A stretch of 64,000 nt of DNA from positions 11,327 to 75,326 of the forward strand of contig CAYSWQ010000001.1 in NCBI GenBank assembly GCA_964434885.1, read 5' to 3'. Positions 1 through 64,000 of the stretch are shown piece by piece (position 1 is the first letter of the stretch; every line of letters starts with the position of its first letter). The notes under the pieces were generated by a model. That model had not been told where the DNA came from. It made no database searches and saw only the letters and a list, made by a program, of their open reading frames with translations. Source of the stretch: an uncultured Methanosarcinales archaeon. GTDB lineage: Archaea > Nanobdellota > Nanobdellia > Woesearchaeales > GW2011-AR9. The translations under genes were made by a program, and so were the position numbers.

Positions 1-227
1 AGATTAATTCACAAAAAGTACCTCGAGTAATCGGTAAAGAAGGAAGCATGGTTTCTTTAATCAAGAAGAAAACCGGTTGTGAGATTAGTATCGGACAAAA
101 TGGATTGGTTTGGATTAAAGGCACTCCAGAAATGGAATTATTAGCTGAAAAAGCAATCTATTTGATTCAAGAAAAATCCCACTTAAGTGGTTTAACTAAT
201 AAGATTGAGGAATTTCTAAATAAATAA
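1..227 (+). CDS. rrp4: Exosome complex RNA-binding subunit Rrp4, 3' partial (start lies before the window)
   Basis: Frame-3 translation ends ...VIGKEGSMVSLIKKKTGCEISIGQNGLVWIKG...EEFLNK*, a KH-domain GxxG motif; sits directly upstream of Rrp41/Rrp42 as in the archaeal exosome operon. Confidence 0.7.
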   Translation, partial: INSQKVPRVIGKEGSMVSLIKKKTGCEISIGQNGLVWIKGTPEMELLAEKAIYLIQEKSHLSGLTNKIEEFLNK

Positions 228-228
228 A

Positions 229-930
229 ATGGCTTACACAAAAAGATTAGATGGTCGAAAGGCCGATGAATTAAGACCAATGGAAGCAAAGGCAGGAGTA
301 ATCCCAAATGCAGATGGTTCAGCTTATTTTAAAGCGGGAAAAACCACTGCTTATGTTGCTGTTTATGGTCCACGAGAATTATTTCCAAAATTCAAACAAG
401 ATCCAAAGAAAGGTGTCTTAAGATGCCACTATGGAATGTTGCCGTTCTCTGGTTGTGGAGATAGAATCAGACCTGGAACCAGTAGAAGAGCACAAGAAAT
501 CTCTATGGTTATGGAAAAAGCATTGGAACCAGTAATTGACTTAACTGAATTCCCAAACTCTGTTTTGGATGTTTTTATCAACTTACCACAAACAGATGCA
601 GGAACAAGGTGTGCAGCAATTTCTGGAGCAGCAATTGCTTTAGCAGACGCTGGAATTCCAATGAAAGACATGATCAGTGCAGTAGCTATGGGTCAAGTAG
701 ATGGAACTGTCTTAGCTGATTTAAATTATGATGAAGAAGCTTATGATGCAATTGTTTCAGATATTCCGATTGCCATGACTCATAACGGCAAAGAAGTTAC
801 TTTGTTGCAAATGGACGGTGAAATTTCTAGAGAAGACTTAATTAAAGCACTAGAAATGGGTAAAGCTGCTGTAGAAAAAGTTCATGAAGTACAAATGAAA
901 GCCTTAAAGGAGAGGTTTACTGAAAAATGA
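229..930 (+). CDS. rrp41: Exosome complex exonuclease Rrp41 (RNase PH-like)
   Basis: RLDGRKADELRP...AGVIPNADGSAYFKAGKT is an RNase PH fold N-terminus; start overlaps Rrp4 stop; 233 aa. Confidence 0.85.
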   Translation: MAYTKRLDGRKADELRPMEAKAGVIPNADGSAYFKAGKTTAYVAVYGPRELFPKFKQDPKKGVLRCHYGMLPFSGCGDRIRPGTSRRAQEISMVMEKALEPVIDLTEFPNSVLDVFINLPQTDAGTRCAAISGAAIALADAGIPMKDMISAVAMGQVDGTVLADLNYDEEAYDAIVSDIPIAMTHNGKEVTLLQMDGEISREDLIKALEMGKAAVEKVHEVQMKALKERFTEK

Positions 931-1715
931 TTTCCAATAAACAAACAATTTCACAATTAGCTAAACAAGAAAAGCGAATGGATGGTCGAGAGCTAACAGC
1001 TTATCGAGGACCAATCGAAGTAGAAACCGATATTTCTTGGACAGCAGAAGGTTCAGCTAAAGTAACTATTGGTAAAACAGTAGTAATGGCAGGAGTTAAA
1101 ACTGAAATTAACAAACCTTACAATGATACTCCAAACGAAGGAGGAATCATGATTAATGCAGAATTATTGCCTTTATCCAGTCCAGAATATGAACCAGGAC
1201 CTCCGGGAATGAAAGCAATTGAATTAGCCAGAGTAACTGATCGAGGAATTAGAGAAGCTAAAGCGATTGATATGAAAAAGTTATGTATTGAACCTGGAGA
1301 AAAAGCATGGTTTATCATTATTGATATTGTAACTATTAACGACGCAGGAAATTTGTTTGACGCTGCAGGTTTAGCAGCATTAACTGCATTAAAAGCAGCT
1401 AAGTTTCCAGCAGTTGATCCAGAAACTGGAGCAATTGACTATAAACACAAAACAGAGGAATCTTTGCCGTTGTTAAAAGAACCATTACCTGTAACAGTCT
1501 ATAAAGTTGGAGGAAAATTATTAGTTGATCCAACTGCAGAAGAAGAGCATGCTTATGATGCTCGGTTAACAGTAGCTTCCGACGAAAAAGGAACAATTTC
1601 AGCGTTACAGAAAGGAGGTTCTACTCCTTTGACCGTTGATGAAATTTCTAAAATGGTAGAAATTGCCTTGGAAAAAGCTAAGTTTTTGCGAGATCAACTA
1701 AATAAGATCTTTTAA
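927..1715 (+). CDS. rrp42: Exosome complex subunit Rrp42
   Basis: [19 protein letters not shown]... is an RNase PH-like non-catalytic subunit; 4-nt overlap with Rrp41. Confidence 0.85.
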
Positions 1716-1716
1716 A

Positions 1717-1914
1717 ATGGAAAAATACACCAAGTATGAACAAGCTAGAATGGTTGGTAGTCGAGCTTTACAGCTCTCCATGGGTGCTCCTTTTTTATTA
1801 AATTTAAATGAAAAGGATTTAGAAGAATTAAAATTTAACCCAATTCAAATTGCATTAAAAGAATTTGAAGCAGGAGTTATTCCAATTACGGTTAAAAGAC
1901 CACAACCCGAATAA
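1717..1914 (+). CDS. rpoK: DNA-directed RNA polymerase subunit K (Rpo6)
   Basis: [25 protein letters not shown]...[10 protein letters not shown] matches the RpoK/Rpb6 signature. Confidence 0.75.
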
Positions 1915-2029
1915 ATTTTTTGTTACTTTATAGTAAATAATACCAAAAAGTTTATAAACAAAAGAGGATTTTCTGATAGTTATTAATTAAAAAGAGAGGT
2001 TCTTAGATTGTTAAGGAGGATAATTAAAA

Positions 2030-2818
2030 ATGATCGTACAAAAAGATTTCCTAAACAAACTGAAGGACTTCGGTTTAAATAGTTATGAAAGTAAACTTTG
2101 GGTGGCATTACTCTCGAGAGGAATTTCCACCGCAGGAGAATTATCAGATATCTCTAATGTTCCTAGATCTAGAGCATATGATGTTTTAGAAAGCTTAGAA
2201 AAGAAAGGCTTCATTATTGTTAAAGTTGGTAAACCTATCAAATATTTAGCAGTTCCACCGGGGGAAGTGGTGGAGAGAGTTAAGAAAAAAGTGGCTAAAG
2301 ATGCTGAAGTTAAGAGTAAAATTTTAGATAACCTGAAAGAAAGTGATGTTTTAGGGGAATTAAACTTATTGCATAATACTGGAGTTAAATTAGTTGATCC
2401 AACTGATAAATCTGGTTCTTTCCGAGGAAGAGAAAAAATTTATGAACATTTGTCTACTATGATTAAAGGAGCTCAAAGTGAAATTACTTTAGTTACTTCT
2501 GGAAAAGGTTTGGAAAGAAAGAAAGATGCTTTATTTTCTTGTTTGAAAAAAGCTGCTGGCCGAGGAGTTAAAGTTAAAATTGCAGCCCCAGGAAATGCAG
2601 GAAAAGAAATCGTTAATCAATTTTCAAAAATTGCAGAAGTAAGAACTGCAACTGGAAATTCTCGGTTTTGTATTGTAGATAACAAAGAATTGTTGTTTAT
2701 GTTAACTGAAGATAAAAAAACCCACAAAGATTATGATTGTGCTGTGTGGGTAGATACTCCTTATTTTGTTGAATATTTTAACAAAATGTTTGGAAGTCAG
2801 TGGCAAGAGATGCGGTAA
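2030..2818 (+). CDS. TrmB-family transcriptional regulator (N-terminal wHTH plus C-terminal effector domain)
   Basis: N-terminus LNSYESKLWVALLSRGISTAGELSDISNVPRSRAYDVLESLEKKGFI is the TrmB HTH; GGAGG Shine-Dalgarno-like motif 8 nt upstream. Confidence 0.6.
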   Translation: MIVQKDFLNKLKDFGLNSYESKLWVALLSRGISTAGELSDISNVPRSRAYDVLESLEKKGFIIVKVGKPIKYLAVPPGEVVERVKKKVAKDAEVKSKILDNLKESDVLGELNLLHNTGVKLVDPTDKSGSFRGREKIYEHLSTMIKGAQSEITLVTSGKGLERKKDALFSCLKKAAGRGVKVKIAAPGNAGKEIVNQFSKIAEVRTATGNSRFCIVDNKELLFMLTEDKKTHKDYDCAVWVDTPYFVEYFNKMFGSQWQEMR

Positions 2819-2880
2819 AAAATTTCAATTGATTTTGAATACACAAGTTTTTTATAACTTCTTTTTTTATATCTTTTTTA

Positions 2881-3819
2881 ATGAGTCTTGTTCAATTGTT
2901 AAGGAAAATTGTTAATTCTTCAAGTAAGAAAATAGTTACCTTGGGTTTGGGAGCTAGTTTGGTTATGGGATGTACTGTAAATAACTACGAATATATTGGT
3001 GGAGATAAGGGTAGCCAGAAAGATTTTAATGTAATAAAAGATATAGGAGTTCAAGATAAACCTGCAGACATGACCTTAATCGTTCCTACAAGTGATTTTT
3101 TTACTGGACCCGACAAACCATTAATTTATCCTATTATTGATATGGGAAATGATTTTGGGACTGATTTGAGACCAATAAAAAAAGATTCTTCTGTTGCTGA
3201 TTTGGTTGTTCCTGATATAATACAACCTGATGTTGCTGTTCCTGACCAATATGTTCCTGATTTGATGGTGCCAGATAAGATGCAGCAAGATTTATTAGTT
3301 CCAGACAAATTAATTCCAGATTTGCCTAAACCAGATATAGTAGTACCAGATCAAAAGATAGCTGATAGTTATGTTCCTGATTTAAATCAACCAGATGTGG
3401 CTGTTCCTGACCAATATGTTCCTGATTTGATGGTTCCAGATAAAGGTGTTGTTTGTCCAACAAATATGGTTTTGGTAAAATACACTGGTGGTTTGTTTTG
3501 TATTGATAATAAAGATATATTTGGGAAAACTAAAAGTATGGGTATTGCAGATTGTAAAACACGAGGAAAAAATGGAAAAGTATGTAATGTGAAAGAAATT
3601 GATTTGGCTGTTACACATATAGGGATTAAACCTTCTCACGAACTTGCTACAACTGATTCAACTGGGTGTTGTTGCCCTTGTGGTTCATATAAAGGACCAA
3701 GCCAACATTTTTGGACTCCAACAGGCGGTGCCCATGGTTTTAAAAGAGGAAAATGTGAATGTTGGTTTGAAAATAGGCCAAATGTAAAGACATTTTATAG
3801 GTGTTGTGTTAAACCTTAA
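2881..3819 (+). CDS. Secreted/lipoprotein with tandem (V/I)PD repeats and a Cys-rich C-terminal domain
   Basis: N-terminal signal with lipobox-like LVMGC; at least 12 xPDxxVPD repeats; C-terminal 10-Cys module (CCCPCG...CECW...RCC). Confidence 0.5.
   Translation: MSLVQLLRKIVNSSSKKIVTLGLGASLVMGCTVNNYEYIGGDKGSQKDFNVIKDIGVQDKPADMTLIVPTSDFFTGPDKPLIYPIIDMGNDFGTDLRPIKKDSSVADLVVPDIIQPDVAVPDQYVPDLMVPDKMQQDLLVPDKLIPDLPKPDIVVPDQKIADSYVPDLNQPDVAVPDQYVPDLMVPDKGVVCPTNMVLVKYTGGLFCIDNKDIFGKTKSMGIADCKTRGKNGKVCNVKEIDLAVTHIGIKPSHELATTDSTGCCCPCGSYKGPSQHFWTPTGGAHGFKRGKCECWFENRPNVKTFYRCCVKP
3229..3443 (+). repeat. Two copies of a 50-nt near-identical direct repeat (3229-3278 and 3394-3443) inside the PD-repeat gene
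   Basis: gatgt(t/g)gctgttcctgaccaatatgttcctgatttgatggt(g/t)ccagataa occurs twice, 48/50 identical, and encodes the duplicated peptide VAVPDQYVPDLMVPDK. Confidence 0.6.
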
Positions 3820-3872
3820 ATAAAATATACTCACCAAAACTATTTTAAAGTCTTTTTCTTTTCATTGTTTTT

Positions 3873-4226
3873 ATGTCTGATATTAATTATAAGCAAGTTA
3901 TTCTAGTGAGGCAGGATTTGAAGTTGCCGAAAGGAAAGTTAGCAGCTCAAGCAGCACATGCTTCTGTAGAGGCAGTATTGCGTTCTGATGAAGAGATGGT
4001 TAAGAGATGGAGAATGGAAGGAATGGCTAAAATTGTGATTAAAGTTAAAGATGAGAAAGAATTAGTTAAATACTTTCAACAAGCCAAAGATGAAGATATT
4101 GTTGCTTCTTTGATTACTGATGCAGGTAAGACAGTGATTGCTCCGGGAACTAAAACTTGTGTGGGAATTGGCCCTAGTGAAGTAGAAGAAATTAACAAGA
4201 TAACTGGAAATCTCCCACTATTATAG
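3873..4226 (+). CDS. pth2: Peptidyl-tRNA hydrolase, archaeal type (Pth2)
   Basis: KQVILVRQDLKLPKGKLAAQAAHASV... matches the Pth2 family; 117 aa. Confidence 0.8.
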   Translation: MSDINYKQVILVRQDLKLPKGKLAAQAAHASVEAVLRSDEEMVKRWRMEGMAKIVIKVKDEKELVKYFQQAKDEDIVASLITDAGKTVIAPGTKTCVGIGPSEVEEINKITGNLPLL

Positions 4227-4264
4227 AAACTTTTTTAAATGAACTCCCTTCTAAATAAAAAGAA

Positions 4265-4582
4265 ATGAAGATTCCTAAAACTAGAAAAAGACATTGTCCA
4301 CATTGTAAAAAACACTCTGAACATAAAGTAATTAATCAGAAGTTTAAAGGACTGAATAAAACTCATACTCAGACCAAAGGTTCTCAAACTAGAACTAGAA
4401 AGAGAGGATTGAGAGGTGGCGTTGGTAATAAAGGAAGATTATCTCGGCCAGCAATCGCAAAATGGAAAAGAACTGGAGCTAAAACCTCTAAAAAAACAGA
4501 TTTAAGATATACTTGCCAAGATTGTAAAAAAACACATATTCAAGCTAAAGGAATCAGAGCTAAAAAATTTGAACTAAAATGA
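4265..4582 (+). CDS. rpl44e: 50S ribosomal protein L44e
   Basis: CPHCKKHSEHKV...KTDLRYTCQDCKK is the L44e zinc-ribbon pattern. Confidence 0.8.
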   Translation: MKIPKTRKRHCPHCKKHSEHKVINQKFKGLNKTHTQTKGSQTRTRKRGLRGGVGNKGRLSRPAIAKWKRTGAKTSKKTDLRYTCQDCKKTHIQAKGIRAKKFELK

Positions 4583-4767
4583 AAGCAGAAAACCCACAAC
4601 CAAAAAGCAAATTTATCAAAGTTAGATGCGCTAAATGTAAAAATGAGCAGATTATCTATGGTAATGCTTCAAGTATCGTTAAATGTTTAGTTTGTAATAA
4701 AGAATTAGTTTATCCAACAGGAGGAAAATCAAACATTTCCGGTCGGGTATTAGAAGTTTTAGAGTAA
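4579..4767 (+). CDS. rps27e: 30S ribosomal protein S27e
   Basis: FIKVRCAKCKNEQIIYGNASSIVKCLVCNKELVYPTGGK is the C4 zinc finger of S27e. Confidence 0.8.
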   Translation: MKAENPQPKSKFIKVRCAKCKNEQIIYGNASSIVKCLVCNKELVYPTGGKSNISGRVLEVLE

Positions 4768-4802
4768 GTTTTTTAAATATACTCCTTTCTTATTATTAAA
4801 CG

Positions 4803-5573
4803 ATGTTATACAAACGAGAAGGTCTACCAGAAACTGATGAAATAGTTCTTTGTAAAGTTACAAAGATCTTTCCCAATTCTGTTTTTGCTGAATTGGTTGA
4901 GTATAGAGATTCTGGAATGATTCACATTTCTGAAGTTTCTCCGGGAAGAATTAGAAATCTGAGAGATTATGTTAGTGTGGGTAGGCAAATTGTCTGTAAA
5001 GTGCTTAGAATTGATCGAGAGCGAGGCCATATTGACCTTTCTTTGCGAAGAGTTAATTCTAATCAAAGAAGACAAAAATTAGAAGAAGTAAAACAAGAAA
5101 TTAAATCAGAAGGTTTAATCTCAAATTTAGCTAAAAGATTGGATATTCCTTTTAGAGAACTATATCAAAAAATATCAAAGAAGGTTTTTGAAGAATATTC
5201 TCATTTGCATTTATGTTTCAAGGATGTTGTTTCTGGAGATGTAGATTTGGTTAAATTAGGTTTGGAAAAGAAAATTGCAGAAGGTTTGACTACTGCAATC
5301 AAAGATAAATTTAAACCCCCTAAAATTAGGATTAGTGGTGAAATTAGATTAGAAACTTATACTTCTGAAGGATTGGAAAAAATCAAAAAAACATTGGGTG
5401 AAATCCAAAAAATATCTAAAAAGATTGATTTGTTTTATTTGGGAGCTGGAAGATATAAATTTTCTGTAGAAGAAGCAGATTACAAACCAGCAGAAAAGAA
5501 ATTTAAGCAGGCTCAGAAAATCGTTGATAAATTTAATGATAAAATATCTAAAGCTGAGTTTATCCGAGAATGA
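4803..5573 (+). CDS. eif2a: Translation initiation factor 2 alpha subunit (aIF2-alpha)
   Basis: N-terminal S1 domain (PETDEIVLCKV...GMIHISEVSPGRIRNLRDYVSVGRQIVCKVLRID); conserved L44e-S27e-aIF2alpha-Nop10 order. Confidence 0.85.
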   Translation: MLYKREGLPETDEIVLCKVTKIFPNSVFAELVEYRDSGMIHISEVSPGRIRNLRDYVSVGRQIVCKVLRIDRERGHIDLSLRRVNSNQRRQKLEEVKQEIKSEGLISNLAKRLDIPFRELYQKISKKVFEEYSHLHLCFKDVVSGDVDLVKLGLEKKIAEGLTTAIKDKFKPPKIRISGEIRLETYTSEGLEKIKKTLGEIQKISKKIDLFYLGAGRYKFSVEEADYKPAEKKFKQAQKIVDKFNDKISKAEFIRE

Positions 5574-5740
5574 AGCATATTCTTAAATGTTCTAAATGTG
5601 AAAAGTATACTATGAAAGAAGAATGTTGTGGTGTGAAATGTATTTCTCCTAGGCCAGTTAAGTTTTCTCCGGAAGATAAATATGGGAATTATCGTCGGGA
5701 AGAGAAAAAGAAAGATTTGAAGAAGAAAGGTCTTTATTAA
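5570..5740 (+). CDS. nop10: H/ACA RNP protein Nop10 (56 aa; absent from the ORF track)
   Basis: MKHILKCSKCEKYTMKEECCGVKCISPRPVKFSPEDKYGNYRRE... is the Nop10 zinc ribbon plus FSPEDKY motif; ATG overlaps the aIF2alpha stop. Confidence 0.7.
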   Translation: MKHILKCSKCEKYTMKEECCGVKCISPRPVKFSPEDKYGNYRREEKKKDLKKKGLY

Positions 5741-6483
5741 CCTAAGTTGAAGTTGTAATCTCCTTGAACAGATAATCCACTGGCGGTTCCCTGTAAGGAA
5801 ACTAAACGATTTTCTGAAACATCTAGGCTACCTTGATAGTGGTTCATTTTAAGTTGATCTTTGTAAGTTAATTTGTAAGTTAATTTTGGTTGGACTTTTA
5901 AGTTTCCATCACCTTCAACAAAACTCAAAGATTTTAGATTTGCTCCATTAATCTTAAGAGAATCATAAACTAAACCTGCAAAAGATAGTTTCATGGCTTT
6001 TTTGGTCGATATACCAATACCATTAACTTTTGCTTTAGTAGCAACTCCATTCAAAGATAAACTAGTTCCATCAAAATCTATTTCTCCTTGGAAATTATTA
6101 ATATCTAATTCTGCAGATTTAAGGCCCTTTAATTCTAAAGTTTCTTCGTTAAGAGTAATTTTAGTTTGAGGGTCGTTAAACTTAATGGAAAGGGTGGAGA
6201 TCTTTGTATTTTCTTGTTTGACTTTGGGAATTGTGTTATAGCTTAAAGTCAATCCAATCTTTGTAGTTGGTTTGGAAGTGTCTAAAGGAGTTGTTTCTGG
6301 ATTGCCATCTATGGCATTAGAAACGGTGCTTGCTCCCAATATCCCTACAGCAGAACCAGTTAAACCTAGTTTTCCATCATTAGCTAATAAAAGTAGCATG
6401 ATAGCTCCAACTACAACTGTAGTAACTAAAATATAGAATCTACGGGAATGATGATGTGGTTTTGGATAAGGTGGGTGTACCAT
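5737..6483 (-). CDS. N-terminally membrane-anchored hypothetical protein with a beta-rich extracellular domain
   Basis: One N-terminal TM (ILVTTVVVGAIMLLLL) followed by a Thr/Ser/Asn-rich beta-strand-like domain; no recognisable family. Confidence 0.4.
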   Translation of the reverse strand: MVHPPYPKPHHHSRRFYILVTTVVVGAIMLLLLANDGKLGLTGSAVGILGASTVSNAIDGNPETTPLDTSKPTTKIGLTLSYNTIPKVKQENTKISTLSIKFNDPQTKITLNEETLELKGLKSAELDINNFQGEIDFDGTSLSLNGVATKAKVNGIGISTKKAMKLSFAGLVYDSLKINGANLKSLSFVEGDGNLKVQPKLTYKLTYKDQLKMNHYQGSLDVSENRLVSLQGTASGLSVQGDYNFNLG

Positions 6484-6539
6484 TTTATATCGCTCTTTTT
6501 TTAATTATTAATCTGCAATGATTTTTATATCTTTCTGTT

Positions 6540-7019
6540 CTAGTTCTCTTTATCTTTGTGTGTTGATTTTCTGTTCTTGCCAATCATTTCTTCCATGTGT
6601 TCCATCATTTTTTTAGGTTTGTTTATGTCTTTGATAACAAAAGCCGGAGAACCTGCTCCAGAAACCGAAATAGAACCATAATTTAACAATCTTTGTAATC
6701 TACCTTGGTGAATGTTCATATCAGGAACAAAACCTAAAGAATAAAAGTAAACGTTCTTTTTGTGTTGTTTGATTAACCCTTTAATGATGATTAATTTGGA
6801 ACTGGTAATTAAATATTTATTCATCATTCGGGAAATTTCTGCGGAACCAAGGGAAAAAAGAGAAAGACCCAAAACAAAGTATGTTATTGTTGGGTTTAAA
6901 GCTACTTCCCTAGAATAAACAAATGCTAAAATAGCTAGAAGGAAAAAACCACTCAAATACTCTGGCAAATAAGCCTTTCTACTTTTATTAAATTTGAAAA
7001 TAACCTCTTCTTTGCTCAT
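6540..7019 (-). CDS. Membrane protein with bacterial-type PH domain (YdbS/DUF304-like)
   Basis: Two N-terminal TM helices then ...ITSSKLIIIKGLIKQHKKNVYFYSL...; architecture typical of bPH_2. Confidence 0.45.
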   Translation of the reverse strand: MSKEEVIFKFNKSRKAYLPEYLSGFFLLAILAFVYSREVALNPTITYFVLGLSLFSLGSAEISRMMNKYLITSSKLIIIKGLIKQHKKNVYFYSLGFVPDMNIHQGRLQRLLNYGSISVSGAGSPAFVIKDINKPKKMMEHMEEMIGKNRKSTHKDKEN

Positions 7020-7069
7020 AAGGTAATGATATCCTAAAACTTTATATATTTTGTTGTCATTGTTTGATT

Positions 7070-7870
7070 ATGCCGGAATTACCTGAAGTTGAAACAATCA
7101 CTAATCAATTGAATAGAATGATTAAAGGAAAGAAGATTGTTGATGTTAAAGTAATTGATTATCCTAACCGGTTCCAAGGTGGGCGAAAATTAGTCTTGGA
7201 TAAAATAATTGAAATTGAGAGAAAAGCTAAACATATTGTTTTTGATTTAGCTAATAAGCATTCTTTTATTATTCATCTGAAGATGTCTGGGCAATTGATT
7301 TTTCATAAGAAACTTCCTGGGGAGATTAAGAAAGCAACCCATGTAATCTTTTTCTTTTCTGATGGAAGTTGTTTGTTTTTTAATGACTTTAGGAAATTTG
7401 GTTTTGTAAAAGTGATGAAAACTGGTACTGTGGATAAGTATTTTGAAAAGTATGGTCCTGATTCTTTGCAAATGAGTTTTTCTGAATTTAGGAGAGTTCT
7501 TGAAAAGAAGAAAAGATCAAAATTGAAACCTACTTTGTTAGATCAAAAAGTGTTAACTGGGCTAGGGAATATTTATGCCCAAGAAGCTTGTTATATCGCT
7601 GGAGTGTTGCCAGATAGAGTAATTGGTTCTTTAGATTTAAGAGAGTTGAAGAAATTGTATTCGGCGATTAAGAATGTGTTGAAAGCAGCAATTAAACACC
7701 AAGGTACTTCATTTGATACTTCTTATCGAACAATGGAAGACAAACCAGGTGGTTATCGGAAATACATTAAAGTTTATCATCAGAAAGAATGTTTAAAATG
7801 TAAGTCTAAATTAAAATCTGAAAAACTAGGGGGTCGAAGTACTTATTATTGTATAAAATGTCAAAAGTAG
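7070..7870 (+). CDS. Formamidopyrimidine-DNA glycosylase / endonuclease VIII family (Fpg/Nei)
   Basis: N-terminal MPELPEVE (catalytic Pro2/Glu3) and C-terminal C4 zinc finger CLKCKSKL...YYCIKCQ; the ORF track starts 2 codons earlier. Confidence 0.75.
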   Translation: MPELPEVETITNQLNRMIKGKKIVDVKVIDYPNRFQGGRKLVLDKIIEIERKAKHIVFDLANKHSFIIHLKMSGQLIFHKKLPGEIKKATHVIFFFSDGSCLFFNDFRKFGFVKVMKTGTVDKYFEKYGPDSLQMSFSEFRRVLEKKKRSKLKPTLLDQKVLTGLGNIYAQEACYIAGVLPDRVIGSLDLRELKKLYSAIKNVLKAAIKHQGTSFDTSYRTMEDKPGGYRKYIKVYHQKECLKCKSKLKSEKLGGRSTYYCIKCQK

Positions 7871-8094
7871 AAGAAGAATTGCGGAAAGAGATTGATAACT
7901 GGTTGCCTAAAGCTGAGAAAGAAGTTGCTAAGATTAAGAAAGTTAATGATGAAGAATATTTAGTGAATATCAAGGCATATGTTAAAGATACAAAGTATTT
8001 TTTAGATAAAGGGGATTTGGTGAAAAGTTTTGAAGCAGTGGTCTGGGCGTGGTCATGGCTTGAGATAGGTAAATTGAAAGGAATGTTAGAATGA
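7849..8094 (+). CDS. Small hypothetical protein (DUF357-like?)
   Basis: 81 aa helical; ...KYFLDKGDLVKSFEAVVWAWSWLEIG resembles small archaeal DUF357 proteins; overlaps the Fpg 3' end. Confidence 0.35.
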   Translation: MYKMSKVEEELRKEIDNWLPKAEKEVAKIKKVNDEEYLVNIKAYVKDTKYFLDKGDLVKSFEAVVWAWSWLEIGKLKGMLE

Positions 8095-8190
8095 TACCTA
8101 AAAAAGAAAAGAAGAAAAAGAAGAAGGAATTGGAAATCGATGAAGGTTCTGATTATCCGGTGCATGAAAAGTATACTAAGGAAGAACCAG

Positions 8191-8919
8191 TTAAAGAGTA
8201 GATAAGTTCTTAACTTTGCCAAAATTATAAACTTTTTCTCCAATGGCAAAAACTTCGAAGTTAGAAATATCTGGGAGATAGGGGCTAAATCTTCTGCTGC
8301 CAGTAATGTCTGTGCCACCAGACAAAGGATTAAAAGAAGGCATTACCAACAAATTCTTTTTCTGAAATTTTCCTTTTAAGAAACATTTATACTTTTCTGA
8401 TTTTCCTTGGTGTTTGAGTACAATTGCTGGGTGTTCATGAGCAATTATTAAGGTTTTAATTTTTTTACCAGCAAGGGCAAGGTGTTCTTCATTTTTTTTA
8501 TTGGTGTTTCCATGACAAATAAAAATATCTTTGATGATGTAGTCGTCCACTATTTTGACTCTTCCTTTACTTGCAATTGGACCTAAGAATAAATCATGAT
8601 TGCCCCTGACAATGATTAATTCTTGACAATTTCTTTTTAAGAAATCAACTAGTTTTAGTACATTTCTCCATTCTTGTTTTAGAATTTTGGGATAATGATG
8701 TTTTAAATCTCCATTGATAATAATTTTGGTAGGTTTAACTTTTTCAAAAATAGCAATTAGTCTTTTTAAGATATCTTCTAATTGAAACTTAGGGATTAAA
8801 ATACCTGTCTCTTCCAATTCTCCTTCATAGCCAATATGGAAGTCGCTAAAAAGGATTGTTTTTTCTGATTTAATCCATAAAGCTAAATCAATAATTTCTA
8901 AGTTGGGTAAAATTTCCAT
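8191..8919 (-). CDS. Calcineurin-like metallophosphoesterase
   Basis: Metal-binding motifs DFH, GDLKHH, GNHD, ICHGN, AHEHP. Confidence 0.6.
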   Translation of the reverse strand: MEILPNLEIIDLALWIKSEKTILFSDFHIGYEGELEETGILIPKFQLEDILKRLIAIFEKVKPTKIIINGDLKHHYPKILKQEWRNVLKLVDFLKRNCQELIIVRGNHDLFLGPIASKGRVKIVDDYIIKDIFICHGNTNKKNEEHLALAGKKIKTLIIAHEHPAIVLKHQGKSEKYKCFLKGKFQKKNLLVMPSFNPLSGGTDITGSRRFSPYLPDISNFEVFAIGEKVYNFGKVKNLSTL

Positions 8920-8982
8920 AATATTTAATTTGAATCTTGATTTATAAAATTAAGTAAAATTTTTAAAGAATAAAATATTACT

Positions 8983-9213
8983 TTGATTATGGATCATCGC
9001 ATAAAATCTTGGTTGATAGTAATATTATTTATTGTAATCATGGTAGGAATTGGTTTTTTACTAGGATCTAATCAAAGTATTGTTGGGGGGTCAGTAGTTA
9101 AAACAGTTGCTTGTTCTGATAATAGTGATTGTGATGATCGGATTAGTGCGACTGAAGATATTTGTAGAAATCCAGGGACAATTAATTCTTTATGTGTGAA
9201 TAAAAGGAAATAA
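8983..9213 (+). CDS. Small membrane-anchored Cys-rich protein
   Basis: 76 aa with N-terminal TM and a 6-Cys extracellular tail (CSDNSDCDDRISATEDICRNPGTINSLC). Confidence 0.35.
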   Translation: MIMDHRIKSWLIVILFIVIMVGIGFLLGSNQSIVGGSVVKTVACSDNSDCDDRISATEDICRNPGTINSLCVNKRK

Positions 9214-10572
9214 TTATTTTCTTTTGATAATGATAATACTAGTGCCAATGATTATTAAAGTTAGTGCTATTCCACCAATGAGATAGTTGGGAGGAATGTT
9301 TTTTAATTCGCTGATTGTTAAACCAGTAATGAGGTTTTTATTGGTGGAAAGAGGAGATTCAACTATGGTTTTTTGAGCCAATAGTTTAGTACTAGGAATT
9401 ACTTTAAATATTTCTTGATTAACACATTTTCTTTTTTCTTCTGGTTTTTTATCCATAGTTCCACAAGCGTTTTTATCAAAACATTTTCTAACATTGTAAT
9501 TATTAGTGCAATTAGTGTCCCAGGGATAACAATACCACTTTTCTTGACAATTAGATGAATAGGTGGTTGAGACATAGTTTTGAGTGGGTGTAGAATTATA
9601 ATTTAAACTTCCTCCTCCAGAACTACTAGATGAACTTCCCGATGATGTTCCTCCTCCCGAAGATGATCCTCCGCCGGAAGAGCTACTAGAAGAAGAAGAA
9701 GAAGAGCTACTAGATGAATTGCTACTTGAACTAGAAGAAGTAGTGGTGTTGTTAACAATGACATAAATTGTTTCATTATCACTTAAATTGCCATCAGAAA
9801 CAACAAAAGTTAAATTATGAGTTCCTACTTGAGTAGAGTTAGGTAGCCAAGAAAATAATTGACTGATGAAAGTTGCGCCAGTTGGTAAGTTGATAACGGA
9901 ATAAGTAAGATTATCTGATTCATTATCTGTTGCATTGATAGTGAAATTTAAAGTGTTGTTTTCAGTGATGGTGTGGTTACTGATTGAATTTAAGATTGGA
10001 GCGGTGTTGGTTGTGTTTGTGGTGTTGGTTGTTGAATTGGTGGTGGAAGTGTTGTTGGTTAAAATAGTATTAGTTGAATTATAAGTGCAATTTTGTTTAA
10101 TCCAGTCTACACTGTCAATGTTTGTATCTTGTCCATTGGGATTTCTAGCTAGACATTCATCGGAAACATTATTTGAATTTCCATCGGGAGCATTATCTGA
10201 AGTATTGCCATCATCCCAATCAGCATAAGTAACATTATCTATCTGGTTGCTTTCGTTATCATAAAGAATTATTTGTCCATTATTATTTTGGGCCCCACTT
10301 GGATTAAGTATTGTGTAATAACTTCCTGCAGAGATTGTTCCAGAAAGAGTTTCATTTACTGGGGTGCTATCTATTAAAGCTAAAATCCAACCAGTGATGT
10401 TAATTGAAGAAGTGTTGTTGTTATATATTTCAAACCATTCATCACTTGATCCTGTTTTTCCACTGTTATCCCAATCTGTTTGTGGATCAACAACAAATTC
10501 ATTGATTAAAACATTGGCAGAAACTAAATAACACAAACATAGCAAAAATAATACTCCTATCCAAAACCTCAT
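9214..10572 (-). CDS. Surface protein: signal peptide, lamin-tail domain (LTD), He_PIG-like Ig domain, poly-Ser linker, Cys-rich module, C-terminal TM anchor
   Basis: VLINEFVVDP...EWFEIYNN is the LTD signature; APILNSISNHTITENNTLNFTINATDNESDNLTYSV is Ig-like; a 40-residue Ser/Gly run; C-terminal hydrophobic helix plus KRK; more than 30 N-x-S/T sequons. Confidence 0.6.
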   Translation of the reverse strand: MRFWIGVLFLLCLCYLVSANVLINEFVVDPQTDWDNSGKTGSSDEWFEIYNNNTSSINITGWILALIDSTPVNETLSGTISAGSYYTILNPSGAQNNNGQIILYDNESNQIDNVTYADWDDGNTSDNAPDGNSNNVSDECLARNPNGQDTNIDSVDWIKQNCTYNSTNTILTNNTSTTNSTTNTTNTTNTAPILNSISNHTITENNTLNFTINATDNESDNLTYSVINLPTGATFISQLFSWLPNSTQVGTHNLTFVVSDGNLSDNETIYVIVNNTTTSSSSSSNSSSSSSSSSSSSSSGGGSSSGGGTSSGSSSSSSGGGSLNYNSTPTQNYVSTTYSSNCQEKWYCYPWDTNCTNNYNVRKCFDKNACGTMDKKPEEKRKCVNQEIFKVIPSTKLLAQKTIVESPLSTNKNLITGLTISELKNIPPNYLIGGIALTLIIIGTSIIIIKRK

Positions 10573-10657
10573 AAAATAAGATAAACTTTGATTTGGTTTT
10601 AAAAGATTTCGTAATTACAAAACAATGTTGTTAGAATAAGAATTAAAAAAAATAAAA

Positions 10658-10930
10658 TTATAAAACTGTTTTGATACTCTCAATGTTCCGAGCGATATCG
10701 TGGCCTTTCTTAGTTAATTCTAATAACTTTAATCGACCTTCTTTTTTGAAATTAATCAAGTTGGCTTTTTGCATTTCCTGCAAGATCTTCACAACATGTG
10801 AATAAGTGCAATCAATTTGTTTTGCCAAAACAGATGCATAAACCTGGGAGTTAGCATTCTTTAATTCTACTAACATCATAGCTGGTTTTTCACGGAAAAA
10901 CACGTCAAATATTTCTTTATTTTTAACCAA
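10658..10930 (-). CDS. Small winged-helix transcriptional regulator
   Basis: 90 aa; YASVLAKQIDCTYSHVVKILQEMQKANLI is an HTH recognition region; divergent to XPD. Confidence 0.5.
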   Translation of the reverse strand: MVKNKEIFDVFFREKPAMMLVELKNANSQVYASVLAKQIDCTYSHVVKILQEMQKANLINFKKEGRLKLLELTKKGHDIARNIESIKTVL

Positions 10931-11073
10931 TGTTACCCACCTCGAATACTATCTTATGCACCCCTATATATTGTATAAACTTCGTAACGCCTAGTATATT
11001 TAAACATTTATAGTTTGGAACATATATGATTAAGAAGATGTATATTTAAAAGTTGTGGTTTTTAATTGGTAAT

Positions 11074-12978
11074 ATGCTCTCGGATGAACGAAAAAAAGAA
11101 TTGTTGTTTCCTCACGAAGAAGTTAGGAATTCTCAAGAAGAATTAATTCTAGATGTAGAAAAAACACTAATGGACAAAGGACAATTATTAGCAAATGCTC
11201 CGACTGGTTTAGGGAAGACTTCTTCAGCATTAGGACCAGTATTAAATCATGCTTTAAAAAATAAATTGACAGTTTGGTTTTTAACCAATAGACACACACA
11301 ACATAGATTGGCAGTAGAGACGCTAAAGTTAATACAAGATAAATTTGGTTTGAAATTTAGTTGTGTTGATTTGATTGGAAAGAAATGGATGTGTAACCAA
11401 GACGTTAAAGAATTGTATTCTCAAGAATTTAATGAGTTCTGCAAAAGCATCACTGAAAAAAAAGAATGTGAATTTTTGAATAAAGTTAAAGAGAAAAATA
11501 AATTAACTGTAGAAGCAAAATTATTGTTAGAAAGGTTGGAAAAGAAAGGAGTTTTACATAATGAAGAGATTATTGAAATTTGTCAAGAAGGTGGTTTTTG
11601 TAGTTATGAAATTTCTTTAGCCTTAGCTAAAAAAGCAAAAGTGATGATTGGAGATTATTACTATATTTTTAACCCATTTATTCAAGATCGGATCTTTGGT
11701 AAAATAAATCATGAATTGGAAAAAACAATTTTAGTTATTGATGAAGCACATAATCTACCCAATCGAGTAGTAGAAATGTTGAGTACTGTATTAACAACAA
11801 ATATGTTGAAGAATGGAGTTTCAGAAGCTAGAAAATATGGTTACTTTAATGCGGCAGATCATTTAGATGCCATAAAAAAAGTTTTGGAAAACTTAAATAA
11901 TTCTCAACGACAAAGTTCTTTAAATGAAGGTTTTACTGCCAGTAGCAAGATAGGAAAAGATAATGAAAGAAAAGTAACTAAAAATGATTTTTTGAATCAA
12001 GTGAAAGAAGTTGCAGATTATGAAATTATGGTTAATGAATTAGAAATAGCTGCGGATGATATTAGGAAAAAGAAGAAAAGAAGTTATGTGGGTGGGGTAA
12101 TTAGTTTTTTGGAATCTTGGACTGGGGAAGATGAAGGCTATACTCGAATCATATCTGAGAAAGAAGGTCGTTTTGGAAGATATATTAGTTTGAATTATCA
12201 TTGTCTAGATCCATCTTTAGTTACTAAAAAAATATTTGATCAGGTTTATGCGACAGTATTGATGAGCGGTACTTTGAATCCAACTTTTATGTATAAGGAT
12301 GTTTTGGGGATGAAAGGGATAGAGAAAGATTATCCCAACCCTTTTCCAAGTGAAAATAAATTAACTTTAATTGTTCCCGAAACTAGTACCAAATATAATT
12401 TACGAGGAGAAGTAATGTATCAAAAGATTGCAGAGAAGTGTTCTGAAATGTTAGATTTAATTCCAGGTAATTGTGCCATCTTTTTCCCGTCTTATTATTT
12501 ACGAGACCAAATTGGATATAAAATTAAAGAAGGAAAGAAAAAGTTTTGGGAGAAGAGTGAGATGAGTAAGGAAGAAAAAGAAGAATTTCTGGAAGATTTC
12601 AAAAAAGGGAAGGAAGAAGGAGGAGTTCTTCTTGGAGTAATGGGAGGTAATTTTGGAGAAGGAGTAGATTTACCAGGAGATTTATTGCAAGGAGTGGTGA
12701 TTGTTGGTGTTCCTTTGGGTACACCAGATTTGAAAACTAAAGAAGTAATCAAATATTTTGATGAACAATATGGTAAAGGATGGAATTATGGATATCTTTT
12801 TCCAGCAATGAACAAATGTTTGCAGAGTGCAGGAAGATGTATTAGATCAGCAGAAGATCGAGGAGTAGTTATTTATTTAGATGAGAGATTTGCTTGGCAA
12901 AATTACTATTGTTGTTTTCCTCGAGAAGGGTTGATTGTGACTAAAGATTATAAGAAGTTTTTAGAAGAATTTTTTTAA
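11074..12978 (+). CDS. xpd: XPD/Rad3-family 5'-3' DNA helicase (Fe-S)
   Basis: Walker A APTGLGKT, DEAH box VIDEAHNLP, four-Cys Fe-S insertion, C-terminal helicase motifs. The ORF track begins at an upstream TTG (11053); the first ATG is 11074. Confidence 0.8.
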   Translation: MLSDERKKELLFPHEEVRNSQEELILDVEKTLMDKGQLLANAPTGLGKTSSALGPVLNHALKNKLTVWFLTNRHTQHRLAVETLKLIQDKFGLKFSCVDLIGKKWMCNQDVKELYSQEFNEFCKSITEKKECEFLNKVKEKNKLTVEAKLLLERLEKKGVLHNEEIIEICQEGGFCSYEISLALAKKAKVMIGDYYYIFNPFIQDRIFGKINHELEKTILVIDEAHNLPNRVVEMLSTVLTTNMLKNGVSEARKYGYFNAADHLDAIKKVLENLNNSQRQSSLNEGFTASSKIGKDNERKVTKNDFLNQVKEVADYEIMVNELEIAADDIRKKKKRSYVGGVISFLESWTGEDEGYTRIISEKEGRFGRYISLNYHCLDPSLVTKKIFDQVYATVLMSGTLNPTFMYKDVLGMKGIEKDYPNPFPSENKLTLIVPETSTKYNLRGEVMYQKIAEKCSEMLDLIPGNCAIFFPSYYLRDQIGYKIKEGKKKFWEKSEMSKEEKEEFLEDFKKGKEEGGVLLGVMGGNFGEGVDLPGDLLQGVVIVGVPLGTPDLKTKEVIKYFDEQYGKGWNYGYLFPAMNKCLQSAGRCIRSAEDRGVVIYLDERFAWQNYYCCFPREGLIVTKDYKKFLEEFF

Positions 12979-13304
12979 ACATCAAAACCTCTTTTCTTGC
13001 GAGAATATCTTGCTTCTTCAATCATGTTGTTGATATTAGGTGTTCCTACACAATTGTATCTGCGACATATTGATGGTCTTTTATGATAGATAGAACATTT
13101 TCTTTCTTCTTCATCAAGGAAAACACAAGGCCCAAATTGAGGGTGGGTTTTGTTTTTAAGATAATAATGTTTTCCCGATAGAACTAGGTTTTCTAAACCA
13201 ATGGTCTCTACTTCTTTTGGACGGACTCTTTTTTTGAGGTAATAACAGCAATAGTTGTAGCAATAATTTTTTTTAGGTAATTTACAAATGGCTGGTTTAA
13301 CCAT
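12975..13304 (-). CDS. YkgJ-family (UPF0153, CxxCxxCC) Fe/Zn-binding cysteine-cluster protein
   Basis: ...CYNYCC... N-terminal cluster and ...CVFLDEEERKCSIYHKRPSICRRYNC matches the YkgJ pattern. Confidence 0.55.
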   Translation of the reverse strand: MVKPAICKLPKKNYCYNYCCYYLKKRVRPKEVETIGLENLVLSGKHYYLKNKTHPQFGPCVFLDEEERKCSIYHKRPSICRRYNCVGTPNINNMIEEARYSRKKRGFDV

Positions 13305-13457
13305 AATAAAGAGAATATTGTGGAGTTAATTAAGGTTATTAAGCTAAAAAGGACTATTACTACCCCAATATAGTATTGTTCCTTTTTAAACAACCAGTAT
13401 ACAAAAACGTAACATTTATATACTTGTTTAACTTTTCTAAAAATATTAAGATCATAA

Positions 13458-13497
13458 GGGCTCCACCCTTATTCTACCACCCCTCACTCAGGAGCCC
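13458..13497 (-). other. GC-rich stem-loop (7-bp stem GGGCUCC/GGAGCCC) downstream of the transglutaminase-like gene; possible terminator or small RNA
   Basis: gggctcc-N26-ggagccc in an otherwise AT-rich spacer, followed on the minus strand by a U-rich run. Confidence 0.3.
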
Positions 13498-13505
13498 TGA
13501 TCTTT

Positions 13506-14153
13506 TTACTCTAAATATCTTTTCTTAGAATTAGTATATTTGTAATGAATCTCGCCAAACTTACAATCTTGGCAAGTTGAATCTAAGTTGATCCAATTGT
13601 TTTCTGTTTTGTAAGAAGAGATTGCTTCTGGAATTTTAACTTGGATGTAAACATGTCTAGGAACAAAAACAAATCTGGTTTGGAAACCGACAGATTGTAA
13701 TAATGAAGATAAGAGAATTGAACTGTCGTCACAATCTCCGGCAGTAGATGAGAAGCTCTCTTGAGGAGTTTTATAATATTCATATTTCAAAGGGTCATTA
13801 ACGTAGTTGAAGTTCTTTTGGACAAAGTAAAACAAAGCTTTGGCATTGCAAACTTTATGGGTGTTTGGACAAGATTGAGCTACTATCTGATCTGCTATTC
13901 TTTTAATATCTGAAGTAGTTTGAATATAATTTCTGATATCGGAAGAAGTAATGTTGGGAATCGATAGTTTAGGTAGGTTTAATTGATTTAAAGTAGGAAT
14001 CTGCTTTGGTTCAGGATTTTGTTTTAATCCATAACTAGGAACTACCCACATAACAACAATTAAAATAAGAAATAAACCAATAACAATTTTGAAGAATATT
14101 TTATAACCTGGTTCTTTTTCATCTTCAATAGTTTCTTCGTGATGTTCTTTCAT
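13506..14153 (-). CDS. Membrane-anchored transglutaminase-like cysteine protease superfamily protein
   Basis: N-terminal TM; core GDCDDSSILLSSLLQSVGF...PRHVYIQV gives the Cys-His-Asp arrangement of transglutaminase-like domains. Confidence 0.6.
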   Translation of the reverse strand: MKEHHEETIEDEKEPGYKIFFKIVIGLFLILIVVMWVVPSYGLKQNPEPKQIPTLNQLNLPKLSIPNITSSDIRNYIQTTSDIKRIADQIVAQSCPNTHKVCNAKALFYFVQKNFNYVNDPLKYEYYKTPQESFSSTAGDCDDSSILLSSLLQSVGFQTRFVFVPRHVYIQVKIPEAISSYKTENNWINLDSTCQDCKFGEIHYKYTNSKKRYLE

Positions 14154-14188
14154 TTTATGACTAGATTAAACATATTTATTAAATTAAC

Positions 14189-15889
14189 TTAATAACAAGT
14201 TTCTTGAGCATCCGTTAAAGAAAGAGTGAATCCACTTAATAATTTGTTTACGCCAGAGTTGGGATGAGTAATTGGAGAACTAGTTTGTCCAACTCTCAAA
14301 ATAATAACTTCTTTACCAACAACTTTTACCTTAGAATCAACCAAATCTGTTTTCTCTATTTCAATAGGAACTTTGATTGGGGCACCAGTACAATAAGAAG
14401 GAATTGTTTTAATAGTCCAAGCTAAAGCTCCAGCCGCAGTATAACTACCTTGTTTGGCATGTAGATTATAAATTTCTCCATCACTAGTGAGAATTGCAAT
14501 ATCGTGAACTTGGCATTTCTTAGTATTAGGACATTCGGTTTGATATTCTTTTAGTAAAGAACCACATTTTTTGTTAATACAAAACTGGCCAGGACTACAT
14601 TCATTGTTGTCATTGCAAGTTGTGGTTGTAGTAGTAATTGTTTTCGTTTTGTTCTTTTCATATTCTTCTTCATCATCACAAACATTATTTTTGTTTTTAT
14701 CTAAACAACAACCACCAACAGTTTCAATGTGGGGAGGTGTACAAACAAAAGGTTTACTTTCTTCAAAAGCATATTGGGTTTGGATTGCTTTTCCAGAAAG
14801 AGCCCCAGTTTTCATTAAAACAGCAAAAACAATGATAAAAACAATTAAACCAATTCCTCCAAAAATTAGTAATTTCTTTTTATTTTTATTTACCGACGAT
14901 TCTTTATCTCTAACATGAGAACTAGTTTTGGTTGTTTTTGATTGGTGAGTTTTTTTAGTATGGTCTTTCTTACGTCCCATTAACATATTGAGATGAGAAG
15001 GTTTTCTTTTACTTTTCTTGTGTTTTTCATAACGATGAGATAAAACTTCTTTGTAAGCTTCATCTGCTTGTTCTTCAGTCCAACCAGCTTGCAATAATTC
15101 TCTTCTAATTACAGAATAAGGTTTATCTGCATTCATGCTTTGGTGAATATACTTCATCAAATCTAAGGGGAGATCTGGAGTGTGGGCTCTTTTGTATAGA
15201 ACAAATAAAAGTACTCCAGCAGCTGTGAAAATTGTGATTAAGATAAATAAAACTGTTTTAGTTAAAGGTCTTGATTTTTCTACATTAGACAATTTTGTGG
15301 TGATATTACTTACTTTAGTGTCAGTGCTTTTAACATTTTTTTGTAATGAAGCTAATCCAGTGGAAACTGAATTAACTGTTTGAGAAGTTTGAGAAACTGT
15401 ATTTTTAATTGATTGTTGACCTGTTTTTAAACTAGTAAGATCGGAACCTAATTTTTGAACATTGAGATTTATTTTTTGGATATTTAGTGTATTAGTGTTC
15501 AGAGATTTATTTAATGCAGTTAGTTCTGATTGTAAACTATTTATTTGTTGAACCACATTAAAATAAGATGTATTGGTTGAGGTTGTATTTGTTGCATTTC
15601 TAAGAATTTTTGTTTTTTTACATTGAACTCCAACACAAGTGTATTTTGGACCAAATTTAGTTTGACAAGTGGTTGTGTTTCGACAGTAATATTTGTAATA
15701 ATTAGTTGTGTTGGTTGTTGAGGTGGTGTTGGAAGAAATTGTTTTTTGACAAGTATAATTGACACAAGAGTAAGCAGTACTATTAAATTTAGTTTTACAA
15801 GAGAGATCAGAAGTACAACTTATAGCTAAACTAACAGCTACAAAAACTAGTAAAAACACTCCCAGGATTACTAAAAACCTCTTTTTCAT
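14189..15889 (-). CDS. Cys-rich, sequon-rich two-pass membrane surface protein with coiled-coil segment
   Basis: Signal peptide; N-terminal Cys-rich domain with many N-x-T sites; coiled-coil; TM1, about 110-aa basic cytoplasmic loop, TM2; C-terminal Cys-rich extracellular domain with TTTTTTC mucin-like run. Confidence 0.5.
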   Translation of the reverse strand: MKKRFLVILGVFLLVFVAVSLAISCTSDLSCKTKFNSTAYSCVNYTCQKTISSNTTSTTNTTNYYKYYCRNTTTCQTKFGPKYTCVGVQCKKTKILRNATNTTSTNTSYFNVVQQINSLQSELTALNKSLNTNTLNIQKINLNVQKLGSDLTSLKTGQQSIKNTVSQTSQTVNSVSTGLASLQKNVKSTDTKVSNITTKLSNVEKSRPLTKTVLFILITIFTAAGVLLFVLYKRAHTPDLPLDLMKYIHQSMNADKPYSVIRRELLQAGWTEEQADEAYKEVLSHRYEKHKKSKRKPSHLNMLMGRKKDHTKKTHQSKTTKTSSHVRDKESSVNKNKKKLLIFGGIGLIVFIIVFAVLMKTGALSGKAIQTQYAFEESKPFVCTPPHIETVGGCCLDKNKNNVCDDEEEYEKNKTKTITTTTTTCNDNNECSPGQFCINKKCGSLLKEYQTECPNTKKCQVHDIAILTSDGEIYNLHAKQGSYTAAGALAWTIKTIPSYCTGAPIKVPIEIEKTDLVDSKVKVVGKEVIILRVGQTSSPITHPNSGVNKLLSGFTLSLTDAQETCY

Positions 15890-15928
15890 ATTACTATCTC
15901 CATAAGGTTTATTTTTTCATTTATATAT

Positions 15929-16585
15929 TTATTGCCTAGATACAAGTTCAAACACCACCTGAAAGGCTTTTTTTAGTTCTTTTTCTTGAATAATAATCAA
16001 ATGTTCCGAGTAACAAATCATCGAATCAATAATACTAATATTGTTTGCTGCAAGTTCGTTGGAAAGATAAGCAAAAACACCAGGAGTTTTAGTGATATCT
16101 GTATCATAGATAATTGTTAGTTCTCCCAGGTTTTTTTCCAAATTAACAATTTCTTTTTGGTTGAAAATCTCTTTGGTTTCTTTTAATGTTTTCTCGTCAA
16201 TAATTATCTTGATATATTTATTAACTTCAAATATTCTTAATGTGTCTCCCCCTTGGAAATCTATTTTTTGATAGAGTTTTGCTAATTTGTTACGGATAGT
16301 TTCATTTTTTCTTAATAATATAGAAGCTAATTTGGTTTGAGTGGAAATTTTTGATTTTTTTAACAGGCAATAGATATTTTTTAATTGATCTTTTTCTTTG
16401 ATATCTAAATGATATCTTCTTATGGCAGTGATAACTGCGTTTAAAGAACAAGACATATGGAGTTCTTTGATTATTTTTTTGGCTAAAGCTCGGACATTAA
16501 TCAGTTCATCAGCGAGGTTTTTCTTTATGGTGGTGTGATTATCTAAATATCTCCATACTTCTCGGTTGATGTTTTTTGTTTTCAT
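15929..16585 (-). CDS. Hypothetical protein with C-terminal ACT-like domain
   Basis: C-terminal GVFAYLSNELAANNISIIDS... resembles an ACT regulatory fold; no family assigned. Confidence 0.35.
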   Translation of the reverse strand: MKTKNINREVWRYLDNHTTIKKNLADELINVRALAKKIIKELHMSCSLNAVITAIRRYHLDIKEKDQLKNIYCLLKKSKISTQTKLASILLRKNETIRNKLAKLYQKIDFQGGDTLRIFEVNKYIKIIIDEKTLKETKEIFNQKEIVNLEKNLGELTIIYDTDITKTPGVFAYLSNELAANNISIIDSMICYSEHLIIIQEKELKKAFQVVFELVSRQ

Positions 16586-16742
16586 GGTTTTGTGATTGTT
16601 AATCTGTTTTACTTTAAAAAAGTTGTGTTATTTTTCAAATTTAGTTAAAATATTTCATTTTTTAGTTATTTGATTATAATTTGTCATAATTTTAATAAAG
16701 AAAATAGAGTGAAAATTATCATCAGTCAAATAGACTTAAAAT

Positions 16743-17360
16743 ATGGGGAATGAAAAAATGAAGCAACATGATTTAGTAAAACAAGTTGTTATCGCATTCA
16801 AAGAAACTGTTGATCGGGGTGAACCAGATGAAGAAATGAGAGAACAATTGATGGATGCCATTGATGGCAGATATTTAGATGTAGTTGATCGTCAATTGAA
16901 AGAAAAGATTTTTGATCAAGCTGTTGAGGAATATGATGCTTTTTTAGAATTTGGTCAAATTTTGAATACTTTCAAAGATTTGATTGGAGATAATGGTCCA
17001 AAATTTACGGCAAATATTCTTTTTAATCAAGGGGCAGCTTATGAAGGATTGGGAAAGAAAGATCTAGCTATTGAAACGTATCAAAAAGCATTGGAACAAG
17101 AAGATATGACTAATCAAACATTAACTAGAGCGAATTATAATCTAGGAACAGTACTAGCTGAGAAGGGAAATTTTCGTGAAGCGCAAAAACACCTCTTGGA
17201 AGCTCAAAGAAAAGGAATGAACCACCCTAGATTAAGACAGAATTTAGATTATGTAGCTCGTCAATTGGATTTCATTGAAGATAATACTGGTCCAAATCAA
17301 ACTCTTGAACAGGCTCAACGGTTAAAACATAAGTTGTATAAGCAAACTCCTTGTGGTTGA
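16743..17360 (+). CDS. TPR-repeat protein
   Basis: Several 34-aa TPR-like units (AAYEGLGKKDLAIETYQKALEQ; ANYNLGTVLAEKGNFREAQKHLLEAQ); GC content visibly above the flanks. Confidence 0.55.
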   Translation: MGNEKMKQHDLVKQVVIAFKETVDRGEPDEEMREQLMDAIDGRYLDVVDRQLKEKIFDQAVEEYDAFLEFGQILNTFKDLIGDNGPKFTANILFNQGAAYEGLGKKDLAIETYQKALEQEDMTNQTLTRANYNLGTVLAEKGNFREAQKHLLEAQRKGMNHPRLRQNLDYVARQLDFIEDNTGPNQTLEQAQRLKHKLYKQTPCG

Positions 17361-17404
17361 ATTTCCAACAATCTTTAAATACCCAAACCGATTACTAAGA
17401 TAAA

Positions 17405-18700
17405 ATGTTAGATATCAATTTGATTAGAGAGAAGCCTGAAGTGGTACGAAAATCAGAGAAACATAGAGGACACGATCCTAAACTAGTTGATGAAGTCTTG
17501 AAATTAGATGATAAATGGAAGAAAGACTTAAAGTTGATGGAAAAACTTAATCATCAACGGAATGTGGTTTCTCAAGAGATTAATCAAGCGAAGAAGAAGA
17601 AAGATAACAAGACTGCTGCGGCCAAGATTAAAGAAATGCGGGCAGTGATTGATAAAGTTCGTAAGCAAGAAGATAAAGCTGCTTTAGCTTTGGAAAAAAG
17701 AAATGAAGTAATGGAAAAAATAGGTAATGTCTTACATAAAAGTGTTCCGAAAGGGAAAGACGATACTGAGAATGAAGAAATTAAGAAAGTAGGTAAAAAA
17801 CCTAAGTTTAATTTTCCAATTAAAGACCATATTGAATTGGGTTTAGATTTAGATTTAATTGATTTAGAGACAGCAGCAAAGACATCAGGAGCAAGATTTT
17901 ATTATTTGAAGAATGAAGCAGTTTTATTAGATATGGCTTTACAAAGGTTTGCTATTGATAGATTATTGGCTAAAGGATATCAATTAATTTATACTCCTTT
18001 TATGTTGAATCGAGCAGCTTTGAAAGGAGGAGTTAATCTTAGTGAGTTTGAAGATACAATCTATAAGATTGAAAATGAAGATTTGTATTTGATTGCTACT
18101 TCAGAACATCCATTGGTGGCGTTGAGGAAAGATCAGATTTTGAATGAAAAAGAATTGCCGATTAAAATAGTGGGAACTAGTACTTGTTTTAGAAAAGAAG
18201 CAGGTAGTCATGGAAGAGATACTAAAGGAATCTTTAGAGTACATCAATTTACCAAAATTGAGCAAATTGTATATTGTAAACCCAAAGAATCTTATACTTT
18301 TTTTGATGAAATTCAAAAGAATGCAGAAGAAATGTTTAAAGAGCTTGAATTACCATTTAGAGTAGTTAGAATCTGTACAGGAGATATTGGAAATAAGCAA
18401 GCTTTGCAGTATGACATTGAAGCATGGTTCCCCGGACAAAATAAGAAAAATGGAGCTTACCGAGAAGTAACTTCATGTAGTAATTGTACAGATTATCAAG
18501 CAGTCTCTTTGAATACTAAATATTTAGATACTGAAGGTAAGAAAAAATATGTTCATTTATTGAATAATACTGCTTTAGCTACGGCACGAGCAATTGCTGC
18601 TATCTTGGAGAACTTTCAGACTAAAGAAGGTAATGTGAAGATTCCTAAAACTTTATGGCCATATATGGGTGGAGTGAAGGAAATAAAGTCTAAAAAGTAA
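17405..18700 (+). CDS. serS: Seryl-tRNA synthetase
   Basis: N-terminal coiled-coil arm, class II motifs (FRKEAGSHGRDTKGIFRVHQFTKIE; GNKQALQYDIEAWFP). Confidence 0.9.
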   Translation: MLDINLIREKPEVVRKSEKHRGHDPKLVDEVLKLDDKWKKDLKLMEKLNHQRNVVSQEINQAKKKKDNKTAAAKIKEMRAVIDKVRKQEDKAALALEKRNEVMEKIGNVLHKSVPKGKDDTENEEIKKVGKKPKFNFPIKDHIELGLDLDLIDLETAAKTSGARFYYLKNEAVLLDMALQRFAIDRLLAKGYQLIYTPFMLNRAALKGGVNLSEFEDTIYKIENEDLYLIATSEHPLVALRKDQILNEKELPIKIVGTSTCFRKEAGSHGRDTKGIFRVHQFTKIEQIVYCKPKESYTFFDEIQKNAEEMFKELELPFRVVRICTGDIGNKQALQYDIEAWFPGQNKKNGAYREVTSCSNCTDYQAVSLNTKYLDTEGKKKYVHLLNNTALATARAIAAILENFQTKEGNVKIPKTLWPYMGGVKEIKSKK

Positions 18701-18769
18701 AAAAAAACGACTTCGCGTTTTTAACCATAAAGGCAATATGCTGTATTTATGATAATAAAGTTAATATAG

Positions 18770-19864
18770 TTGTTTCTTTCTTTGTTGTTTATGAGCTTAT
18801 TCAAAGATATGTTAAAAAGTGGAGAGAGTTTGTTTAGAGATACTATTGTGCTTTCTTATGATTTCCAACCAAAATTATTGAAATATCGTGAGAATGAACA
18901 GGTGCGTTTTGCAGTAGCAATTAGGCCTTTGTTGCAGGAGAGGAGTGGGCGTAATTTGTTTGTTTATGGGGCCCCAGGAATTGGAAAAACTACTGCTTGT
19001 AAACATGTAATTAGAGAATTAGAAGAAAGTGGGGAAGACGTAGTTCCCATTTACATTAATTGTTGGAAAGAAAATACAACATTTAAGATTTTTACAAAAA
19101 TTTGTGAAGAATTCGGACATAAGTTTTTACAACAGAAAAAAACTACTGATTTGTTTAACATCATTAGAGCCAAATTGAATAAAGCGGGAACAAGTGCAGT
19201 GTTTATTTTTGATGAAATAGATAAGTTGGATGATTTTGATTATTTATATACAATTCTAGAGGATATCTATCGGAAAAGTATTTTTTTAATTACTAATTAT
19301 AAAGAAAGTTATAATGATTTAGATGAACGAATTAAAAGTAGATTGGGGGTCGAATTTCTTTATTTTAGACCTTATAATAAAGCAGAGATAAAAGGGATTT
19401 TGGAAGAGAGGAAAAAGTATGCTTTTGTTCCAGGAGTGTGGGGAACAGAATCTTTTGATAAATTAGTTGATAAAACTGCCCAGTTGGGTGATTTAAGAGT
19501 TGGTTTGTATTTAATGAAAGAAGCTTGTATGTTAGCGGAAGATAAAAGTTTGAAAAAAATAAGTTTAGAAGAAGTTGATAGTGCAGTTAAAAAAGTAGAT
19601 GAATTTCAAATCAAACAAAAAGATGGTTTAGATGAAGAATTGATTAACATTTTAGATCTGATTAAAAATAATTCTGAAAGTAGAATTGGAGATTTGTTTG
19701 GTTTATATGAAAAGAATTCTGGAAAATTAAGTTATAAAAGTTTTAAAAGGAAAATTGATAAATTGGATGAAGGAAGATTCATTTCAACTAAACAAGATCG
19801 TTCTGGTGGCGGAGTGACTACGATTGTTAGTTATGGTGCTGAAAAGAAATTAACTGATTTTTGA
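18770..19864 (+). CDS. cdc6: Orc1/Cdc6 replication initiator (AAA+ ATPase plus winged helix)
   Basis: Walker A GAPGIGKTT, Walker B IFDEID, sensor regions, C-terminal wH; the true start may be the internal Met (MSLFKDML..., 18791). Confidence 0.8.
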   Translation: MFLSLLFMSLFKDMLKSGESLFRDTIVLSYDFQPKLLKYRENEQVRFAVAIRPLLQERSGRNLFVYGAPGIGKTTACKHVIRELEESGEDVVPIYINCWKENTTFKIFTKICEEFGHKFLQQKKTTDLFNIIRAKLNKAGTSAVFIFDEIDKLDDFDYLYTILEDIYRKSIFLITNYKESYNDLDERIKSRLGVEFLYFRPYNKAEIKGILEERKKYAFVPGVWGTESFDKLVDKTAQLGDLRVGLYLMKEACMLAEDKSLKKISLEEVDSAVKKVDEFQIKQKDGLDEELINILDLIKNNSESRIGDLFGLYEKNSGKLSYKSFKRKIDKLDEGRFISTKQDRSGGGVTTIVSYGAEKKLTDF

Positions 19865-19903
19865 AGGAAAATTTTATATTGTTGTTTATCCTCAAGAAAA
19901 AAA

Positions 19904-20463
19904 TGGAAAGAGAAATTAGAGATAGAAATATTTTAGATACGTTTTGTACTGAATTTTGTGATATTGTTGAAAAACATTGCAAGTATATTATTGTGAGTGG
20001 GTTTGTAGCTATTGCTTCAGGTAGAACTAGAGGAACAGAAGATATTGACATGATTATTGAAAAAATTAATTTTAATGAATTTAAACAACTTTATGCTAAT
20101 TTAGTAAAAGAGGGATTTGTTTGTATGCAATCTGATAAAGAAGAAGAAATTTATTCTTATTTAAAAGATAATATTTCAATTCGATTTACCTGGAAAGATA
20201 AAGTGCTTCCTGAAATGGAAATTAAATTTGCAAAAGATTGTTTGGATGATTATCAAATTAAAAATCGTATTAAATTAGATCTAACTGGATTAAATGTCTG
20301 GTTTAGCAGTATAAACGACAATATTGCATTTAAAGAAGAATTATTAAAAAGTGCTAAAGATTTAGAAGATGCTAGGCATTTGAGAATTGTTTATACTGAA
20401 TTAGTTGATGAAGATAAAATAAAAGAAATTAAAAGATTGGTTAAAGAATATAGATTAAAATGA
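19904..20463 (+). CDS. Nucleotidyltransferase-fold domain protein
   Basis: SGFVAIASGRTRGTEDIDMII fits the minimal NTase motif hG[GS]x9-13DhD; start taken at MEREIRD to avoid overlap with cdc6. Confidence 0.45.
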
Positions 20464-20675
20464 GAAAAGAACATCAAGAACAAATTGAACGTTGGGCAAT
20501 TTTTGTTAAAAATAATCCAACTAAATGGAAAAAAATACATACTGAATTTATTGATAGTATTTTTGATAAACATGAACAATTTAGAGAAAGAATGTTAAAG
20601 CTTCCTGGAGGGAAGGAGAAATTAATTAAACTTCATAAGATAAAAAATAAATCAAATTATGATTTCTTAAAATGA
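20460..20675 (+). CDS. Small hypothetical protein, translationally coupled to the NTase gene
   Basis: 71 aa; 4-nt overlap with the upstream NTase gene. Confidence 0.3.
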   Translation: MRKEHQEQIERWAIFVKNNPTKWKKIHTEFIDSIFDKHEQFRERMLKLPGGKEKLIKLHKIKNKSNYDFLK

Positions 20676-20766
20676 TAATTTTCCCAAAAATCATTTAGAA
20701 AAACAAACTATTTTACAACTAATCTAATAATATTTTAACATTTTGTAGAAAAGAAAGTTATTTTGA

Positions 20767-21222
20767 TCAAATCAAATAAACTAGCATGGCCATTGCAAAA
20801 CCAATTAAAGAACCAACAAAAACTTGTAATGGTGTGTGTCCCATGGCAAAATGAGTTTCTTTTTTTATTTTCAATTTTTTGATAATCTGGTTGATAATAT
20901 GTCCTTCTTCACCCACTGTCCTTCTAACTCCAAAAGCATCCCTGATCACAACAAAAGCCAAAACTAAACTAACAGCAAAAGTAGTAGTAACTCCATCGAC
21001 TAAATAAATGATTGTCGCTAAGGAAACCACAAAAGCAGAGTGAGATGAAGGCATGCCGCCAGTCACAATCAAATCTGACCAAGTTAATTTTTTATGTTTT
21101 AACCAGATAAATATGAGTTTTATTAAGGGTGTACCCAAACCAGCTACTAATAAAGTCCACAATATCTTGTTCATTTTTAGAAGAAATATTTTGGAGTTTA
21201 TATAAGTTGCTTTTGGAAACAT
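20767..21222 (-). CDS. Divergent PAP2-family membrane protein (DUF212)
   Basis: Signature GGMPSSHSA plus 4 TM helices. Confidence 0.5.
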   Translation of the reverse strand: MFPKATYINSKIFLLKMNKILWTLLVAGLGTPLIKLIFIWLKHKKLTWSDLIVTGGMPSSHSAFVVSLATIIYLVDGVTTTFAVSLVLAFVVIRDAFGVRRTVGEEGHIINQIIKKLKIKKETHFAMGHTPLQVFVGSLIGFAMAMLVYLI

Positions 21223-21253
21223 ATAAATAGGTTAAATCATTACTTGAAGAAAG

Positions 21254-21949
21254 ATGAAATATAAACATCGAATTAAAAGTTATGTGATTTTAGGTTTAAT
21301 TATCTTGGGTTTTTTTGCTTTATCAAAATTTTTTCCGGGGTTAAATAAATTTGCTTCTCCTACTTTTGTCAGAGATTATTTGATTGGATTAGGTACCGCA
21401 GGATATTTTATGTTTATTGTGTTGTTATTAGCAACTATTCCTTTACCAATGCCTAGCACACCAGTAGTTTTAGGTGGAGGTTATGTATATGGTGTTTTTT
21501 TAGGAACAATCTTGGCATTGATTGCTTGTGCAATAGGGGGAACAATATCTTTCTTATTAGTTAAAAAATATGGTAAACCTCTTTTGTATAAAATGGTGGA
21601 TGAAAAACATATTGTTCATTTCAACCATGTGTTCAAAAAGAGAGGAATTATGGCGGCGATTGTTTCTTATTCTATCCCTTTATTTCCTAGTGATGTAATT
21701 AATTTTATTTTAGGTTTAACAAAAATGAAATACCATATTTTTTTAATTTTGTTGATATTAACTCACATTCCAAGATATTTAATTGTTAATTCATTGGGAG
21801 AAGATTTAGCCACTCGTTTTACTTTAAAAACTTTGATTATAGCAATTTTAGGAGCGGTGTTTGTTTTAGTAGCAATTTTTAGAGAAAAATTAAAGAAAAT
21901 ATTCTTTAAAGAATTGAATGTTTTGGAAAAAGATTTAGGTATAAAATAA
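21254..21949 (+). CDS. TVP38/TMEM64/DedA-family membrane protein
   Basis: 6 TM; ...YSIPLFPSDVINFILGLTKMKY resembles the DedA/SNARE-associated core. Confidence 0.55.
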   Translation: MKYKHRIKSYVILGLIILGFFALSKFFPGLNKFASPTFVRDYLIGLGTAGYFMFIVLLLATIPLPMPSTPVVLGGGYVYGVFLGTILALIACAIGGTISFLLVKKYGKPLLYKMVDEKHIVHFNHVFKKRGIMAAIVSYSIPLFPSDVINFILGLTKMKYHIFLILLILTHIPRYLIVNSLGEDLATRFTLKTLIIAILGAVFVLVAIFREKLKKIFFKELNVLEKDLGIK

Positions 21950-22003
21950 TCATTACTTTTTATTTATAAACAACACATTTCTTTTCAAGAATAGTTAGAA
22001 ATT

Positions 22004-22819
22004 TTAAAAAGATTCAGATATCGAAAGCAAGTGCGTTCTTCTTAATTTAACAGTATTACTGATTGAATTTAATCCCATCTTTATTAAACCAGATAAACCC
22101 TTGCCTTCTCTAGGGCGATAATACGCACCTTGAACTAATGGGTCAGCAGCAATTTGAGTCAACGTTTTTTCATCTCCCACTGCACCATAAATTACTGGTT
22201 CTTCTACCTCTCCAAAAGAAAGCTTGATTGGAATTGTTAAAACATCATAATCTTTTGGCCTAGTAACCATGCATTGAGTATTGCTAACATTACCAATTAA
22301 ATGAAGACTACAGAAATTATAATTAGTATTTAATTCTTGATTGGCTTTTTTTACTAAATCAATTTGTTTTCCAAAAAAAGAATCAAAGTAAACATCTTGA
22401 GAAGAAACCCTATATTCCTTAAGCAATTTTATGGTCTCTTTAATTGCAATTTCAGAAGTTGGTTTTTTTAGTTCGAAACAAAGAACCATTCTTTGGTTAT
22501 TGGTGTGTTGATAATTTTGAATAGTATCCAATACTTCTCTTAAGCTAGTGGCAATTCCTAATTGATTTAATTCCTGATATTTTGCCTGAGAAGGTAATGA
22601 GAAATTTTGATGAGTTAAAATTAATTCTCCAGTCTCTTTGATTGTTAAGAGATCTCCTTCAAAACAAGGAATTACTTTTCGTTGAACTATTGGTTCCAAA
22701 CTAATTAAATCTTCAATAGTTCTTTTCAAAATATCATCACCATGGTTAATGTTTCCATCTAGAAAACTATGTTTAACCACTAGAAATTCTTCTGGAGTAA
22801 TTATCTTATTTTCAGTCAT
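22004..22819 (-). CDS. Hypothetical protein, possibly a GDPD-like TIM-barrel phosphodiesterase
   Basis: Weak similarity of C-terminal ...VIYGAVGDEKTLTQIAADPLVQGAYY to GDPD-family C-termini; N-terminal motif not canonical. Confidence 0.3.
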   Translation of the reverse strand: MTENKIITPEEFLVVKHSFLDGNINHGDDILKRTIEDLISLEPIVQRKVIPCFEGDLLTIKETGELILTHQNFSLPSQAKYQELNQLGIATSLREVLDTIQNYQHTNNQRMVLCFELKKPTSEIAIKETIKLLKEYRVSSQDVYFDSFFGKQIDLVKKANQELNTNYNFCSLHLIGNVSNTQCMVTRPKDYDVLTIPIKLSFGEVEEPVIYGAVGDEKTLTQIAADPLVQGAYYRPREGKGLSGLIKMGLNSISNTVKLRRTHLLSISESF

Positions 22820-22885
22820 GTTTTTATTATAAATAAAGAATTAATTTATAAATCTTTTGTTATTTAATAATAGTAACAAAATAAA

Positions 22886-23845
22886 TTATTTATTTTTTAC
22901 CAGATGTTTGGTGTGTTTGTGTTTTAATAAATTTTTTTTCTGAACCTTGCTATGATGAGACAAGAAATGATGGAAAAAATGATTATCTTTTATTTTTTTC
23001 TTGAAATAATTCCACTCTAACAAGCCACGATCTTCCCACATTTTCTTAATCTGATTATGGGGGGCTTTCTTTTCTTCTCGAATAAATTTTCCTACAGCAT
23101 GAACTGCATCGGTTAATAATTTTTCTTGTTTACCAACTACAATTGATTTTTTCTTTTTGATTTGATTCAAAAATTCTTCTACTGTGTCTGCCTTACAAAT
23201 AGTCAAAGCAGTTCCTAATTCTGCCAAACAATGTCCATCAGAACCACCAGTAAAACCTTTGTTAATCTTTTTACCCCATTTAATAGCTTTGGTATTCATG
23301 TCCCCAATACAACAACCATTGATTGCTTCCACCGCATGAATTTTTTTAATAGTTTGAGAATTAGTTCTAAATTTTTTAATTCCGCAGAAACCAGGACCAT
23401 AAGGATGAGGGGCAGTGATTAAACAATTATACTGGCTAGCTAAATCAACTAATTCCATATGGTTTAAATCAATAAACCAAGGATTTTTTTTAATTCGTTC
23501 TTTCATTTTTGAAGCATAGAATTCTTTAAATTCTTTAACATCATAAAAATGTAATAAAATATGGACTCCGTTGTGGCAAGTAACTTCCATCCCTGGGACC
23601 ACAAAAACTTTTTTCCGAGCCATTTTTATGGCCTTGAATGAGCCCTCAACATGGTTATGGTCTGTAAATGAAATTCCAATAGAATCCTTTTTACATTTGT
23701 TAATAATTTGAGGTACTGTAGCTAAACCATCAATACTAAATCGAGAATGATAATGCATATCTACTGCTTGATAACCTTCTTTTTTAAGAAGGGAGAAAAT
23801 TGGTCCTTTTAGGACATCTACATCTTTAAAATATACTTCACTCAT
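22886..23845 (-). CDS. PHP-domain metal-dependent phosphoesterase
   Basis: DMHYHSRFSIDG, FTDHNH, GMEV, GSDGH give the histidine-rich PHP motifs. Confidence 0.6.
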   Translation of the reverse strand: MSEVYFKDVDVLKGPIFSLLKKEGYQAVDMHYHSRFSIDGLATVPQIINKCKKDSIGISFTDHNHVEGSFKAIKMARKKVFVVPGMEVTCHNGVHILLHFYDVKEFKEFYASKMKERIKKNPWFIDLNHMELVDLASQYNCLITAPHPYGPGFCGIKKFRTNSQTIKKIHAVEAINGCCIGDMNTKAIKWGKKINKGFTGGSDGHCLAELGTALTICKADTVEEFLNQIKKKKSIVVGKQEKLLTDAVHAVGKFIREEKKAPHNQIKKMWEDRGLLEWNYFKKKIKDNHFFHHFLSHHSKVQKKNLLKHKHTKHLVKNK

Positions 23846-23891
23846 TGTAACCTCTTTTTTAAAATGAATTTAAGCGAGTATAAAAAATTAT

Positions 23892-24428
23892 CTATAATAT
23901 ACTTCCCAGATAAGCAAAAACAATGAACCTAGGGATTCTAGTAATTATGGAAAATAAGACTACAATCCAGACATTCATCCGATATATTCCAGAAAGCCAA
24001 CAAATAGCACTGAAAGGAACAGGAGATAAAGCACCAAAAATAATTGCTAAAGGTCCCCATCGATGGAATAGTCTTTCACCTTTTTTTACATGTTTATCTC
24101 CAAAAAGATGAATAAAACCGGGTGTTCCAATCTTTTTACCAATCAAATGTCCAATAGTTCCAGCTATCACACTTGCAGCTCCGGCTACTAACGCAATTGA
24201 AAATAAATTTTCACTAATTAAACTGGATCCAAAAACAACTACATCTGGAGAAAAAGGTTGAATAATGACATCCATTATAAAAACAATTATCATTATTCCA
24301 GCTAAACCATACATAGAAATAAAATAAGAACTTTGGGATTTAAAATAATCAAAATTAAAGATAAATAATAATGTTAACAAAATTAGCAAAATAATTGCTA
24401 TTAAGGTGATGCTTTTTTTTCTTTCCAT
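23892..24428 (-). CDS. Small DedA/YqaA-like membrane protein
   Basis: 4 TM; ...RWGPLAIIFGALSPVPFSAICWLSGIYRM. Confidence 0.35.
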   Translation of the reverse strand: MERKKSITLIAIILLILLTLLFIFNFDYFKSQSSYFISMYGLAGIMIIVFIMDVIIQPFSPDVVVFGSSLISENLFSIALVAGAASVIAGTIGHLIGKKIGTPGFIHLFGDKHVKKGERLFHRWGPLAIIFGALSPVPFSAICWLSGIYRMNVWIVVLFSIITRIPRFIVFAYLGSIL

Positions 24429-24676
24429 CGGTACCCTTCATAAATTTTTCCATTAATACAAATTTTAATGGGTTTATTAAAAACATATAATCGAATATAA
24501 TTTTTCATTCCCATCCACAAAGGGACATTTTCATAATGGCCTTTTTTCCATTCTTCTCTCCACCAACATTTCCCCGTATGTTTGATATCTCGTGTATGTC
24601 TTTTTTCATAAGGACAATTAGGACAAATATATTTGAGATGAACTTGAATCCACCACTTTTTAATAAGATTAGCCAT
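24401..24676 (-). CDS. Hypothetical Trp/Cys-rich small protein
   Basis: 91 aa; CPNCPYEKRH...KCWW; no family; overlaps its neighbour by 28 nt. Confidence 0.3.
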   Translation of the reverse strand: MANLIKKWWIQVHLKYICPNCPYEKRHTRDIKHTGKCWWREEWKKGHYENVPLWMGMKNYIRLYVFNKPIKICINGKIYEGYRWKEKKASP

Positions 24677-25407
24677 TACCTAATTAAATTATTAATTCTC
24701 TTAAAAATGTTTCTAAATTTCAAAGAATATATTTTTAAATAATTTCTTTCAGCAATAGCCATTAGATATTGGGCAATATCTCGAGGAGACAACATTTGAT
24801 TCTGAGAAGGTTTGTTTTTGTATTGGGAAAAAAATTCAGTTTTTATTCTTGCTGGAAAAATAGTTGAAACCTTAATTTTGTTTTTCCATAGTTCTAAACG
24901 AATCGATCTTTTAAACCCAGTTACTGCGTGTTTTGATGAACAATAACCACTATAACCGGGAGCACCATATAATCCCGCTATAGAAGAAACAGTAATAATG
25001 TGTCCGGGAGTTTTGTTCTTTTTCATTATTTTTACTGCTTCTTTAGTGCACAGAAAGACCCCTTTAACATTAGTTTGATGGACATCATCCCATTCCGATT
25101 CAGAAATATCTAAAAGATTTGATTTTAATCCACGACCAGCATTGTTTATTAAAATGTTAATAGTTCCGAATTGTTTTTCGGTCTGAAAAAAAACTTGATG
25201 AACTTCTTTTGATTGACCAATGTCTGCTTTAATTACCAGAATCTGATTATTAATGGTTTTAAGATTATTTTTTAATTGAATTAGTTTTTCTAAGCGACGA
25301 GCAACTAAAACTAAGCGGCATTTTTTTTTAGCAAATTCAATAGCTGTAGCTTTTCCAACCCCACTACTAGCTCCAGTGATAATTACTACTTTATTACTTA
25401 ATTTCAT
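24676..25407 (-). CDS. Short-chain dehydrogenase/reductase (classical SDR)
   Basis: TGASSGVGKA Rossmann motif, NNAG, catalytic S...YxxxK (YCSSKHAV). Confidence 0.8.
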   Translation of the reverse strand: MKLSNKVVIITGASSGVGKATAIEFAKKKCRLVLVARRLEKLIQLKNNLKTINNQILVIKADIGQSKEVHQVFFQTEKQFGTINILINNAGRGLKSNLLDISESEWDDVHQTNVKGVFLCTKEAVKIMKKNKTPGHIITVSSIAGLYGAPGYSGYCSSKHAVTGFKRSIRLELWKNKIKVSTIFPARIKTEFFSQYKNKPSQNQMLSPRDIAQYLMAIAERNYLKIYSLKFRNIFKRINNLIR

Positions 25408-26398
25408 TTTTCATCCAATTATTAATATCATTGATGGTTTGTTTAAATTCAATTTGGGGATACCAATTAAGTTTTTCTTTTGCTTTTTGATTATTAAAGT
25501 ACCTAAATTGAAAAGAAGAATGAAGATTATCAGAAGTTAATTTGGGGCTTGTTTTAGATCTATTTTCTATAAACAATAGCAAAGGGTAAAGAAAAGAGAT
25601 GAGGAAAAGGGGCAAGGTTCTTTTTGGTGGTAAGACATTTAAGACTCGAGAAATAATTTTGTTTTGTTCGTCAAAAGTTAAATTATAACCAGACAACAAA
25701 TAATGATTTTTGGGTTTGCCTTTTTCTAGAATAGCAATTAAACCTTGAACTACATCTCTAACATCAATAAGATTAGTTCCTCCTGGTGGGTTGAAAGGAA
25801 TTTGCCCATTTTTAATGGCTTGAATTAATTTAGGAGAATTACATAAGTCTCCAGGTCCCAACATCAAACCAGGATAAGCAATGTTCAGATTTATTTCATT
25901 TTGATTTTGAATTAAATATTTATCTGCTAAATATTTTGAAAGCATATAGTATTTTTTGAATTTTTTAGCTATCTTCCAATTGAATTTGAAGTTTTCATCA
26001 ATTGGTTGATGAGGTTTGTTATTATAACCTAAAGCTGCTACCGAACTGATATGAATAAATCGTTTAATTTTATTATTTATTGCTGCTTGAAAAACATTTT
26101 TTGTTCCTTGAACATTAACAGAAAATAACTTCTTTTTATCTTTAGTCCAAAAAGAAACAATTCCTGCTAAATGAAAAACAACATCAATTTCTTTGAAATC
26201 TTGATTGATTGATTGAAGATTACAAATATTTCGATTCAAAAGATAAGATACTTGTGAATGGTTATTGAATTGGTATAATGGGGTTGGGCTTTCTCTTAAA
26301 TCTAATAATTTAATTTTAATTTGGGGATATTGTTCTAGAAGAGTTTTAGTTAAATGTTGACCCAAGAAACCACAACCTCCTGTAATTAAAACATTCAT
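25394..26398 (-). CDS. NAD-dependent epimerase/dehydratase family protein
   Basis: VLITGGCGFLGQHL Rossmann; extended-SDR architecture; overlaps the SDR gene (likely operon). Confidence 0.7.
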   Translation of the reverse strand: MNVLITGGCGFLGQHLTKTLLEQYPQIKIKLLDLRESPTPLYQFNNHSQVSYLLNRNICNLQSINQDFKEIDVVFHLAGIVSFWTKDKKKLFSVNVQGTKNVFQAAINNKIKRFIHISSVAALGYNNKPHQPIDENFKFNWKIAKKFKKYYMLSKYLADKYLIQNQNEINLNIAYPGLMLGPGDLCNSPKLIQAIKNGQIPFNPPGGTNLIDVRDVVQGLIAILEKGKPKNHYLLSGYNLTFDEQNKIISRVLNVLPPKRTLPLFLISFLYPLLLFIENRSKTSPKLTSDNLHSSFQFRYFNNQKAKEKLNWYPQIEFKQTINDINNWMKNEIK

Positions 26399-26473
26399 GG
26401 TTTTTTGGAAAAAAAATCACTTTATAATAATTTAGATATTAAGTAGTATATTACAGATTATATTAATAAAATA

Positions 26474-27688
26474 TTATTTAAGAATACCATAACCAATAAG
26501 TCTAAAACGATCTCCAATTCTTCTGGAAATAGTTACTCTCTCTCCAGAATTAGCACAAACTGGTTTTTTCAGAATACAAGTAGCTAATTTCTTTTTCATG
26601 TTGCTAACTACCCCAACTGTAACTGCAGAACCAACATTAAGCATTAGTACTTCTTTCAAAGCCAAAGGTTTAACTTCAGTTTCTTGTTTAGTTCCAACTA
26701 CTCTATTAAGTAAATGAGTTTCTAAAATTAATTGTGAATGTAATGTTGGTAATTTTCCAGGTAAACCAACTAATGAACCAGAAAGAGAATCTGATTTAAC
26801 TACTGCTGGATCTAAAGTTGTGGACAAGGCCATACTTCCCCCAGGTAAAATTTCATCTACTGGGGATCCTCCGGAAAAAATCTGTAATATTTTTGTTTTC
26901 AAAGGTTTCCAAACTTTACGATTTTTTTCTTCAACAGAATAACCAGGTAAAATTTCTACTTCTTGACCGACTTTTAATTTCCCTTGTTTTACAGTTCCAC
27001 CTAGAACTCCACCTAATAACTTATTTGGTTTAGTTCCGGGTTTGTTAATATCAAAAGACCTAGCTACTAACATATAAGGTTCTTTTTTCAAATCTTTTTT
27101 GGAAGTGGGAATGTATTCTTGAATAGCTTCTACTAAAACATCAATATTTACATTAGCTCGAGCCGAAATAGGAATAATAGGGGTGTCTTTGTAATCTGTA
27201 TCAGCTAAAAATTCTTTTATCTGTTTATAATTTTTCAAAGCCTCTTCATGACTTACTAAATCAATCTTATTTTGAATAATAATTAAATTTTTAATTCCGG
27301 CAATCTGTAGAGCCATTAAATGTTCCCTGGTTTGAGGTTGAGGGCATTTTTCATTTGCTGCAACCAACAAGAGGGCCCCATCAACAATAGCAGCTCCTGA
27401 AAGCATAGTGGCCATTAGAGACTCGTGTCCAGGTGAATCAACCAAAGATATTTTTCTTAAAGGGGTAGATGTATCATTACATTTAACACATTTTTCTTTA
27501 GTAGTTAGAAAGTTACATTTTTTACATTCATAAATTGTAAAATCAGCATAACCTAATCTAATGGTAATTCCTTTTTTTAATTCTTCAGAATGAGTATCTG
27601 TCCATTTACCAGATAATCTTTCTGTAAGGGTTGTTTTACCATGATCTACATGTCCAACTAAAGCTATATTTAATTCAGGTTGAGTCAT
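26474..27688 (-). CDS. eif2g: Translation initiation factor 2 gamma subunit (aIF2-gamma)
   Basis: GHVDHGKTTL, DSPGH, NKID GTPase motifs with the zinc-ribbon insertion (CKKC...CVKC) typical of aIF2gamma. Confidence 0.85.
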   Translation of the reverse strand: MTQPELNIALVGHVDHGKTTLTERLSGKWTDTHSEELKKGITIRLGYADFTIYECKKCNFLTTKEKCVKCNDTSTPLRKISLVDSPGHESLMATMLSGAAIVDGALLLVAANEKCPQPQTREHLMALQIAGIKNLIIIQNKIDLVSHEEALKNYKQIKEFLADTDYKDTPIIPISARANVNIDVLVEAIQEYIPTSKKDLKKEPYMLVARSFDINKPGTKPNKLLGGVLGGTVKQGKLKVGQEVEILPGYSVEEKNRKVWKPLKTKILQIFSGGSPVDEILPGGSMALSTTLDPAVVKSDSLSGSLVGLPGKLPTLHSQLILETHLLNRVVGTKQETEVKPLALKEVLMLNVGSAVTVGVVSNMKKKLATCILKKPVCANSGERVTISRRIGDRFRLIGYGILK

Positions 27689-27846
27689 TAAAAGTCTAGA
27701 GAAGTAGCTTATTTATAAAGTTTTAGGGAAATTCTCCTTCTTCCCCCACCAAAGATACTCACCTTTATTTTTGCGAAGTTTCTTTAACCAAATGATACCT
27801 CCAATAATTAGAGATAAACCCAAAAATAATAAAAAAAGAGGAAGAA

Positions 27847-28131
27847 TCATGGTCTTTTATTCAAAGTAATTTCAATATTACTAACTCGAACATCTCTACC
27901 TTCTTTATTGGTAAATTCTTCGCTACTAATATTAATATCTTTAACTTCCACACTGCTATCTAGGAATCTTTTAGCAGCCACTTCTGCTACATCTACTGCT
28001 CGAGAGATAAATTTTCCTCGGGCTTTTACTACTACTTCTGGTACATTCTTAGTTGTAAATTGCATCACAACTGCGGTAACATAATTCATAAATGGTTTGT
28101 TACCAATAAACACAGAATTGTCTTCCGTCAT
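27847..28131 (-). CDS. albA: Alba (Sso10b) DNA/RNA-binding protein
   Basis: 94 aa; ...KARGKFISRAVDVAEVAAKRF... matches the Alba fold. Confidence 0.75.
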   Translation of the reverse strand: MTEDNSVFIGNKPFMNYVTAVVMQFTTKNVPEVVVKARGKFISRAVDVAEVAAKRFLDSSVEVKDINISSEEFTNKEGRDVRVSNIEITLNKRP

Positions 28132-28155
28132 TTTTGTCTACCTCCTTAGGTGCCT

Positions 28156-28347
28156 CTATTTTGCTTCTTTCTTCTTTAATCTAGTTAAATAACCAGCAAT
28201 AGTATTTCTTAATTTCTTACTAGAAACGTCTGTCAATTTTCCAGTAATTTTTTTATTAGCGACAAAATCACCAGTAACTTGATCGCCATGTAGTTCTAGT
28301 ATTTCTTTGGTTTTCTGTTTAATAAACGTAGTTTTTATTCTTCCCAT
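28156..28347 (-). CDS. rps17e: 30S ribosomal protein S17e
   Basis: MGRIKTTFIKQKTKEILE...SKKLRNTIAGYLTRL is the S17e signature. Confidence 0.75.
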   Translation of the reverse strand: MGRIKTTFIKQKTKEILELHGDQVTGDFVANKKITGKLTDVSSKKLRNTIAGYLTRLKKKEAK

Positions 28348-28455
28348 AGTTATTATTCTGTAGAGGGTTGTTTTTATAAAGTTTTTGTTATTTTATTGAA
28401 TATGTCAGTATACTAAAGAGTAACATTTATATATTAATTTAATTTTTTATACCTA

Positions 28456-28845
28456 ATGGTTATCTTATTTGATTTATTTAATTTACCGGATGATATCTAC
28501 CAGATTGTTTTTGCAACTGAACAACAACAGTTAGTTGGTCGTTTGTTGGTGAGTCACCTTAAGAACAATGGAGGAGAAATTGGGAAAACAGAGATGAGTA
28601 TGTTTGCCATGAAATTACACGAAGGTGATGTTGTTATTAAAGGGAAAGGTAAATCTCCATTAGATCAAGCCACCAAGATTTCCTACAATAAAAGACAATT
28701 CTATGATCGAATATTAACGCCAATGAGAGGAATGGGTTTAATTGAATATGACCTATACAAGAAAACTTACAAATTAAGTGATAAATTTAACAAAATGATG
28801 ATTAAAGTGGGTATTATTTGGTTAAAAGAATTAGAAAAGAAATGA
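28456..28845 (+). CDS. Hypothetical protein
   Basis: 129 aa ORF with typical codon usage; no recognisable motif. Confidence 0.35.
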   Translation: MVILFDLFNLPDDIYQIVFATEQQQLVGRLLVSHLKNNGGEIGKTEMSMFAMKLHEGDVVIKGKGKSPLDQATKISYNKRQFYDRILTPMRGMGLIEYDLYKKTYKLSDKFNKMMIKVGIIWLKELEKK

Positions 28846-28974
28846 TTATTTGAACAACGTATCTTTATTCTTTAAAGCTGTGTCATAATAAGGACATTTT
28901 TTACAAAAATTATCTATTTCTTCCGGACAATCAGGAAATTGTCTTCTACATGCATCTACTTTTAATTTCTTCAT
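28846..28974 (-). CDS. Small Cys-rich ORF (42 aa; not in ORF track)
   Basis: MKKLKVDACRRQFPDCPEEIDNFCKKCPYYDTALKNKDTLFK has a C-x7-C-x9-C-x2-C pattern; sits in a 200-nt otherwise empty gap. Confidence 0.3.
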   Translation of the reverse strand: MKKLKVDACRRQFPDCPEEIDNFCKKCPYYDTALKNKDTLFK

Positions 28975-29052
28975 AAATTAAAGAATGTTGTTGATACATA
29001 TAAATGCTATATTAATGATGTATATACTTTTTGAAGGAAAAAAAGAAAAAAA

Positions 29053-30240
29053 TTAAATTTCTTGGGGTGCTGAACCAAGATTGGCTTCTTGTTTTAGGAT
29101 TTCAATCTTGTCTGTTTTTTCCCAAGTGAAATCTGGATCATCTCGACCAAAGTGACCATAGGCAGCAGTTTTCTGATAGATTGGTCTTCTTAGATTCAAT
29201 GTATCAATAATTGCTTTTGGTCGGAAGTCAAATACTTTTCCAACTACTTCGGAAATTTTTTCATCTGGAATCTTTCCAGTGTCAAAAGTATTTACTAAAA
29301 TACTAACTGGTTGAGCAACCCCAATAGCATACGCTACTTGTACTTCACATTTATCTGCTAAACCTGCAGCTACAATGTTCTTAGCTACATATCTAGCAAA
29401 GTAAGAAGCTGAACGATCTACTTTACTTGGGTCTTTTCCAGAGAAACATCCTCCACCATGACTACCATGCCCACCATAAGTATCAACAATTATTTTTCTT
29501 CCAGTAAGACCAGCATCTCCAACTGGACCCCCAGTTACAAATCTTCCTGTGGGGTTAACAAAGTATTTGGTGTTTTCGTCTAAATAATCCCCACAAATAG
29601 GTTTGATAATCTTTTCAATCATATCTCTCCTAATGGTTTCTAAATCAACATCTGGATGGTGTTGGGTGGAAATAACAACTGCATCAACTCTAACTGGCTT
29701 ACCATTTTCATATTGAACTGTTACTTGAGATTTTCCATCTGGTCTCAAATACCAGACTTCTCCTCTTTTTCTAGAGCTAGCTAACCTCTTAGTTAATTTG
29801 TGAGCTAAAATGATTGGTAAAGGCATATATTCTGGAGTTTCATTAGTAGCATAACCAAACATTAAACCCTGGTCTCCAGCCCCTTGTTCTTCATGTAAAC
29901 CTTCTCCTTCGGAAACTCCTTGGGAAATATCGGGAGATTGCTCTGAAATAGCTGCTAAAACTCCACAAGTGGAACCTTCAAAACCATATTCTGGTTTATC
30001 ATAACCAATATCTACAATAGTTTTTCGAACTATTTTTTGTACGTCAACATAAGTTTTAGTAGTTACTTCTCCCGCAACTACTACAAAACCGGTTTTGTTT
30101 AAACACTCTACTGCAACTCTTGCTTGAGGGTCGTCTTTGTAAATCGCATCTAAGATTGCATCACTGATTTGGTCAGCCATTTTGTCGGGGTGTCCTTCAG
30201 TTACACTTTCAGATGTAAAAAAATATTTTCCATTAGTCAT
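29053..30240 (-). CDS. metK: S-adenosylmethionine synthetase, bacterial/eukaryotic type
   Basis: [31 protein letters not shown], full-length MAT domains. Confidence 0.9.
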
Positions 30241-30242
30241 TT

Positions 30243-30554
30243 TTAATTTCCTCCATAAACAGGCATGTGACAGTTATCCCATCCACCTGCAACTTCTTGT
30301 TTAGTTCCATTGCCTGAATTAAAATAAATTGGGGCAGTTGTTTTTAATTTTTGATAATCCTCAGCTAGTGCTTTGCTAATTTTTCCAGCTTCCATTTGAT
30401 CTTCTACTAACCCAACCACATAATCTACTCTTTGGGCAGGTCCCATTACATCTGCTAAAGATTGGTCAAAGTGACTTTTTATTTCACGCCGATTAACTAT
30501 ACTATTGACAATATTTCCAATTTCTTCTGTTATTTGCATATTATTTACCTCCAT
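30243..30554 (-). CDS. Hypothetical protein
   Basis: 103 aa, 3-nt gap to metK (likely co-transcribed). Confidence 0.35.
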
Positions 30555-30652
30555 TCAGATAGAATGAAAAGATTTGACCCCAATATATAAACGCTCTTGA
30601 CAACAATATTCCAATAGGAATATTTATATAGTATTTATATTCTTTAGACCAT

Positions 30653-31195
30653 ATGTATAAATTAAGTGAAATAAAACGATTAAGAAAAAAATTAGAGATT
30701 AATCAGAAAGAGTTAGCTGTGCGAGCAGGAGTTTCCCAAAGTTTAATTGCCAAAATTGAAGCTGGAAAGATTGAACCGACTTATTCAAAAGCCTGTGGTA
30801 TTTTGGAAACATTAAAAGATTTGGAAGAACAAGAAGAAGCAAAAGCAAAAGAATTAATGAATAAGAAAGTTGTGTTTGTTAAGCCAACAGAGAAAGTTAA
30901 AGAAGTGATTAAGCTGATGAAACAAAAAGGAATTTCTCAGATCCCAGTACAAAATGAAAAAGTGGTGGTGGGTTTAATTAGTGAAAAAATAATCTTAGAT
31001 AAACTAGCTGAAGGAGAAAATATTACTGGGTTAACTGCAGCCGAGATCATGGATGACTGCCCACCAATAATTTCTTTAGAAACTAAACAAAGAACAATTT
31101 TAGAGATTTTAAGAGAACATTCAATTGTGTTGGTAGCTAAAAAAGGAGAAGTAAAAGGAATAATTAGTAAAAGTGATTTGTTAGAAAATTTTTAA
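30653..31195 (+). CDS. XRE-type HTH plus CBS-domain transcriptional regulator
   Basis: N-terminal QKELAVRAGVSQSLIAKIEAGK HTH followed by a CBS pair. Confidence 0.6.
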   Translation: MYKLSEIKRLRKKLEINQKELAVRAGVSQSLIAKIEAGKIEPTYSKACGILETLKDLEEQEEAKAKELMNKKVVFVKPTEKVKEVIKLMKQKGISQIPVQNEKVVVGLISEKIILDKLAEGENITGLTAAEIMDDCPPIISLETKQRTILEILREHSIVLVAKKGEVKGIISKSDLLENF

Positions 31196-32049
31196 TCTTT
31201 ACTAGCTTGGAAAGCAAGAATATCTTCTGTACTTAGTTTCTTTCCTTTCTTGATTTTGTCTTTAACTTCAGCAGTTTTTTCTTTTACTTGAGCTTTAAAG
31301 CTTTTTTCTTCAACATCTTTGAAATGTTTTCCTAATTCATTTAATCTTTTTAGTTTTTCTTCCAATTCTTTCTTTACTTTTTCGTATTCAACAGTTAATT
31401 TTAGTAATTGTTCGGAGAAAGGCCTAACTTTTTCCTTTAGTTGTTTATTTTCTTTGAATAAGACATTGATCTCTTCGTGTCTCTTTTGAGATTCTTGAGC
31501 TGTTTTTTGAATCTCTTGATGTACAGTTTCAGCTTTTTGTTTATCTTCTCTTAATGATTTGGATGCTTTATTGATCTCTTTCCAAGTATTTCCAAATTTT
31601 TCAACTTCACTATATTTTTTCTTTAATTCTTTAATGGTTTTATTCATTTGTTTTTCTTTAGAAAAAGGCATGGCTTCAGTTTCTAATTTAAATTCTAAAG
31701 CATCAATTTGTTTTTTTATTTGTCCAGGATCTTCTTTTAAATCTAATTTTTGCAAAAGATCTTTCTTTTTTTGATCAACTGCTTTCTTTTGAGAAAAACC
31801 TTCTTTAACAGTTTTGTTTAATTTTTCTCTTTCTTCTTTTAACTCTTTAACTTTCTTAGTAAAATCATCTCTTTCTTTCTTAAGATTTTTAATTCGAGAA
31901 TTATTAGATTTAATCTTATTGTTGGTTTCTTTAGAATCTTGAAATAATTTTTTTTTCTCAATGCTAACTCGATTGAGATTAGACTTTAATTTAGAAACAT
32001 CTTTTTTCAGTTGATTGAATTCTTTTCTGGATTCATTAGTTTTTTTCAT
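31192..32049 (-). CDS. Lys/Glu-rich coiled-coil protein
   Basis: 285 aa almost entirely heptad-like K/E-rich helix. Confidence 0.4.
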   Translation of the reverse strand: MKKTNESRKEFNQLKKDVSKLKSNLNRVSIEKKKLFQDSKETNNKIKSNNSRIKNLKKERDDFTKKVKELKEEREKLNKTVKEGFSQKKAVDQKKKDLLQKLDLKEDPGQIKKQIDALEFKLETEAMPFSKEKQMNKTIKELKKKYSEVEKFGNTWKEINKASKSLREDKQKAETVHQEIQKTAQESQKRHEEINVLFKENKQLKEKVRPFSEQLLKLTVEYEKVKKELEEKLKRLNELGKHFKDVEEKSFKAQVKEKTAEVKDKIKKGKKLSTEDILAFQASKD

Positions 32050-32065
32050 GTTTTCGTTAATAGTC

Positions 32066-32146
32066 TAAAAATAAAAAAAAGACATAAAAAAATAAAAAAA
32101 CCCTAAAGTCAGTTTTAGGATTTTTAATCTTGCCTAAATTGGCAAG
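32066..32146 (-). terminator. Probable terminator of the L1-P0-P1 operon: two hairpins followed by long U tracts
   Basis: Minus-strand transcript CUUGCCAAUUUAGGCAAG ... CCUAAAACUGACUUUAGGG followed by UUUUUUUAUUUUUUUAUGUCUUUUUUUU directly 3' of the rpl12 stop. Confidence 0.45.
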
Positions 32147-32158
32147 AAATAAAAAAAC

Positions 32159-32470
32159 TTAACCAAATAATGCGCCTAATCCGGCAGCAGCGGCTTCTTC
32201 AGTTTTTTTATCATCTTCTTTTTTCTCTTCTTTCTTTTCTTCTTTAGCTTCTTCGGCAGGAGCAGCAGCAGTTGGAGCAGCAGCGACGGGGGCTACAGCA
32301 GCCTTTTTAACAGCTTCCTCAATATTAACTCCTTCTAAAGCAGTGACTAAAGCTTTAACTCTGGCTTCTTCAACTGTGACACCAGCAGCCTCAACCACTT
32401 TTTTAACATTATCTTCGTTAATATCTTTTCCTGCTTTGTGAAGCAACATAGCAGCATAGACGTATTCCAT
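32159..32470 (-). CDS. rpl12: 50S ribosomal stalk protein P1 (L12e)
   Basis: [26 protein letters not shown]...[13 protein letters not shown]; start taken at MEYVYAA rather than the upstream ORF-track ATG. Confidence 0.8.
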
Positions 32471-32498
32471 TTTTTTGACCTCCATTGAAATTTGAGTA

Positions 32499-34010
32499 TT
32501 AGTTTTCTTCTCTTAAAGTTCCTTGTTTCTTTAATTTTTCAAATAAGTTTTCTCCAGCTTCAACATTAGCATCTTTCTTTGGTTTTTCTGCTTCCGCTTT
32601 AGTTTTTTCTTCTTGAACTAAGTCGCTTGCTGAAGGAACTTCTTGAATAGCTGGTTTCTCTTCAACTATTTCTGATTTGTTTTCTGGTTCTTCTTTAGCA
32701 AATTGTTTTTTAGTAGCTTCAATAATATCTAAAGCAGCATCTTTTTGAGCTTCTGGAGTAGGATTTGGTTCTGAGGTTGGTTCTGGTTCAGGTCCAACCT
32801 CTTCTTGTTTTTCTTCCTCAACTGGTTTTTCTTCAACCGGTTCTTCTGCTGGAGATTCTTCTTTCTTTTCTTCTTCAGCAGGTTCAGTAGTAGGTTCTTC
32901 TGTAGGTGTTTCCTCAGGTTTAGATTCTTCAGCAGGAGCTTCTTCTTTAGGCTCTTCTTTTGGTTCTTCAGGTTTAGATTCTTCTGCAGGAGCTTCTTCT
33001 TTAGGCTCTTCTTTTGGTTCTTCAGGTTGAGCTTCCTCTTCAGGTTTGGCTTCTTCCTCTTGAACAGGTTCTTCTGCTGGAGCTTCTTCTTTCTTTTCTT
33101 CTTTAACTGGTTCTTCTGCAGGTTTATCTTCTGATTTTGATTCTTCTTTAGGTTTGGCTTCAGTCGAAGCTTCAATCTTAGCAGTCTCTTTCAAACTCAA
33201 AGCTTGCTGTTCAGTTTTAGCTAAAATCTCTTCTGTAGTTTCATCAGTTAAGATGTCTTGATCTAAAGCCAAATTACGTGAATCTTGAGCTGCTTTCTGT
33301 AATAATAATTCAATGTTATCTTTAGTTGGGTAACCAACTTCCATAGCTAAGTTGAATGCTTCTTGGAAGGCCACTCCAATGTTGTTTAAGTAAGCTTCTT
33401 CATCAACATGTAAGTCTTTACCAGCGAAAACAATTTTATCTTCCCAAGCAGCAACTAAATCTAGGCCAATTTCCATTGGTTGAATGTCTAATCTTTTTAA
33501 CATGCTAGCTAATTCTCCAGAAATAGTATCTCCTTCTTTAGCGACAACTGCATCGTCGGTGATTTTTAATTTTCCACCATCAACTTTGGTTTTAATACCT
33601 ACTGCAGCTAATTCAGAAATAATTGGTCCTGGAGCAAAATTAGTTGGTCCAGCTGGAACAACAATATCTTTTGGAGCTTCTTGTCCAGCTTTAGCAGGAG
33701 CTGAAGATTTGTTTTTTTCCAAAATTTTGTATAAAATAAAAGGATTTTCTTTAGATAATAAGACTGCAGGCATACCTTTGATTTTTTCAATCAGAGCATC
33801 AATGTTTTCTTTTTGTGAATTTTTTAAAGCTAATTGTAATAATCTTCTTCGAGCCATTACAATCAAAACATCTTTTTTTAGTAATTGTGCCCGCATGTTT
33901 TGTAGCTGTTGGGCAGGTAAATTCTGCATATTAACAATTGCAATAACAGGATAGTCTTTGATCTGTTGAGTTAACTTTTCTACCAATTTTTTCTTTTTAT
34001 CAGAGACCAT
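32499..34010 (-). CDS. rplP0: 50S ribosomal stalk protein P0 (L10e) with about 160-aa acidic Pro/Glu/Lys repeat extension
   Basis: N-terminal L10 domain ([32 protein letters not shown]...); C-terminal tail carries degenerate [18 protein letters not shown] repeats, including two exact 18-aa copies. Confidence 0.75.
32917..33024. repeat. 54-nt tandem direct repeat (2 copies, 1 mismatch) inside the P0 C-terminal extension
   Basis: ggtttagattcttc(a/t)gcaggagcttcttctttaggctcttcttttggttcttca occurs twice in tandem. Confidence 0.6.
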
Positions 34011-34011
34011 T

Positions 34012-34650
34012 TTATATCTTAACTGGTTTACCCATTGTTAATTTTAATTGAACATTCTTGATGTTTTGTTTTTCTTGAGGTACATTTTTAATTGTGGAAT
34101 TATAAACAGCCACAGCATTTTCTGCAATGTGATCATCACTTTGATCTTCTTTACCAATCATACATTGTAAATTGGTTGCTTTGTTATTAGATAATCTAAC
34201 AGTGGCTTGTAATTTTTTAATTAAAGGTTCTAAATTAGCATTTGGTGGAACTACACAACCTAGTTTTGGATTGGGCATTTTTCCTTTTGTACCTAATACC
34301 TTACCAAAGTTTTGAGCTACTTTAGCCATTAAATTTGCTTGAGCAATAAAATAATCATATTCTTGGGCTAATTTCTTAATAGCTTTAGGATCTGCGTATT
34401 TTGGAAAATCAGCTTCAGTAATAACCAAATCACAAACTTGTTTAGCTTGATCTTTTAATTCTGGACCAGAAAAGATAGCTATTTTTGGTTTTTTTGGTTT
34501 AGGATGAGGTAAAGTAACAAAGAAATCAACATTTTCAGATTTTGGATTAATACCTTTAAGATTAATAATTAAGTCATAAGATTGAGAGAATTTTCTTTTG
34601 GTCCCTTTCTTTAGTTCTTTTATTGCTTTCTCGACTTGTTGTTTATTCAT
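34012..34650 (-). CDS. rpl1: 50S ribosomal protein L1
   Basis: 212 aa, L1 family; conserved L1-P0-P1 order. Confidence 0.8.
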   Translation of the reverse strand: MNKQQVEKAIKELKKGTKRKFSQSYDLIINLKGINPKSENVDFFVTLPHPKPKKPKIAIFSGPELKDQAKQVCDLVITEADFPKYADPKAIKKLAQEYDYFIAQANLMAKVAQNFGKVLGTKGKMPNPKLGCVVPPNANLEPLIKKLQATVRLSNNKATNLQCMIGKEDQSDDHIAENAVAVYNSTIKNVPQEKQNIKNVQLKLTMGKPVKI

Positions 34651-34743
34651 ATTTACCTCCTACACAAGGTAGTTGACGGTTTTATGTTAAGATTTAAGGT
34701 TATTTATAAAGTTTTGGGTGGTGAATGAATAACAACCCTAAAA

Positions 34744-35043
34744 TTAATCTTCGTCTCTGCCTTTGCCTGCTTTAATGTCTTTCACGGTTTTTTTGAAGGC
34801 GTCGATTTGTTTCTTAGAAAGGGATTTGTACATTAAGTAAGATTGTCTGATGTTTCTTAAGAATCTTGATTTTTCATAGGTTTTCTTGGGAATGTTAAGA
34901 AAATCGTATTTTTTAGCAGTAACTTCTTCGGCAAAGATTTGTTTCATATGGCATTTAATGCAAATTGGGAATTCACGATGACGAACAACAACCCAATCTT
35001 GATGACAGATTTTACATTTCTGTTTAAATTTTAAATAAGCCAT
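34744..35043 (-). CDS. Small zinc-finger-like hypothetical protein
   Basis: C-x2-H...C-x2-C (CKICHQD...CIKCHMK) in a basic 99-aa protein. Confidence 0.35.
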   Translation of the reverse strand: MAYLKFKQKCKICHQDWVVVRHREFPICIKCHMKQIFAEEVTAKKYDFLNIPKKTYEKSRFLRNIRQSYLMYKSLSKKQIDAFKKTVKDIKAGKGRDED

Positions 35044-35161
35044 ATTTATTAGAATGTGGGGTCTTATATAAGGTTATGGGTGATTAGTAGTAAAAATCTA
35101 GTAAAAACTTCAATAAGATTTAAAAACGCTCAAAAAATGATATCTTGAAAAGAGGGATAGA

Positions 35162-36091
35162 ATGAAAATATTGACTAATTTAATTAGATTTGCTGAAAAG
35201 TCGAAAGGTTTGCAGACTAAAGATAAGATTAAACTACTCCTCTTTCTAAAGAAAGTTAAACCAAATACTGAAATTTTGTTAAAAGTTGGTCCTAAAAATC
35301 TAGGAGAGAAATATCTTTTAGAAAAATTGTTGAAACAAAATAAAGTTTTGTTTTCTGTAAGTAATCCCAAGAGTTATGAAGAAGTTAAAAAAATCAAAGG
35401 AGATAAAGTAATGTGGGAGATAAAAGGGACATATTATAGTTATGATATTTTTAGAAGTAAGAAAGATAAGGAAAAATTTAGGCATTATTTAGATTTATTA
35501 GATAAAGGTAAATACAATCAAGGAGATAAGATTGCAGGGGAACATTATGGTTATCCAAAATGTTGTTTAACTCGTTTTGTTAAAGAAAAAAGTACAACTT
35601 TTTTGAAGAAAAATTACACTTACTGGGAATACTATAAGAAATTAAGAGATATGGATCTTAAGTTTCCATTTTTATCTCATTTACCACATTCTTTAGATTG
35701 TAAAGAAAGTAATAAACTAAATAAAAAATATGAAGAAATAATAAAGAGAACTAGTAAGAAAATTTACAAGGAATTTTCTAGTAAAGGAAAATACAAAGGT
35801 AGTTTAATTATTGGTGGAATCTCAGATGTAGAAATCAAAGGTAAAAGTATCTGGCCTAAAAAAGCAGGTTATGAATATGAGTTAATTTACAAAAAACCCT
35901 TTCGCAGACATTATTATTTAATTAGTTTTTTGAGTAAGAAAAAATATAGAAAAGGGCAAGTTTTGAAAGGAATTGTAACTTTGCAATATGATTATGCAAC
36001 TGTTAAGATTATAAAAGAAAAAAACAAAGTTATTTCTGGTTTACATCATGAAAGAAAATTACCTTTGTTAGGTGAAGTTACGATTGGTTGA
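35162..36091 (+). CDS. Hypothetical Lys-rich protein
   Basis: 309 aa ORF, no family recognised; contains EHYGYPKCC. Confidence 0.35.
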   Translation: MKILTNLIRFAEKSKGLQTKDKIKLLLFLKKVKPNTEILLKVGPKNLGEKYLLEKLLKQNKVLFSVSNPKSYEEVKKIKGDKVMWEIKGTYYSYDIFRSKKDKEKFRHYLDLLDKGKYNQGDKIAGEHYGYPKCCLTRFVKEKSTTFLKKNYTYWEYYKKLRDMDLKFPFLSHLPHSLDCKESNKLNKKYEEIIKRTSKKIYKEFSSKGKYKGSLIIGGISDVEIKGKSIWPKKAGYEYELIYKKPFRRHYYLISFLSKKKYRKGQVLKGIVTLQYDYATVKIIKEKNKVISGLHHERKLPLLGEVTIG

Positions 36092-37364
36092 ATTGTCTAC
36101 ATAATGCTTCTACATCTGTTTTAATTCTTTCTTTTAATTCAGAATTGTCTGGGTTTTTGATTACTCTGGCCATCCATTCCCCAACTACTTTCATTTCTGA
36201 TTCTTTCATCCCCATCGTGGTCATGATAGGAGTACCAATTCTAACTCCAGAAGGTTTGAAAGGGGTAGAAGGATCAAAAGGAACTGTGTTGCAATTGGTC
36301 ACTATTCCTGCTTGTTCTAAAGCAACTGCGACTGGTTTTCCCAAACCAATGCCGAAAGGTCTTAAGTCAATTAAGATTAAATGGTTATCCGTTCCGTTGG
36401 TTACTAGTTTGATATTGTTTTCCATTAATGTTTCTGCTAGTTGTTTGGCGTTTTTGATAATTTGTTTTGCGTAATCTTGAAATTGAGGTTGTAGTGCTTC
36501 TCCAAAAGCAACTGCTTTAGCAGCAATGATGTTTTGGTGTGGTCCTCCTTGTAAACCAGGGAAAACAGCTCGGTCGATTTTACCAGCTAAATTTTGATCT
36601 TTTTTGATTTGTTTTTCTTCTAAACCTTCAATTTGGGCTAATCTGTCTTGTTGTTTAGACATAATCATTGCTCCTCTTGGACCCCTTAATGTTTTGTGAG
36701 TAGTAGTCATTACTACATCAGTAAATGGAAAAGGAGAAATGTGGGCATTACCTGCAATTAATCCAGCAATATGTGAAATATCGGCCATCGAATAAGCTCC
36801 AACTTCTTCGGCAATCTCGTGGAATTGTTTGAAATCAATAGTTCTTGGATATGCAGTTGCTCCGCTGACTAAGATTTGTGGTTTTTCTTGTAAAGCTATT
36901 TTTCTGATTTCCCCCATATCTAATAATTCAGTTTCTTGATTAACCCCATATTGAACTGCTTGGAAATATCTAGAGGTAGCACTAACTTTATGGCCATGAG
37001 TTAAATGTCCACCCATATCTAAACGCATCCCCATGATTTTTTCTTGCGGTTTTAGTAAAGCATGGTAGATAGCTAAGTTAGCCGGACTACCGGAATAAGG
37101 TTGAACATTAACATGTTCGGCATTGAATAATTGTTTAGCTCTGGCAATAGCTAGTTCTTCGATAGAATCAACATGATCATTACCTTGATAATATCTTTTT
37201 CTTGGATAACCTTCTGCATATTTGTTAGTTAATAAACTGCCAGAAACCATTCTAACTGCTAAACTAACATAATTTTCTGAAGGAATCAGGTTGAGGGTGG
37301 TTTTTTGTCTGATTCTTTCTGCTTCTAGGTGTTGGTAAACTTCAGGATCTAGTTTATTTATCAT
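36078..37364 (-). CDS. glyA: Serine hydroxymethyltransferase
   Basis: PLP-lysine region TTHKTLRGPRG and full SHMT architecture. Confidence 0.9.
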   Translation of the reverse strand: MINKLDPEVYQHLEAERIRQKTTLNLIPSENYVSLAVRMVSGSLLTNKYAEGYPRKRYYQGNDHVDSIEELAIARAKQLFNAEHVNVQPYSGSPANLAIYHALLKPQEKIMGMRLDMGGHLTHGHKVSATSRYFQAVQYGVNQETELLDMGEIRKIALQEKPQILVSGATAYPRTIDFKQFHEIAEEVGAYSMADISHIAGLIAGNAHISPFPFTDVVMTTTHKTLRGPRGAMIMSKQQDRLAQIEGLEEKQIKKDQNLAGKIDRAVFPGLQGGPHQNIIAAKAVAFGEALQPQFQDYAKQIIKNAKQLAETLMENNIKLVTNGTDNHLILIDLRPFGIGLGKPVAVALEQAGIVTNCNTVPFDPSTPFKPSGVRIGTPIMTTMGMKESEMKVVGEWMARVIKNPDNSELKERIKTDVEALCRQFNQS

Positions 37365-37827
37365 TTTTCCTCCGGTAAATTACAAATTCAAATTCTTCAA
37401 AGTCTTTTGTTTGTTCTATCTCCCATTCTTCTTTATTGAATTCTGGAAAGTAAGTATCTCCTTGGTATTCTTTTTTGATGTAGGAGAGGTACATTTTATT
37501 GGCGTAAGGAAGAAATTGTTGATAGATTGTTGAACCACCAATGATGAATAAATCTTGATTAAACGTTTTGGCTTTTTTTATGCTATCTTCAATATTATTG
37601 CAAATGATGAGATTTTCTGTTGGTGGCATTGAACGACTAAGAACCAGATTATTTCTATTAGGTAATGGCCTGCCAATTGATTCGTAAGTTTTCCTACCCA
37701 TTAAAATGGTTTTTCCGGAAGTTAATTCTTTGAAGTTTTTTAGATCTTCAGGAATGTGCCAAGGAAGAGCATTATCTTTACCGATTACTCTTGAGTTGGT
37801 CATTCCAGCAATTAATATGATATTCAT
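37354..37827 (-). CDS. folA: Dihydrofolate reductase
   Basis: MNIILIAGMTNSRVIGKDNALPWHIPEDLKNFKELTSGKTILMGRKTYESIG matches the DHFR signature; start taken at MNIIL (the ORF track extends 6 codons upstream). Confidence 0.75.
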   Translation of the reverse strand: MNIILIAGMTNSRVIGKDNALPWHIPEDLKNFKELTSGKTILMGRKTYESIGRPLPNRNNLVLSRSMPPTENLIICNNIEDSIKKAKTFNQDLFIIGGSTIYQQFLPYANKMYLSYIKKEYQGDTYFPEFNKEEWEIEQTKDFEEFEFVIYRRKNDK

Positions 37828-37828
37828 T

Positions 37829-38695
37829 TTAAACAGCAATCTCAAATTTTATTGATTTGTGGGGTTCATAATTTTCAATTTTAGAATCTGTATATTTCCA
37901 ATCAAAAATGGAAGTAAAGTTTTCTGTTTCTAATTTGGGTAAATCCCTAGTTTCTCTTTTTAATTGTTCTTGTAAACCTTCTAAGTGATTCACATAAATG
38001 TGGGTATCAGCCAAGAAACCAACTAGTTTGCCTTCTTCAAAACCAGATTCTTTTGCTAGAAGATGAAGTAGAAGAGCATAACTAGCAATGTTAAATGGTA
38101 AGCCCAATGCTGTATCTACAGAACGTTGATTCCACAACAAGTTTAATTTGTTATTAGTTACAGTTACTTGGAAACTATAATGACAGGGAGGTAATGCCAT
38201 ACGATGGAAATCTACTGGATTCCAAGCAGAAACAATCATTCTTCGGTCTTGTGGATTGTTTTTTAACATATGAACTAATTTTTTTAATTGATCAATCCCT
38301 TGTCCTTCTGGTTGTTGGTCTGAAGAAGTGTAATTTGCTCCAAAATTTCTCCATTGCCAGCCATAAATTGGACCCAATTCTGATTCTTCCAACATACGCT
38401 TTTTTGTTTCTACATCATGAGCATAAGTTACTTTATCTGGAGAACACCACTCGTCCCAAATGTGGTTGTTTCTTTCTTGTAACCATTTTTTATCAGTAAT
38501 TCCTTTGATGAAGAATTCTAATTCAGAAGCAACTAGTCGGAAAGGAACCCTTTTAGTTGTTAACAAAGGAAAACCTTTTGACATGTCATGTTCAAACATG
38601 GCTCCTGCCACGGCAATAGTATCTACGCCAGTACGGTTTGGTTTATGGTCCCCTTGTTCTAGAATTTTTTTAACAATGTTATGATAAGCTTGCAT
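37829..38695 (-). CDS. thyA: Thymidylate synthase (ThyA, folate-dependent)
   Basis: ...RMIVSAWNPVDFHRMALPPCHYSFQ places the catalytic Cys in the classic ThyA motif. Confidence 0.9.
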   Translation of the reverse strand: MQAYHNIVKKILEQGDHKPNRTGVDTIAVAGAMFEHDMSKGFPLLTTKRVPFRLVASELEFFIKGITDKKWLQERNNHIWDEWCSPDKVTYAHDVETKKRMLEESELGPIYGWQWRNFGANYTSSDQQPEGQGIDQLKKLVHMLKNNPQDRRMIVSAWNPVDFHRMALPPCHYSFQVTVTNNKLNLLWNQRSVDTALGLPFNIASYALLLHLLAKESGFEEGKLVGFLADTHIYVNHLEGLQEQLKRETRDLPKLETENFTSIFDWKYTDSKIENYEPHKSIKFEIAV

Positions 38696-38822
38696 ACTAA
38701 ATCACCCAGACAGAGGTAATGATAATAGTTTAAATAAATTGTTGTGTTTGAGTTGATGGAATAAAGATAAACTATTTTGGAGAACCACAATTCTTATTAA
38801 TCCAATCTCAAAAATAAAAAAT

Positions 38823-39467
38823 ATGAGTAAATACAAAGTAGGAATTTTTGATCATAGTGGAGTGCTAAGTGATGATCGAAAACCAGTTCATGCATCAAAT
38901 GTGGTTTTGTTAGAAAGATATTGTCCTGGCGTAAAGAACCCAAGTTTTGATGACTGGTTAAAAATGTCACATGCTTCAGCTGGGGAATTTATTCAAAGTC
39001 AAGGTGGTAAAGCACCACTAGAAGAAATCAATAGAGAATATGAGAATGTGTATAGAGCGATTACTTCTCGAGCAGATAGCCCTATTTTACCAACAATGTA
39101 CCCACAAGTACCTGGTGTGTTAGATCAATTAAGAATTAGAGGAATGAAAACTGCAATCGTGAGTAGTCATCCTAAAAGTAGTTTATTTGAAGAATTAGAA
39201 AGATATGGAATTAAAGATAAATTTGATTTGATTTCTGGAGATCCTGCTCCCAAAGATGGTCGTTTGATAGAAATATGTGATTCATTGAAAGTGGGTGTGA
39301 AAGATGCTTTTTTTGTAGAAGATACAATTTATGGATTACAAGCAGCTGAACGTATTGGAATGGATGGTTTTGGAGTAACAACTGGATATCATTCTCGTGA
39401 CAGGTTGGAAGCTGAGAAGCAAGTAAAAGTAGTTGATTCTTTAACAGAATTATTATTGGTAGTATAG
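38823..39467 (+). CDS. HAD-superfamily hydrolase
   Basis: Motif I FDHSG, motif IV E-D near the C-terminus, Rossmannoid fold pattern. Confidence 0.55.
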   Translation: MSKYKVGIFDHSGVLSDDRKPVHASNVVLLERYCPGVKNPSFDDWLKMSHASAGEFIQSQGGKAPLEEINREYENVYRAITSRADSPILPTMYPQVPGVLDQLRIRGMKTAIVSSHPKSSLFEELERYGIKDKFDLISGDPAPKDGRLIEICDSLKVGVKDAFFVEDTIYGLQAAERIGMDGFGVTTGYHSRDRLEAEKQVKVVDSLTELLLVV

Positions 39468-39506
39468 TTTCAGTAATTTTTTATATTGGTGTATGAGGGT
39501 TAAGTT

Positions 39507-40721
39507 ATGCAGAAAACTCTGGATTATCTTTATGGGTTGGAGAGGTTTGGAATTAAATTAGGTTTGGAAGTAGTTGGTGAGTTGTTAAGATTATTGGGTA
39601 ATCCACAAGAGAAATTTAAATCAATTCATATTGCAGGAACTAATGGAAAAGGAAGTACGGCTAATTTTATTTATTCTGTTTTGAAAGAAGCTAGATATAA
39701 AGTGGGAATATATACTAGTCCCCATTTAGTTAAGTTTAATGAAAGGATTAATGTTGGTGGGGAGGAAATTACTGATTCTGAATTAGTGGAGTTAACTAAG
39801 AAAATAAAAATGGTTGTGGAAGAGAATGATTTATCCCCTACTTTCTTTGAGTTTACTACTGCATTAATGTTCCTTTATTTTGCGGAAAAGAAAGTTGATT
39901 ATGCGATTATTGAAACAGGAATGGGTGGTCGTTTAGATGCTACTAATGTTTTACATCCTTTGGTTAGTGTAATTACCAATATTTCTTTAGACCATACCAA
40001 ATATTTGGGAGAGAGTAAATTAGAAATTGCCCAAGAGAAGGTGGCTATTGTTAAAGAGAATGGAATTTTGGTTACTTCTGAGGAAGATTATTTGGTTTTG
40101 GAATTGTTTGAAAAAGTTTGTAAAGAAAAGAAAGCAGAATTAATTGTTTTGGATAATGTTAGTGATATTGAAATAAAGATGTTTGGAAAACATCAAAAGA
40201 AAAATGCTGCTTTGGCTAAAAAAGTAATTGAAGTTTCTGGGATTAAAGTTAATGAGAGTGATTTGAGAAAAGGTTTGTTGAAAGCAAAATGGCCTGGTCG
40301 GTTACAAGTAGTTAACGAGAAACCTTTTGTTATTTTAGAAGGGGCCCATAATGTTGAAGGGATGAAAAAACTAAGAGAATTTCTTGCTGAATATTTAGTA
40401 GAGACTAAATTTGAGAAAAAAATATTGGTGTTGGGAATTGCTAAAGATAAAGAGATTAAAAAGTTGGTTGATTTGATTGTGCCTTTTTTTGATGAAATTA
40501 TTTTAACTAAAGGGAATTTTAAACCAGCAGAGTTGGAAGTGATTGAGAAAGAAATTTCCAAAGAAGTTATTAAAATTGAAGATCCTAAAAAGGCAGTGGA
40601 AACAGCAATTAGTTTAGTTGAGGAGAAAGGTTTTGTTTTGGTTACTGGTTCATTGTATTTAGTTGGGGATGTTTTAAAATATATTCCGGACTTTAGTAAT
40701 TTATTTAAAAAAATTAAATAG
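39507..40721 (+). CDS. folC: Folylpolyglutamate synthase / dihydrofolate synthase (Mur-ligase family)
   Basis: HIAGTNGKGST P-loop, ...SLDHTKYLG..., Mur ligase middle and C-terminal domains. Confidence 0.8.
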   Translation: MQKTLDYLYGLERFGIKLGLEVVGELLRLLGNPQEKFKSIHIAGTNGKGSTANFIYSVLKEARYKVGIYTSPHLVKFNERINVGGEEITDSELVELTKKIKMVVEENDLSPTFFEFTTALMFLYFAEKKVDYAIIETGMGGRLDATNVLHPLVSVITNISLDHTKYLGESKLEIAQEKVAIVKENGILVTSEEDYLVLELFEKVCKEKKAELIVLDNVSDIEIKMFGKHQKKNAALAKKVIEVSGIKVNESDLRKGLLKAKWPGRLQVVNEKPFVILEGAHNVEGMKKLREFLAEYLVETKFEKKILVLGIAKDKEIKKLVDLIVPFFDEIILTKGNFKPAELEVIEKEISKEVIKIEDPKKAVETAISLVEEKGFVLVTGSLYLVGDVLKYIPDFSNLFKKIK

Positions 40722-40724
40722 TGG

Positions 40725-41453
40725 ATGATTATGAAAATTAAAAAATTATTTACGAAAAAAAGAATTATTTTTATGTTATTATTTTTTGTTTTGGTGTTAG
40801 TGGGAAAGAAAATTAACTTTTCCCCTTTAGTCGGAGCAGAGAGCCAGTTTTTTACAATGTTTCAATTTTTTGGACCAATTGCCGGAAGTTTCTTAGGTCC
40901 GGTGTTTGGGATTATTGTTGTGTTTTTTTCACAGTTGGTTGATTTTTTTATTGTAGGAAAAGAAGCAAGTTGGATTAATTTATTAAGAATGATGCCAATG
41001 TTGTTGGCAGCATATTATTTTGGAAGTAAGAAACAAACTTTAAGAGTATTAGTACCAATTGCTTGTATGATCTTGTTTGTAGTTCATCCAGTTGGACAAC
41101 AAGCATGGTTTTATTCTTTGTTGTGGTTAGTTCCTATTTTAGGAGTAGTATTACCAAAGAAATTTCCAGGGAAATTGTTGTTTAGAAGTTTTGGGGCAAC
41201 ATTTACAGCTCACGCAGTAGGAACTGCTTTGTGGATTTATACTGTACCTTCTACACCGCAAATGTGGGCAGGACTATTACCAATAACTGCTTATGAAAGA
41301 TTCTTATTTGGTTTAGGAATTGCTGGCTCGTATGTGGTAGTTAATACCATGTTAAATTATGTTTTGGATAAATGGAAATTTAATGTTCCAAATAATGTGT
41401 TGTTTTTGAATAGAAAGTATAGTTTGATGCAACTGGCAAAGATCTGGAAATGA
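40725..41453 (+). CDS. Integral membrane protein (5-6 TM), possible vitamin/folate transporter S-component
   Basis: Hydrophobic helices throughout; 3 nt downstream of folC; the functional call is inference from context only. Confidence 0.4.
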   Translation: MIMKIKKLFTKKRIIFMLLFFVLVLVGKKINFSPLVGAESQFFTMFQFFGPIAGSFLGPVFGIIVVFFSQLVDFFIVGKEASWINLLRMMPMLLAAYYFGSKKQTLRVLVPIACMILFVVHPVGQQAWFYSLLWLVPILGVVLPKKFPGKLLFRSFGATFTAHAVGTALWIYTVPSTPQMWAGLLPITAYERFLFGLGIAGSYVVVNTMLNYVLDKWKFNVPNNVLFLNRKYSLMQLAKIWK

Positions 41454-41606
41454 TTATTTCTCTAATTTTTTTTCTAATCCTTGTGTTTTAGGTTCGGGTT
41501 TGGGCAAACCACTGATGTATTTCCCACCATATTGATCAATGTATTTTCTTTCTTCATCAAAATTTTGTTCTAGCTCTTCATTACAGAAAAAATATTTTTT
41601 GCTCAT
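41454..41606 (-). CDS. Small hypothetical ORF (50 aa)
   Basis: MSKKYFFCNEELEQNFDEERKYIDQYGGKYISGLPKPEPKTQGLEKKLEK; fills an otherwise empty 190-nt gap. Confidence 0.25.
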   Translation of the reverse strand: MSKKYFFCNEELEQNFDEERKYIDQYGGKYISGLPKPEPKTQGLEKKLEK

Positions 41607-41643
41607 TTTAATATTTGGTATTTAAACTAATTTTTAAACTTTG

Positions 41644-41952
41644 TTAAATACAGCCTTGGGGGTGATAATCAACCTTGAATTGGTTCCTCATTAAAATAGT
41701 GTAAGCCACATACAAGCACATGCCCAAATAAGCCCCACAGATTACTACTTCTTCACCAGGTTTAAACATTTCGGGAAGACCATGAAAATTCTTTTGATTT
41801 CTTGGGATTTGGACACATTGTTGAGGTCGTTCTTCCAAAAGTTGGTCAATGGTTGTCAATGCTTTAGTAGCGTCTTTCCTACCAGTAGCACTTAGTGTGT
41901 TTTGGCCAAAGATTACGGATTCACGATGAATTACTAAATAACGCATTTTCAA
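41644..41952 (-). CDS. Hypothetical protein; possible isochorismatase-like fragment
   Basis: ...EEVVICGAYLGMCLYVAYTILMRNQFKVDY weakly resembles the C-terminal half of the cysteine-hydrolase fold; 102 aa is too short for a full domain. Confidence 0.25.
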   Translation of the reverse strand: MKMRYLVIHRESVIFGQNTLSATGRKDATKALTTIDQLLEERPQQCVQIPRNQKNFHGLPEMFKPGEEVVICGAYLGMCLYVAYTILMRNQFKVDYHPQGCI

Positions 41953-42014
41953 TATAACCCATCAGAACTCTTTATTATCACCAAAAGAAAGGATTATTTA
42001 AAAAAGTTTTTGAA

Positions 42015-43208
42015 TTACAACCCAAACCAACCTCGAATCATGGGATAGAATAAGTTCAATAATAAGACAAGTAAGAAGAATAAAGAGATCTTACGATACC
42101 ATTTTTCTCCGGATTTCCTGCCTCTTGATTTATGTAAGAAGACTTGTAACATTCTTCCCCCATCTACAATGGGCAAAGGTAATAGGTTGAATAAACCAAT
42201 TCCTAAACTTAGTAAGAATAACCATCTAAAAAAGCCAGCGAACCAATCAACTAAAACATAAACAACTTTCCAAGCACCTTGGTCATATTTAGCTTTAACT
42301 TTGAATTCATTTTTGATTGTTTTGATTCCCATATAAGGTTTACTTTTATCAGTGGGATTAGTAGCTAAAATGACAGCATAATTTTTATTCTTAGTGGAAA
42401 CAGTTATTTCTTCCCCTGGTGCTCGACAATTTAATTTTTCACTAAATTTGTAAAAATCAGTAGTGGTTTTCCCATCAATTCCCGTAATTAAGGCATTGGG
42501 GGGAATTCCAGCTTTAGCAGCAGGATAAGTTTGATCATGATATTCAGCAAAACTAAATCCAGTTGGTTCGACCATGGTTTGTTGTAAAGGCACAAAAGCA
42601 AAATTAAGTAATAATAAAGCAACAATTGCTAATAAGATATTAGAGAAAGAACCAGCAGCTAAAACAGAATATTGTTTGATATCTGATTGTCGGCGTAAGT
42701 TCTTTTCTTCAGGTTCAACAAAAGCACCAATAATTGGTCCTAAGAAAACTAAACCAGTGTTATTAACTTTAATTTTATGAGCTCGAGCAACAACTCCATG
42801 GGAAAATTCGTGAACTAGGGCGATAACAAAGATTGCAATGATCCAATACCAAAAAGGTAATACTCCCATTCCAGGAACATTAATTCCAGGTAAAACTAAA
42901 GAAACTCCAGAAGTTGTAGAAGGAGTAATAATTAAATCAACGAGGTTTTTTACTAAAACAACAGAGATTACTGCTAAACCAACATAACCTGCTCCAACTC
43001 CCACATAACCCAATAAAATTGTAGACTGACGATATTTTTGAGCAATTTTCTCAATAAATTTTAAACCAAATTTCATTCGGTAAAGAAATATTATTTTGGC
43101 TTGAACATCAATAGATTTTCTTTTAATAATCAGAAAAACAATAACAATTAGATAGAAGAATAAAATATATTTATACTTTAAAATAAATGAGATTATTGGT
43201 TCAATCAT
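42015..43208 (-). CDS. Site-2 protease (M50 family) with PDZ domain
   Basis: HEFSHG (HExxH), LPLPIVDGGRML (LDG motif), multi-TM, internal PDZ. Confidence 0.8.
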   Translation of the reverse strand: MIEPIISFILKYKYILFFYLIVIVFLIIKRKSIDVQAKIIFLYRMKFGLKFIEKIAQKYRQSTILLGYVGVGAGYVGLAVISVVLVKNLVDLIITPSTTSGVSLVLPGINVPGMGVLPFWYWIIAIFVIALVHEFSHGVVARAHKIKVNNTGLVFLGPIIGAFVEPEEKNLRRQSDIKQYSVLAAGSFSNILLAIVALLLLNFAFVPLQQTMVEPTGFSFAEYHDQTYPAAKAGIPPNALITGIDGKTTTDFYKFSEKLNCRAPGEEITVSTKNKNYAVILATNPTDKSKPYMGIKTIKNEFKVKAKYDQGAWKVVYVLVDWFAGFFRWLFLLSLGIGLFNLLPLPIVDGGRMLQVFLHKSRGRKSGEKWYRKISLFFLLVLLLNLFYPMIRGWFGL

Positions 43209-43225
43209 CTATACACCTGGAAAGT

Positions 43226-43387
43226 CTACTTCTTTCTCTTAGGGCGTAATTTTTTAGAACTGCACTTACGACAGCTAATTTTGTTTTGACTAACCTTCAG
43301 AGAAGGGGCCCTAATCTTTGATTTACATTTCTTACAAACAAAAATATTTTTTGTTTTACGTACTTGCGCTTCTGGGAATTTAACCAT
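43226..43387 (-). CDS. rpl40e: 50S ribosomal protein L40e (53 aa; not in ORF track)
   Basis: MVKFPEAQVRKTKNIFVCKKCKSKIRAPSLKVSQNKISCRKCSSKKLRPKRKK is the L40e C4 pattern after an FPEA motif. Confidence 0.65.
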   Translation of the reverse strand: MVKFPEAQVRKTKNIFVCKKCKSKIRAPSLKVSQNKISCRKCSSKKLRPKRKK

Positions 43388-43389
43388 TT

Positions 43390-43794
43390 TTAATTTTTAA
43401 CCTGTTTCATTAATTTTTGGCCCATTAGAGTCCAATATAACACTGTACATCCCTCAGTGACCTCTGCTTTTAAATCTTCCGGAATTTCCATGTCAAAAGT
43501 CTCATATGTTTCAGAATCCATTACGTTGGCCATGTTGCCAGAAATAGATAAAACTTGAGCGTTTTTCTTTTCAACAATCGGAACTTCAACTTTATCATGA
43601 CCAGGCATGACTGTGTTTCTTTTTTTACCATCAATTAAACCAACTGCCATTAAATTAACTTTGGCATGGCCATGTTTCCCAGGTCGGGAAGTTTGCATAC
43701 TTGTGATTTTGCATGGAGCACCATCAATAATCAATGTGTCTCCTTTTTTTAAGGAACCAATACTTGCTAATTTTTTTTCATACATGTGGACCAC
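43390..43794 (-). CDS. eif5a: Translation initiation factor 5A (aIF-5A)
   Basis: Hypusination loop TSRPGKHGHAKV. Confidence 0.8.
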   Translation of the reverse strand: MVHMYEKKLASIGSLKKGDTLIIDGAPCKITSMQTSRPGKHGHAKVNLMAVGLIDGKKRNTVMPGHDKVEVPIVEKKNAQVLSISGNMANVMDSETYETFDMEIPEDLKAEVTEGCTVLYWTLMGQKLMKQVKN

Positions 43795-43795
43795 C

Positions 43796-43999
43796 TTATG
43801 ATTTTACAGCTAAACGAACATCTTTATCGGTAATTGTTTTCCGACCTGCATGTTCAGCATATTTTTTGGCTTCTTTCGCAACTTCTAATGCTTTCTTTTC
43901 TAAAATTTCAGCTAATTTTTCTTTAGCGGAATGAGATACTCTTAATCCTCCGGCTTGACGAAGTAAAGTATCCATAGCGTTACGAGATAAAACACCCAT
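43796..43999 (-). CDS. Archaeal histone (HMf-like histone fold)
   Basis: 67 aa; ...LLRQAGGLRVSHSAKEKLAEILEKKALEVAKEAKKYAEHAGRKTITDKDVRLAV parallels HMfB. Confidence 0.8.
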   Translation of the reverse strand: MGVLSRNAMDTLLRQAGGLRVSHSAKEKLAEILEKKALEVAKEAKKYAEHAGRKTITDKDVRLAVKS

Positions 44000-44021
44000 G
44001 TTTTTAATAAAATTAGGTTTT

Positions 44022-44720
44022 TTATTTAAAGGTTTCTAAAACTGCTTGAAAGAAAGATTGTTTTCTTGGTCTTTTTCTAATGATTTTGTTTAGTTCTTGT
44101 TCAATTTGTTTTTGGTTTGGAAATTGGCTTTCTGCTTGTCTAAATTGTTTAGTGTGAAAATAATTTCTTCCGGCTTTGTATTGGAATTTCTGTTTTTTAT
44201 GGAGGAGTTCATGATAAATTAAATAATCTAATATTTCTGGTTTAACTTCTTTAAATAAAGTAGAAACTGTGATTGTATCATTATGGAAATTATAACAAGC
44301 TAGTTTTCTTCTGGAATCTGTTCCCCAAACAAGATTGGGTTGATCAATAAGATTATAAAATTGATTTTGGTTAACGCGGTGAAATGATGCTTCTAAAATT
44401 GGATCAGTTTTTGTTTTGGGAGTGATGGAAGGGATTTTTTTAACAAAGTTATTGTACAGTTCAATGTTGAAAGTAGTGTTTTTAGCTGGGTATCTGAATC
44501 GCTTAGCAAACATTTTAACAAGTAATGTTTGAATTAGGCCTTTTTGGATTTCTTCGTCAATTTCTTGCCACTTGTAATTCATATTTACTTGCAAGGTATT
44601 GTATTGTAATTTAATATTGCCATTAAAATCCCCTAGTTTTTTATTATATTTTAGAATTGTTTTGTAAGTTAGTTGTTTGGTAGGGAAAAGTTCTTGGAAT
44701 GATTGTTGGATTAGGTTCAT
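44022..44720 (-). CDS. DUF45/SprT-like (WLM-type) zinc metallopeptidase-fold protein
   Basis: HELLH zinc motif near the C-terminus. Confidence 0.5.
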   Translation of the reverse strand: MNLIQQSFQELFPTKQLTYKTILKYNKKLGDFNGNIKLQYNTLQVNMNYKWQEIDEEIQKGLIQTLLVKMFAKRFRYPAKNTTFNIELYNNFVKKIPSITPKTKTDPILEASFHRVNQNQFYNLIDQPNLVWGTDSRRKLACYNFHNDTITVSTLFKEVKPEILDYLIYHELLHKKQKFQYKAGRNYFHTKQFRQAESQFPNQKQIEQELNKIIRKRPRKQSFFQAVLETFK

Positions 44721-45817
44721 TCTAACTCAAATCTTAATATTCCAGCAAGACCACCCATATCTTTTAATTGTTGGCCTTCTCTTGTTTCGGTAGAAATTAA
44801 TTTTAGGTCTGCCCCCGTAGTTTGGGCTAGTTCTTCTAGTTCTTGAATTTTCTGATCAGAATTGATTTCTGAAACTAATAATGTTTCTACTGCTCCCATC
44901 TCTAAGGCTTTTTTAATCTCTGCTTCTCCATAAGTTACCTTACCTGGTTTTTTAGCTAACAAATCAAAGAACTTCTTCATCAGGTTTTTTTCTTGAGTAA
45001 CTTCTTCTTGGGCAAGTAAATCTTCAGATTTATCAAGTAATTCTTGTAAACCAAAATCTCCAGTATAACTTAAATCTTTGTTACCAATAATTTTTTTCTT
45101 GATATCTCCAGTCAAATAGTCTTTTTCCATGAAACTAGCAATTGTGGTTCCAGGACCACCAATAATAATTCCTTTCAAATCATTTCCCAAAGGAAGGAAT
45201 TGTTCTTTCATAAATTCAGCAATTTTTTTAAAATGATCTTTGTAAGCTCCTTCTCTGATTCGGGCGAATCTTTGAGAAGATTGACCTCCAGCTCTAGTTT
45301 TTCCAGGAACTTCAGAATGAGTTTTCTTTAGTGGGACGATGGTTTTTCCCTTTAACAAAGCCAAGTTAGCATCTCTTCGGTCCATAACCACTAGCCCATA
45401 AACTTCTTTTTCTACAATCATCTCTTCTAGGATATCAGTAACAAAGAATTTATCACAACGGTAGATTCTGGTCTTCAATGGTAAAGGTGGTTCAACACTA
45501 AACACTTGTAAATCTTGTTTGCCTTCTTTCGCAGCCACATTACCTGCAAAAGCAGCTAATCCGTTTGGAGGTGTTTTTTCTATTCCTCGCAAATGTTGAA
45601 TCATTCTTTCTAATGCATTTTGGACGTTCTTCCGAGTAGAAGCAGATTTGATGTTAGAAGCAGTTCCTTGCTCCTGTGCTAAATGTTGTATAATCTTAGT
45701 TAAATCATAACCTTGAGGAACATAAACTGTTACAAATTCGGTATGGGTAGCTTTATGACTAGCTAAATCAGCAATAAAACGTTTCAATTTTAACTTTTCA
45801 GATAAAGGTAAGCTCAT
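44717..45817 (-). CDS. prf1: Peptide chain release factor aRF1
   Basis: NIKS motif and GGQ motif (TRAGGQSSQRFAR). Confidence 0.9.
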   Translation of the reverse strand: MSLPLSEKLKLKRFIADLASHKATHTEFVTVYVPQGYDLTKIIQHLAQEQGTASNIKSASTRKNVQNALERMIQHLRGIEKTPPNGLAAFAGNVAAKEGKQDLQVFSVEPPLPLKTRIYRCDKFFVTDILEEMIVEKEVYGLVVMDRRDANLALLKGKTIVPLKKTHSEVPGKTRAGGQSSQRFARIREGAYKDHFKKIAEFMKEQFLPLGNDLKGIIIGGPGTTIASFMEKDYLTGDIKKKIIGNKDLSYTGDFGLQELLDKSEDLLAQEEVTQEKNLMKKFFDLLAKKPGKVTYGEAEIKKALEMGAVETLLVSEINSDQKIQELEELAQTTGADLKLISTETREGQQLKDMGGLAGILRFELE

Positions 45818-45840
45818 TTTAAGCTATAATTAAATGTGGT

Positions 45841-46662
45841 TTATAATTGTTTTGTGAATAATTGTTTGGCTGTTCGGGAAGTGGCTTGAATTGCCTGAAA
45901 GATAATGGAATTAATTTCTTTTATTTGGGAATTGGGTTGGAGTTCATCCAAGTATAATTTTTTATTTGTTTCTAATTGTAAAACATGAATGTTGTTTTTT
46001 GGATTGTGATATTTTTGAGTGATGTATCCACCTTGATAAGGTTTGTCGATAGCCACAGAATTTGTTTTTTTTAAATTTTCAGAGAAAACAGAAATTAATT
46101 TGGTGTGGGCAGAAGTTTGGTTTAAAGTTCCAATGACAAAATCTGCTCTTTCTTTTCCAGCATCAGGAGTATTTTGTAATCCAATTGGAAACATAGAATG
46201 GCAATCAAATAATAATGCATAGCCTAGTTGTTGTTTCATCTCTTTTATTGCTTGTTCTAATTGTTGATGGTAGTGATGATAGTGTTGAAGTAATTCTTGT
46301 TTTTCTTCTTCATAAAATTCTTCTTTTAGAATTGGTTCTCCAGTTAAAGAATCTAAATGAAAAGGGTCTGTTTGAAGGTGTTTTGGTTTGGTTGGATCTG
46401 GAATTATATTTCTACCAACATTAATAACATAAGGGTTGAGATTGAAATTAATTTTAATACCTTGTTCAAAATTATAAAGTTGATTTGTGAATAAATCAGT
46501 GCCAATTAAGATCGATTGGTTGAGATTTAATTTTTCTTTTATTTTTGTAGGAACTAACAAACCAGAATGGGGGATGGAAATAATGAATTCATTTGAAAAT
46601 AATTTGGTTTCAATTATTTGATGTTCTTTTGTTTCGTTGGTGAGAAGGTGGATGGTTTTCAT
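45841..46662 (-). CDS. N-formylglutamate amidohydrolase-family protein
   Basis: IPHSG and ...DCHS... metal-site motifs consistent with the FGase fold. Confidence 0.4.
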   Translation of the reverse strand: MKTIHLLTNETKEHQIIETKLFSNEFIISIPHSGLLVPTKIKEKLNLNQSILIGTDLFTNQLYNFEQGIKINFNLNPYVINVGRNIIPDPTKPKHLQTDPFHLDSLTGEPILKEEFYEEEKQELLQHYHHYHQQLEQAIKEMKQQLGYALLFDCHSMFPIGLQNTPDAGKERADFVIGTLNQTSAHTKLISVFSENLKKTNSVAIDKPYQGGYITQKYHNPKNNIHVLQLETNKKLYLDELQPNSQIKEINSIIFQAIQATSRTAKQLFTKQL

Positions 46663-47336
46663 TAGAGCAAATCACTTTTTGAATCTTCAATTATTTCTTG
46701 ATATAATTTATCTTGTAAGTTAATTTTTTCTTCACCTAACTTTTTAGATATAGCTAAATTAAGTTGTCGATATTCTTTATTGGAATAATGTTTTTTTTCC
46801 TGGATGTGTTTAATAGAACCTAAGACTGATTGACAAAACTTACACCCCCACAAGAAAGGTCGAATAAAACCAGCTAATCCCCAATCAGCAATTAAATCTG
46901 CATCTTGTAAAATTTTTAATTCATAAGTTTTATTTTCCATGGTTCGATGATCATGGTGTTTGACTAGATAACTAACTTCTTCAATAAATTCTTCTGAGTG
47001 TCCTAGTTTTTTTAATATTTTTTGGGCAATCTTAACTCCTAACTGAGCATGTTTACGCCATTCTTTGACAGATTTATCTCCCAGAAATTGACCAAAAACT
47101 TTCTGATCATTTAATTTAGTTTTACCTATGTCATGTACTAACGCGGCTACTAAAATTTGTTCTTTTTGACATTTCTTTTTGCTGAGTTTAATTAATTTCT
47201 TAGCAGTTTCATAAACATGAAGAGAGAAATAAGTTTCGTCAAATGGGCCATGATAGAAATGGTTAGTTTGGTTAAATTTCTTTTTGACTATTTGATAGAT
47301 TTGTTTATAATCTGGTTTTTTATCTATTTGGTTCAT
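46662..47336 (-). CDS. HD-domain phosphohydrolase
   Basis: ...ALVHDIGK... H...HD...D motif set. Confidence 0.6.
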   Translation of the reverse strand: MNQIDKKPDYKQIYQIVKKKFNQTNHFYHGPFDETYFSLHVYETAKKLIKLSKKKCQKEQILVAALVHDIGKTKLNDQKVFGQFLGDKSVKEWRKHAQLGVKIAQKILKKLGHSEEFIEEVSYLVKHHDHRTMENKTYELKILQDADLIADWGLAGFIRPFLWGCKFCQSVLGSIKHIQEKKHYSNKEYRQLNLAISKKLGEEKINLQDKLYQEIIEDSKSDLL

Positions 47337-47381
47337 AAATAAATTGTTTCTTAATTGAATATAAAAAGATTTGCTAATGAA

Positions 47382-47876
47382 TCAAATCAATTTCTTAATT
47401 TGTTTAACTACTTCAGTTTTGTTTATTCTTTTACTGGTGTCAATAGCTAATAATTTGTGTTTCTTTTTCTTAGCTTCTTCTAAACAAATATCAAAGATTT
47501 CACATTGTAGGTTCTCCATGACTTTTTTACGAGAGTATTTTCTTTTTAGTAATCGTTGTTCTAGTTTTTTGAGATTAGAACACTTAATAATAAGACAAAG
47601 ATCAACATAACGTTTTGGAAAGTGATGAATTAAATGAGAAGCAATAATTAATCCAGATGTTTTGTTTTTCTTTTTTTCTTTGATTAATTTAATTATGTCT
47701 TGATTCATTTTTTTAACATCAACTACATAACATTGCTTCTTGCGATCATACTTTTCAGAAGCTTTTTTTACAATAGGTTTTATATCTAGAAATTCAAATT
47801 TTAATTTTTTACTTAACCATTGAGATAAAGTCTTTTTTCCAGCAGCTGGAGTTCCACTAACAATAATGACTTTCAT
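47382..47876 (-). CDS. Putative adenylate kinase AK6/Fap7-type (P-loop NTPase)
   Basis: MKVIIVSGTPAAGKKT P-loop; ...VDLCLIIKCSNLKKLEQRLLKRKYSRKKVMENL parallels the Fap7 LID region. Confidence 0.55.
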   Translation of the reverse strand: MKVIIVSGTPAAGKKTLSQWLSKKLKFEFLDIKPIVKKASEKYDRKKQCYVVDVKKMNQDIIKLIKEKKKNKTSGLIIASHLIHHFPKRYVDLCLIIKCSNLKKLEQRLLKRKYSRKKVMENLQCEIFDICLEEAKKKKHKLLAIDTSKRINKTEVVKQIKKLI

Positions 47877-47890
47877 AATCTAAAAAGAAT

Positions 47891-49657
47891 TCATTTCTTT
47901 TTTAATTTTTTCATCAATTTTTTCTTTTTTTCTCTGATATGTTTATGGTGTTTGTAAGATAATTTAGTAACAAAATGTTTACCAATAATTCCATCAATAA
48001 TCAGAATCAAAATAAATAAACCTAAACCATACCCTGCCAACATCAACAAGTCTTGATAAATTACTTGGATGGAGCTACCAAAAATGAATACTTCTCGAAG
48101 TAATTTTTCAGCCAAAACAAAAGGATTGTAGTGAATTACTTTTCTCACTACTGCCGTCATGTTTTCTAAAGGTAAGATAACTCCAGAAACAAACAAGAGT
48201 AAACTACCAACTGAAATAGAAGCCAGAGTTCCTGAATCTTCTGAATTAAACAAGTAACCAATTAAAATTCCAATTAAAGTAAATGTGGAAGAGGCTAAAA
48301 AGAGAATCAAAGTAGTTAAAGGTAATTTATCATAAATGTCTCCTAAGAAAACTAGAGAAACACCCAAAATAATAACTACTTGGATTAAAATAAGTAAAAC
48401 ATTAGTTAAGTAAGTAGAAAAAATAAAAGTAATTTTTCTTACTGGCATCATGAAGTTTCGGAAATATGCAGGACTATGTTTTTCCATCATTACTAACGTA
48501 GTTCCAAGTAAAATAGAGACAAACATAACGACCATAATAATTAAACTAGGGAACATATATCCCAAGTAGGTTTTTTCAGTAGTGATTTTTTTAATGTTGG
48601 TTTTAATTGGAGCAGTGATAGTTGAAGCACTAGTGACTTTTTGACTAGCTAAATCCTTTTGAATTTCATCCAAAGTTTTCTTAATCGCATCTAAAGAAGT
48701 AACACTGGCCTTAACTGAAGAAGCTAAAGAATTCAATTTGGTTCCAGAAGCAGAAACTTTGCTAGAAGCAGTAGTTAATTTTTTCTTAATCTCACCCATA
48801 TCTGATTGTAATCCAGAAACCATGGTAGAAACTTCTGCTAAACTACTAGTAGTATTGTTAGTACCTTCTAAAAGGTTTACTAGTTGGGTTAATTCTGCTT
48901 TAGCATCACTGACTTGATCATTGATTTCTGATTTTTCTGAGCTATTCAGATTAGAAGAATCAACTGCAGATTCAACTGAATTTAATTTAGTCTTAACATC
49001 AGCAGTTTTAGTGTTAGCTGCTTTCTTAAAATTATCTAATGAAGTAGTATCATAAGTTTTAGCAGCAGGGGCTTTAAGATCTAATTTAGTGAGGTCTGCT
49101 TTAATTGCTTCTGATTCTTTAGCAGCTTGTTGATTTTTGGCTTTAGTTGATTCTATTTGGGTAACTTCTTTTTTGATTTTACCTTCAGTAGTTGTAATTT
49201 TATTTAAAATACCGGAAATTAATTCCTTAGAAACTTCTTCTGATTTAAGATTAAATTTAGTATTGAGAACGTTGGTTACCATGTAAACTAAATTGATTTT
49301 GGTCTGATCAATATGAAAAGTGATCTCTTTTTGTTTATTATCTTTAATTTGAAAGTCTTTGGGTAAGACAACACAAGTGTGAGTAAATCCTAGTTTAATA
49401 TCTCCAATACAATCTAATGAATTATCATATTTAATTATTTTATATTGTTCTTCTTGCAATGAACTAACAAATGAATTTACATCTTTATTAAAGTCAGGAG
49501 CATAAACCCCAATATTTAGGCCTGTTTGGGAAGTATTATAGGATAAACCAATCAAAAGAATAAATAGTAACGGAGAAAGAATAATGATTAGGGCTGAACT
49601 CTTAGAACGAATCAATAATTTGAGATTCTTTTTAACTAAATAATAGATATTTCTCAT
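47891..49657 (-). CDS. ABC-2 type transporter permease with large extracellular coiled-coil domain (YhgE/Pip-like)
   Basis: N-terminal TM, about 300-aa helical ectodomain, C-terminal 5-TM ABC-2 permease core. Confidence 0.6.
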   Translation of the reverse strand: MRNIYYLVKKNLKLLIRSKSSALIIILSPLLFILLIGLSYNTSQTGLNIGVYAPDFNKDVNSFVSSLQEEQYKIIKYDNSLDCIGDIKLGFTHTCVVLPKDFQIKDNKQKEITFHIDQTKINLVYMVTNVLNTKFNLKSEEVSKELISGILNKITTTEGKIKKEVTQIESTKAKNQQAAKESEAIKADLTKLDLKAPAAKTYDTTSLDNFKKAANTKTADVKTKLNSVESAVDSSNLNSSEKSEINDQVSDAKAELTQLVNLLEGTNNTTSSLAEVSTMVSGLQSDMGEIKKKLTTASSKVSASGTKLNSLASSVKASVTSLDAIKKTLDEIQKDLASQKVTSASTITAPIKTNIKKITTEKTYLGYMFPSLIIMVVMFVSILLGTTLVMMEKHSPAYFRNFMMPVRKITFIFSTYLTNVLLILIQVVIILGVSLVFLGDIYDKLPLTTLILFLASSTFTLIGILIGYLFNSEDSGTLASISVGSLLLFVSGVILPLENMTAVVRKVIHYNPFVLAEKLLREVFIFGSSIQVIYQDLLMLAGYGLGLFILILIIDGIIGKHFVTKLSYKHHKHIREKKKKLMKKLKKK

Positions 49658-49683
49658 TGAGTACCTCTTTTTTTTAATTTGGT

Positions 49684-50439
49684 TTAGTTTTGTTTGATTA
49701 TATTCTCAAACACTTCTTCCAAGGACACTTCTTTGTCCATCCTTTGATAAGGTTTTTTAACCTCTTTAACTGTGCCTTGAGCAACAATCTTGCCTTTTTT
49801 TAGCAAGATGACTTGGTTGCAAATTTTTTCAATATCATGTAAATGGTGGGAAGCAATAACAACTGTAATTCCTTGTCTGTTAGCATGATCAATTAAATGC
49901 AAGATTTCTTTTTGTAAAATTGGATCTAAATTAGCAGTTGGTTCGTCCAATAATAACAATTTGGGATTGTGAATTAAGGAACAAGACAAATCTAATCTTT
50001 TTTGCATTCCGACAGAAAGATGTTCAGATAATTTATTTTCAAATTCAATAAGTTCTGTGAATTCTAATAAATTTTTGATATTTTTCTTTAGGATTTTAGT
50101 TTTAACACCATATAATTTACCAAAATGATATAGGTTTTCTTTAATAGTTAATTTGGGATAGAATGAAGATACTTGAGCTGCAAAACCAAATTTTCTCTTA
50201 ACTTCTTTTTGATTCTTGTGGACATGCTTTCTTTTTTTATTTACATCTAATTGATAAGTAACTTCTCCTTCATCTGGCTCATAAAAACCAATTAATGTAT
50301 TGAGAATTGTTGTCTTTCCACTTCCCGATTGTCCAATGATTCCAACAACATCTCCTTCTTTGATTGAAAAACTAACATTATCTAAAATTATCTTCTTACC
50401 AAATTCCTTGGTGACCTCTTTTAATTGGAGCAATTCCAC
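49684..50439 (-). CDS. ABC transporter ATP-binding protein
   Basis: Walker A GQSGSGKTT, signature LSVGMQKRL, Walker B LLLLDEPT, H-loop. Confidence 0.85.
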   Translation of the reverse strand: MELLQLKEVTKEFGKKIILDNVSFSIKEGDVVGIIGQSGSGKTTILNTLIGFYEPDEGEVTYQLDVNKKRKHVHKNQKEVKRKFGFAAQVSSFYPKLTIKENLYHFGKLYGVKTKILKKNIKNLLEFTELIEFENKLSEHLSVGMQKRLDLSCSLIHNPKLLLLDEPTANLDPILQKEILHLIDHANRQGITVVIASHHLHDIEKICNQVILLKKGKIVAQGTVKEVKKPYQRMDKEVSLEEVFENIIKQN

Positions 50440-50545
50440 AAGATTAGAAGAATCTTTTTATTTATAAACTTAACTATCATCTTTGTTATTGGTTTGATTA
50501 AAAGCAACAATATTTATATACTACTGATAATTTGGAATTAAAATC

Positions 50546-51424
50546 ATGAAGAATAAACTATTACATTTTTATGATAAGCAATACAAAAAATTGTTGGTTA
50601 TCCCTTTTGTACTCTTAATTTTGGCGTTGGGAATAATTGGTTTTACTTATGTTAGTACTGGTGATTTTGTAAATAAAGGAATCAGTTTAAAAGGAGGATC
50701 TACAGTTACGATTAGTAAAACTGTTGATATTAAAGGCCTAGAATCTTTTCTTCAACAACAATTTCCGCGAGGAGATATTGCAGTTAGAAGTTTAAGTTCA
50801 GCAGGAAAAACTGTGGGCATAGCTGTTGATTCTGATGCTCAAGAAAGTAAAGAAATCAAAGCTTTAACTGATGTTTTGGAATCTAAATTAGGTTTAAAAA
50901 AAGCAGATTATGGTGTAGAAGTAATGGGTAGTGCTTTAGGAAAAAGCTTCTTTAAGCAAACTCTTTATGCTTTATTGATTGCTTTCTTATTAATGGGTTT
51001 AGTGGTGTTTTTTTACTTTAGGACTTTAGCCCCCAGTTTAGCTGTTATGTTAGCGGCCATTTCAGACATTGTTGTAACTTTAGCTATTTTTAATTTAACT
51101 GGAATGAAACTAGGAACTGCAGGAATTGCAGCATTCTTGATGTTAATTGGTTATTCTGTAGATACTGATGTTTTATTGAGTACTCGGGTTTTGAAAAGAA
51201 AAGAAGGTTCCGTTATGGATAGAGTGTTGAGCAGTATGAAAACAGGATTAACAATGAGTGTTACTACTTTAACTGCAGTTATTGTGGGTTTAATTTTTGT
51301 TAAAAGTGAAATCATTAAACAAATCATGATTATTTTGTTAATTGGGTTGATTGTGGATATTATCATGACTTATATTCAAAACGTAGGTATCTTAAGATTG
51401 TATTTGGAGAAGAAGAAAAAATAA
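50546..51424 (+). CDS. secF: Protein-export membrane protein SecF
   Basis: GISLKGGSTVTI motif, 6-TM C-terminal core. Confidence 0.75.
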   Translation: MKNKLLHFYDKQYKKLLVIPFVLLILALGIIGFTYVSTGDFVNKGISLKGGSTVTISKTVDIKGLESFLQQQFPRGDIAVRSLSSAGKTVGIAVDSDAQESKEIKALTDVLESKLGLKKADYGVEVMGSALGKSFFKQTLYALLIAFLLMGLVVFFYFRTLAPSLAVMLAAISDIVVTLAIFNLTGMKLGTAGIAAFLMLIGYSVDTDVLLSTRVLKRKEGSVMDRVLSSMKTGLTMSVTTLTAVIVGLIFVKSEIIKQIMIILLIGLIVDIIMTYIQNVGILRLYLEKKKK

Positions 51425-51425
51425 A

Positions 51426-53000
51426 ATGGAACTAAAAAAATTAATAACTAATTGGAGAGTAATTATCTTATTGATTTTTATGGTCTTTGCTCTAGTGGCA
51501 ATTAAACCTTCACCTACAATTGAGGGAGTTAGTATTAGAAGTGTAGATGCCAATTCTTCCGCTGCAGTAGCTGGAATTGTTAGCCCTAATTCTAAATTAA
51601 CTCCTTTAGCTAAAGAAAGAATCATTGATGTGAATGGTCAGAAAATTAATTCAGTTCAAGATTATTTTTCAGAAATTAACAAATTGCAAGAAAATTTAAC
51701 TATTCATTTAGAAACAAACAAGAAAACTTATAGTTTAATCACCAAAAAAGATTCTTTTGGCCAAATAGATTTAGGAATTAAAATATATGAAGCACCAACT
51801 TCTAATTTAAGAAAAGGTTTAGATTTAGAAGGTGGAACAAGAGTTTTGTTAAAACCAGCTCAACAAGTTTCTGATGACAACATGGACATTATTTTAGCTA
51901 ATTTAAAAGAAAGGCTAAACGTTTATGGTTTAGCAGATATTATTGTTAGAACAGCAACAGATTTGGCAGGAGAAGATTATATTTTAATTGAGATGGCTGG
52001 TGTAACTGAAGACGAAGTTAAGGAATTATTAGCTAAACAAGGAAAATTCGAAGCAAAAATTAGTAATGAAACAGTTTTCTTTGGAGGAAAGAAAGATATA
52101 ACTTATGTTTGTCGAAGTGCAGATTGTTCTGGAATAGATCCTCAGCAAGGATGTGGTAAAACACAAGATGGTTGGGGTTGTGGTTTTTTCTTCGGAATTA
52201 CTTTAAGTCCAGAAGCGGCCAAAAGACAAGCTAGCTTAACTCAGAATTTAGGAGTAGTTAGTGAAGCAGGTGGTTCTTACTTAAATGAAAGTTTGATTTT
52301 ATATTTAGATGACAAAGAAGTTGATTCCTTACGAATTGGTGCTAGTTTGAAAGGACAAGCTACAAGTGATATTCAGATTTCTGGTGGGGGTTCAGGTAGA
52401 ACTCAACAAGAAGCAGCCACAAACACATTGAATAACATGAAAAGACTACAGACAATCATTATTACTGGTTCTTTACCAGTAAAATTGAATATTGTTAAAA
52501 TGGATACTATTTCTCCAGTATTAGGGAAAGAGTTTTTGAGTAATGCAATTTTAGTTGGAGCTTTGGCTTTATTATCTGTGGTGGTTGTGGTTTTAATTAG
52601 ATATCGGAAAATAAAAGTTGTTTTACCAATGATAACAACCTTAGCTTCAGAGGTAGTTTTGGTTTTAGGTTTTGCTGCATTGGTAGGTTGGAACTTAGAT
52701 TTAGCTTCGATTGCTGGAATAATTATTATGGTAGGTACAGGTGTAGATCATTTAATTATTATTACTGATGAAACATTAAAAGGTAAAGTAGTTTATGATT
52801 GGAAAGAAAAGATAAAAAGAGCAATGTTTATTGTGATGGCAGCTTACTTTACTACTTGTGCTGGAATGATTCCATTATGGTTTGCAGGGGCAGGATTGTT
52901 GAAAGGTTTTGCATTTACAACCATTGTAGGTATTTCTTTTGGAGTATTGGTTGCTAGACCAGCTTATGCGGCAGCAGTTGAAATATTGTTGAAAGAATAA
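51426..53000 (+). CDS. secD: Protein-export membrane protein SecD
   Basis: GLDLEGGTRVLLKP motif, large periplasmic-like domain, C-terminal 6-TM core; 1-nt spacing to secF. Confidence 0.75.
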   Translation: MELKKLITNWRVIILLIFMVFALVAIKPSPTIEGVSIRSVDANSSAAVAGIVSPNSKLTPLAKERIIDVNGQKINSVQDYFSEINKLQENLTIHLETNKKTYSLITKKDSFGQIDLGIKIYEAPTSNLRKGLDLEGGTRVLLKPAQQVSDDNMDIILANLKERLNVYGLADIIVRTATDLAGEDYILIEMAGVTEDEVKELLAKQGKFEAKISNETVFFGGKKDITYVCRSADCSGIDPQQGCGKTQDGWGCGFFFGITLSPEAAKRQASLTQNLGVVSEAGGSYLNESLILYLDDKEVDSLRIGASLKGQATSDIQISGGGSGRTQQEAATNTLNNMKRLQTIIITGSLPVKLNIVKMDTISPVLGKEFLSNAILVGALALLSVVVVVLIRYRKIKVVLPMITTLASEVVLVLGFAALVGWNLDLASIAGIIIMVGTGVDHLIIITDETLKGKVVYDWKEKIKRAMFIVMAAYFTTCAGMIPLWFAGAGLLKGFAFTTIVGISFGVLVARPAYAAAVEILLKE

Positions 53001-53006
53001 TGAGTT

Positions 53007-53219
53007 TTATTTTTTTCTAAAGTAATCATAAACAGCAGAGAGAATAAAGACTGCTTGTAGAATGATGAAGATTGGGTCTTTAAGATAGATGCTGTATATT
53101 TCAAGACATACTCCTCCGAAGATGAAGAATAAGTCTTTTTGTTTTCTTTTCTTTAGTAAAACTCCAAAAATAATTAGAAGCAAACCTACAATCCCAAATA
53201 ATTTGAAAAGATTAAACAT
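53007..53219 (-). CDS. Small 2-TM membrane protein
   Basis: 70 aa, two hydrophobic helices; overlaps the upstream membrane protein gene. Confidence 0.3.
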   Translation of the reverse strand: MFNLFKLFGIVGLLLIIFGVLLKKRKQKDLFFIFGGVCLEIYSIYLKDPIFIILQAVFILSAVYDYFRKK

Positions 53220-53709
53220 GATGTTTGCTCCTAAATCGATCGATCAAATAAGGGGCAATAAACGCTACTGCAAAAACCAAAGCAATAATCCAAGGATTAT
53301 GGGTTGTGTTCTGTACTTTTAAGTCTTTAATGAATTGGTTGGAAATAATAACCATGATTATAACATTAATTAGGCCGAGAAGAGGAACGATTATTCCAGC
53401 AAGAAGATGATGTTTTTTTTCTAAATGTCCAATATCTAAAACTAAGAAATTATAGAGGAAACCAATTGTGCCGGCTAAAACAACAATTAAAATATACAAC
53501 AACCATTTATTCAAGACAATCAAAAAAGGAATTAAAATTAATGATACAATTAAGTTAGCGAAGACAATTACTACTAATGCCGACCAAAAGATGATCTTAG
53601 AGAAAAAAACATCGTGTTTTTCAGTTTGTTCTAGGAGCGTTTCAGCTTTCTTAATCTCGGCTTCGTGCCAGCCTTTGTTCAATAGTGCCTCTTTTTTTTG
53701 GGGATGCAT
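53212..53709 (-). CDS. 4-TM membrane protein
   Basis: 165 aa, hydrophobic; immediately downstream of minD. Confidence 0.4.
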   Translation of the reverse strand: MHPQKKEALLNKGWHEAEIKKAETLLEQTEKHDVFFSKIIFWSALVVIVFANLIVSLILIPFLIVLNKWLLYILIVVLAGTIGFLYNFLVLDIGHLEKKHHLLAGIIVPLLGLINVIIMVIISNQFIKDLKVQNTTHNPWIIALVFAVAFIAPYLIDRFRSKHHV

Positions 53710-53711
53710 TC

Positions 53712-54446
53712 TTAACTTATTTTTTCATCCAGTAAATACTCTGCCAGTTTTAAATATTGCTTAGATGATTTGGCGCGCGGATATAAATGATGTGAAGGTG
53801 CTTGTTTATGTAATGCTTTTTTGATTTTCTTATCTTGTGGGACATCTATTAGTAGGGGTATCCCTAATGTTTTTTCGGTATCAGTTGCTTTGATTTCATG
53901 ACGTCCTTTATTAGTTAGGTTTAAGACAAAACCAGGGATTGTGTTGTTGTTTTCCCTAGCTAATTCTATCGCTTTCAGAGAATCTATTAGAGAGCTTAAA
54001 TTAGGGTTAGCAACAACGATTGCTTCGTCTGTGTTTTTTAATACTTGGACCAATTCATATCCTAAACCAGCAGGACAATCAACTAAAACAATATCTGCGA
54101 TGTTTTCTAAATGTTCAAAAATTTCGGTGATTTTGTCAGGTTGGGTTTTTTTGAAATCTTGATAAGAAACGGAACTGGGAATGAAATTTATTCCAGAATG
54201 ATGTAAATGAATAACTTCAGGTAATGATTTTGTTCTTCTAAGAAAATCATTTAAACTCGCTTCCACAGAAGCAACCCCCAAATGACCAGCCAAATTAGGA
54301 GTAGCAAAGTTAGCGTCTAAAAGAATTACTTTTTTTCCCAATTTAGTTAATGCATGACCTAAATTTAAAGTGGTGGTTGTTTTACCTACACCTCCTTTTC
54401 CAGAAATCATGGCAATAAATTTAGTCATCTTCGGTAATGCCCTCAA
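53712..54446 (-). CDS. minD: MinD/ParA-family P-loop ATPase
   Basis: Deviant Walker A ISGKGGVGKTTTT, ...ILLDAN..., 244 aa. Confidence 0.8.
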   Translation of the reverse strand: MRALPKMTKFIAMISGKGGVGKTTTTLNLGHALTKLGKKVILLDANFATPNLAGHLGVASVEASLNDFLRRTKSLPEVIHLHHSGINFIPSSVSYQDFKKTQPDKITEIFEHLENIADIVLVDCPAGLGYELVQVLKNTDEAIVVANPNLSSLIDSLKAIELARENNNTIPGFVLNLTNKGRHEIKATDTEKTLGIPLLIDVPQDKKIKKALHKQAPSHHLYPRAKSSKQYLKLAEYLLDEKIS

Positions 54447-54888
54447 TAAATTCTACGGCGTAATCAAAAAATTGAAAAGATACTTTTTCGCAAGTTCCAA
54501 GATTGTCGATATCTAATTCTGTTGTTTTAAAACCATTGTTTACTACCAAAGTTACATGGCGACGATATTCTTCTCTTTTCGAATATTTGGAATTCAAAGT
54601 ATCTCTTAAGAAACAATAAAAAGTAATCATATTCAAAAATCTTTGATCTTCTGGATAAGTATCAATAACCAATGTACTCTTTAAAGAAGGGCTTTTGGGA
54701 ATGGAAGAAATTAAATTTTTTTCTTTCGCATCTTCTAAAATAGCTTCAATTAAAAAGTCAAAAATACTAATTAATCTTTCTAAAGCGTTCCTAATAACGT
54801 CTACAGTTCGAGTGTACTTTAACGTAACATGGATAGTGTGTTCTAAGCGTTTAAGTTCTTCCCGAGCATCTAAAAGAGATTCGTTCAT
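54421..54888 (-). CDS. Hypothetical protein, paralog A of a tandem pair
   Basis: 155 aa; aligns with the upstream neighbour (HTIHVTLKYTRT...IEAIL versus DHILNVTYPLIK...ISSIL; YRRHVTLVVNNGFKTTELDIDNL versus FKRKDRFIICNKNYQMRGITTNQL). Confidence 0.4.
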   Translation of the reverse strand: MNESLLDAREELKRLEHTIHVTLKYTRTVDVIRNALERLISIFDFLIEAILEDAKEKNLISSIPKSPSLKSTLVIDTYPEDQRFLNMITFYCFLRDTLNSKYSKREEYRRHVTLVVNNGFKTTELDIDNLGTCEKVSFQFFDYAVEFIEGITEDD

Positions 54889-54907
54889 CTTGTTTTTAAG
54901 TAGAATA

Positions 54908-55399
54908 TTAGAGGTTCTTAAAAAACCTTTCCCTCTGGGAAGTGATATCTTGTGTTATTTTTAAGAATTCCTTAGTTTTTTGTAAATATGTTTTAAGTTG
55001 ATTAGTGGTAATTCCTCGCATTTGATAGTTCTTATTGCAAATAATAAAGCGGTCTTTTCTCTTAAATTCAATAGGGCTTTTTTTGTGTAAATGAATTATT
55101 TCTTGTAAATCTTGAATTAAGTTCATATATTCTTGGTCTATTTTGTATCTGGGGACGCACTTGTATCTAAAAATATTAAATTTACTTTCAAAAGTATCTT
55201 CGAATAAAGGAACTAATTTGAAAATTCTTTCGTGGTGAAGAATAGAACTAATAGCGTTGTTTAGTGCTAAAAAAAGATTATCTGTTACACCAAGTAATAA
55301 TTTAGTATCTTTAATTAAAGGATAAGTTACATTAAGAATATGATCTGCTACTTGGAAATTCTTATGAGATTCTTCTCTTAAGGCCTGAAATTTTTCCAT
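54908..55399 (-). CDS. Hypothetical protein, paralog B of a tandem pair
   Basis: 163 aa; see paralog A. Confidence 0.4.
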   Translation of the reverse strand: MEKFQALREESHKNFQVADHILNVTYPLIKDTKLLLGVTDNLFLALNNAISSILHHERIFKLVPLFEDTFESKFNIFRYKCVPRYKIDQEYMNLIQDLQEIIHLHKKSPIEFKRKDRFIICNKNYQMRGITTNQLKTYLQKTKEFLKITQDITSQRERFFKNL

Positions 55400-55445
55400 T
55401 ATTTAAGGGTAATATGTTGAATTATAAAAAATTTTAGGAGAAAAA

Positions 55446-55787
55446 TTACTCTTTCTTCAATTCCATGATTGTTTCAGCTAGATCCCCTTGGTTCTTTTCT
55501 AAGGTTTCTTTGGCTTCTTCTTTAGAACAACCAGTCTGTTCAACCACTGTTTGAATGTCTTCTTCAGAAATATCTGGGGTGGTTGATCTTTCTTGTTCGT
55601 GTACTTCTCCAACAACTTGGTAGGTTTCTTGACCCATCATATTAACTTTAGAAACTTGAGGATTGGTGATGATTAAGTCTTTGTCTTCAGATTTGATAAT
55701 CACTTCTGTTGCAGGAACCTCTACTTGTTGAATCCCCATCTGCTTCATCATCTGTTGCATCTTACGAGGATTCATTCCTGGAAACAT
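55446..55787 (-). CDS. nac: Nascent polypeptide-associated complex protein (NAC alpha) with UBA domain
   Basis: N-terminal MNPRKMQQMMKQMGI, NAC domain, C-terminal UBA (EEDIQTVVEQTGCSKEEAKETLEKNQGDLAETI). Confidence 0.8.
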   Translation of the reverse strand: MFPGMNPRKMQQMMKQMGIQQVEVPATEVIIKSEDKDLIITNPQVSKVNMMGQETYQVVGEVHEQERSTTPDISEEDIQTVVEQTGCSKEEAKETLEKNQGDLAETIMELKKE

Positions 55788-55969
55788 CAGTTAGTCACCC
55801 CAAACCAAGCTCCACCAAAAGAATGAAGAATGATGATGATTATCATAACAATAATACATAAAACAATTACGGCGTTAGGAGAAAATTCAATCTTTGATCT
55901 GTACTCATCAAAATATCTCGTTAAGCCACCTTGTCCAGAAGGCATTCTTAATTTGTTATCTCTTCCCAT
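55787..55969 (-). CDS. secG: Preprotein translocase Sec61-beta (archaeal SecG)
   Basis: GLTRYFDEYRSKIEFSPNAVIVLCIIV... gives the conserved G(L)xRYF motif plus C-terminal TM. Confidence 0.6.
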   Translation of the reverse strand: MGRDNKLRMPSGQGGLTRYFDEYRSKIEFSPNAVIVLCIIVMIIIIILHSFGGAWFGVTN

Positions 55970-56023
55970 TTTAGTTTTGAATTAGTAGAATTTTAAATAG
56001 TTTTTGGTATTTGTTTAAAAAAA

Positions 56024-56391
56024 TAGAGTAGAGTGGAATAAGCCACCTTCTGTCAGACCCAAAATATTCATTGAATATCGATGGTCTGTTTTAGCATTCT
56101 ACTAAGCGTGTCTAAGCACTTGCACCAACCGGGTCCAGAAAAAGCCTAAGCTTTTTAGGACCCCCGAGTTATACTCGGAGGGTTTCGCCGTTTCATCGTT
56201 CCCTTTGAGGACGTCGATGGATTAACTCGCTTATTTCTCAACAAGCTTCGCCATTTTCATTCCATAACTCAAAGGACGTGTCGTTTCTAAGCCAGAGCCA
56301 AGAGATTTCCTCTTCTCCGAAGAGCGGTCTTTGTGTGGTGGGTGGACTTTCCTCAGTCAAATTGACCGTTAGCTAAATACCACTACTACTC
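56024..56391 (-). ncRNA. rnpB: RNase P RNA (archaeal type A-like)
   Basis: Minus-strand transcript contains CR-I/P4 5' strand GAGGAAAGUCCACC and CR-V/P4 3' strand ACAGAAGGUGGCUUAU; 5' GAGUAGUAGUGG and 3' CCACUCUACUC form P1; the region is protein-free and GC-enriched relative to flanks. Confidence 0.75.
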
Positions 56392-56412
56392 ATTAATTTT
56401 ATTTAAGTTGGG

Positions 56413-56421
56413 CTTTATAAA
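56413..56421 (-). promoter_or_regulatory. TATA box (TTTATAAAG on minus strand) about 23-30 nt upstream of the RNase P RNA 5' end
   Basis: ctttataaa at the archaeal TATA position relative to the inferred P1 5' end. Confidence 0.4.
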
Positions 56422-56521
56422 TGTTTTGTTAAATTGTTACTTTATAGAGATTACATTTATACTGGTGATGCTGAATAGAAAATTATTTAAACATTAATCA
56501 TTTGAATGAATAAATATTAGA

Positions 56522-56806
56522 GTGAGGTGTTATCCAATGTTAAAAATGAAAAAAATTTCAGAAACTTATGATATGAAAGTATTTACAGACTCTGGAGATT
56601 ACTTCGGAGATGTTGAAGATAGTATTATTACTGGCAACAAGGTTTTCGGATGGAAAATCAAAGCCACTAAAGCATCATTGTTAAGTAAGGTTTTGGGTAG
56701 TGCAAAAGGAGTTATTGTTCCACACCAATTAGTTGGGGCTGTAGGAGATGTGTTAATTATCTCAAAAAGTGCTATTCCAAGTCATGTAGAAGAAAAAGAA
56801 GAATGA
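56522..56806 (+). CDS. PRC-barrel domain protein
   Basis: ...ISETYDMKVFTDSGDYFGDVEDSII...VIVPHQLVGAVGDVLIISK is the PRC-barrel pattern. Confidence 0.55.
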   Translation: MRCYPMLKMKKISETYDMKVFTDSGDYFGDVEDSIITGNKVFGWKIKATKASLLSKVLGSAKGVIVPHQLVGAVGDVLIISKSAIPSHVEEKEE

Positions 56807-56994
56807 ATTTTGAGAAGTTAATAAATGACTTAGTTGTATCTAATTTCTTTTCTGGTAGCCAATGGCATCCAGAACAAGAAGAATTGGATGAAATTTTTAT
56901 GGCTAGTTGAGTTTTTATCTTATTCAATTATGTTTAATTATTTTGTAAGTTAGTTAATAATTTAGTTAATTTTTTGTATTGTAACTACTAATAA

Positions 56995-58050
56995 ATGATT
57001 AAAAATAGAAAGATTTATAAACTAAAACCCATCATTATAAGTAAAATGGAGATGACTAGAAGAAAAATGATATTGACAAGCTTAGGAATTGCGGCTCTTG
57101 CAGATTTAGCTCTTGAAACTCAAGGCAAAGGGGTTGTAACTCTTTCTGCCAAAGCGCTCGATCGTGAAGTTGGAGTTAGTTCTAATTATGATAAAATGAA
57201 AGAACATGCTCAAAAAATAACTGCTTCGGATGGAGTAGATATATTTTATTGGATAACTTCAAAACCAGAAATGAATAAACCAACAGTTTTACTTCACCCT
57301 GGATCATCTTATAACCATACTTCTTTTTTGGGTTTAGAGAAAAAACTTAATGATCAAGGTCATCCAACTATTGTTTTTGATCCGCGTGGGTTTGGATATT
57401 CTGAAGCGCCTGCCATTTCTGAATCATTTACACTAAAAAAATATACTTGTGATTTAGGTGAGATATTGCATAAAGAAGGAATTGAAAATCCAATTTTGTT
57501 AACTTGTAGTTTTGGGTTTATGCCTGCTGTTAATTACACTGCCGAAACAAAGAATGTTTCAAAGTTATTAGGTGTTTCAGCCACCCCTTGTACCAAGAAA
57601 ACTGCTTCAAGTGAAACTCAATTTGAAATATTTGATCGTGTGGGAAGATATGTTTTAGAATATCCAGGGAGTGTAGCCACTGCTTTGAAACATTGGGTTA
57701 AAGGGACAGAACGTGGATATCCAGACCAATCAATATATGAAGGGAAGACTGACATAGATATGTTTTGGACTATTGCAGATCAGCCTTTTAAAAAATTAAA
57801 GATGAATACTACTAGTGGTCGAGCGATAAATAAATGGGATGTTTCAGAACAACTTGGAAAAATTAATGTGCCAGTTCACTTAGTTTATGGATCAAAAGAC
57901 ATGTTAGTTGTTCCAGAAATGGCAGGTTCTTATATTAAAGAAAGAGTTAAAGGTAAATGTACAGTAGATATTATTCCTGATGCAGAACATATGGTTGCTA
58001 CCACAAACCCCGCAGTAGTTTTGCAAACGTTGAACAAATATTTAAAATAA
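56995..58050 (+). CDS. Alpha/beta-hydrolase fold protein with twin-arginine-like signal
   Basis: N-terminal ...MTRRKMILTSLGIAALADLALE fits an RR signal; followed by HPGSSYNH... and a C-terminal ...DAEHM histidine, typical of alpha/beta hydrolases. Confidence 0.55.
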   Translation: MIKNRKIYKLKPIIISKMEMTRRKMILTSLGIAALADLALETQGKGVVTLSAKALDREVGVSSNYDKMKEHAQKITASDGVDIFYWITSKPEMNKPTVLLHPGSSYNHTSFLGLEKKLNDQGHPTIVFDPRGFGYSEAPAISESFTLKKYTCDLGEILHKEGIENPILLTCSFGFMPAVNYTAETKNVSKLLGVSATPCTKKTASSETQFEIFDRVGRYVLEYPGSVATALKHWVKGTERGYPDQSIYEGKTDIDMFWTIADQPFKKLKMNTTSGRAINKWDVSEQLGKINVPVHLVYGSKDMLVVPEMAGSYIKERVKGKCTVDIIPDAEHMVATTNPAVVLQTLNKYLK

Positions 58051-58054
58051 ATTT

Positions 58055-58798
58055 CTAATCATTATCTACTCGAGGAGCTAAGATGAAACTTAAAGATAAT
58101 TTATCTACGCATTTGTATTCTACCTTAAGTGGATAATCATTGTTAAAACTTAAAGAAACCCTATCTGTTAATTTAGATCCAGCAATCATCTTTTTGAGAT
58201 ATTCTAAACTGTATTTGGCTTTGAACTTATCAACAGAATCAGTTTTGATAGCGGTGTCGTTATCTGGGTTGATTTCAATAAAAGCTTTAGATAAATCCCC
58301 TTCTGCTTTAATGACCATTTGGTTCTTTTCAGCTAATAAAGTAACTGATTCAGCTACCACACTAACATCTTCTACTGATTCAGTAAGAATATTTGCTCTA
58401 GTGTCTATGGCAACAGGAAAAGTAAGCTCGGGAACTTTTTGTTCTTTATCTTCCAATTCAATTAAAGGAATAGAAAATGAACGAGTAGTTCCACCTTTTA
58501 ATTTGATTTGTAGTTTGTTTTCTTCTGTTTCTAAGGTTAAAATATCATCACTTTTAGTTCTTCTAAGAACTTGTTTAAGATTGTTTAAATTAATAGCTAA
58601 TTCTTCTGGTTTTTCAAGTTCGTATTGAGTAAAACAACTACTTAATAATTTGAAAACAACCATGGCTACATTAGCGGGATCCATGGCCACCAATTCTAAG
58701 CCATCAGTAGTAATTTTGAATTTTGCTTCTGTAACTAAATCTGAGATAATAGAGATACTGTCTTTGAAATATTTTGGTTCTGCTAAGACTAATTTCAT
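58055..58798 (-). CDS. pcn: DNA polymerase sliding clamp PCNA
   Basis: 247 aa, two-domain PCNA pattern (MKLVLAEPKYFKDSISIISDLVTEAKFKITTDGLELVAMDPANVAMV). Confidence 0.85.
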   Translation of the reverse strand: MKLVLAEPKYFKDSISIISDLVTEAKFKITTDGLELVAMDPANVAMVVFKLLSSCFTQYELEKPEELAINLNNLKQVLRRTKSDDILTLETEENKLQIKLKGGTTRSFSIPLIELEDKEQKVPELTFPVAIDTRANILTESVEDVSVVAESVTLLAEKNQMVIKAEGDLSKAFIEINPDNDTAIKTDSVDKFKAKYSLEYLKKMIAGSKLTDRVSLSFNNDYPLKVEYKCVDKLSLSFILAPRVDND

Positions 58799-58849
58799 TA
58801 ATAACCACCTAGAAAATCTTGAGAATACTTGGATTTATAATAATTATGG

Positions 58850-60196
58850 TTATGGAGTAGTTAAGTTCAAACGTTGTCCATCTTTCATTAAATGAACTGT
58901 TTTGTCTTGTACATAACCCATCTCAACTGCTAAATCTGCTAAATGGTGAGAAAGTTTGTATTCACAATGAGAAGGAATGATGTGTTTTGGTTTTACTAAC
59001 TCAAATAGATCTCGATGATCTTCTCTAGCGGCATGACCTGAAACATGGATATCTCTAAAGATTCTTGCCCCTTTTTGTCGTAAAGCACTTTCTAATTCGG
59101 CCCGGTTGTCTTTATTTAAAGTAACTGGAATGACTGAACAACTGAAAACAACTAAATCTCCTGGCTTCAAATCAAACTTTAATTCTCCACGGGCCATTCT
59201 TGGTAATATTGCTCGTGGTTCTCCTTGATGTCCGGTTACAACCATTAAATATTTTCCTTTATTTTTAGAGGCCTGTTGCAAGAAACTTTGAATTTGTCTT
59301 CTTTTTTTGATTAGTTTTACATCTTTACGAAAATCAATAATATCTAAGTTTTGTCCAGCTAAAGTATATTTGGATAAAGACCTTCCTAAGAAAACAATTT
59401 GTCTTCCTAGTTTTTTACCCATTTCAACAATACTTTTTAATCTAGCTAAATGAGAAGCGAAAGTAGTTACAATCAAAGCGTGATTTTGGGAATTAACTCC
59501 TAGTAAAACGTCTTTTAACATCTGTTTGGCTACTGATTCAGAAGGCATCTTCTTATGATCATGAGCATATAATGATTCGCAAATTAAAGCGAGAACATTT
59601 TTATTTCCTAGTTCTTCTAGTCTTTTGAAATTTGGTTTCTTTCCCAAAGTTGGTTGACGATCGAACTTGTAATCATTAGCATACATAATAGTTCCATATT
59701 TGGTGTGTAGCGCAATCAAAGAAGCTTGTGGGATTGAATGTGTAACATTAATTAGTTCTAGAGTGAGGTTCTTGGAAAGTTGATATATAGAGTTAAGATT
59801 TAAACCAATAACTTTGTTAGGAACATCAATATGGTCATCTCTAATCATCCCTTTCAAAACTTCAGCAGTATAAGGGGTACAAATAACTGGTGCTTTTGGA
59901 AAATGAGAACTACAAAAAGGAATTGCCCCAATGTGGTCTAAATGACCGTGAGCAGGAACGATGGCTTTGACTTTGTCATGCCAATCTTTGATTAACCCCA
60001 TATCTGGAACAGCCTCAACATTTAATAATTCTTCATATTGTTTAGGGCTGATGTCTTCTCTGTCTTCAGAATAACTGATGTAGTTTTCCATGTGCAAACC
60101 AATATCAAAAATAACAACTTCATCATCTACTTTGATGGCAGTACAATTCTTTCCAGTTTCGGAGTAACCTCCAACTGCACATATTTCTACTGGCAT
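58850..60196 (-). CDS. Beta-CASP family ribonuclease (metallo-beta-lactamase fold; aRNase J / aCPSF2-like)
   Basis: HGHLDH motif, beta-CASP motifs; start taken at MPVEICAVGG (60196). The ORF-track start at 60301 would read into the structured GC-rich element. Confidence 0.75.
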   Translation of the reverse strand: MPVEICAVGGYSETGKNCTAIKVDDEVVIFDIGLHMENYISYSEDREDISPKQYEELLNVEAVPDMGLIKDWHDKVKAIVPAHGHLDHIGAIPFCSSHFPKAPVICTPYTAEVLKGMIRDDHIDVPNKVIGLNLNSIYQLSKNLTLELINVTHSIPQASLIALHTKYGTIMYANDYKFDRQPTLGKKPNFKRLEELGNKNVLALICESLYAHDHKKMPSESVAKQMLKDVLLGVNSQNHALIVTTFASHLARLKSIVEMGKKLGRQIVFLGRSLSKYTLAGQNLDIIDFRKDVKLIKKRRQIQSFLQQASKNKGKYLMVVTGHQGEPRAILPRMARGELKFDLKPGDLVVFSCSVIPVTLNKDNRAELESALRQKGARIFRDIHVSGHAAREDHRDLFELVKPKHIIPSHCEYKLSHHLADLAVEMGYVQDKTVHLMKDGQRLNLTTP

Positions 60197-60248
60197 TTTA
60201 AGAGAAAAATAGTTTTGGTTTAAAAATGTTTGTTTAAAAGAAATAAAT

Positions 60249-60460
60249 GTGCGCGGCAGGGCTTTCGAAAAAAGTTGCACTTTTTCTAAATCATTAAGCA
60301 CAGCTTAATATTCGAACCTGCGTAGGTACTAAACCAACGGATGGCTCCCGAGTATTTCATCAGTCTGGATAGACCTCTTCACTCAATGACTTGAGTATGG
60401 ACTCATTAGCACCTTAATGCTAAACGAACCGTCCCGTTTGACCACTCCGGCACGCGCACA
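60249..60460. ncRNA. Candidate structured non-coding RNA of unknown class (about 210 nt)
   Basis: GC-enriched block in an AT-rich spacer; ends are perfect inverted complements (GUGCGCG...CGCGCAC); internal perfect palindromes (AUUAAGC-UGU-GCUUAAU, GAAAAAG-UGCAA-CUUUUUUC); K-turn-like GAGU-GAAGA ... UGAUGA-AAU-ACUC; TATA-like boxes on both sides. Confidence 0.4.
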
Positions 60461-60561
60461 AGTAAAATGATAAATTATTGTGTTTTTATAAAGTTATTGT
60501 AGAAAAAGAAGTGTTAAATTAGTACTATATAAATACTAAAAAAAGTAGGAATAAAAAATAA

Positions 60562-61044
60562 TTAAGAAAGACTGCTTAGTTTCTTTTCGATTTCTCCAAG
60601 TTCTTTTTCCAAAGAATCTAGTTCTGGATGAACTGGTGGAGCTGGTTCTGGCTCAGGTTCTTGTTCAGGCACAGGTTCTGGCTTAGGTTCTGGTTTTGGT
60701 TTTAACTCAGGATGTTCAGCCTCAATCTCTTTCTTGATCCGACCATAGGTTCTTTCAGCTTTAAGTTTGCTTCGAGGTAACAATCTTCTTAGTTTATTGA
60801 TAGTTAATTTAATTTCTCGTAGGTCTTCTTTTAATAAACCAATGGTGAATGTTTTCTCTTCTTTAACTTTCTTGAACTCTTCATAACTTTGTAAGAATTG
60901 AATTACTTCTCGTGTTGGCTCTAAAACATTTCTACGTAACTCTACAGGATCACCCAAACCAATAAAATACGGTTCTTTTGGTTTAGCAACTGGTTTTCTT
61001 TTAGAAGTTGTTCTCTTCCGTTTGGTTGTTTTTTTCTTAGCCAT
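60562..61044 (-). CDS. Hypothetical basic/helical protein with PEPK-repeat tail (member 3 of motif-sharing triplet)
   Basis: K/R-rich N-terminus, motif PYFIGLGDPVEL, helical core, KPKPEPKPEPVPEQEPEPEP repeat, short C-terminal helix. Confidence 0.4.
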   Translation of the reverse strand: MAKKKTTKRKRTTSKRKPVAKPKEPYFIGLGDPVELRRNVLEPTREVIQFLQSYEEFKKVKEEKTFTIGLLKEDLREIKLTINKLRRLLPRSKLKAERTYGRIKKEIEAEHPELKPKPEPKPEPVPEQEPEPEPAPPVHPELDSLEKELGEIEKKLSSLS

Positions 61045-61046
61045 TC

Positions 61047-61274
61047 TTAAAATCGTTCTGGTTCATGCAATGAATTTTCTATTGTCTTGATACGATTGTC
61101 TATTTCAGCTAAAGCGCCTTGCCAACTTTGTAATTGAGCGTCTTCTTCTTGTTTTAGCTGATTGATTTTATTTAATGTTTCTTTAGCAGAAGCTAACCTA
61201 GCTTTTAGAGTAGCAGTGGTATTAATAACTTCCTCATATTCTTCAATTTTAACAAAAACAGGCATTTTTTCCAT
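61047..61274 (-). CDS. Hypothetical small coiled-coil protein (member 2 of triplet)
   Basis: 75 aa; N-terminal PVFVKIEEYEEV motif then a single long helix. Confidence 0.4.
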   Translation of the reverse strand: MEKMPVFVKIEEYEEVINTTATLKARLASAKETLNKINQLKQEEDAQLQSWQGALAEIDNRIKTIENSLHEPERF

Positions 61275-61280
61275 TTTGAA

Positions 61281-61721
61281 TCACCTTTTAAAGATTAGAT
61301 CATCCATGTATAATAATCTCTCATGGATTTTTCTTAACTCTTTTCTTAATTTTTCATAATTTTTATTTTCATTATACTCTGAATTTTCAAGTTTTTCTGT
61401 AGTTAAATCCAACTCTAAAACATGAGTCTTAATATCGCTGGCATCCTTGAGAAGTTCTTGATAAGATTGGACTCGAAGAAAGAAAGGATAATTAAGAGCA
61501 GGAGTACTCATCGTTGTTGGTTTAGGAAAACTTTTTTCTTCAGAAATTTCTGTAGGTAGTGGTTCCATGTCAGGCATCTGAGGAGGTTCCTCCAATCCAA
61601 CAGATTTTTTAATATCTTCTGGAGCAGGAATTTTACTAGTTGATTCAGGGAATTTTAACAAATCATCTGAATGTTCAGGTAAAGGTACTGTCACTTTCTT
61701 TTTTTTAAAAAACCATCCCAT
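61281..61721 (-). CDS. Hypothetical protein with disordered acidic/Pro N-terminus and helical C-terminus (member 1 of triplet)
   Basis: 146 aa; motif PFFLRVQSYQEL at the start of the helical part. Confidence 0.4.
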   Translation of the reverse strand: MGWFFKKKKVTVPLPEHSDDLLKFPESTSKIPAPEDIKKSVGLEEPPQMPDMEPLPTEISEEKSFPKPTTMSTPALNYPFFLRVQSYQELLKDASDIKTHVLELDLTTEKLENSEYNENKNYEKLRKELRKIHERLLYMDDLIFKR

Positions 61722-61820
61722 TTTATCTATTTAAAAAGAAATACTCTTATAAACTTTGTTGAGTATTTTATAATAGTAAAAATAGAAAAGTATTTATTGT
61801 GGATAAAATTCCCGTGGAAG

Positions 61821-64000
61821 ATGAGGTGGAAAGTTGTTAATTGGATTTTTTGTTTTTGGTTATTTATTCTGAGTGTTGAAGGGAGTGTACTGATTAATGA
61901 AGTTATGTATGATCCTGGGCAGTGTGCAGATAGTTATTGTGAATGGGTAGAGTTGTATAATTCAGGAAATGAAACTTTTGATTTGCAAGGTTGTTTTTTT
62001 GATGGAGATAATTTATCTGGAAACATTTCTGCTAATGAATATTTAGTTTTAGTTAGAAATAAAGATAATTTTCAAAAGTATTTTGGTGGGAATAATTTAG
62101 TTGAGATTTCTTTGAGTTTAGTTAATAAAGGAAAAGAATTGAAATTAAATGGTAATTGTTCAGATATTTTTGATTATAGTTCTTTTGTTAGTTTAGCTAA
62201 GGGTAACAACTATACTTTAGAAAGAAATAACAAAGGAAAATGGGAAAAAAGTTTAGTTGATGGTGGAACTCCGGGAAAGAAAAATAGTGTTGTTAATTTT
62301 AATCAAGATTATTCTAAATTAAAAATTACTGAGGTGATGGTTGATCCTTTTGGTAAGGATAATGAACAAAAACCACTTGGAGAGTGGATAGAAGTTTATA
62401 ATTCTGGGGGGAAACCAATTAATTTAGGTGGGTTGGTGTTGTATGATTCGGAAGATGATCACGAATTATTTATTAGTCAAAGTAATTTTGATAAAGTTGT
62501 GTTGGGTGGTGGAGAATATGGGGTAATATATAGGAACCGAGATTCAGATTTTGATTTGAGTAAAACAAAAGATAAAGTGAGGTTATATACTGGATATCCT
62601 CTTTCTAATGCGGTTTTGATAGATCAAGTTAGTCTTTCCAATTCAAAAGAAGGAATGAGTTGGAGCAAATTCGGAAATAATTGGTATCAAACTAAACCAA
62701 CTCCGGGAAAAGAGAATATTTATACAGAGAAATGTGATTGGATGATTGATTTGGAATTAGATAATTCGATCTTTCAAAATAAAGGTTTGGATTTTAAAGT
62801 TAATGTAAAAAGAAATTTTGGAGTAGAAGAAAATATTTCTGTTTCTGGTAAGATTGAAGATTTGTTTGGGAAAGTTGTAAGAAGTTATACTCCCTGGACA
62901 AATTACCGGATAGTTGGTTCTAGTAGCAAATCTTATTCTCCAAATTTAAAAGAAGGAAATTACCAATTAATTTTTGAATTGAGTGGATTGAAGTGTAATG
63001 ATTCGGAGTGGGAAAATAACCAAGTTCGTCGATTAGTTTCAATCAATCCGGCATATCAAAAAAATGATTCTAAATTGGAGATTGAGAGATTGTATTTGGG
63101 TTCGGATAATTCAGTAGAATGGGGAGATCAATTTCAAATTAAATTAAATTTGTATAAAGGACAAAATAGTAAATCTACTGTAGAGGTTTATGTTGAGAAA
63201 GACGGAGAAGTGATAAGCAAAAGAACAAAAATTAATCTGTATGATGAATATAAAAATTATCCTTTGGTTTTGCCGATACAATTAATTCCTAATTGTAATG
63301 AAAAAATAGAAGATGGAAAAGGAAAACTTGTTTTGAAAGGATTAGGTTTGGAAGTGGGAAAAGAATTTGAAATTTCGGGAGTAGATAAAGAGGTTTGTAA
63401 AGATTATTTAGATTATGTAAAAGAAGACAATAAGAAAAAAGATAAGATTCGGAAACAAAATGCTTATCAAGTTTTGGAATTTCCTAGGACCTTGTATTCA
63501 GGCGAGGTTTATTCAGTAAAAGTACAGCTTTTGGGAGATGCTGATGAACATGATTTTAAAGTTTGGAGTTATCTTTACAAAGGCAATAAATGTGTTTCTT
63601 GTTTTGGTGGAAATCGAGAAAGTAATTTAATTGATTTTAAATTGAAAGAAGATGAAGTTAAGCAAATTGAGATGTTGATTAAAGTTGATGAAGAAGTTTC
63701 AATGGGTGAGTATCGATTGAAAGTTAAGTTGAATAAAGATGGATTAAAAACAAATCGGGAGTTGATGAAAAGCGTTTATATTAAACCTAAGGATAAGAAG
63801 AAAGTAATTAATCAATCTACTTCTTTATTTGGGATCTCCGAATTGAATGATAAATCTGTGAATGAGAGAACAAGTGTTGATTCTCGGAAAGAAAAAATAA
63901 TTCATGAACTTCCTGGAATTGTGGTTTATGAATCTAGTTCGCAGAAAGCAAATAATTTAATTCCTTATTTATTGGTGGGTGTTTTTGGATTATTAAGTGT
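61821..64000 (+). CDS. Large surface protein with signal peptide and two lamin-tail domains, 3' partial (runs off the window)
   Basis: MRWKVVNWIFCFWLFILSVEG signal; LTD1 VLINEVMYDPGQCADSYCEWVELYNSG; LTD2 LKITEVMVDPFGKDNEQKPLGEWIEVYNSGG; open frame to the window end with a hydrophobic stretch (IPYLLVGVFGLLS) near the edge; not in the ORF track because it has no stop. Confidence 0.55.
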   Translation, partial: MRWKVVNWIFCFWLFILSVEGSVLINEVMYDPGQCADSYCEWVELYNSGNETFDLQGCFFDGDNLSGNISANEYLVLVRNKDNFQKYFGGNNLVEISLSLVNKGKELKLNGNCSDIFDYSSFVSLAKGNNYTLERNNKGKWEKSLVDGGTPGKKNSVVNFNQDYSKLKITEVMVDPFGKDNEQKPLGEWIEVYNSGGKPINLGGLVLYDSEDDHELFISQSNFDKVVLGGGEYGVIYRNRDSDFDLSKTKDKVRLYTGYPLSNAVLIDQVSLSNSKEGMSWSKFGNNWYQTKPTPGKENIYTEKCDWMIDLELDNSIFQNKGLDFKVNVKRNFGVEENISVSGKIEDLFGKVVRSYTPWTNYRIVGSSSKSYSPNLKEGNYQLIFELSGLKCNDSEWENNQVRRLVSINPAYQKNDSKLEIERLYLGSDNSVEWGDQFQIKLNLYKGQNSKSTVEVYVEKDGEVISKRTKINLYDEYKNYPLVLPIQLIPNCNEKIEDGKGKLVLKGLGLEVGKEFEISGVDKEVCKDYLDYVKEDNKKKDKIRKQNAYQVLEFPRTLYSGEVYSVKVQLLGDADEHDFKVWSYLYKGNKCVSCFGGNRESNLIDFKLKEDEVKQIEMLIKVDEEVSMGEYRLKVKLNKDGLKTNRELMKSVYIKPKDKKKVINQSTSLFGISELNDKSVNERTSVDSRKEKIIHELPGIVVYESSSQKANNLIPYLLVGVFGLLS

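What the first reader, a model, noticed from the sequence alone, without database searches (positions are those of the whole stretch)
60249..60460. Structured GC-rich element of unknown class; neighbouring ORF start corrected
This is a roughly 210-nt island of much higher GC than its surroundings, lying between two minus-strand genes. Its ends are perfect inverted complements (GUGCGCG...CGCGCAC), which would form a closing helix. Inside are several perfect hairpins (AUUAAGC-UGU-GCUUAAU; GAAAAAG-UGCAA-CUUUUUUC; UGAGU-CCAU-ACUCA). There is also a K-turn-like internal loop with a UGAUGA box opposite GAAGA. A TATA-like tttataaaaa lies about 25 nt upstream on the minus-strand side. I could not fit it to a tRNA cloverleaf or to SRP RNA; there is no AGCAG/GNAR helix-8 signature. 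The ORF-track start of the beta-CASP RNase (60301) reads straight through this element, so 35 N-terminal residues are almost certainly spurious. It could be a K-turn-containing sRNA, an H/ACA-type guide (Nop10 and presumably L7Ae are present in this organism), or a lineage-specific RNA.
Basis: seen in the sequence. Interest (0 to 1): 0.6.

Follow-up and report, generated by a model that had tools for sequence, protein, structure and literature searches.

The report
Three-intron tRNA-Leu gene, DPANN archaeon
The GC-rich island is a leucine tRNA gene split by three small introns, which is why gene finders miss it; that is a known kind of gene in these tiny archaea, but one intron carries a conserved protein-binding kink whose job is unknown.

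Summary
On the minus strand, 60459-60248 is a tRNA-Leu(CAA) gene of an uncultured Woesearchaeon (DPANN), interrupted by three bulge-helix-bulge (BHB) introns: 30/31 (32 nt), 37/38 (47 nt) and 59/60 (49 nt). Splicing in silico gives an 84-nt class-II cloverleaf that ARAGORN calls tRNA-Leu(CAA). A relative carries the same gene uninterrupted at the syntenic position (92% identity to the spliced product). Other relatives carry 1-3 introns at recurrent sites. The 30/31 BHB helices covary strongly (95.7% paired; covariation 0.60 vs 0.23 in shuffles). Two of its hairpins lie in the T-loop intron and one spans the intron-1/anticodon-exon boundary. Its K-turn is real, lies in the canonical intron, and recurs in about 45 related tRNA-Leu introns with a covarying stem. 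The RNase J start correction is right (ATG 60196). SRP, H/ACA and stand-alone C/D readings are not supported. All three intron positions and multi-intron tRNA genes are documented, so this is a new member of a known kind. The open point is the K-turn. A segment just upstream pairs with the anticodon exon and places C34 where a box D' guide would; this is suggestive, not shown.

The parts
60248..60459 (-). Complete tRNA-Leu(CAA) gene: 84 nt of exons plus 128 nt of introns, with discriminator A73 at 60248 and no encoded CCA
   Evidence: The in-silico spliced product is called tRNA-Leu(caa) by ARAGORN. The same exon/intron layout is recovered blind by spliced alignment to an intron-less orthologue, score 106 against a null maximum of 37.
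60429..60459 (-). Exon 1 (31 nt): acceptor 5' strand GUGCGCG, U8 G9, D arm CCGG-AGUGGUCAA-ACGG, G26, and anticodon-stem positions 27-30
   Evidence: It is 97% identical to L088 exon 1.
60397..60428 (-). Intron 1 (32 nt) at tRNA position 30/31. BHB: central helix GGAC (60434-60431, exon) with GUCC (60402-60399); bulges GG|U (60430-60428) and AU|A (60398-60396); inner helix UCGUU (60427-60423) with AAUGA (60407-60403)
   Evidence: Across 23 species the helices are 95.7% paired against 19-51% in slid controls, 7 of 10 pairs change on both sides, and the covariation score is 0.600 against 0.227, reached by 0 of 500 shuffles.
60390..60396 (-). Exon 2, a 7-nt micro-exon ACUCAAG (positions 31-37: A31, C32, U33, anticodon C34 A35 A36, G37)
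   Evidence: It is identical in relatives with and without flanking introns.
60343..60389 (-). Intron 2 (47 nt) at the canonical position 37/38. The BHB is relaxed: helix CUCA (60395-60392) with GGAG (60348-60345) gives 3 bp plus an A35.G mismatch; bulges AG|U and CC|A
   Evidence: Most relatives have UGAG here, which gives a perfect 4-bp helix.
60350..60386 (-). K-turn module inside intron 2: UUGAGU (60386-60381), G, n-strand AAGA (60379-60376), C-stem hairpin GGUCU-AUCC-AGACU (60375-60362), bulge GAU (60361-60359), GA (60358-60357), AAU, ACUC (60353-60350)
   Evidence: The same architecture occurs in about 45 of 63 canonical introns of related tRNA-Leu genes. The stems are 85% paired against 24-49% in slid controls, with 5 pairs changed on both sides and covariation reached by 0 of 500 shuffles. 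RNAalifold recovers the covarying C-stem.
60311..60342 (-). Exon 3 (32 nt): A38, anticodon-stem 3' strand UCCGU, long variable arm UGGUUUAGUACCUAC, T-stem GCAGG, and T-loop positions U54-A59
   Evidence: It is 100% identical to L088 and L048.
60262..60310 (-). Intron 3 (49 nt) in the T-loop at 59/60.
   Evidence: All 12 loci with an intron here end ...CGAA-NN|. Hairpin AUUAAGC/GCUUAAU becomes AUUACGC/GCGUAAU in L048.
60248..60261 (-). Exon 4 (14 nt): C60, T-stem 3' strand CCUGC, acceptor 3' strand CGCGCAC, and A73
   Evidence: The acceptor stem covaries among relatives: GUGCGCG/CGCGCAC, GUGGGCG/CGCCCAC, GCGGACG/CGUCCGC and GCGGAGG/CCUCCGC.
60483..60492 (-). TATA-like box TTTATAAAAA, about 25-30 nt upstream of tRNA position 1
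   Evidence: Sequence. Its role as a promoter is inferred from the usual archaeal TATA-to-start spacing.
60236..60247 (-). T-rich tract TTTATTTCTTTT immediately after A73, a likely archaeal oligo-T terminator
   Evidence: Sequence. Function is inferred.
58850..60196 (-). RNase J (beta-CASP) gene with the corrected start ATG 60196-60194, giving 448 aa
   Evidence: Homologues are 443-451 aa, cover 99-100% of the 448-aa form and all begin MP(V/I)EIC. Pfam finds RNase_J_b_CASP and RMMBL. The gene call on ENA contig L002 is 448 aa.

Best explanation
The element is the gene for tRNA-Leu(CAA) of an uncultured Woesearchaeon (DPANN archaea), read on the minus strand from 60459 to 60248. It is transcribed from its own TATA-box promoter as a precursor of about 212 nt that contains three protein-spliced (bulge-helix-bulge) introns: one in the anticodon stem (30/31), one at the canonical site (37/38) and one in the T-loop (59/60). 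The archaeal splicing endonuclease EndA cuts in the 3-nt bulges on either side of each 4-bp helix, and an RNA ligase joins the four exons (31, 7, 32 and 14 nt). The product is an 84-nt class-II tRNA, to which CCA is added. The canonical intron also folds into a stem that carries a K-turn capped by a hairpin. That K-turn most likely binds L7Ae while the precursor exists. Shown here: exon/intron layout, tRNA identity, orthology, and conservation and covariation of the BHB and K-turn helices. Inferred: transcription, cleavage by EndA, ligation, and L7Ae binding.
For: (1) Removing the three segments gives a product that ARAGORN calls tRNA-Leu(caa). It has a 7-bp acceptor stem, a 3-bp D stem plus G13.A22, a CUCAAGA anticodon loop, a long variable arm, a UUCGAAC T-loop and A73. 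(2) The spliced sequence matches one contiguous stretch of the syntenic locus L011 at 92% over 73 nt, and ARAGORN calls that stretch an intron-less tRNA-Leu(caa). L007 has the same gene with one T-arm intron, and L009/L010 have three introns (D-loop, 37/38, 59/60). (3) A spliced alignment that knew nothing of my model recovers introns of 32, 47 and 49 nt in the window. It finds 0-3 introns of at least 14 nt in 114 distinct related genes, at recurrent sites. The score is 106 against a null maximum of 37.4. (4) Junctions obey the BHB rule of a 4-bp helix, two 3-nt bulges and a cut after the second bulge nucleotide, for introns 1 and 3. Intron 1 helices are 95.7% paired with a covariation score of 0.600 against 0.227, reached by 0 of 500 shuffles. 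All 12 T-loop introns end CGAA-NN|. (5) Against L088, exons are 93-100% identical and introns 63-82%. (6) Positions 30/31, 37/38 and 59/60 and multi-intron genes are documented in archaea (PMC4090602). DPANN including Woesearchaeota were reported to have many disrupted and undetected tRNA genes (PMC5829648). (7) An EndA gene (PF02778 plus PF01974, 176 aa) is present in a related MAG. (8) The K-turn stems covary.
Against: There is no transcript, splicing or aminoacylation evidence. ARAGORN and the Rfam tRNA model do not detect the unspliced gene, as expected for three introns. The BHB of the canonical intron is relaxed in this organism, with an A35.G mismatch in the 4-bp helix. The outer helix of intron 1 and the inner helix of intron 3 are weak (HBh' and hBH forms). 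A generic BHB scan is unspecific (46 hits in 231 nt), so the motifs alone would not carry the case. EndA was found only in a relative, not in this 64-kb window. The thermodynamic folds prefer an exon:intron hairpin that is incompatible with the 37/38 BHB.
Confidence: 0.93

Rival explanations
1. Sub-element question, compatible with the main explanation. The K-turn in the canonical intron is simply an L7Ae-binding architectural handle. L7Ae clamps the long intron arm, disfavours the competing exon:intron hairpin, and presents the relaxed 37/38 BHB (and the 7-nt micro-exon) correctly to EndA.
For: The K-turn core is invariant in the aligned introns: GA on both strands, with a 3-nt bulge ending in U. 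The C-stem and NC stem covary, at 85% paired and 0 of 500 shuffles, and the C-stem is recovered by RNAalifold. When the n-strand changes, the b-strand compensates (GAGU/ACUC to AAGU/ACUU in L116 and L060) even though this breaks pairing with C34. L7Ae is a universal archaeal K-turn binder (PMC5539422 abstract).
Against: In a second intron subfamily (L026, L067, L075, L033, L113) the b-strand lacks the complement, yet UUGAGU is kept. Intron-less orthologues show the module is dispensable for making the tRNA. No binding data exist.
Confidence: 0.45
2. Sub-element question, compatible with the main explanation. The K-turn is a minimal box C'/D'-like half-guide. The 6-7 nt just upstream of the n-strand (D'-like) box pair with the precursor's own anticodon arm, so that fibrillarin/Nop5/L7Ae 2'-O-methylates C34 (CAA-type genes) or position 39 (UAG-type genes). 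This would be a cut-down analogue of the tRNA-Trp intron guide.
For: UUGAGU-N-[NUGA] lies at a fixed distance (10-11 nt) from G37 and is complementary to A31-A36, which places C34 opposite the fifth nucleotide upstream of the box. Pairing is 86.3% against 23-43% in slid controls, with one compensatory G31-C in L085. In Leu(UAG) introns GGUGU-N-[AUGA] pairs with AC|ACC and places C39 at N+5. Pairing is 85.7% against 34-59%, 3 pairs change on both sides, and 6 of 500 shuffles reach the score. Positions 34 and 39 are exactly the sites guided by the tRNA-Trp intron, and Pyrococcus has trans C/D sRNAs for C34 of tRNA-Leu(CAA) (PMC7994747 and PMC4090602). The D-hairpin-C topology equals that of a C'/D' motif.
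Against: There is only one K-turn and no terminal C/D pair; a C box would have to lie in the exon. The duplex is 6-7 bp rather than 10-12. In the window the boxes are AAGA and GAUGAAA, so 3b.3n is A.A and 4b.4n is A.A rather than the U.U and G-C typical of C/D. L116 and L060 break the C34 pair. The exon is nearly invariant, so most of the signal is conservation, which shared ancestry can produce. Fibrillarin and Nop5 were not found in the window or in about 1 Mb of related DNA, though that sample is uninformative.
Confidence: 0.2
3. The locus is a decaying tRNA pseudogene: a former tRNA-Leu gene invaded by insertions that are no longer removed.
For: The gene is undetectable by standard tools. 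The 37/38 BHB has a mismatch. There is no expression evidence.
Against: All cloverleaf pairs and universal nucleotides are intact after splicing. Exons are 93-100% conserved while introns diverge. BHB helices are kept by compensatory changes across 23 species. The same three-intron layout persists in other species, L088 and L048. The sequence is identical in five independent contigs. A promoter-like TATA and a T-tract are in place.
Confidence: 0.04
4. One reading: a stand-alone K-turn sRNA, an H/ACA or C/D guide RNA, an SRP RNA, or a lineage-specific structured RNA closed by the terminal helix.
For: The K-turn is real, a Nop10 gene lies in the window, and the terminal helix is perfect.
Against: No Rfam family of any class matches, even permissively. 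The terminal helix is the acceptor stem and covaries as such. Every nucleotide is explained as tRNA exon or BHB intron. There is no ACA box or pseudouridylation pocket, and no second C/D motif. Relatives carry the same gene with no introns at all.
Confidence: 0.02

Closest known systems
Multi-intron tRNA genes of Crenarchaeota/Thermoproteales and the disrupted tRNA genes of DPANN archaea (Sugahara et al. 2007/2008 as cited in PMC4090602; Kaneta et al. 2018, PMC5829648)
   Same: BHB-type introns at canonical plus non-canonical positions in one gene. Positions 30/31, 37/38 and 59/60 are all on the published list. Both strict and relaxed (HBh', hBH) motifs occur. The genes are missed by standard tRNA finders. 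The lineage was already reported to show increased tRNA gene disruption.
   Different: This gene and family (Woesearchaeota tRNA-Leu with 0-3 introns of at least 14 nt and a 7-nt anticodon micro-exon) did not appear in the papers I could search. The introns are longer (32-49 nt) than the 12-25 nt medians quoted for archaea.
Box C/D sRNA nested in the tRNA-Trp intron of Euryarchaeota (Clouet d'Orval 2001; Singh 2004; cited in PMC4090602 and PMC7994747)
   Same: A long canonical (37/38) intron carrying an L7Ae-type K-turn. Sequence next to the D'-like box is complementary to the tRNA's own anticodon arm, in a register that points at position 34 (and at 39 in the UAG paralogues).
   Different: The Trp intron has a complete C, D', C', D set and two 10-12-nt guides. 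Here there is a single K-turn, non-consensus boxes, only 6-7 bp of complementarity, and no evidence of methylation.
Simple L7Ae K-turns with a hairpin-capped C stem (for example the D-hairpin-C box C/D constructs used for L7Ae structures, and K-turns of archaeal RNase P RNA; PMC4245976, PMC5499556)
   Same: The n-strand NNGA runs directly into a Watson-Crick C stem. The b-strand has a 3-nt bulge followed by GA. The NC stem lies on the other side.
   Different: The location is new, inside a tRNA-Leu intron between the BHB and an apical hairpin. The 3b.3n pair is A.A or A-U rather than U.U or A.G. Binding is untested.
Split and tri-split tRNA genes (Nanoarchaeum equitans, Caldivirga maquilingensis)
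   Same: The tRNA is broken at BHB-type junctions, including 30/31 and 37/38, in a DPANN or crenarchaeal setting.
   Different: Here all pieces are contiguous and collinear in one transcription unit, so they are cis-spliced introns rather than trans-spliced halves.

Membership tests
tRNA (class II, tRNA-Leu) | Cloverleaf with a 7-bp acceptor stem and D, anticodon and T arms of canonical size | tested here: met
   ARAGORN on the spliced 84-mer calls tRNA-Leu(caa) with a clean cloverleaf.
tRNA (class II, tRNA-Leu) | Universal nucleotides U8, A14, G18-G19, U33, purine 37, G53, U54-U55-C56, A58 and C61 | tested here: met
   Read directly from the spliced sequence GUGCGCG-UG-CCGG-AGUGGUCAA-ACGG-G-ACGGA-CUCAAGA-UCCGU-...-GCAGG-UUCGAAC-CCUGC-CGCGCAC-A.
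tRNA (class II, tRNA-Leu) | Long variable arm and discriminator A73 (archaeal Leu identity elements, from established knowledge) with a Leu anticodon | tested here: met
   Variable arm UGGUUUAGUACCUAC, A73 at 60248, anticodon CAA.
tRNA (class II, tRNA-Leu) | Orthology to an uninterrupted tRNA gene | tested here: met
   L011:2524-2608 is an intron-less tRNA-Leu(caa) at the syntenic site, 92% identical to the spliced product over 73 contiguous nt.
tRNA (class II, tRNA-Leu) | Expression, maturation and leucylation | not testable with these tools
   No transcriptome or biochemical data are available here.
Archaeal BHB (EndA-spliced) intron | 4-bp helix flanked by two 3-nt bulges on opposite strands, with cuts after the second bulge nucleotide - intron 1 (30/31) | tested here: met
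   GGAC/GUCC with bulges GG|U and AU|A and a 5-bp inner helix; the outer helix is weak (HBh'). Covariation is shown.
Archaeal BHB (EndA-spliced) intron | Same motif - intron 3 (59/60) | tested here: met
   UUCG/CGAA with bulges AA|U and AG|C; the outer helix is the 5-bp T stem; the inner helix is weak (hBH). All 12 homologous introns end CGAA-NN|.
Archaeal BHB (EndA-spliced) intron | Same motif - intron 2 (37/38) | tested here: inconclusive
   The bulges AG|U and CC|A are correctly placed, but the helix CUCA/GGAG has an A35.G mismatch in the window. Most relatives have UGAG, which gives a perfect helix.
Archaeal BHB (EndA-spliced) intron | Excision at the predicted sites restores the exact mature sequence | tested here: met
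   Position 60 is C, as in intron-less relatives.
Archaeal BHB (EndA-spliced) intron | Splicing endonuclease encoded by the organism | tested here: inconclusive
   EndA (PF02778 plus PF01974) was found in related MAG L050. It was not found in the 64-kb window or its flanks; the rest of the genome was not available.
K-turn (L7Ae-binding) | Tandem G.A/A.G positions next to a 3-nt bulge, with the n-strand GA abutting a Watson-Crick C stem | tested here: met
   AAGA|GGUCU...AGACU|GAU|GA in the window. The GA dinucleotides are invariant in 29 aligned introns, and the C stem covaries.
K-turn (L7Ae-binding) | NC helix continuing from the G.A pairs | tested here: met
   GAGU/ACUC in the window. In the window-like subfamily it is 78.6% paired, with 3 pairs changed on both sides. 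It is not formed in a second subfamily.
K-turn (L7Ae-binding) | Kinked geometry and L7Ae binding | not testable with these tools
   Needs a gel-shift assay or a structure.
Box C/D guide sRNA (as in the tRNA-Trp intron) | Two K-turn motifs (terminal C/D and internal C'/D') | tested here: not met
   Only one K-turn is present in the intron or precursor. There is no CUGA about 12 nt after the b-strand, and a C box would fall in the exon.
Box C/D guide sRNA (as in the tRNA-Trp intron) | Box consensus RUGAUGA / CUGA | tested here: not met
   The window has AAGA and GAUGAAA. Some relatives have CUGA or AUGA.
Box C/D guide sRNA (as in the tRNA-Trp intron) | Antisense element upstream of D/D' with the target at N+5 | tested here: inconclusive
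   6-7 bp of complementarity place C34 (CAA type) or C39 (UAG type) at N+5. This is shorter than known guides.
Box C/D guide sRNA (as in the tRNA-Trp intron) | Fibrillarin and Nop5 in the genome | tested here: inconclusive
   None in the window. The sample is too small to conclude anything.
H/ACA guide RNA | Hairpin with a pseudouridylation pocket, an upper-stem K-turn and a 3' ACA box | tested here: not met
   No Rfam H/ACA match at any threshold. There is no pocket or ACA in a suitable position, and the sequence is fully accounted for otherwise.
SRP RNA | Helix 8 / helix 5 signature | tested here: not met
No Rfam SRP match.

The most novel reading that the evidence does not exclude
The conserved K-turn hairpin in the canonical intron of Woesearchaeota tRNA-Leu genes may be a stripped-down, single-K-turn methylation guide acting on its own precursor. 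The 6-7 nt upstream of its D'-like strand would pair with the anticodon arm, putting C34 (Leu-CAA) or nucleotide 39 (Leu-UAG) at the N+5 position for fibrillarin. That would be a second, minimal case of an intron that encodes the modification of its host tRNA. Until now this is described only for tRNA-Trp, and it would give a selective reason for keeping these introns in reduced genomes.
Probability: 0.2. Interest if true: 0.65.

Novelty: new member of a known kind. Interest (0 to 1): 0.4.

Why it matters
First, it resolves an 'unknown structured RNA' into an essential, ordinary gene and fixes a wrong protein start. Second, it gives a concrete, well-supported example of the hidden disrupted tRNA genes that Kaneta et al. 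(PMC5829648) said must exist in DPANN genomes. The family-wide picture helps anyone curating tRNA sets of Woesearchaeota MAGs: 114 genes with 0-3 introns of at least 14 nt at five recurrent sites, and a 7-nt anticodon micro-exon. Third, there is a practical warning. ARAGORN in intron mode turns the two-intron Leu genes into phantom Gly(ccc), Phe(gaa), Val or Gln genes, so automated inventories both lose Leu(CAA) and gain false isoacceptors. Fourth, the conserved K-turn in tRNA-Leu introns is a testable lead on why some tRNA introns are kept.

Tried and rejected
**Detection on the native sequence.** Rfam at gathering and permissive thresholds on the region and the whole window gave nothing but RNase P RNA; the weak miRNA and snoR35 hits are noise. 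ARAGORN on the native sequence, with and without intron mode, gave nothing.

**Partial splicing.** Removing only the T-loop intron makes ARAGORN call 'tRNA-Gly(ccc)' with an 81-nt intron. I rejected this as an artefact because it lacks nucleotide 26 and puts a class-II variable arm on a Gly tRNA.

**Generic BHB scan.** It returned 46 candidate motifs in 231 nt, which is too unspecific to serve as evidence on its own.

**Uninformative look-ups.**
- Same-strain contigs L001-L005 are 100% identical across the element.
- The look-up of P0018 returned no DNA.
Only EndA hit.
- Literature searches for fibrillarin or Nop5 in Woesearchaeota/DPANN found nothing usable.

**K-turn finder.** The first version mis-picked in about a third of loci. 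I replaced it with a search restricted to the canonical intron.

**Other hidden tRNAs in the window.** A GC-island scan plus permissive Rfam found none; the islands are coding or RNase P RNA.

**K-turn module in other tRNAs.** It was not found in introns of non-Leu tRNAs in the sampled loci.

**Readings considered and rejected.**
- A full box C/D RNA spanning intron 1, exon 2 and intron 2: no C or D box at the required spacing.
- An H/ACA reading: no pocket and no ACA box.
Full report

Yes. Window 60248-60460 is a GC island. It is 46.7% GC, against 15.7-20.7% in the immediate flanks and 31.5% for the window as a whole. It lies between two minus-strand genes.

- the terminal inverted complements GUGCGCG (60459-60453) and CGCGCAC (60255-60249);
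- the three hairpins;
- the UGAUGA/GAAGA internal loop;
- the upstream TTTATAAAAA (60492-60483).

The 212-nt RNA folds better than shuffles: -68.9 kcal/mol, z = -3.27, matched by 1 of 200 shuffles. No Rfam family matches, either at gathering thresholds or permissively. The only hit in the window is RNase P RNA at 56027-56387. ARAGORN finds no tRNA anywhere in the 64 kb, with or without its intron mode.

**2. What is it?**

Read on the minus strand, the island begins with a 7-nt acceptor strand, U8, and a class-II D arm (CCGG-AGUGGUCAA-ACGG). Further on it contains GCAGG-UUCGAA, and it ends CCUGC-CGCGCAC-A. That is a T arm and an acceptor 3' strand with an insertion in the T-loop.

Applying the archaeal bulge-helix-bulge (BHB) rule locates three introns. 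The rule is a 4-bp helix flanked by two 3-nt bulges, with cuts after the second bulge nucleotide (described in PMC4090602).

| Intron | Window coordinates | Length | tRNA position |
|---|---|---|---|
| I1 | 60428-60397 | 32 nt | 30/31 |
| I2 | 60389-60343 | 47 nt | 37/38 |
| I3 | 60310-60262 | 49 nt | 59/60 |

They leave exons of 31, 7, 32 and 14 nt. The 84-nt spliced product is called tRNA-Leu(caa) by ARAGORN, with a clean cloverleaf, a long variable arm and A73. Exons are 60.7% GC and introns 37.5%, which explains the 'island'.

**3. Comparative proof**

The organism is an uncultured Woesearchaeon (DPANN). The contig recurs in marine metagenomes, and the neighbouring RNase J has its best named homologues in Woesearchaeota/Nanoarchaeia. 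Same-strain contigs are identical across the element and so add nothing.

Relatives whose RNase J is 68-74% identical keep local synteny. At the corresponding place:
- L011 carries an uninterrupted tRNA-Leu(caa). My spliced sequence matches it contiguously, at 92% over 73 nt.
- L007 carries the same gene with a single 33-nt T-arm intron.
- L009 and L010 carry it with three introns, at the D-loop, 37/38 and 59/60.

A pattern from exon 3 retrieved 118 further loci from Woesearchaeota, Nanoarchaeia and Pacearchaeota MAGs. A spliced alignment of the intron-less reference to every locus recovered the window's three introns blind, at 32, 47 and 49 nt. Counting only insertions of at least 14 nt as introns, it found 114 distinct genes:

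| Introns per gene (at least 14 nt) | Genes |
|---|---|
| 0 | 28 |
| 1 | 33 |
| 2 | 42 |
| 3 | 11 |

The introns cluster in the anticodon loop (69), the 5' anticodon stem (34), the D arm (20), the T-loop (15) and the T-stem (7).

The real locus scores 106. The maximum is 37.4 in 589 random window segments and 35.8 in 400 shuffles of the element. L088 and L048, from other species, share the window's exact three-intron layout. Against L088, exons are 93-100% identical and introns 63-82%.

**4. Are the splice motifs real?**

- **Intron 1.** The central helix is GGAC (exon positions 25-28) with GUCC. The bulges are GG|U and AU|A. The inner helix is UCGUU/AAUGA. Across 23 species these ten pairs are 95.7% paired, against 19-51% when the partner is slid. 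Seven pairs change on both sides. The covariation score is 0.600 against 0.227, reached by 0 of 500 shuffles. Pair 28:H' is C-G in 9 species, U-G in 7 and U-A in 6.
- **Intron 3.** The T stem is the outer helix. The central helix is UUCG (positions 54-57) with CGAA, and the bulges are AA|U and AG|C. All 12 loci with an intron here end CGAA-NN|. The T-loop is invariant, so covariation cannot be tested. The intron's own hairpin does covary: AUUAAGC/GCUUAAU becomes AUUACGC/GCGUAAU in L048.
- **Intron 2.** The bulges are correctly placed (AG|U and CC|A), but the helix is relaxed in this organism. CUCA/GGAG gives 3 bp plus an A35.G mismatch. Most relatives have UGAG and a perfect helix.

A generic BHB scan is too unspecific to count as evidence by itself. 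A splicing endonuclease gene with both Pfam domains (176 aa) is present in related MAG L050. None lies in this window.

**5. The K-turn**

Its parts, 5' to 3', are:
- NC strand GAGU (60384-60381);
- n-strand AAGA (60379-60376);
- C-stem hairpin GGUCU-AUCC-AGACU (60375-60362);
- bulge GAU, then GA (60361-60357);
- NC strand ACUC (60353-60350).

The same module occurs in about 45 of 63 canonical introns of the related tRNA-Leu(CAA) and tRNA-Leu(UAG) genes. It was not seen in introns of other tRNAs in the sampled loci.

I built register-anchored pseudo-alignments from the loci. These are my own construction, and the three C-stem pairs were required by the finder. In them the GA dinucleotides are invariant. 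In the window-like subfamily the stems are 85% paired against 24-49% slid, five pairs change on both sides, and 0 of 500 shuffles reach the covariation score. RNAalifold on the unmodified sequences recovers the covarying C stem. L7Ae binding is an inference from the motif.

**6. A second pairing, and the speculative reading**

The six nucleotides just 5' of the n-strand (UUGAGU) are complementary to exon positions A31-A36. This hairpin is the preferred thermodynamic fold. It is 86.3% paired across 24 introns against 23-43% slid, but shows only one compensatory event, G31-C in L085.

If the n-strand is read as a box D', C34 lies opposite the fifth upstream nucleotide. In the Leu(UAG) introns a different conserved segment, GGUGU, pairs across the 3' junction (AC|ACC) and places nucleotide 39 at that position. 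That pairing is 85.7% against 34-59% slid, with three pairs changed on both sides, and 6 of 500 shuffles reach the score.

Positions 34 and 39 are the two sites guided by the box C/D RNA in the tRNA-Trp intron. That RNA is described as the unique case of an intron encoding a modification unit (PMC4090602). Pyrococcus uses trans C/D sRNAs for C34 of tRNA-Leu(CAA) (PMC7994747).

Against a guide function:
- there is only one K-turn;
- the boxes are non-consensus in the window;
- the duplex is only 6-7 bp;
- L116 and L060 break the C34 pair while compensating within the intron;
- there is no information on fibrillarin or Nop5.

I therefore treat the guide as a 20% possibility and an architectural L7Ae handle as the more likely role. 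Neither is shown.

**7. The neighbouring ORF**

The GTG-started 483-aa ORF (60301) runs through exon 4 and intron 3. All RNase J homologues are 443-451 aa, cover 99-100% of the 448-aa form and begin MP(V/I)EIC. One public gene call on the same sequence is already 448 aa.

**8. Comparison with what is known, and verdict**

Multi-intron tRNA genes with BHB introns at 30/31, 37/38 and 59/60 are documented. DPANN lineages, including a Woesearchaeota genome, were reported to show increased tRNA gene disruption and incomplete tRNA sets that imply undetected disrupted genes (PMC5829648). This locus is such a gene, so it is a new member of a known kind.

The SRP, H/ACA and stand-alone C/D or K-turn sRNA interpretations fail their membership tests. 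The conserved K-turn in tRNA-Leu introns did not turn up in my searches of the open-access library. That library is incomplete, so this is not proof that the module is new.

Confidence that the element is a three-intron tRNA-Leu(CAA) gene is 0.93. The remaining doubt is about function (a possible pseudogene), not about what the sequence encodes.

Noticed in passing
window 56027-56387 (-): Archaeal RNase P RNA (RF00373, 105.5 bits, E 1.8e-28), with large insertions relative to the model. It is the only Rfam hit in the window.
   Followed up: no
loci L024, L061, L086, L093, L106, L107, L116, L123 and others; window after removing only intron 3: ARAGORN in intron mode treats intron 1, the 7-nt anticodon exon and intron 2 as one intron. 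It then reports these tRNA-Leu genes as Gly(ccc), Gly(tcc), Phe(gaa), Glu(ttc), Val, Gln and so on. Automated tRNA inventories of Woesearchaeota MAGs will therefore lose Leu isoacceptors and gain phantom ones.
   Followed up: partly
window 60562-61721 (-); L007:42-1177, L009:1-947, L010:2432-3632, L011:1212-2425: A cluster of three small genes with no Pfam match (about 146, 75 and 160 aa; the last is Lys/Pro/Glu-rich) always sits immediately upstream of this tRNA-Leu gene in the relatives examined.
   Followed up: no
L064:3708-3902 (-): The canonical intron is 111 nt: the usual K-turn module followed by an extra insertion of about 55 nt containing two further hairpins.
   Followed up: no
L039 (tRNA-Leu precursor, 193 nt): There is an additional 43-nt intron near the start of the D-loop, with duplicated GCCGGAG / UCCGGAG at its borders, on top of introns at 30/31 and 37/38. 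The 37/38 intron here and in L048 lacks the K-turn module.
   Followed up: no
L007:~1340-1372: The orthologous gene has its only intron (33 nt) in the T arm at about 53/54 rather than 59/60. Intron position therefore differs between close relatives at the same locus.
   Followed up: partly
record titles of L016, L019, L024, L027, L033, L035, L039 and others: Many MAGs carrying this Woesearchaeota-type tRNA-Leu gene are titled 'uncultured Methanosarcinales archaeon'. This is probably a taxonomic mislabel of binned genomes.
   Followed up: no
L017:1160-1272 (-), L078:985-1088: tRNAs called 'Ile(tat)' (probably CAU-type) carry canonical introns with UGAUCA...CUGAGA or CUGAG motifs. These may be a different C/D-like element.
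   Followed up: no
L050:4888-5418: A 176-aa splicing endonuclease (PF02778 plus PF01974), the size of a single alpha-type subunit, lies about 4 kb from that MAG's tRNA-Leu gene. That tRNA-Leu gene is intron-less.
   Followed up: partly
window 61750-62900: There is strong positive GC skew (+0.4 to +0.8 in 100-nt windows) over the gene for a large LTD-domain protein on the plus strand.
   Followed up: no
window ~5.6 kb (L131:14833-14961): A Nop10 gene (42 aa, PF04135) is present, next to eIF2-alpha, S27e and L44e. No L7Ae, Cbf5, fibrillarin or Nop5 lies in the window.
   Followed up: partly

What the first reader, a model, noticed from the sequence alone, without database searches (positions are those of the whole stretch)
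60562..61721. Triplet of short helical proteins sharing a P-x-F-h-x-h-x-x-[Y/P]-x-E-h motif
Three consecutive minus-strand genes (146, 75 and 160 aa) encode proteins with no family I can name. Each has a flexible charged or Pro-rich N-terminal segment followed by a helical or coiled-coil region. In each, the helix begins with the same short motif: PFFLRVQSYQEL, PVFVKIEEYEEV and PYFIGLGDPVEL. This suggests a locally duplicated family forming homo- or hetero-oligomeric coiled-coil assemblies. The third member adds a (KPEP)n repeat and a terminal amphipathic helix of the kind used to dock onto an ATPase or a membrane. The cluster sits between the PCNA/beta-CASP region and a large LTD adhesin gene. 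It could be a cytoskeletal, division or secretion-associated module specific to this lineage.
Basis: seen in the sequence. Interest (0 to 1): 0.65.

Follow-up and report, generated by a model that had tools for sequence, protein, structure and literature searches.

The report
Conserved Woesearchaeota three-gene coiled-coil operon
Three small adjacent genes form an operon kept in the same order in every relative found, all of them Woesearchaeota-type archaea; two of the proteins are true paralogues, none matches a named family, and together they look like a membrane-tethered coiled-coil adaptor whose job is still unknown.

Summary
They are real, tightly packed genes.

- **No known family.** No Pfam, NCBIfam or PDB-sequence match reaches significance.
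- **Conserved order.** All 26 non-redundant related loci with enough upstream DNA carry P1-P2-P3 in that order. Every relative that carries an organism name is "Candidatus Woesearchaeota". The P3 family alone has 1389 clusters at 50% identity.
- **Paralogy, partly.** The C-terminal 68 aa of P1 and all of P2 are paralogues (hhalign probability 99.1%, E 7e-19). P3 is not detectably homologous, scoring no better than reversed-sequence controls. It does share helix length, heptad phase and one charged core position when aligned without gaps from the motif.
- **Conserved accessory features.**
  - P1 has an N-terminal hydrophobic-plus-polybasic stub (MGLFxFLKKK), a polyproline stretch and an LPxFP motif.
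  - P3 has Lys-rich disordered segments, in some relatives a C2H2 zinc finger, and a near-invariant acidic C-terminal helix (ELxKLExELxxIExKL).
- **Structure models.** AlphaFold2 gives one 56-66-residue helix each for P1 and P3.

Best reading: a parallel heteromeric coiled coil, tethered to the membrane by P1, that recruits a partner through P3. Cell division or chromosome segregation is a guess from gene neighbourhood (ScpB, PCNA). The function is inferred, not shown.

The parts
61747..61753 (-). TATA-like box (TTTATAA) about 29 nt upstream of the P1 start codon; likely archaeal promoter giving a leaderless or short-leader operon transcript
   Evidence: Read directly from the sequence. Inference only; the available promoter scanner covers bacterial sigma-70 sites only.
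61281..61721 (-). P1, 146 aa: N-terminal membrane-binding-like stub, conserved Pro-rich motifs, variable linker, C-terminal P2-like coiled-coil domain
   Evidence: ORF; homologues; diverse alignment A6; AlphaFold2 model with residues 1-78 of low confidence and a helix at 80-145.
61695..61721 (-). P1 aa 1-9, MGWFFKKKK: hydrophobic/aromatic stub followed by a polybasic cluster. Family consensus M[GA][LIF]Fx[FL][LF]KKK. Candidate membrane-targeting sequence.
   Evidence: Conserved in all 35 P1 homologues aligned. Its helical hydrophobic moment is not above shuffled controls, so it is a hydrophobic-plus-basic patch rather than a classical amphipathic helix. Short N-terminal helices of this size bind membrane in archaeal ESCRT-III (PMC12818579).
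61581..61694 (-). P1 aa 10-47: conserved short linear motifs (VPLPE, equivalent to L[ED][VI]PxPPP in relatives; LLKFP, equivalent to LPxFP; EDIKKSVGLEEPP in the close clade)
   Evidence: Invariant columns in A1; the motifs are kept in distant members.
61284..61487 (-). P1 aa 79-146: about 68-aa domain paralogous to P2 (PFFLRV strand-like start, then one long heptad-repeat helix)
   Evidence: The P2 HMM hits P1 homologues down to E 1e-15. hhalign probability 99.1%, E 7e-19, 69 columns. AlphaFold2 helix 80-145, block-mean pLDDT 81-94.
61047..61274 (-). P2, 75 aa: the minimal coiled-coil domain on its own. Invariant V8, Y13, L40, K41, E44, D45, W51, E71.
   Evidence: ORF; 32 homologues; diverse alignment A8 at 35-91% identity. 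Start lies 6 nt after the P1 stop, with a GGTGA Shine-Dalgarno-like element.
60562..61044 (-). P3, 160 aa: Lys/Arg-rich tail, hydrophobic strand-like motif, 56-residue basic helix, LPRSKLK, a second helix, (KPEP)n linker, acidic C-terminal helix
   Evidence: ORF; homologues; AlphaFold2 helices 33-88 (pLDDT 96-98), 96-110 and 140-159. Start lies 2 nt after the P2 stop.
60976..61044 (-). P3 aa 1-23: Lys/Arg-rich disordered tail (MAKKKTTKRKRTTSKRKPVAKPK)
   Evidence: Sequence. The tail is present in the close clade only; other clades place Lys-rich stretches, or a C2H2 zinc finger, in the linker instead.
60781..60975 (-). P3 aa 24-88: EPYFIGLGDPVE start and long helix with the near-invariant LEPTREVIQFLQSYEEF core
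   Evidence: Invariant columns in A3; AlphaFold2. Same hydrophobic register as P1 and P2 at zero offset.
60631..60714 (-). P3 aa 111-138: Pro/Glu/Lys-rich (KPEP)n linker, variable in length and sequence among homologues
   Evidence: Alignment A3.
60565..60630 (-). P3 aa 139-160: acidic amphipathic C-terminal helix ELDSLEKELGEIEKKLSSLS; candidate docking peptide
   Evidence: The motif L[EDQS]x[EQDS][LM]xx[IVLM]Exx[LIMV] occurs in 84 of 89 diverse family members and ends 3-4 residues from the C-terminus in 80 of those 84. AlphaFold2 helix 140-159.
60535..60561 (-). T-rich stretch directly after the P3 stop (TTATTTTTTATTCCTACTTTTTTTAG): likely archaeal oligo-T terminator closing the operon
   Evidence: Read from the sequence. 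Inference.

Best explanation
P1, P2 and P3 are the three subunits of one cytoplasmic complex specific to Woesearchaeota-type (DPANN) archaea.

**Proposed assembly (inferred).** Each protein contributes one helix of about 57-66 residues. Each helix begins with a short hydrophobic strand-like motif. The helices pack in parallel and in register into a heteromeric coiled coil about 8-9 nm long. One core position is charged in all three chains.

**Subunit roles.**
- P1 and P2 are paralogues; this is shown.
- P1 additionally carries an N-terminal hydrophobic-plus-polybasic stub. This probably sits in the cytoplasmic face of the membrane and tethers the rod through a Pro-rich linker of about 70 residues. 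The linker carries conserved peptide motifs.
- P3 supplies the basic helix that would pair with the two acidic ones. It also has Lys-rich disordered segments, and in some relatives a C2H2 zinc finger, which could bind nucleic acid or acidic lipid.
- P3 ends in a near-invariant acidic helix on a flexible linker. This would dock an unidentified partner, or another copy of the complex.

**Proposed function.** The complex would act as a membrane-anchored adaptor or scaffold. The operon is persistently divergent from a wHTH-protein/ScpB operon and lies next to PCNA, so the most likely process is chromosome segregation or cell division.

**Shown versus inferred.**
- Shown: real genes, operon structure, strict co-occurrence, P1-P2 paralogy, the conserved motifs, and helical predictions for P1 and P3.
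- Inferred: heteromer formation and its geometry, membrane binding, nucleic-acid binding, the docking role, and the cellular process.
For: - **Operon.** Gaps of 6 and 2 nt, a TATA-like box, and a T-run terminator.
- **Co-occurrence.** All 26 non-redundant loci with enough upstream DNA have P1-P2-P3 in this order, down to about 35% identity.
- **Family size.** The P3 family has 1389 clusters at 50% identity with E<=1e-3.
- **Taxonomy.** Every named relative is Candidatus Woesearchaeota.
- **Not mobile.** No relative was found in viral contigs.
- **Paralogy.** P1 C-terminus versus P2: probability 99.1%, E 7e-19.
- **Structure models.** AlphaFold2 gives single long helices for P1 (80-145) and P3 (33-88).
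- **Shared register.** Aligned without gaps from the motif, the hydrophobic pattern correlates best at zero offset: 0.88 for P1-P2 and 0.60/0.59 for P3 against P2/P1. All three also lack a hydrophobic residue at the same core position, the one occupied by the invariant E44/D45 of P2.
- **Charge complementarity.** Net helix charge is about +4.8 for P3 against -2.3 for P1 and -3.4 for P2.
- **P1 N-terminus.** The stub and Pro motifs are conserved in 35 homologues. Short N-terminal helices are sufficient for membrane binding in archaeal ESCRT-III (PMC12818579).
- **P3 C-terminal helix.** Present in 84 of 89 members at a fixed distance from the end.
- **Zinc fingers.** C2H2 insertions occur in some P3 linkers.
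- **Neighbourhood.** ScpB is found in 16 non-redundant loci (upstream of the trio wherever it is seen), the beta-CASP nuclease in 17 and PCNA in 16.
Against: - No multimer prediction or experiment could be run, so stoichiometry, orientation and even direct interaction are unproven.
- P2 was not modelled on its own; its sequences served only as alignment rows in the P1 job.
- The P1/P2 domain could instead be a helical hairpin with its loop at the invariant LKxEED. The P1 model's confidence dips there, and designed helix-loop-helix proteins align across it.
- The P1 N-terminus has no significant helical hydrophobic moment.
- g/e' charge pairing does not clearly favour hetero- over homo-pairs.
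- The zero-offset register correlation for P3 (0.60) is only modestly above another in-phase offset (0.51 at -14).
- Conserved gene order next to ScpB and PCNA may be inherited housekeeping synteny with no functional meaning.
Confidence: 0.45

Rival explanations
1. ESCRT-III-like membrane-remodelling module. P1 would supply an ESCRT-III-type N-terminal membrane anchor and a proline-rich MIM2-like motif. P3 would supply a C-terminal MIM1-like helix. A Vps4/MIT-domain ATPase would then remodel a polymer built from the three proteins.
For: - The P1 N-terminus (MGLFxFLKKK) resembles ESCRT-III/PspA N-termini; this comparison is from my own knowledge. The role of short N-terminal helices is documented in PMC12818579.
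- The L[ED][VI]PxPPP motif in P1 recalls the proline-rich MIM2.
- The P3 C-terminal helix has the LxxxLxxI spacing of MIM1 and sits at the very C-terminus after a flexible linker.
Against: - No Snf7/ESCRT-III Pfam match even at E<=10.
- The proteins are far shorter than the ESCRT-III core, and the models show single helices rather than an alpha1-alpha2 hairpin with alpha3-5.
- The Arg that defines MIM1 is Glu here.
- DPANN archaea are described as FtsZ-based dividers (PMC7617429).
- No MIT or Vps4 gene was found among the window ORFs that were scanned.
Confidence: 0.08
2. Nucleoid-associated or regulatory complex. P3 would bind DNA or RNA through its Lys-rich tails and, in some relatives, zinc fingers. 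P1 and P2 would be oligomerisation partners. The role would be in chromatin organisation or gene regulation, with membrane tethering incidental or absent.
For: - Lys/Arg-rich tail or linker in nearly all P3 members, and C2H2 zinc fingers in several.
- Neighbours are ScpB, a TrmB-like wHTH protein, gyrase A and PCNA.
Against: - The basic N-terminal tail is clade-specific, and many members begin directly at the motif.
- The most conserved parts are the helices and the acidic C-terminal helix, not the basic segments.
- The conserved hydrophobic-plus-basic N-terminus of P1 would be left unexplained.
Confidence: 0.15
3. Cell-envelope module. The trio would form the cytoplasmic anchor or assembly platform for the divergently transcribed LTD surface protein, which has a signal peptide and a C-terminal transmembrane anchor. 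It would link the surface layer to the cytoplasm.
For: - An LTD-family gene (family F6 in the clustering) is found in 13 non-redundant related loci and always lies upstream of the trio on the opposite strand. In about half of them it abuts P1 directly; in the others a radical-SAM gene lies between. The window's own LTD gene abuts P1.
- The LTD protein ends in a transmembrane helix with a short cytoplasmic tail.
Against: - The LTD gene is missing from several loci that keep the trio (L024, L026, L029, L031, L034, L035, L038, L039); in some of these the ScpB operon lies directly upstream of P1 instead.
- The window carries a second LTD gene elsewhere, so LTD proteins are common in this genome.
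Confidence: 0.1
4. Antiparallel-hairpin reading. P1C and P2 would be GreA/Gfh1-like or prefoldin-like coiled-coil hairpins with an acidic tip (the invariant E44/D45). They would insert into or cap a partner enzyme, and P3 would be an unrelated partner.
For: - Recurrent but weak PDB hits of P2 and P1 to the Gfh1 N-terminal hairpin (E 0.37-2.5), aligned tip to tip.
- Designed helix-loop-helix proteins align across LKxEED.
- The P1 model's confidence dips at the equivalent position.
Against: - None of these hits is significant.
- The heptad phase continues unbroken across the putative loop.
- AlphaFold2 models one continuous helix for P1.
- A membrane-tethered secondary-channel factor has no precedent that I know of.
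Confidence: 0.1

Closest known systems
SepF / ZipA / FtsA-type membrane tethers of the FtsZ divisome
   Same: P1 has the same layout: a short N-terminal membrane-targeting stub, a flexible Pro-rich linker, then a small C-terminal oligomerisation or binding domain. Like SepF it is a small cytoplasmic protein, and it occurs in an archaeal lineage said to divide with FtsZ.
   Different: No sequence match to SepF (PF04472) or any other tether. The C-terminal domain is a long helix, not the alpha/beta SepF fold. Three subunits are involved. FtsZ binding is untested.
CdvA (archaeal ESCRT-associated division protein: PRC barrel, three-helix coiled coil, C-terminal E3B docking peptide)
   Same: Both are archaea-specific coiled-coil proteins with a conserved C-terminal docking peptide on a flexible tail. 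A local resemblance exists between P1/P2 helix 2 and CdvA residues 114-149 (LKVKDDQNK...LNDIEDQLAHIDKAV against LKNEEDAEL...LEEIERKIxFVDKxL). A small PRC-barrel-like gene lies in the conserved neighbourhood.
   Different: The similarity is not significant (E 0.39). None of the three proteins contains a PRC barrel. The docking element here is an acidic helix, not an E3B peptide. The host lineage is not known to have CdvB or CdvC.
ESCRT-III / PspA superfamily
   Same: An N-terminal hydrophobic-plus-basic membrane stub, helices forming a coiled coil, and a C-terminal amphipathic helix after a flexible linker.
   Different: These features are split over separate small proteins. There is no Snf7 profile match and no five-helix core, and the MIM1 arginine is absent.
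SNARE-type parallel hetero-oligomeric helical bundles
   Same: Helices of about 57 residues giving about 17 heptad layers, contributed by different small proteins, with a conserved charged layer inside the hydrophobic core.
   Different: No SNARE profile match and no C-terminal transmembrane anchor. The bundle itself is only inferred, and the charged layer is acidic or basic rather than Q/R.
DivIVA / GpsB coiled-coil membrane scaffolds
   Same: Small coiled-coil proteins that bind the membrane and recruit division or segregation partners.
   Different: The only Pfam DivIVA hit is sub-threshold (E 0.088, 13 bits against a 28-bit cut-off). The membrane-binding element is different.

Membership tests
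ESCRT-III / Snf7 (PF03357) | Match to the Snf7/ESCRT-III sequence profile | tested here: not met
   No Snf7 hit for P1, P2 or P3 at E<=10, nor for 10 divergent P3 members at E<=0.1.
ESCRT-III / Snf7 (PF03357) | Five-helix core of about 200 aa with an alpha1-alpha2 hairpin | tested here: not met
   The proteins are 75-160 aa. AlphaFold2 shows single long helices for P1 and P3.
ESCRT-III / Snf7 (PF03357) | C-terminal MIM motif that binds the MIT domain of Vps4 | tested here: inconclusive
   The P3 C-terminal helix has the Leu spacing of MIM1 but Glu where MIM1 has its conserved Arg. No Vps4 or MIT gene was available to test, and none was seen among the window ORFs scanned.
SepF (PF04472) | Match to the SepF profile / alpha-beta FtsZ-binding domain | tested here: not met
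   No Pfam hit. The modelled P1 C-terminal domain is one helix.
SepF (PF04472) | N-terminal membrane-targeting sequence followed by a flexible linker | tested here: inconclusive
   The hydrophobic-plus-polybasic stub and Pro-rich linker are conserved, but the helical hydrophobic moment is not above shuffled controls. Membrane binding is untested.
SepF (PF04472) | Binds the FtsZ C-terminal domain | not testable with these tools
   Needs a binding assay or a multimer prediction with the cognate FtsZ.
CdvA | N-terminal PRC-barrel domain | tested here: not met
   No PRC hit in P1-P3. A separate 94-aa PRC-like ORF lies at 56522-56806.
CdvA | Significant sequence similarity of the coiled-coil region | tested here: not met
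   Best match of the P1 profile to CdvA chain 9s9g_A is E 0.39 (domain E 0.96) over 36 residues.
DivIVA (PF05103) | Match to the DivIVA profile above the gathering score | tested here: not met
   P2 scores E 0.088, 13.2 bits against a 28-bit cut-off.
GreA/Gfh1 N-terminal coiled-coil hairpin | Significant similarity and an antiparallel hairpin fold | tested here: not met
   E 0.37-2.5 to Gfh1 chains. The P1 model is a continuous helix.
   P1C-P2 is met (probability 99.1%, E 7e-19). P3 against P1, P2 or P1+P2 is not met (E 0.0007-0.04, probability <=27%, comparable to reversed controls). The shared heptad register at zero offset leaves very distant homology or co-adaptation open.
   26 of 26 non-redundant loci with sufficient flanking DNA have all three genes in the same order.

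The most novel reading that the evidence does not exclude
The trio would be a previously unrecognised, Woesearchaeota-wide cytoskeletal adaptor: a heterotrimeric parallel coiled coil. P1 would pin it to the membrane. P3 would couple it to the chromosome or the FtsZ divisome through its Lys-rich or zinc-finger segments and its invariant acidic C-terminal helix. Functionally it would be a split analogue of CdvA or SepF, built from families with no known relatives.
Probability: 0.3. Interest if true: 0.75.

Novelty: categorically new. Interest (0 to 1): 0.5.

Why it matters
Woesearchaeota and their relatives are among the most widespread uncultivated archaea, with tiny cells and reduced genomes. 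Almost nothing is known about their cell biology beyond the presence of FtsZ.

An operon kept in every relative found, with strict gene order and near-invariant peptide motifs, is likely to encode something these cells need. The P3 family alone has more than a thousand clusters at 50% identity.

If the trio is a membrane-to-chromosome or membrane-to-divisome adaptor, it would add a new component class to archaeal division and segregation. It would also give a defined, small and easily expressed three-protein target for biochemistry in a lineage without cultures.

If it proves to be a generic scaffold, it still defines two new protein families that currently have no annotation.

Tried and rejected
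- **Family libraries.** Pfam and NCBIfam scans of the three proteins, and Pfam scans of 10 divergent P3 members, gave only sub-threshold coiled-coil noise plus genuine C2H2 fingers in a few P3 linkers.
- **PDB sequence searches.** Six profiles were tried (A1, A2, A3, A4, A6, A8). Nothing was significant. The best hits were designed coiled coils, haemagglutinin HA2, Gfh1 and CdvA at E>=0.005.
- **Fold search.** Foldseek of the P3 model against the PDB found 0 matches, as expected for extended helices. The afdb50 library was unavailable.
- **P3 as a paralogue of P1/P2.** Rejected at the level of detectable homology, using reversed-sequence controls.
- **Classical amphipathic helix at the P1 N-terminus.** The hydrophobic moment is not above shuffles.
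- **g/e' charge analysis for heteromer preference.** Not decisive.
- **Structure prediction with diverse P1 sequences.** P2 rows were used in the alignment instead.
- **Metagenome scan with the very diverse alignment A4.** Failed for lack of a conserved stretch. The narrower A5 worked.
- **Mobile-element origin.** No relatives in viral contigs.
- **Literature.** Searches on DPANN, Woesearchaeota, cell division and coiled coils found no description of these proteins.
- **ESCRT/Vps4 coupling.** Considered unlikely; see the rival explanation.
- **Resolving the split tRNA anticodon.** Attempts by exhaustive intron deletion were ambiguous.
Full report
**1. What is there**

On the minus strand lie three ORFs: P1 (61281-61721, 146 aa), P2 (61047-61274, 75 aa) and P3 (60562-61044, 160 aa).
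- They are separated by 6 and 2 nt. A GGTGA element precedes P2.
- A TTTATAA box lies about 29 nt upstream of the P1 start. A long T-run follows the P3 stop.
- This is the anatomy of a single archaeal operon.

The window itself is a low-GC (about 31%) archaeal chromosome segment. It encodes exosome subunits, aIF2 subunits, Orc1/Cdc6, XPD, seryl-tRNA synthetase, ribosomal uL1 and uL10, SecDF, PCNA and a beta-CASP nuclease.

A pattern covering them matches nothing else in the window's ORFs and nothing in 300 shuffles. That test is post hoc.

**2. No known family**

- Pfam and NCBIfam give only sub-threshold coiled-coil noise.
- PDB sequence searches with six different profiles find nothing significant.
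- Foldseek of the P3 model against the PDB finds nothing.
- Literature searches found no description of these proteins.

**3. Relatives and distribution**

Word-indexed searches found 9, 32 and 28 relatives of P1, P2 and P3. All come from metagenomes or metagenome-assembled genomes.

A full HMM search with the P3 alignment found 1389 clusters at 50% identity with E<=1e-3, and 684 with E<=1e-10. Lengths among the best 150 are 109-221 aa, and none that was looked up carries a functional name.

Every relative with an organism label is "Candidatus Woesearchaeota archaeon". No relative occurs in viral contigs.

**4. Synteny**

I fetched 43 loci and searched all their ORFs with family HMMs.
- In all 26 non-redundant loci with enough upstream DNA, including the window, the order P1-P2-P3 holds. 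This persists down to about 35% identity.
- Every exception is a contig that ends inside or next to the trio.

The wider neighbourhood is also conserved (Pfam).
- Upstream and divergent lie a TrmB-like wHTH protein (Pfam MJ0538 family) and ScpB. Gyrase A and a THUMP methyltransferase often lie beyond them.
- Downstream lie the beta-CASP nuclease and PCNA, and often a small PRC-barrel gene.
It is absent in others that keep the trio, such as L029 and L034. It is therefore not part of the module.

**5. Are the three proteins related?**

With close homologues only, P1 against P2 gave E 2e-4 and probability 46%. P3 aligned to neither at the motif.

With diverse members the picture sharpens.
- The P2 HMM hits P1 homologues down to E 1e-15.
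- hhalign of 32 P1 C-terminal domains against 54 P2 sequences gives probability 99.1%, E 7e-19 over 69 columns, starting exactly at the motif.
- P1 therefore equals an N-terminal extension plus a P2-like domain.

P3 against P1, P2 or both gives E 0.0007-0.04 and probability <=27%. This is the same range as reversed-sequence controls. No homology is detectable.

When the three family profiles are laid side by side without gaps from the motif, more emerges.
- The hydrophobic patterns coincide from position 30 to 65: positions 30, 33, 36, 44, 47, 51, 54, 58, 61 and 65.
- The correlation peaks at zero offset: 0.88 for P1-P2 and 0.60/0.59 for P3 against P2/P1. The next best value is 0.51.
- The heptad phase runs unbroken through the whole helix.
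- The one core position without a hydrophobic residue is the same in all three. In P2 it holds the invariant E44/D45.

This fits either very old common ancestry or co-adaptation for in-register packing. It does not prove either.

**6. Anatomy of each protein across the family**

P1 (alignment A6):
- an N-terminal M[GA][LIF]Fx[FL][LF]KKK stub;
- an L[ED][VI]PxPPP polyproline stretch;
- an LPxFP motif;
- a variable acidic, Pro-rich linker;
- the 68-aa helix domain.

The stub is hydrophobic plus polybasic, not a high-moment amphipathic helix. N-terminal helices of only 9-11 residues suffice for membrane binding in archaeal ESCRT-III (PMC12818579).

P2 is the domain alone and is very conserved.

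P3:
- a hydrophobic start, EEVFYVGVxDPxE;
- a long basic helix with a near-invariant core;
- an LPKTKLR motif;
- a Lys- or Pro-rich linker of variable length, which in some members holds a C2H2 zinc finger;
- the acidic helix ELxKLExELxxIExKL. It is present in 84 of 89 diverse members and ends 3-4 residues from the C-terminus in 80 of those.

The Lys/Arg-rich N-terminal tail seen in the window is clade-specific.

AlphaFold2 models P3 as helices 33-88 (pLDDT 96-98), 96-110 and 140-159. It models P1 as disordered to residue 78, then one helix 80-145 with a small confidence dip near the charged layer. P2 was not modelled on its own. Net helix charge is about +4.8 for P3 against -2.3 and -3.4 for P1 and P2.

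**7. Most likely mechanism**

The best-supported reading is a heteromeric, parallel, in-register coiled coil made of one helix from each protein.
- P1 tethers it to the membrane through its N-terminal stub and long linker.
- P3 contributes the complementary basic helix, low-specificity nucleic-acid or lipid-binding segments, and a C-terminal docking helix. The docking helix would bind an unknown partner or support head-to-tail assembly.
- The docking helix weakly resembles the second half of the P2 helix (E 6e-4).

Assignment to chromosome segregation or division rests only on the conserved divergent ScpB operon, the nearby PCNA and PRC-barrel genes, and the analogy with SepF and CdvA architecture. 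I give the structural part about 0.6 and the process assignment about 0.3.

**8. Rivals**

- An ESCRT-III/Vps4-type system is suggested by the N-terminal stub, the polyPro motif and the C-terminal helix. It fails the profile, size and fold tests and lacks the MIM1 arginine. DPANN archaea are described as FtsZ dividers.
- A nucleoid-associated complex, an LTD envelope anchor and a GreA-like hairpin reading are each possible but less well supported. See the rival entries.

**9. Novelty**

Two protein families are involved: the P1C/P2 domain and P3. Neither has a detectable relative among named families. They are organised as a strictly conserved operon across a major uncultivated archaeal lineage. 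Every membership test against a known kind failed or was inconclusive.

I therefore rate it categorically new at the family and system level. The caveat is that its function is inferred, and it may turn out to be another membrane-tethered scaffold in the general sense.

**10. Verdict**

- Interest is moderate (0.5).

Noticed in passing
window 60248-60459, minus strand: A tRNA-Leu-like gene interrupted by at least two insertions: about 81 nt in the anticodon arm and 49 nt in the T-loop. ARAGORN and Rfam both miss it. The orthologous position in L011 (8456-8540) holds an intact tRNA-Leu(CAA). The anticodon of the window copy could not be resolved.
   Followed up: partly
window 58850-60301, minus strand: The mechanically listed 483-aa beta-CASP ORF (GTG start at 60301) overlaps the split tRNA. 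The real start is most likely the ATG at 60196 (MPVEICAVGG, 448 aa), which matches the 442-450 aa orthologues.
   Followed up: yes
window 53212-55399, minus strand: A second conserved cluster of uncharacterised genes surrounds a MinD/ParA-like ATPase (53712-54446). Two proteins with no Pfam match lie upstream of it (54908-55399 and 54421-54888) and a small membrane protein lies downstream (53212-53709). The same order is found in L001 and L011.
   Followed up: partly
window 56522-56806, plus strand: A 94-aa ORF belongs to a small PRC-barrel-like family, with weak Pfam PRC hits on its orthologues. This family recurs near PCNA in 8 related loci. PRC-barrel proteins (CdpB, CdvA) act in archaeal cell division.
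   Followed up: partly
window 18770-22100: An Orc1/Cdc6 gene (18770-19864) sits next to the window's GC minimum (0.27 at 20-22 kb) and the point where GC skew changes sign. This is a candidate replication origin. No clear origin-recognition-box repeats were found in a quick repeat scan.
   Followed up: partly
window 32499-34010, minus strand: The ribosomal stalk protein uL10/P0 ORF is 503 aa. By my recollection that is roughly 150 aa longer than typical archaeal P0. The region has the strongest AT skew in the window (-0.26), suggesting a long low-complexity C-terminal extension.
   Followed up: no
window 9214-10572 (minus) and 39507-40721 (plus): A second LTD-domain protein (452 aa) and a Mur-ligase-like protein (404 aa) are encoded elsewhere in the window. 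The lineage seems rich in LTD surface proteins and carries a bacterial-type Mur ligase homologue.
   Followed up: no
L004 10772-19551: In one relative the trio is followed by a type IV pilus/archaellum-like cluster (T2SSE ATPase, two T2SSF proteins and several unknowns) instead of the beta-CASP nuclease and PCNA. The downstream synteny is therefore not universal.
   Followed up: no

What the first reader, a model, noticed from the sequence alone, without database searches (positions are those of the whole stretch)
61821..64000. Large double-LTD surface protein missed by the ORF track
An open frame starts at 61821 and continues past the window end, so it has no stop and is not listed. It encodes a signal peptide, two lamin-tail domains (about residues 20-60 and 170-215), long beta-rich regions with several conserved Cys pairs, and a hydrophobic stretch near the window edge. 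At least 725 aa lie inside the window. Together with 9214-10572, this marks the locus as enriched in adhesin-like genes.
Basis: seen in the sequence. Interest (0 to 1): 0.5.

Follow-up and report, generated by a model that had tools for sequence, protein, structure and literature searches.

The report
Archaeal surface protein with lamin-tail domains
The open frame is a real, nearly complete gene for a membrane-anchored cell-surface protein with two lamin-tail domains, conserved across one group of tiny (DPANN) archaea; it is an ordinary but uncharacterised family member, not a giant or variable adhesin.

Summary
The frame from 61821 is open to the window end (726 codons). An identical public contig shows the stop only 8 codons further on, so the protein has 734 aa.

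Its parts, in order:
- signal peptide
- two Pfam LTD domains (aa ~20-145 and 163-292), each above Pfam's gathering score
- three CARDB/Ig-like beta-sandwiches with Cys residues that are gained and lost strictly in pairs
- a disordered linker
- a conserved juxtamembrane motif (VVYESSSxKA..LIPY)
- a C-terminal TM helix followed by KKL

No catalytic domain was found.

It belongs to a large family. The C-terminal module alone matches 732 representative clusters. Full-length relatives occur only in Woesearchaeota/Nanoarchaeota MAGs, in a conserved genomic slot, usually directly upstream of an MJ0538-family gene.

Features expected of a variable adhesin are absent: there are no tandem repeats, and the gene has zero nucleotide differences across five assemblies. 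The claimed "adhesin-rich locus" is two LTD genes 51 kb apart.

A few family members, including one positional ortholog, carry a staphylococcal-nuclease domain. That hints at extracellular nucleic-acid handling, but the LTDs are strongly acidic.

Verdict: a real, non-catalytic surface binding or structural protein with unproven function; a new member of a known kind; low to moderate interest.

The parts
61722..61820 (.). 99-bp AT-rich intergenic region shared with the divergently transcribed 146-aa gene (61281-61721, minus strand). It holds GTGG/GGAAG just upstream of the ATG.
   Evidence: Sequence read directly. The same ~96-99 bp divergent spacing occurs in relatives L007 and L009.
61821..64000 (+). 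Coding sequence of the LTD surface protein: codons 1-726 of 734, cut by the window end.
   Evidence: Open frame. The full gene lies on the identical contig at L001:7697-9901.
61821..61883 (+). Signal peptide, aa 1-21 (MRWK + hydrophobic core + VEG|S).
   Evidence: Hydropathy. AF2 predicts a helix at aa 2-16. Family members have equivalent hydrophobic N-termini ending just before the INEVMY motif. No signal-peptide predictor was available, so cleavage is inferred.
61884..62255 (+). LTD1, aa ~22-145 (lamin tail domain, beta-sandwich).
   Evidence: Pfam PF00932 at 47.4 bits against a gathering score of 34.3. AF2 strands span aa 23-143 with pLDDT ~90.
62307..62696 (+). LTD2, aa ~163-292 (lamin tail domain).
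   Evidence: Pfam PF00932 at 49.3 bits, covering model positions 4-106 of 109. AF2 strands span aa 167-291.
62733..63050 (+). D3, aa 305-410: CARDB/Ig-like beta-sandwich with the invariant pair C305/C392.
63063..63386 (+). D4, aa 415-522: beta-sandwich. Invariant C492 pairs with C526.
   Evidence: AF2, conservation, and presence in all architecture variants.
63387..63458 (+). Lys/Asp-rich helix, aa 523-546, partly low-confidence. C526 lies at its start.
   Evidence: AF2 predicts a helix at aa 523-546 with pLDDT <50 for aa 534-544. This region is poorly conserved.
63465..63788 (+). D5, aa 549-656: beta-sandwich with a C591-x-x-C594 pair (present in 33/40 members, always together).
   Evidence: AF2 and Cys pairing.
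63789..63905 (+). Disordered, poorly conserved stalk or linker, aa 657-695.
   Evidence: pLDDT <50 for aa 660-704. This is the least conserved region: mean top-residue frequency 0.25, 14% gaps.
63906..63956 (+). Conserved juxtamembrane motif, aa 696-712 (G-x-VVYESSS-x-KA-x-x-LIPY).
   Evidence: Family consensus and C-terminal tails. A local HMM of the C-terminal 31 aa finds no other copy in the window.
63957..64000 (+). C-terminal transmembrane helix, aa 713-731, cut by the window end. The basic tail KKL and the stop lie 8 codons beyond the window.
   Evidence: Kyte-Doolittle maximum of 2.14 at aa 713-731. AF2 predicts a helix at aa 706-725. Full sequence from L001.

Best explanation
This gene encodes a Sec-exported, type-I membrane-anchored, non-catalytic cell-surface protein of a marine Woesearchaeal (DPANN) archaeon.

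Shown here: after removal of the signal peptide, the ectodomain is a string of five beta-sandwich domains. Two acidic lamin-tail domains form the membrane-distal head. Three disulfide-stabilised CARDB/Ig-like domains form a stalk. A flexible ~45-residue linker, a conserved juxtamembrane motif, one TM helix and a short basic cytoplasmic tail (KKL) follow.

Inferred: the D4-D5-linker-TM module is a family-wide anchoring scaffold, and the LTD head is the working part, a binding module held some distance from the membrane. The likeliest job is capture or tethering of an extracellular polymer or envelope partner rather than catalysis. The top candidate context is extracellular nucleic-acid handling, because some family members, including one positional ortholog, carry a staphylococcal-nuclease domain on the same scaffold.

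Rough likelihoods: exported and membrane-anchored topology ~0.9; non-catalytic binder or structural element ~0.75; specifically linked to extracellular nucleic acid ~0.3.
For: Topology: N-terminal hydrophobic segment and C-terminal TM helix plus KKL. Cys residues are gained and lost strictly as pairs in 40 homologs, as expected for extracytoplasmic disulfides. N-glycosylation sequons occur in at least half of the members at four alignment columns.

No catalytic family: no catalytic-domain or defence-family hit in Pfam, NCBIfam or PADLOC.

Scaffold idea: residues 415-726 alone match 732 representative clusters, always at the protein's C-terminus. A census of 232 such proteins shows variable heads (1-3 LTDs, with or without D3, with or without SNase) on a constant D4-D5-anchor.

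Nucleic-acid link: 5 of 232 members carry SNase (PF00565). One of them, P0072 (LTD-SNase-LTD-D4-D5-anchor), sits in the same genomic slot, followed by MJ0538 and ScpB. More distant LTD hits combine LTD with the OB-fold PF01336. In the literature, deleting the LTD of the ExeM nuclease lowers its in vitro activity (PMC6085458). The LTD+thermonuclease lipoprotein Hvo_1477 is reported as important for extracellular DNA metabolism in Haloferax (PMC3929857). DPANN archaea have been proposed to use extracellular DNA or nucleosides (PMC7414124).
Against: No ligand or binding was tested, so function rests on architecture and on rare domain fusions (about 2% of members).

Both LTDs are strongly acidic in every one of 40 homologs (mean net charge -13.6 and -16.0, never positive). 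That argues against direct electrostatic DNA binding by the LTDs, and any binding would need cation bridging.

In ExeM the LTD was dispensable for DNA degradation in vivo.

The window contains no nuclease-bearing paralog or other member of the scaffold family.

Two of the three SNase-bearing proteins whose contigs were examined are not in the syntenic slot.

The tight, conserved pairing with a cytoplasmic MJ0538-like gene is not explained by this model.

Signal-peptide cleavage was inferred, not predicted with a dedicated tool.
Confidence: 0.5

Rival explanations
1. Partner-cell adhesin: the LTD head binds the surface of a host or partner cell and attaches the small DPANN cell to it.
For: The ectodomain is made only of Ig-like, CARDB-like and LTD beta-sandwiches on a stalk, the usual build of adhesins. 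The organism belongs to Woesearchaeota/Nanoarchaeota, a group generally thought to depend on other cells (established knowledge; PMC6142677 was listed but not read). The structural neighbour RbmA is a biofilm matrix scaffold.
Against: There are no tandem repeats. There are no nucleotide differences among five assemblies. Length and architecture are conserved, with 41% mean column identity over 40 members. The gene keeps a fixed position among core genes across the order. In L007 it is 51% identical, comparable to its cytoplasmic neighbour MJ0538 at 50%. Host-specific adhesins are expected to diversify faster and to vary between strains.
Confidence: 0.25
2. Envelope (S-layer-like) structural protein: many copies anchored by the C-terminal TM helix form the outer canopy of the cell, with the acidic LTD head making lateral contacts.
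Confidence: 0.2
3. Spurious open frame or pseudogene fragment at the contig edge.
For: The frame runs off the window and so lacks a visible stop. The genome is AT-rich, at 31.5% GC.
Against: An AT-rich genome makes a 726-codon stop-free frame very unlikely by chance. The identical gene, with its stop, is called in several public assemblies. There are 155 homologs with E<=1e-3. The AF2 fold is confident.
Confidence: 0.01

Closest known systems
Database entries annotated 'lamin tail domain-containing protein' from Candidatus Woesearchaeota / Nanoarchaeota MAGs (e.g. P0008, P0009, P0017, P0037)
   Same: Full-length homologs at 41-50% identity covering 97-100% of the query. They have the same length (~716-746 aa) and the same Pfam content, and related loci show the same synteny.
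   Different: None in kind; this is the marine-lineage ortholog. These entries are automatic annotations. My searches found no paper describing the family.
LTD-bearing extracellular nucleases: Haloferax volcanii Hvo_1477 (SNase + LTD lipoprotein) and Shewanella ExeM (LTD + OB-fold + EEP nuclease)
   Same: Secreted, membrane-tethered proteins that carry an LTD. Some members of the present family carry SNase on the same scaffold, one of them in the same genomic slot. Literature.
   Different: The window protein has no nuclease or OB domain. It is anchored by a C-terminal TM helix rather than a lipobox (Hvo_1477). It has two LTDs plus three CARDB-like domains.
Archaeal S-layer / cell-surface glycoproteins such as Haloferax volcanii csg (PDB 7ptp)
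   Different: No sequence relationship was detected. No PGF-CTERM signal was found. Lattice formation and abundance are unknown. LTD domains were not looked for in csg.
CARDB domain proteins (e.g. Pyrococcus furiosus PF1109, PDB 3idu)
   Different: There is no Pfam CARDB (PF07705) sequence match. The similarity is at fold level only, at 16% identity.
Eukaryotic nuclear lamin tail (Ig-fold) domain
   Same: It shares the Pfam LTD profile PF00932.
   Different: Here the domain is extracytoplasmic, duplicated, acidic and in an archaeon. Nothing indicates a nucleoskeletal role.

Membership tests
Lamin Tail Domain (Pfam PF00932) | Profile-HMM match above Pfam's gathering score (34.3 bits) | tested here: met
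   The whole protein scores 89.1 bits with two stretches. Each half alone scores 47.4 and 49.3 bits.
Lamin Tail Domain (Pfam PF00932) | Ig-like beta-sandwich fold of ~110 residues | tested here: met
Woesearchaeal LTD / beta-sandwich / C-terminal-anchor family (unnamed) | Full-length collinear homology, including the D4-D5 module and the VVYESSS..LIPY-TM-KK tail | tested here: met
   40 members align end to end with 41% mean column identity. C-terminal tails are conserved. Residues 415-726 match 732 clusters, always C-terminally.
Woesearchaeal LTD / beta-sandwich / C-terminal-anchor family (unnamed) | Invariant Cys pairs C305/C392 and C492/C526 | tested here: met
   All four Cys are present in the window protein and in 40/40 members.
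Woesearchaeal LTD / beta-sandwich / C-terminal-anchor family (unnamed) | Genomic slot: divergent from a trio of small genes and upstream of MJ0538-like (then ScpB, GyrA) | tested here: met
   The window and L001 show the same order as relatives, with one extra 198-aa ORF inserted before MJ0538 in this lineage.
LTD-bearing extracellular nucleases (ExeM/NucH type, Hvo_1477 type) | A nuclease domain (EEP, SNase or metallo-beta-lactamase) in the same polypeptide | tested here: not met
Archaeal S-layer glycoprotein (csg-like, archaeosortase-processed) | PGF-CTERM or a related archaeosortase sorting signal | tested here: not met
   NCBIfam scan of the full 734-aa protein at E<=10 gave no hit. The tail is a plain TM helix plus KKL preceded by a different conserved motif.
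Archaeal S-layer glycoprotein (csg-like, archaeosortase-processed) | Forms the paracrystalline outer lattice and is among the most abundant proteins | not testable with these tools
   No expression, proteomic or imaging data were available.
Repeat-variable / phase-variable adhesins | Intragenic tandem repeats or between-strain length or sequence variation | tested here: not met
   TRF finds only a 15-bp AAATT run. Four assemblies show 0 nucleotide differences, and a fifth shows 0 differences outside an N gap.
CARDB domain (Pfam PF07705) | Profile-HMM match to PF07705 | tested here: not met

The most novel reading that the evidence does not exclude
The conserved, operon-like pairing of this LTD surface-protein gene with a cytoplasmic MJ0538-family gene (often followed by ScpB and GyrA) across Woesearchaeota, together with nuclease-bearing positional orthologs, reflects a lineage-specific surface apparatus. 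It would be built on lamin-tail domains and would either form the main envelope canopy of these archaea or capture extracellular nucleic acid for nucleotide scavenging. In either case it would be an undescribed role for prokaryotic LTDs.
Probability: 0.12. Interest if true: 0.6.

Novelty: new member of a known kind. Interest (0 to 1): 0.25.

Why it matters
DPANN archaea such as Woesearchaeota have tiny genomes and are generally thought to depend on other cells or on scavenged building blocks. How their cell surface is built, and how it captures resources, is largely unknown. This protein is one of the few surface proteins that is conserved across the group and held in a fixed genomic position. 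That makes it a reasonable candidate for a core envelope or capture function, and a concrete target for expression, binding assays or cryo-ET. For this window, the practical result is more modest. The 'missed' ORF is a normal, already catalogued gene cut 8 codons short by the window edge, and it does not mark an adhesin island.

Tried and rejected
- NCBIfam found no family for either the partial or the full protein, and PADLOC found none.
- A profile of the 40-member alignment found no solved structure by sequence.
- The afdb50 library was not available.
- The apparent 706-aa 'strain variant' (P0001/L002) is a run of N in the signal-peptide region, not biology.
- D3, D4 and D5 show no sequence similarity to each other or to anything else in the window, so they are not recent internal repeats.
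- Direct DNA binding by basic LTD surfaces looks unlikely, because both LTDs are uniformly acidic.
- The MJ0538-like neighbour was checked as a possible surface partner and rejected. It has no hydrophobic segment (maximum KD19 <=1.45), and it has a soluble ~130-aa core with an optional winged helix. It has no NCBIfam, PDB or literature assignment.
- Literature searches for LTD with DPANN, archaea or Woesearchaeota, for Woesearchaeota S-layers and for MJ0538 found no study of this family.
- The sigma-70 promoter and terminator scan was not run, because the organism is an archaeon.
Full report
OBSERVATION. Translating 61821-64000 on the + strand gives 726 codons without a stop. The ORF tool omits it only because it does not list ORFs that run off the source. 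I looked up the neighbouring complete gene (61281-61721, minus strand) in public assemblies. This returned contigs that extend past the window. The last 3 kb of the window are identical, with 0 mismatches, to JGI contig Ga0115649_1000889 (L001) and to two other contigs. On L001 the gene is 734 codons long and ends ...NNLIPYLLVGVFGLLSVLLGWKKL*. The window therefore lacks only 8 codons, and the 'hydrophobic stretch near the window edge' is a C-terminal transmembrane helix followed by a basic tail. The only other in-frame start upstream is TTG at 61797, and public gene calls use the ATG at 61821.

DOMAINS. Pfam LTD (PF00932) matches twice. Each half submitted alone passes the gathering score of 34.3 bits: aa 20-109 scores 47.4 bits and aa 163-271 scores 49.3 bits. 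Nothing in Pfam or NCBIfam matches aa ~290-734.

STRUCTURE. An AlphaFold2 model built on a 40-sequence family alignment is confident, with mean pLDDT 84.6. It shows, in order:
- an N-terminal helix at aa 2-16 (the signal peptide)
- two beta-sandwiches at aa 23-143 and 167-291 (the LTDs)
- three more beta-sandwiches at aa 305-408, 418-521 and 549-655
- a partly low-confidence Lys/Asp-rich helix at aa 523-546
- a disordered stretch at aa 660-704
- a terminal helix at aa 706-725

EXTRACYTOPLASMIC LOCATION.
- Hydropathy finds exactly two hydrophobic segments, one at each end of the protein.
- C305/C392 and C492/C526 are invariant in 40 homologs. C591/C594, C35/C40 and the 229/232 pair are present or absent strictly together, the pattern expected of disulfides.
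- Four alignment columns carry N-x-S/T sequons in at least half of the members.
- Cleavage of the signal peptide is inferred, because no dedicated predictor was available.

ORGANISM. The window encodes PCNA, Sec61-beta, NAC, RNase J and SecDF (Pfam labels) and an archaeal RNase P RNA at 56027-56387 on the minus strand. Its GC content is 31.5%. Homologs of the LTD protein are labelled Candidatus Woesearchaeota or Nanoarchaeota, and the nearest non-identical ones (66% identity) come from TARA mesopelagic data. In a scan of GTDB species representatives, matches covering the whole protein occur in Woesearchaeota, Nanoarchaeota and Nanoarchaeia MAGs, plus some assemblies with generic or automated labels ('archaeon', 'uncultured Methanosarcinales archaeon'). 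Matches to the LTD part alone extend to Patescibacteria, Poseidoniales and others.

FAMILY. There are 155 homologs at E<=1e-3. The top ~50 are full-length, at 700-780 aa. Forty of them align end to end with 41% mean column identity and few gaps. The least conserved parts are the signal peptide, the helix region and the stalk. The juxtamembrane motif G-x-VVYESSS-x-KA-x-x-LIPY, the TM helix and the basic tail are conserved.

Residues 415-726 alone match 732 representative clusters (507 at E<=1e-10) in a 1.84-billion-protein library, always at the C-terminal end of the target. Pairwise comparisons and a census with local HMMs of 232 such proteins show a constant D4-D5-anchor with variable heads:
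- LTD-LTD-D3, the query type and the commonest, with 63 proteins
- LTD-D3, with 49 proteins
- LTD-LTD
- LTD-LTD-LTD, in which a third LTD replaces D3 (P0045)
- heads that include a staphylococcal-nuclease domain, in 5 proteins (about 2%)

The census used HMMs built from the query's own subfamily, so divergent domains may be under-counted.

CONTEXT. The gene is divergently transcribed, across a ~99 bp spacer, from a trio of small genes with no family assignment (146, 75 and 160 aa). It lies upstream of MJ0538-like, ScpB, GyrA and a THUMP methyltransferase, with RNase J and PCNA on the other side. Relatives at 46-51% identity keep this order.

A local tblastn of the window's neighbours against 42 related loci shows that the LTD gene is followed on the same strand by the MJ0538-like gene in about 33 of them. 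These include distant ones where no other neighbour is recognisable. In 22 of the 29 loci where both genes could be delimited, the gap runs from a 35-nt overlap to 151 nt of spacer. In the window's own lineage a 198-aa ORF is inserted between the two genes. In L007 and L008, 2.3 kb carrying two opposite-strand genes is inserted. Strict co-transcription is therefore not obligatory.

The MJ0538-like protein is soluble, with a conserved ~130-aa core and an optional C-terminal winged helix. It has no functional assignment in NCBIfam, PDB sequences or the searchable literature. I cannot explain this pairing.

- Tandem repeats: none, apart from a 15-bp AAATT run.
- Strain variation: 0 nucleotide differences among four assemblies. 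A fifth assembly is identical outside a run of N, which caused a shortened 706-aa gene call.
- 'Adhesin-rich locus': local HMMs of each domain find only one other LTD-bearing frame in the 64 kb, at 9214-10572. That protein does have an N-terminal LTD (50 bits) and a C-terminal TM helix plus KRK. Otherwise it is different: it is Asn/Thr-rich and sequon-dense, with a poly-Ser tract and a Cys-rich module. It lies 51 kb away. Two LTD genes that far apart are not a cluster.

MECHANISM. The shown facts are an exported, disulfide-stabilised, C-terminally anchored protein with five beta-sandwich domains and no catalytic domain. It is conserved as a positional ortholog across an archaeal order. From this I infer that D4-D5-linker-TM is an anchoring scaffold and that the LTD pair (with D3) is a distal binding head.

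The best functional lead is extracellular nucleic-acid handling:
- P0072 has the same scaffold with SNase inserted between the LTDs. It sits in the same slot, followed by MJ0538 and ScpB.
- More distant LTD proteins combine LTD with an OB-fold domain.
- In the literature, LTDs accompany extracellular nucleases. Deleting the LTD of ExeM lowers its in vitro activity (PMC6085458). Hvo_1477 is reported as important for extracellular DNA metabolism in Haloferax (PMC3929857; PMC5118699).
- DPANN archaea have been proposed to use extracellular DNA or nucleosides (PMC7414124).

Evidence against this lead:
- Nuclease-bearing members are only ~2% of the census.
- Two of the three SNase-bearing proteins whose contigs were examined are not in the syntenic slot.
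- In ExeM the LTD is dispensable in vivo.
- Both LTDs are strongly acidic in all 40 homologs, with mean net charge -13.6 and -16.0. That makes direct electrostatic DNA binding unlikely.

The acidic ectodomain and the overall design fit an S-layer-like envelope protein equally well. A partner-cell adhesin cannot be excluded, but the lack of variability speaks against a host-specific one. I put the nucleic-acid-related reading at about 0.3, the adhesin reading at about 0.25 and the structural reading at about 0.2. Confidence is high only in the topology and in the non-catalytic nature.

COMPARISON AND NOVELTY. Homologs are already in public databases, auto-annotated as 'lamin tail domain-containing protein', and the exact protein is called on JGI and ENA contigs. 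My searches found no paper that characterises the family. It passes the membership test for the LTD family and for the unnamed Woesearchaeal scaffold family. It fails the defining features of LTD nucleases (no nuclease domain), archaeosortase-processed S-layer glycoproteins (no PGF-CTERM-type signal), repeat-variable adhesins and, at sequence level, CARDB. It is a new member of a known kind.

VERDICT. Interest is low to moderate at 0.25. The gene itself is ordinary. The conserved LTD-gene/MJ0538 pairing and the modular nuclease-bearing orthologs are the only features that might repay further work.

Noticed in passing
L001:6115-6735 (minus strand, just beyond the window) and loci L007-L048: The LTD surface-protein gene is followed on the same strand by an MJ0538-family (PF27325) gene in about 33 of 42 related loci. 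In most of the 29 loci where both genes could be delimited, the gap runs from a 35-nt overlap to ~150 nt of spacer. This holds even where all other synteny is lost. The MJ0538-like protein is soluble (a ~130-aa core with an optional winged helix) and uncharacterised. Why a cytoplasmic protein is so tightly linked to a surface protein is unexplained.
   Followed up: partly
window 60562-61721 (minus strand): ORFs 61281-61721, 61047-61274 and 60562-61044: A trio of small genes (146, 75 and 160 aa) with coiled-coil and Pro/Glu-rich segments and no Pfam or NCBIfam family. It is transcribed divergently from the LTD gene and keeps this position in relatives (25-63% identity).
   Followed up: partly
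window 9214-10572 (minus strand): A second, unrelated LTD surface protein of 452 aa. It has a signal peptide, one LTD (50 bits), a region extremely dense in N-x-S/T sequons, a long poly-Ser/Gly tract, a Cys-rich module, and a C-terminal TM helix plus KRK. There is a weak hint (E 0.97) of a GGIII-CTERM-like tail.
   Followed up: partly
window 56027-56387 (minus strand): Archaeal RNase P RNA (RF00373; 105.5 bits against a gathering score of 84). ARAGORN found no tRNA genes in the whole 64 kb.
   Followed up: no
L002:~9850 (ENA SUTE22-1 scaffold_251), protein P0001: A 10-base run of N inside the signal-peptide coding region makes the public gene call start late, giving 706 aa instead of 734. This is an assembly artefact that could be mistaken for a strain variant.
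   Followed up: yes
L007:13803-17660 and L008:7258-11115: In a related lineage the syntenic GyrA gene carries an intein with a LAGLIDADG endonuclease (1285 aa versus 851 aa in the window lineage). In L007 a DDE transposase sits between the small-gene trio and RNase J.
   Followed up: no
Loci L017, L020-L022, L029, L035, L036, L038, L040: Several species-representative assemblies titled 'uncultured Methanosarcinales archaeon' carry this Woesearchaeota-type gene, and most of them also carry the downstream MJ0538-like gene. This suggests mislabelled taxonomy in those automated records.
   Followed up: no
L001:6932-7528 (minus strand, just beyond the window): A lineage-specific 198-aa ORF with no family hit is inserted between the LTD gene and the MJ0538-like gene. 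tblastn found it in none of the 42 related loci.
   Followed up: no
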